From contig PKZK01000037.1 in the NCBI GenBank assembly GCA_003133025.1, positions 1 through 6,140 on the forward strand: a stretch of DNA of 6,140 nt, read 5' to 3'. A model generated the notes under the pieces. The model saw nothing but the letters and a program-made list of their open reading frames with translations, did no database searches and had not been told where the DNA came from. Both the position numbers and the translations under genes were made by a program. The DNA is from Vulcanimicrobiota bacterium. GTDB lineage: Bacteria > Vulcanimicrobiota > Vulcanimicrobiia > Vulcanimicrobiales > Vulcanimicrobiaceae. Shown piece after piece: positions 1 to 6,140 of the stretch. How positions within the stretch are numbered: position 1 is the first letter of the stretch; each line of letters opens with the position of its first letter.

Positions 1-1
1 C

Positions 2-1141
2 GTCGAGGATACGCTCGCGGCCTACCTCGCGCTCGCGCGGCTCGCGCGCGCCCGGGTGCGCGGTCCGGTCGTGGCCATCAGCGGTTCGACCGGCAAGACG
101 ACGACGAAGCAGTTTCTCGTGCGCGCGCTCGAAGCGGCCGGCATCCCCGCGATCGCGACGCCGGAGAACGAGAACAACGAGATCGGCGTCGCGAAACTGC
201 TGCTCGGGGTCCCGGGCGACGCGCGCTTCGTCGTCGTCGAACTCGGCGCGCGGCACGCGGGCGAGATCGCGCCGCTCGCGCTCGCCGCGCGTCCCGAAAC
301 CGCACCGCTCACGAACGTCGGCGAAGCGCACCTCGAAGTGTTCGGCTCGCGCGCGCAGCTCGCGGCGACGAAGTGGGGCATCTTCGCCTCGGGCGCGCGC
401 CGCGTCCTCAACGTTGCGGACGAAACCTCGCGTGCGTTCGCGGAGCGCGACGGCCTGCCCGCGACGTGGTTCGGCGTGTCGGCCGACGCCGAAGCGCCGC
501 GCGGCGAAACCGCGCTCGTGCTCGACGGTCGCGACGAACTGCGCCTCCGCGTTCCGGGTCATCCGGAACGCACGTTCCGTACCGGCACCGGCATCCGGTT
601 CGGCGGCGACCACAACCTCGCGAACGCGGCGGCCGCGGCCGCCGCCGCATTCGATCTCGGACTCGAACCGGCCACGATCGCCGCGGCCCTCGGAACGCTC
701 GCGCTGCCCGCGGGTCGCTACGAACGTTCGAGCGTGGCCGGCTTCGACGTGATCTACGATGCGTACAACGCGTCGATGTCGGGCGCGCTCGCCACGCTCG
801 CCACGTTCGCGCGCGAGCGGGCCGAGCGGCGAATCGTCGTGCTCGGCAGCATGGCCGAGCTCGGTCCCGAGGCGCCCCAGATGCACCGCCGCGTGGGCGC
901 GGCGGTGGCTGCGCTCGACGTGGGCGCGCTGCTGGTCGGCGGCGATTTCGCCGAGGATTTGGCCGCCGGCGCGCGCGCCGCGGGCGTGCCGCCCGAGCGC
1001 ATCACCGAATTCGCCGACAACGCCGCCGCGCTCGAGTGGCTGCGCGCCAACGTGCGCGCCGGCGATCTGCTCTTGCTCAAAGCCTCGCGGCGCTATCGGC
1101 TCGAAGAGATCCTCAGCGGTCTCGAGGCGGCGCATGTCTGA
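2..1141 (+). CDS. murF: UDP-N-acetylmuramoyl-tripeptide--D-alanyl-D-alanine ligase MurF (5'-partial; the frame is open from the window edge, so the track start at 56 is an internal GTG)
   Basis: The frame from nt 2 reads VEDTLAAYLALARLARARVRGPVVAISGSTGKTTTK (Mur-ligase P-loop). It continues with the MurF-type motifs NNEIG, ELGARHAGEI, TNVGEAHLEVFGS, HNLANA, GR..., DAYNA, VLGSMAELG...MH and GDLLLLKASR. Stop is TGA 1139-1141. Its position upstream of mraY-murD-ftsW-murG is the canonical dcw order. Confidence 0.95.
   Translation, partial: VEDTLAAYLALARLARARVRGPVVAISGSTGKTTTKQFLVRALEAAGIPAIATPENENNEIGVAKLLLGVPGDARFVVVELGARHAGEIAPLALAARPETAPLTNVGEAHLEVFGSRAQLAATKWGIFASGARRVLNVADETSRAFAERDGLPATWFGVSADAEAPRGETALVLDGRDELRLRVPGHPERTFRTGTGIRFGGDHNLANAAAAAAAAFDLGLEPATIAAALGTLALPAGRYERSSVAGFDVIYDAYNASMSGALATLATFARERAERRIVVLGSMAELGPEAPQMHRRVGAAVAALDVGALLVGGDFAEDLAAGARAAGVPPERITEFADNAAALEWLRANVRAGDLLLLKASRRYRLEEILSGLEAAHV
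1124..1130 (+). promoter_or_regulatory. Probable ribosome-binding site for the CofE-like gene, embedded in the 3' end of murF
   Basis: GAGGCGG lies at 1124-1130, with its GAGG core ending 6 nt before ATG 1134. Confidence 0.5.
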
Positions 1142-1859
1142 GGCGGTGCTGGTCGTCGGCCGTCCCGCGCTCGCGTCGCGCGCGCCCTTCGCGGGCGAAG
1201 CGCGCGCGATCCCGGTGCGCACGCGCTTGATCGATCGCGGCGACGACGTCGCTGCGCTGGTCGCCGCCGCCGTCGCGGGCATCGCGAGCGGCGACGACGT
1301 GGTCTGCGTCTCCGAAACCGCAGTCGCGATCGCGCAGGGCCGCGCGATCGCCGCCGAAACGATCCGGCCGAGCCGGCTGGCCTACGTGCTCTCGCGGCGC
1401 GCGGGCGCCTTGGCCACGATCAATCAACCCGAATCGTTGCAACTGGTGATCGATCAAGTCGGTGCGTGGAAAGTGATCGTGGCCGCGGCCGCGCACGTCG
1501 CCGGCCGCTTGGCCGGGCGCCGCGGCGTCTTCTATTCGATGCTGGGCGAGGCGATCGCGACCATCGACGGTTACACCGGCACGTTGCCGCCGTTCGAACG
1601 CACGATCGTGCTCGGTCCGGCCGATCCCGACGGCGTCGCGCGCGACATCGCGGCGCGCTGCGGCGCGCAAGCGACGATCGTCGACGCCAACGATCTGGGC
1701 ATCGCCAAGGTGCTCGGAGCGTCGGCGCGCGTCGAGCGCGACGCGGTCGCGCGCGCGTTGCGCAGCAACCCGCACGGCAACGGCGACGAGCAGACGCCGA
1801 TCGTCGTGCTCAAGTGGCGCGGCGCCGCGCCCAGCCCGTTTGCGGCGGTGGCCGCATGA
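1134..1859 (+). CDS. CofE-like (coenzyme F420-0:L-glutamate ligase family, F420_ligase fold) putative GTP-dependent amide ligase, 241 aa; substrate unknown
   Basis: ATG 1134 overlaps the murF stop, and TGA 1857-1859 overlaps the mraY ATG. The protein begins MSEAVLVVGRP and shows the CofE motif series in the expected order: IPVRTRLIDRGDDVAALV, DDVVCVSETAVAIAQGR (SET at 1311), IATIDG (ID at 1563), IVLGPADPDGVARDI, IVDANDLG (VD at 1680) and NPHGNGDEQTPIVVLK (1767-). Codon usage is GC3-rich like the neighbouring genes. The track's 759 start is an extension overlapping murF. Confidence 0.85.
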   Translation: MSEAVLVVGRPALASRAPFAGEARAIPVRTRLIDRGDDVAALVAAAVAGIASGDDVVCVSETAVAIAQGRAIAAETIRPSRLAYVLSRRAGALATINQPESLQLVIDQVGAWKVIVAAAAHVAGRLAGRRGVFYSMLGEAIATIDGYTGTLPPFERTIVLGPADPDGVARDIAARCGAQATIVDANDLGIAKVLGASARVERDAVARALRSNPHGNGDEQTPIVVLKWRGAAPSPFAAVAA

Positions 1860-2818
1860 ACGCGCTCGTGCAATTGGCCTTACTGTTCATCGCAACGTTC
1901 GCGCTGACGCTGCTCGCCGGCGGTCCGCTGATCGCCTTGCTCAAACGTGCCTCGCTGCGGCAGCACGCCTACGAAGACGCGCCCAAGACGCACGCCAAGA
2001 AGACCGGCACGCCGACGATGGGCGGCCTGCTCTTTCTGCTGGGCCTCGTGCTCGCGGTGCTTTGGCATCCCGACGCGCAGACTGCGGGGTTGGTGTTGCT
2101 CGGCGTGCTCTGCGGCGCCATCGGTTTCGTCGACGATCTGCGTTCGATCCGGCAAGGGCGCAATCGCGGCTTGGGCGCGCGCGACAAGTTTGCGCTGACC
2201 GCCGTCGCGGGCGCGATCTATCTGGCGCTGGCTACGTGGGCCGTGCCCGACGAAGCGCGGGGTGCGCTGCTCTCGTTCGGCGCATCGCACTGGTACGTGC
2301 CGATGTGGGCATGGGACGGCTTGGGTCTGGCCGCCATCGTGGCCACCACGCATGCGGTCAATCTCACCGACGGTCTCGACGGACTCGCGGCCGGCACGAT
2401 CCTCTCACCGCTGGCGGTCTTCGCCTGGCTCGGCTGGCGTGCGGGCACCACCGGCGTCACCTCCGTCGACGTCGCGCTCGGCGCGGCGACCCTCGGCTTT
2501 CTCGTCTTCAACCGTCACCCGGCCCGTGTGTTCATGGGCGATACGGGCGCGCTCGCGCTCGGCGGCATCCTCGCGGGCAGCGCGCTCGCAACCGGTAATG
2601 TCCTCTTACTCCCTCTCGTCGGCGGCGTTTTCGCTGCCGAGACCATCTCGGTGATCTTGCAAGTGGCCTCCTACAAGACGATTCACAGACGCATCTTCCG
2701 CATGAGCCCGCTGCACCATCATTTCGAATTAGGCGGCTGGCCCGAAACCAAAGTCACTCGTCGCTTCTGGACCGCGTCGGCGTTGCTCTCGCTCGCCGGC
2801 GCGGCGCTCGCGCGATGA
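1856..2818 (+). CDS. mraY: Phospho-N-acetylmuramoyl-pentapeptide transferase MraY, 320 aa
   Basis: ATG 1856 is in an ATGA overlap and is preceded by GGCGGTGG at 1844-1851. The product is a polytopic membrane protein with KKTGTPTMGG, IGFVDD, AVNLTDGLDGLA, FNRHPARVFMGDTG, SVILQV and RIFRMSPLHHHFELGGWPETKV. The track's 1466 start is spurious. Confidence 0.97.
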   Translation: MNALVQLALLFIATFALTLLAGGPLIALLKRASLRQHAYEDAPKTHAKKTGTPTMGGLLFLLGLVLAVLWHPDAQTAGLVLLGVLCGAIGFVDDLRSIRQGRNRGLGARDKFALTAVAGAIYLALATWAVPDEARGALLSFGASHWYVPMWAWDGLGLAAIVATTHAVNLTDGLDGLAAGTILSPLAVFAWLGWRAGTTGVTSVDVALGAATLGFLVFNRHPARVFMGDTGALALGGILAGSALATGNVLLLPLVGGVFAAETISVILQVASYKTIHRRIFRMSPLHHHFELGGWPETKVTRRFWTASALLSLAGAALAR

Positions 2819-4215
2819 ACGGCAACATCGGCGGCTTCGACGCGCGCGAGCGGGTGCTCGTCATCGGCCTCGGCCGCAGCGGCTTGGCCAGTTGCGCGGT
2901 TTTGCGCGCGCGCGGCGCGAGCGTCTATGCGACCGACGAAAAGGATCCGGCGGCGCTGGCCGACGCGCGGGCCGCAATCGAACGCGCCGGCGTGCGCTTC
3001 GTGCCGCCGGGCGATCTCGAAAAGGTCGCGGGCGAACTGACCTCGGCCGTGCTTTCGCCGGGCATTCCGCTCAACGGGTCGCTCGTGCGCCGCGTGCAGG
3101 CCGCGCGCATTCCGGTCTTCAGCGAGATCGAGGTCGCGTACCGCATCTGCAAGGCGCCGATCGTGGCGCTCACCGGCACGAAGGGCAAGACGACCACGAC
3201 CGCGTTGATCGGCGAACTCTTCCGTCACGCCGGGTTCACCACGCACGTCGGCGGCAACATCGGCAACGCGCTGATCACGGAGACGGCCGTCGCCGAGCCC
3301 GAAGATTGGGTCGTGGCCGAGGTCTCGTCGTTCCAGCTCGAGTCGATCCGCTCGTTCAAGCCGCGCATCTCGACGATCCTCAACATCTCGCCCGATCATC
3401 TCGATCGCTACCATTCGATGGACGAGTACGCCGAAGCGAAGTTCCGCATCTTCGCCAACCAGAGTGCCGGCGACGCGTTCGTGGGCAACCTCGACGATCC
3501 GATCGTCGGCGCGCTGGCCGATCCCGAAGCCGGCAACCGCATTCCCTGTCGCGCGTATTGGTTCGGCCGCACGCCGCGGCGTCTCACGACGCTCTACGTG
3601 CGCAACGAACGGATCACGTACGCGCCGCCCAGCGGCGATCCGCGGCCGGTCGAAGTGATGCCGCTCGACGAGATCCCCTTGCTCGGCGCGCACAACGTGG
3701 CCAACGTGATGGCCGCGGTGCTCGTGGGCCTGACCGCGGGCATCGCGCCCGACGTGCTGCGAGCGGGCGTGCGCGCGTTCCGGCCTTTGCCGCACCGTCT
3801 GCAGACGGTGGCCGAGGTCGACGGAGTGATCTACGTCGACGATTCGAAATCGACCAATCCCGGCTCGGTGATCGCCGCGCTCGAGACGTTCGACGCGCCG
3901 ATCGTGCTCATCGCCGGCGGCCGCGCCAAAGGCACCGACTTCGCCGCGATGGGCGAGGTCGTGAAGAAGCGGGCCAAGGCCGTCGTGCTGATCGGCGAAG
4001 CGGCCGACGAGATCTCGAGCGTCGTCGATCCGGCACGCACCGCGCGGGCGGCTTCGATGGACGAGGCGGTCGCAATCGCGCGCGCGCTCGCGACGTCGGG
4101 CGACGTCGTGTTGCTCTCGCCGGGCTGCGCTTCGTTCGACATGTTCGGTTCGGCCGAAGCGCGCGGCGACGCGTTCGCGCGCGCCGCCTCGGCGCAAGCG
4201 GTGGCGCATGGTTAG
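2815..4215 (+). CDS. murD: UDP-N-acetylmuramoyl-L-alanine--D-glutamate ligase MurD, 466 aa
   Basis: Motifs are VLVIGLGRSG, LSPGIP, SEIE, P-loop TGTKGKTTTT, GGNIG, EVSSFQLE, LNISPDHLDRY, HNVAN, LPHRLQ, DDSKSTN, LIAGGRAKG and LLSPGCASFDMF. The start is in an ATGA overlap with mraY, and the stop is TAG 4213-4215. Confidence 0.97.
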   Translation: MNGNIGGFDARERVLVIGLGRSGLASCAVLRARGASVYATDEKDPAALADARAAIERAGVRFVPPGDLEKVAGELTSAVLSPGIPLNGSLVRRVQAARIPVFSEIEVAYRICKAPIVALTGTKGKTTTTALIGELFRHAGFTTHVGGNIGNALITETAVAEPEDWVVAEVSSFQLESIRSFKPRISTILNISPDHLDRYHSMDEYAEAKFRIFANQSAGDAFVGNLDDPIVGALADPEAGNRIPCRAYWFGRTPRRLTTLYVRNERITYAPPSGDPRPVEVMPLDEIPLLGAHNVANVMAAVLVGLTAGIAPDVLRAGVRAFRPLPHRLQTVAEVDGVIYVDDSKSTNPGSVIAALETFDAPIVLIAGGRAKGTDFAAMGEVVKKRAKAVVLIGEAADEISSVVDPARTARAASMDEAVAIARALATSGDVVLLSPGCASFDMFGSAEARGDAFARAASAQAVAHG

Positions 4216-5323
4216 GGAAGAGCAGATCGGCGTCCGGCCCGGGCCGGACGCGGTGCTCGTCGGTGCGGTCGCCACGCTCGTCGCGCTCGGCCTGGTCATG
4301 GTCTTCAGCGCATCGAGCACGCAGGCCGTGGCCGAACTCCACGACGGCGCGTATTATTTCAAGCGCCAACTGATCATGCTCGTGGTCGCGCTGACCGCGG
4401 GATACGTCGCCTATCGCATCGACTATCGCAAACTGCGGCCGCTCGCGCCGGTGGCGCTGGGCGTGAGTTTCCTGATGCTGGCCCTGGTGCTCGTGCCCCA
4501 CATCGGCGTGCAGATCGCGGGCGCGCGCCGCTGGATCGGCATCGGACCGTTCGGCTTTCAGCCGTCGGAGTTCGCCAAGCTCGGGCTGATCGTTTATTTA
4601 GCCGCGGCGCTGGCGAGCAAGGGCGATCAGATCCGCTCCTTGACGCGCGGCGTCGTGCCGATCACGATCGTCAGCGCGGGGCTCGCGGTGCTGGTGCTGC
4701 GCGAGCCCGACTTCGGCACGGCCAGCCTCTTCGCACTGACCGCCGCCGCGCTGATGTTTGCCGCAGGCGCGCGGATCGTGCACTTGATCATGGTCGGCGC
4801 GGTCACCGTTCCCTTCGCCGCCTTCGTGATCGCGCACGACGCGTACAAGCGCAACCGCATCCTGGCCTTCTTGAACCCGTGGCCGCACGCCAAGAACGAA
4901 GGCTTTCAGATCGTCCAGTCGCTGCTCGCGCTGGGCAGCGGCGGCCCGTTCGGGCGCGGCATCGGCTTCTCGCGTCAGAAATTCTTCTGGCTGCCCGAGG
5001 CACACACCGACTTCATCGGCGCGATCATCGGCGAGGAACTGGGCTTCGTGGGCATGCTCGCGATCGTCGTGCTGTTCGTCGCCTTCGCCTATCGCGCCGC
5101 GCGCATCGCGCTCGGCGCGTCCGACCGTTTCGGCTTCTTTCTGGCGCTGGGCTGCATGTCGATGATCTTGATCCAAGCCTTCATCAGCATCGGCGTGGTG
5201 ACCGCATCGTGGCCGGTGACGGGCGTGCCGTTGCCCTTCATCTCGTTCGGAGGTTCGTCGCTGATCGTTTCGGTCGTGGCGGTCGCGCTCGTCGCGAACG
5301 TGGGCCGCAGCCGGCGGCAATAG
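4208..5323 (+). CDS. ftsW: SEDS-family peptidoglycan glycosyltransferase FtsW, 371 aa
   Basis: A hydrophobic polytopic protein with GLVMVFSAS, GARRWI, FQPSEFAK, EPDFGT, QSLLALGSGG, QKFFWLPEAHTDFI (catalytic Asp retained), GEELGFVG and PVTGVPLPFISFGGSS. Its location between murD and murG favours ftsW over rodA. Confidence 0.95.
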   Translation: MVREEQIGVRPGPDAVLVGAVATLVALGLVMVFSASSTQAVAELHDGAYYFKRQLIMLVVALTAGYVAYRIDYRKLRPLAPVALGVSFLMLALVLVPHIGVQIAGARRWIGIGPFGFQPSEFAKLGLIVYLAAALASKGDQIRSLTRGVVPITIVSAGLAVLVLREPDFGTASLFALTAAALMFAAGARIVHLIMVGAVTVPFAAFVIAHDAYKRNRILAFLNPWPHAKNEGFQIVQSLLALGSGGPFGRGIGFSRQKFFWLPEAHTDFIGAIIGEELGFVGMLAIVVLFVAFAYRAARIALGASDRFGFFLALGCMSMILIQAFISIGVVTASWPVTGVPLPFISFGGSSLIVSVVAVALVANVGRSRRQ

Positions 5324-6140
5324 TGAGGTTGCTGCTGACGGGCGGCGGCACCGGCGGTCACGTATATCCGGCGCTTGCGATCGCCGAGGCGCTCGCGGGC
5401 GACCTCGCGCTGCAACCTCTCGACGTGCTCTTCGTGGGCACGCGCGGCGGCTTGGAGAGCGAGATCGTGCCCGCAGCCGGGGTGCGCGCGGAGTTCGTCA
5501 GCGCCGCGCCGCTGTTGCGCACGCTCTCGCCCGCGCTGCTGCGCACGTTCTTCGCCAACGCACGCGGTTTCGTGCAGTCGCTGGGTTTGCTGCACCGCTT
5601 CAAACCCGACCTCGCGATTGCGACCGGCGGCTACGTGACCTTTCCGGTGATCGCCGCCTTACGCGCGGTGCGCACGCTACGCCTCTCGCGCGCGAAGATC
5701 GCGCTGCTCGAACCCAACGCGGAGCCGGGCCTGACCAACCGGCTCTTGGGTCCGCTCGTCGACGAGATCTGGACGGCGCTGACGCCGGCGGGCGCGCCGA
5801 AGACGGTCGCAACCGGAACGCCGGTGCGCGCGTCGTTCGTGCAGCCGATCGAGCCTGCAGCCGCGCGCGTCGCGCTCGGCCTCGACCCGGGGTTGACCAC
5901 GGTCGTCGTCTTCGGCGGGAGTCAGGGCGCCCGCTCGCTCAACGACGCCTTCGTCGAGGTCGCGGCCACGTTAGCCCCGGAGCGCCAACTCTTGCTGGTC
6001 ACCGGCGCGCGCGATTACGAGGCCGTCGCGCAACGCGTGCGCGGCCTGCCCCGGGTGCTCGCCTTGCGCTACCTCGCGGATCCGCGCGCCGCCTATGCGG
6101 CCGCGGATCTGGTCGTCGCGCGGGCCGGCGCATCGACGCT
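5323..6140 (+). CDS. murG: Undecaprenyl-PP-MurNAc-pentapeptide GlcNAc transferase MurG (3'-partial; absent from the ORF track because it runs off the window)
   Basis: GTG 5323-5325 shares one base with the ftsW TAG. Manual translation gives MRLLLTGGGTGGHVYPALAIAEAL...LFVGTRGGLE...KPDLAIATGGYVTFP...LLEPNAEPGLTNR...TGTPVR...VVVFGGSQGARSLN...AYAAADLVVARAGAST, with no stop before the window end. Confidence 0.96.
   Translation, partial: MRLLLTGGGTGGHVYPALAIAEALAGDLALQPLDVLFVGTRGGLESEIVPAAGVRAEFVSAAPLLRTLSPALLRTFFANARGFVQSLGLLHRFKPDLAIATGGYVTFPVIAALRAVRTLRLSRAKIALLEPNAEPGLTNRLLGPLVDEIWTALTPAGAPKTVATGTPVRASFVQPIEPAAARVALGLDPGLTTVVVFGGSQGARSLNDAFVEVAATLAPERQLLLVTGARDYEAVAQRVRGLPRVLALRYLADPRAAYAAADLVVARAGAST

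Follow-up and report, generated by a model that had tools for sequence, protein, structure and literature searches.

A CofE-fold gene between murF and mraY in Eremiobacterota, a candidate amide ligase of peptidoglycan precursors

Polyaminated cell walls, and the binding of OmpM to such walls, are documented. In diderm Firmicutes, it is polyamine-modified peptidoglycan to which OmpM ties the outer membrane, and the case has been made that this tether is ancestral to much of the bacterial tree. Kamio and co-workers reportedly described a "lipid intermediate:diamine transferase" responsible for the attachment of cadaverine or putrescine in Selenomonas and Veillonella. In Negativicutes, polyamination of peptidoglycan at the alpha-carboxyl group of D-Glu is established, according to passages of three papers (PMC10628300, PMC5020339, PMC12826042). 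The literature that we searched names no enzyme or gene that attaches a polyamine to peptidoglycan. A second body of work concerns the CofE fold, which has been put to new use: CT611, a CofE homolog of Chlamydia, complements an Escherichia coli folC mutant, as stated in excerpts of PMC1971073.

Here, we consider a gene, called X, that encodes a ligase-like protein of the CofE fold and that lies within a window, meaning the whole 6,140-nt stretch analyzed, of contig PKZK01000037.1 (assembly GCA_003133025.1; Vulcanimicrobiota). Source names call the phylum Eremiobacterota, and we follow that usage. The single isolate paper from the phylum reports only "thin peptidoglycan."

The X locus

Gene X sits at the junction of murF and mraY, in a run of wall and division genes all read from one strand (Table 1). 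The first-pass annotation had described an intact 241-aa reading frame that shares 8 nt with murF and 4 nt with mraY, with a ribosome-binding-like site and host-like codon usage. The coordinates confirm both overlaps, a GAGG element precedes the ATG by 6 nt, and the GC3 of X, 0.89, falls within the range of its five neighbors (0.83-0.90). The frame is open already from position 759, and residues 1-22 are weakly conserved and modeled with low confidence; thus, X could start a few codons 3' of 1134. The contig begins within murF, and the missing 5' part of that gene is probably on contig C171, downstream of murE.

Table 1. Features of the X locus, numbered from the first letter of the window
Feature	Position	Strand	Remarks
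murF, 3' part	2..1141	+	Mur_ligase_M 97 bits, Mur_ligase_C 64 bits (Pfam); contig begins within the gene
Shine-Dalgarno-like GAGG	1124..1127	+	6 nt 5' of X ATG; consensus match only, from sequence
X	1134..1859	+	241 aa + TGA; CofE-fold (PF01996) ligase-like gene
X start / murF stop overlap	1134..1141	+	8 nt; murF stop = 1139-1141
X stop / mraY start overlap	1856..1859	+	4 nt, ATGA; mraY ATG = 1856-1858; translational-coupling type
mraY	1856..2818	+	Glycos_transf_4 109 bits + MraY_sig1 (Pfam)
murD	2815..4215	+	MurD-like_N, Mur_ligase_M, Mur_ligase_C (Pfam)
ftsW	4208..5323	+	FTSW_RODA_SPOVE 350 bits (Pfam)
murG, 5' part	5302..6138	+	Glyco_transf_28, Glyco_tran_28_C (Pfam); extends past contig end

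In two metatranscriptome runs, the only identical pieces fell in murF (876-1015) and mraY (2269-2400). X was matched by a single 71-nt piece with five differences, which probably derives from a relative.

Fold and family

The protein matches the Pfam family PF01996 (F420_ligase) with an E-value of 1.8e-13 and 51 bits (cut-off 25), the match spanning profile positions 2-133 of 218 only. A six-frame search of the X genome returned 47.3 bits, and none of ten bacterial control genomes gave a match. PF01996 is the sole Pfam match at E<=0.01, and X carries no Mur ligase, MurT, ATP-grasp, or Fem domain. The AlphaFold model (pLDDT 90.9) points the same way over the whole protein: with E<=0.001, Foldseek matched it to nothing in the PDB except five Archaeoglobus fulgidus CofE chains, in full-length alignments (E 1.4e-9 to 2.3e-8, TM 0.54-0.60). 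The X domain of a relative likewise resembles CofE (VIA Z 13.0, rmsd 3.0 A over 181 residues). ESM Atlas offers a family label only.

Core positions of CofE are kept. Alignment A3 places D145, D184, and E219 of the subfamily at the acidic positions of CofE, and G69-R70 is retained. These residues are invariant or almost so in the 68 or 18 family members compared. One CofE motif has changed: D-S/T-x-G-R reads D-A-N-D-L in X, so that an Arg is gone and an invariant Asp has been gained, and we infer that the altered site would favor a cationic nucleophile over an anionic one. X falls in a large uncharacterized subfamily, comprising at least 690 representative clusters, that is of neither the CofE/FbiB type nor the chlamydial FolC2 type.

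Some relatives encode long forms with an N-terminal membrane helix, which would fit a membrane-bound substrate; the focal X has no membrane anchor. At their N-terminus, the long forms have a beta-sandwich domain of generic type (best Z 6.8, to the TMEM106B luminal domain), which points to no function.

Distribution and gene neighborhoods

Homologs of X are nearly universal in Eremiobacterota. They occur in 198 of the 201 genomes sampled and in 169 of the 170 with a completeness of 90% or more. Across the loci of the class, X is also unusually constant: its median identity is 67%, compared with 50% for MurF, 53.5% for MraY, 62% for MurD, 61% for FtsW, and 49% for MurG, and X is more conserved than MurF and MraY in 102 of 102 loci. 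The order murF-X-mraY was found in 30/30 loci, in 7/7 loci, and in 77 of 80 further class loci, the remaining three of which end at a contig edge. Linkage to the two genes is therefore conserved throughout the class (117 loci, three reaching a contig end). None of the 37 loci examined in the phylum's other classes has X in the dcw cluster.

Gene fusions add to the link with MurF. In-frame MurF::X fusions occur in 2 of 116 loci, both in one genus, and 26 of 33 longer homologs combine Mur-ligase domains with PF01996. Apparent X::MraY fusions (L082; P0273, P0296, P0184, P0137) were set aside, as they account for 1 of 116 loci and are topologically doubtful; MraY topology makes a cytoplasmic domain on its N-terminus doubtful. 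Open-frame lengths of 700-860 aa at homologs mostly reflect out-of-frame open reading in G+C-rich DNA and were not counted as fusions.

A scan of genome contigs for the family returned only Eremiobacterota, so its breadth was taken from a metagenome scan. Peptidoglycan enzymes recur beside X in other lineages. Among 40 scanned representatives, six are Amidase_3::X fusions, and four are fusions of the X family to an asparagine-synthase-type amidotransferase. Amidase_3 is joined to X in frame in L167, L175, and L199 and adjoins it in L166, L168, L170, L171, and L194. Amidase_2 lies directly 3' of X in L200 and L208, ddl lies directly 5' of X in L038, L039, and L048, and PG_binding_1 and 3D domains are near X in L204 and L210, with YkuD also in L204. 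P0219 is a TPR-X-polysaccharide-deacetylase fusion. The family is thus linked to precursor and stem-peptide enzymes through murF/mraY, ddl, Amidase_3, Amidase_2, and MurF fusions.

A further set of neighbors concerns polyamine supply. An arginine or Orn/Lys/Arg decarboxylase adjoins X in 18 of 80 metagenome loci, representing three lineages and 3 of 12 X clusters. These decarboxylases come from two unrelated families, PvlArgDC (above the TIGR00286 cut-off) and OKR_DC_1. An operon OKR_DC-Amidase_3-X is present in L167, L170, and L175, and X is directly followed by OKR_DC in eight loci. A supposed X::OKR_DC fusion in L195 proved to be adjacency, since the two frames differ. In the phylum of X itself, no decarboxylase was found near the gene (0/37 and 0/116 loci; 0/153). 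The X genome encodes an OKR_DC_1 decarboxylase with 44% identity to an X-adjacent one, and 49 of 51 class genomes have a member of the OKR_DC_1 family. Polyamine decarboxylases have roles in general metabolism as well, which counts against a polyamine reading of these neighbors.

The X genome encodes a protein resembling OmpM, whose SLH domain contains W-A-Y and TRYE. SLH/OmpM-type proteins would account for polyaminated walls being needed, but they were found in only 20 of 31 class genomes, while X is nearly universal; this rationale was therefore rejected as the general explanation.

Candidate functions and known systems

The hypothesis that we tentatively favor, while giving it somewhat less than even weight, is that X acts as a nucleotide-dependent ligase on a peptidoglycan precursor, joining an amine, most likely a di- or polyamine, to a carboxylate of the stem peptide through an amide bond. 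X would be co-produced with MurF and MraY. If X works as CofE does, the carboxylate of its substrate would be activated as an acyl phosphate, with GTP or ATP and two metal ions, and an amine would then attack the acyl phosphate to yield the amide. The substrate would be UDP-MurNAc-pentapeptide or lipid I/II with a free stem-peptide carboxylate. The amine would most likely be cadaverine, putrescine, or agmatine, supplied by a basic-amino-acid decarboxylase, and the site, by analogy with Negativicutes, most likely the D-Glu alpha-carboxylate. Much of this was anticipated in the first-pass annotation, of which the CofE fold, the independence from F420, the synteny within the class, and the polyamine option stand, the last with independent support from the decarboxylases and muramoyl-alanine amidases that adjoin X in three other lineages. 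Two of its ideas do not. Linkage to the dcw cluster is not shared by more distant relatives, and the replacement of an absent ligase step is not called for: the X genome encodes MurE, MurF, MurD, and Ddl, and beside ddl it has a match to the Mur ligase family that would agree with MurC. MurT_C was not found in this genome, which is 80% complete.

Source names label X a coenzyme F420-0:L-glutamate ligase, and the PF01996 match agrees with that label. It is nonetheless almost certainly wrong. X reaches 33.7, 33.9, and 20.2 bits against TIGR01916, NF009809, and NF009810, where the cut-offs are 180.65, 274, and 304, whereas true CofEs of relatives reach 248-270 bits; distant relatives that make F420 hold such a separate cofE, adjoining cofD, in addition to X. 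In the 80% complete X genome, the searches for CofD (best 20.8 bits; cut-off 257) and CofC (32.6; 105) found neither, CofH-like matches of 275 and 267 bits fell short of the cut-off of 374, and CofD was found in none of 131 class genomes. A CofE identity for X is thus refuted as far as sequence can refute it. "CofE" in the Sporomusa literature is the word CoFeSP and not this enzyme. Folate glutamylation is the main rival, since X adjoins folD in relatives where FolC was not found, and we judge it distinctly unlikely. The notion is that X is a gamma-glutamyl ligase of folate or another pterin, a second, non-homologous FPGS like CT611/FolC2, whose place in the dcw cluster is incidental. Beyond the precedent of CT611, X adjoins folD in five or six loci from other classes of the phylum (L042, L043, L045, L046, and L152 among them), lies directly 5' of a MetH/MTHFR fusion in L044, and is adjoined by ECF-type CbiQ/ABC genes in L140, L143, and L152. 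FPGS appears to be missing from the families concerned because neither FolC (0/19, 0/5, and 0/16 genomes of f6, f19, and f20) nor FolP was found in them. However, X has no match at E<=1 to TIGR04132 (putative folate metabolism gamma-glutamate ligase; cut-off 350), in searches where HMMER filters drop most matches above E ~0.1, while real CofEs reach 51-67 bits. In the class with X in the dcw cluster, 131 of 131 genomes encode both FolC and FolP, and FolC of the X genome scores 318 bits (cut-off 162.65), so that X is not needed there as a FolC substitute, in agreement with the first-pass annotation. Moreover, X is present with or without FolC, and membrane anchors, amidase fusions, and MurF fusions would make no sense for a folate enzyme. 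CT611 had been suspected of belonging to the X subfamily, as its published forward primer encodes MEITPIKT (in an excerpt of PMC1971073), similar to the N-terminal P-x-K/R-T motif of the family; this argument was dropped because TIGR04132 does not match X.

The remaining alternatives keep X nearer to the wall or to polyamines. X may act on a wall precursor with other chemistry, attaching ammonia or an amino acid (e.g., Glu or Gly) at a carboxylate of the stem, or re-ligating a peptide or amine to the MurNAc lactyl carboxylate in Mpl-like recycling. We regard this as unlikely, if less so than folate glutamylation. It shares all the peptidoglycan contexts with the favored reading; its fused or adjacent partners, Amidase_3 and the unrelated Amidase_2, cut the MurNAc-lactyl-L-Ala bond; the natural first substrate of CofE is a lactyl carboxylate, according to part of PMC10861534; and the amidotransferase fusions would suit it. 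Yet it leaves the decarboxylase neighbors in three lineages unexplained, and the loss of Arg and gain of Asp in D-A-N-D-L would better suit a cationic nucleophile. The decarboxylases, together with the conservation of OKR_DC_1 through the class, could instead mean that X ligates a soluble small molecule in polyamine metabolism, for example to form an acyl- or glutamyl-polyamine conjugate, and that its wall neighbors reflect growth co-regulation only. This is about as improbable as a folate role: it must contend with the in-frame fusions to MurF and Amidase_3, the operon OKR_DC-Amidase_3-X, the murF and mraY start and stop overlaps retained across the whole class, and the membrane anchoring of long forms. 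Finally, X might catalyze no ligation and serve as a structural or regulatory partner of MurF/MraY, given that only its N-terminal half matches the Pfam profile and that some 45 CofE residues are absent from its C-terminal half. Such a role appears very improbable, as the acidic and Gly/Arg core positions common to CofE are invariant or almost so and are kept across the family's many clusters, and X recurs beside enzymes that supply substrates or cut them.

Should the favored reading, amidation of a precursor stem peptide, prove right, its reach could extend beyond one phylum. We speculate, while considering it rather unlikely, that the X family is the sought enzyme that ties di- and polyamines to D-Glu, and that polyaminated walls exist far beyond Negativicutes, in all Eremiobacterota, many thermophilic monoderm Firmicutes, and cyanobacteria. 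In the last group, a GNAT-containing neighbor would then agree with the N-acetylputrescine that cyanelle walls contain. Negativicutes are the only bacteria whose walls are proven to be polyaminated, and no Negativicutes member of the family is among the 120 matches listed for a Firmicutes member; the named ones are monoderm Firmicutes. As a concrete, readily cloned candidate of 241 aa, X makes the enzyme of wall polyamination directly testable, and the gene is nearly universal in an abundant phylum of soil and peat and widespread elsewhere. The favored function would, in addition, put right a label ("coenzyme F420-0:L-glutamate ligase") that databases systematically misapply where F420 is absent, give stem-peptide synthesis and modification an enzyme of a fifth fold, and point to unrecognized wall chemistry in Eremiobacterota.

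Four known systems frame X. CofE shares its fold over the full length, along with the N-terminal motifs GDD and G-R and the aligned acidic positions, and acyl-phosphate, two-metal amide ligation is, by analogy, likely common to both. Identity is only ~21%, however, and a segment of ~45 residues in the C-terminal half of CofE, the hairpin region that covers F420, has no counterpart in X (alignment A3; eight X-family sequences and two full-length CofE rows; residue roles from the text of PMC10861534 rather than from superposition). Around residues 99-130, X carries a helical insert that CofE lacks; the neighbors of X differ as well, and no F420 pathway surrounds it. CT611/FolC2 is, like X, a CofE-family protein with a non-F420 substrate in bacteria without F420, as described in sections of PMC1971073. 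The two are set apart by the TIGR04132 model, rather than by comparison with the CT611 sequence, and by the FolC and FolP of the X host. MurT/GatD, which amidates lipid II in Gram-positives, acts at the site and stage proposed for X, the D-Glu alpha-carboxylate once the precursor is complete, but MurT is a Mur-ligase homolog that uses ammonia from GatD, and the fold of X is unrelated. The diamine transferase of Selenomonas and Veillonella has no gene assigned to it in the literature searched, and an X homolog from these bacteria is not among the 120 listed matches. In what it does, this transferase corresponds to X as proposed here: it is an energy-dependent, membrane-associated activity that forms the diamine-D-Glu amide on the precursor.

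X and its place in the wall-division cluster

The window spans the whole of contig C212 (6140 bp), which belongs to an 80% complete assembly of 3.35 Mb. Its genes, all on the plus strand, are murF (3' part only), X (the ORF under study), mraY, murD, ftsW, and murG (5' part only). The first-pass annotation described an intact ORF of the CofE family between murF and mraY, and this is confirmed by the ORF call, the overlaps with both neighbors, and a Pfam F420_ligase match of 51 bits against a cut-off of 25, although this match stops at position 133 of the 218-position profile. GAGG lies 6 nt 5' of the ATG, and the GC3 of X, 0.89, is in line with that of the adjoining genes. The position of the start codon is less certain because residues 1-22 are unconserved and are modeled without confidence.

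Coordinates of X, of its fusions to MurF, and of canonical cofE genes that coexist with X
Feature	Position	Strand	Remarks
X	1134-1859	+	241-aa ORF; ATG 8 nt inside murF end; TGA overlaps mraY start within ATGA
MurF::X in-frame fusion	L051:3834-5717		genus g43
MurF::X in-frame fusion	L052:5208-7088		genus g43
Canonical cofE beside cofD, F420-encoding phylum relative	L163:1786-2523	-	coexists with X
Canonical cofE beside cofD, F420-encoding phylum relative	L164:3159-4409	+	417-aa ORF, long low-complexity N-terminal extension; coexists with X
Canonical cofE beside cofD, F420-encoding phylum relative	L165:2685-3434	+	coexists with X

Elsewhere in the assembly, contig C171 ends with murE and the start of murF (15888-18124), and C204 carries ddl adjoined by a Mur-ligase-family match consistent with, and possibly, murC (9023-11752). 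The window contig probably lies between these two in a single dcw (wall-division) cluster. The names attached to close homologs assign the source organism to Eremiobacterota/Vulcanimicrobiota, and 18 metagenome runs from peat or permafrost contain DNA near-identical to the window. One DNA contig of run X1 joins 1225 to 1766, omitting 540 nt (180 codons of X, in frame); the shorter side of the join fits 21 nt only, the piece holds 6 differences, and the join is probably another organism's DNA or a chance event.

A homolog of X is present in 198 of the 201 phylum genomes sampled, and in 169 of the 170 of good quality. (Tallies of X, FolC, FolP, and the Orn/Lys/Arg decarboxylase family OKR_DC_1 include the unpublished genomes G128, G178, and G202, and no claim is made on these alone.) Conservation of the murF-X-mraY linkage among relatives in the class, i.e., the three families containing the source organism, is borne out: the order is kept in 30/30 loci (own included), in 7/7 further loci, and in 77 of 80 species-collection loci, the remaining 3 of which end at a contig edge; the 37-locus and 80-locus sets may have genomes in common. 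X is the most conserved member of the cluster, with a median identity to the window copy of 67% (MurF 50, MraY 53.5, MurD 62, FtsW 61, MurG 49), and exceeds both neighbors in 102/102 loci. Two of 116 loci, both from one genus, fuse murF and X in frame, and 26 of the 33 longer homologs in the protein collection (451-771 aa, mostly 700-771 aa) combine Mur-ligase domains with PF01996. The MurF::X fusion proteins P0271-P0295, mostly 700-771 aa, belong to one lineage of the class.

A CofE fold outside F420 synthesis

The AlphaFold model of X, built on 68 family members, has a pLDDT of 90.9. At E<=0.001, a Foldseek search of the PDB with this model matches nothing but five Archaeoglobus fulgidus CofE chains (next best E 1.3), which align over the full length at ~21% identity and TM 0.54-0.60. 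Comparison with archaeal CofE thus supports a CofE fold for the modeled protein. Alignment of 8 family members with relatives' CofEs (2 complete, 1 partial) reveals common N-terminal motifs, and the CofE acidic positions correspond to D145, D184, and E219 of X, invariant or nearly so within the X family. By contrast with CofE, X lacks a counterpart of ~45 C-terminal-half residues, has an additional helical segment inserted at about residues 99-130 of the model, and reads D-A-N-D-L at the motif D-S/T-x-G-R. We infer that X retains the catalytic machinery and has both substrate sites remodeled.

Judged by sequence scores and gene content, X is not CofE: curated CofE models with cut-offs of 180.65 and 274 give it only 33.7-33.9 bits. 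Inspection of the 80% complete source genome for F420 and folate genes found neither CofD (best 20.8 bits versus 257) nor CofC (32.6 versus 105). CofD is likewise found in 0/113, 0/3, and 0/15 genomes of the three class families; it is found in other classes of the phylum, where F420-making relatives encode a canonical cofE adjoining cofD (248-270 bits) in addition to their own X. The source genome has two adjoining CofH-like radical-SAM genes on the minus strand of contig C86 (8451-9314 and 10272-11291), which reach 275 and 267 bits against a CofH cut-off of 374 and are possibly menaquinone (futalosine) paralogs.

Nor is X of the FolC2 type known from Chlamydia: it has no match at E<=1 to TIGR04132, the curated model for that group, on which real CofEs score 51-67 bits. 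FolC (318 bits in the source genome) and FolP are present there and in 131/131 class genomes. The suggestion that X replaces a missing wall ligase fails, as the genome encodes MurE (510 bits) and Ddl (273 bits) as well as MurF and MurD, and has the MurC-consistent match beside ddl; MurT was not found in this 80% complete genome.

Relatives outside the class

At E<=0.001, an exhaustive search yielded 690 representative clusters of the X family. The 37 loci from other classes of the phylum, representing 37 genomes, encode X as a ~400-450-aa protein in which a membrane helix and then a beta-sandwich domain precede the CofE-like domain. The linkage to dcw genes does not extend to these long forms (0/37 loci). 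Their neighbors include ddl directly upstream (3/37), folD adjoining or nearby (5/37), a MetH/MTHFR fusion (1/37), and ECF-type transporter genes (3-5/37); the remainder are unrelated genes.

In a scan of 40 family representatives for extra domains, 6 are fused to Amidase_3 (N-acetylmuramoyl-L-alanine amidase) and 4 to an asparagine-synthase-type amidotransferase; single fusions involve polysaccharide deacetylase, M20 peptidase, GNAT, PlsY, and CDP-alcohol transferase. In P0206, P0228, P0251, and P0262 (807-941 aa), a complete asparagine-synthase-type glutamine amidotransferase precedes a C-terminal X domain. Among metagenome loci, a cyanobacterial-type cluster has Crr6, CRR42-like, and DUF3685 neighbors (L178, L186, L194, L213-L215, L219, L225, L227, L230, L236, L239, L243, L245) and the conserved order long X, ~345-445-aa ORF (GNAT match in L197, L227, and L239), ruvX.

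A metagenome scan with non-Eremiobacterota queries yielded 80 loci, which are 36-49% identical to the query and group into 12 clusters at a 60% identity threshold; 7 of the loci are Eremiobacterota-type dcw loci. Basic-amino-acid decarboxylases are present in 18 of the 80, spread over 3 clusters. Specifically, in one cluster an OKR_DC_1 decarboxylase lies directly 3' of X, overlapping or <=77 nt off, in 8 loci, and is convergent in 2 more. The Amidase_3-linked cluster has the operon OKR_DC, Amidase_3, X, the latter two fused in L167 and L175 and separate in L170; the order in L166 is Amidase_3, X, pyruvoyl arginine decarboxylase. In the third cluster, a divergent upstream pyruvoyl arginine decarboxylase, above the TIGR00286 cut-off, occurs in 4/4 loci. 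The occurrence of two unrelated decarboxylase families in different arrangements suggests that the common link is the product amine. This association is a new lead for X function and lends support to the polyamine option of the first-pass annotation. Wall enzymes also occur near X: Amidase_2 directly 3' (L200, L208), PG_binding_1+3D and L,D-transpeptidase (L204, L210), and Amidase_3+glucosaminidase (L194). The host genome has one OKR_DC_1 decarboxylase, 44% identical to an X-adjacent one, and the family occurs in 49/51 class genomes.

A candidate precursor amide ligase

An enzyme joining an amine to the stem peptide is the simplest function that fits, because it would accommodate the CofE-type core, the coupling to MurF and MraY, the fusions to MurNAc-peptide-recognizing enzymes, the membrane anchor of the long forms, and the decarboxylase neighbors (cadaverine, putrescine, agmatine). 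X would attach the decarboxylase-derived amine to a stem-peptide carboxylate at the precursor stage. We tentatively put the case for a peptidoglycan-precursor amide ligase, with polyamine the likeliest amine, at a little short of even; that X is specifically a D-Glu-polyamine ligase seems to us rather doubtful.

Several observations count against the polyamine reading. Within the phylum, the decarboxylase link is absent (0/37 long-form and 0/116 dcw loci), and SLH proteins occur in only 20/31 class genomes. No Negativicutes appear among the matches listed as relatives of a Firmicutes X member, those named being monoderm thermophiles and sulfate reducers. A polyamine ligase also leaves unexplained the folD and ECF neighborhoods in relatives lacking FolC. 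The families with folD-linked X are those in which neither FolC nor FolP was found, so a folate role stays alive as a rival for these lineages. Six phylum families (f6, f9, f13, f17, f19, f20) have no detected FolC or FolP and keep folD, which in loci of such families (L042, L043, L045, L046, L152, L140, L143) often sits beside long-form X and ECF-type transporter genes. These families may salvage folate and lack a known polyglutamylase.

The source genome encodes an OmpM-like protein whose SLH domain has the two tyrosines that PMC10628300 ties to polyamine binding. This protein (contig C205; L246:1-1818, minus strand) combines a signal peptide and a coiled coil with an SLH domain containing W-A-Y and TRYE, and its C-terminal region is long. 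A pattern search of 24 class loci caught 8 SLH stretches, 6 of which bear this SLH signature. The searchable literature names no dcw/CofE link. Kamio and co-workers reportedly described a membrane-bound, ATP-requiring diamine-transferring activity, for which no paper in that literature names a gene. Amine attachment of the kind proposed for X has precedent: in Selenomonas and Veillonella, the D-Glu alpha-carboxyl carries cadaverine or putrescine, which is bound by the OmpM SLH domain (PMC10628300, PMC5020339, PMC12826042, bioRxiv 10.1101/2021.05.31.446380).
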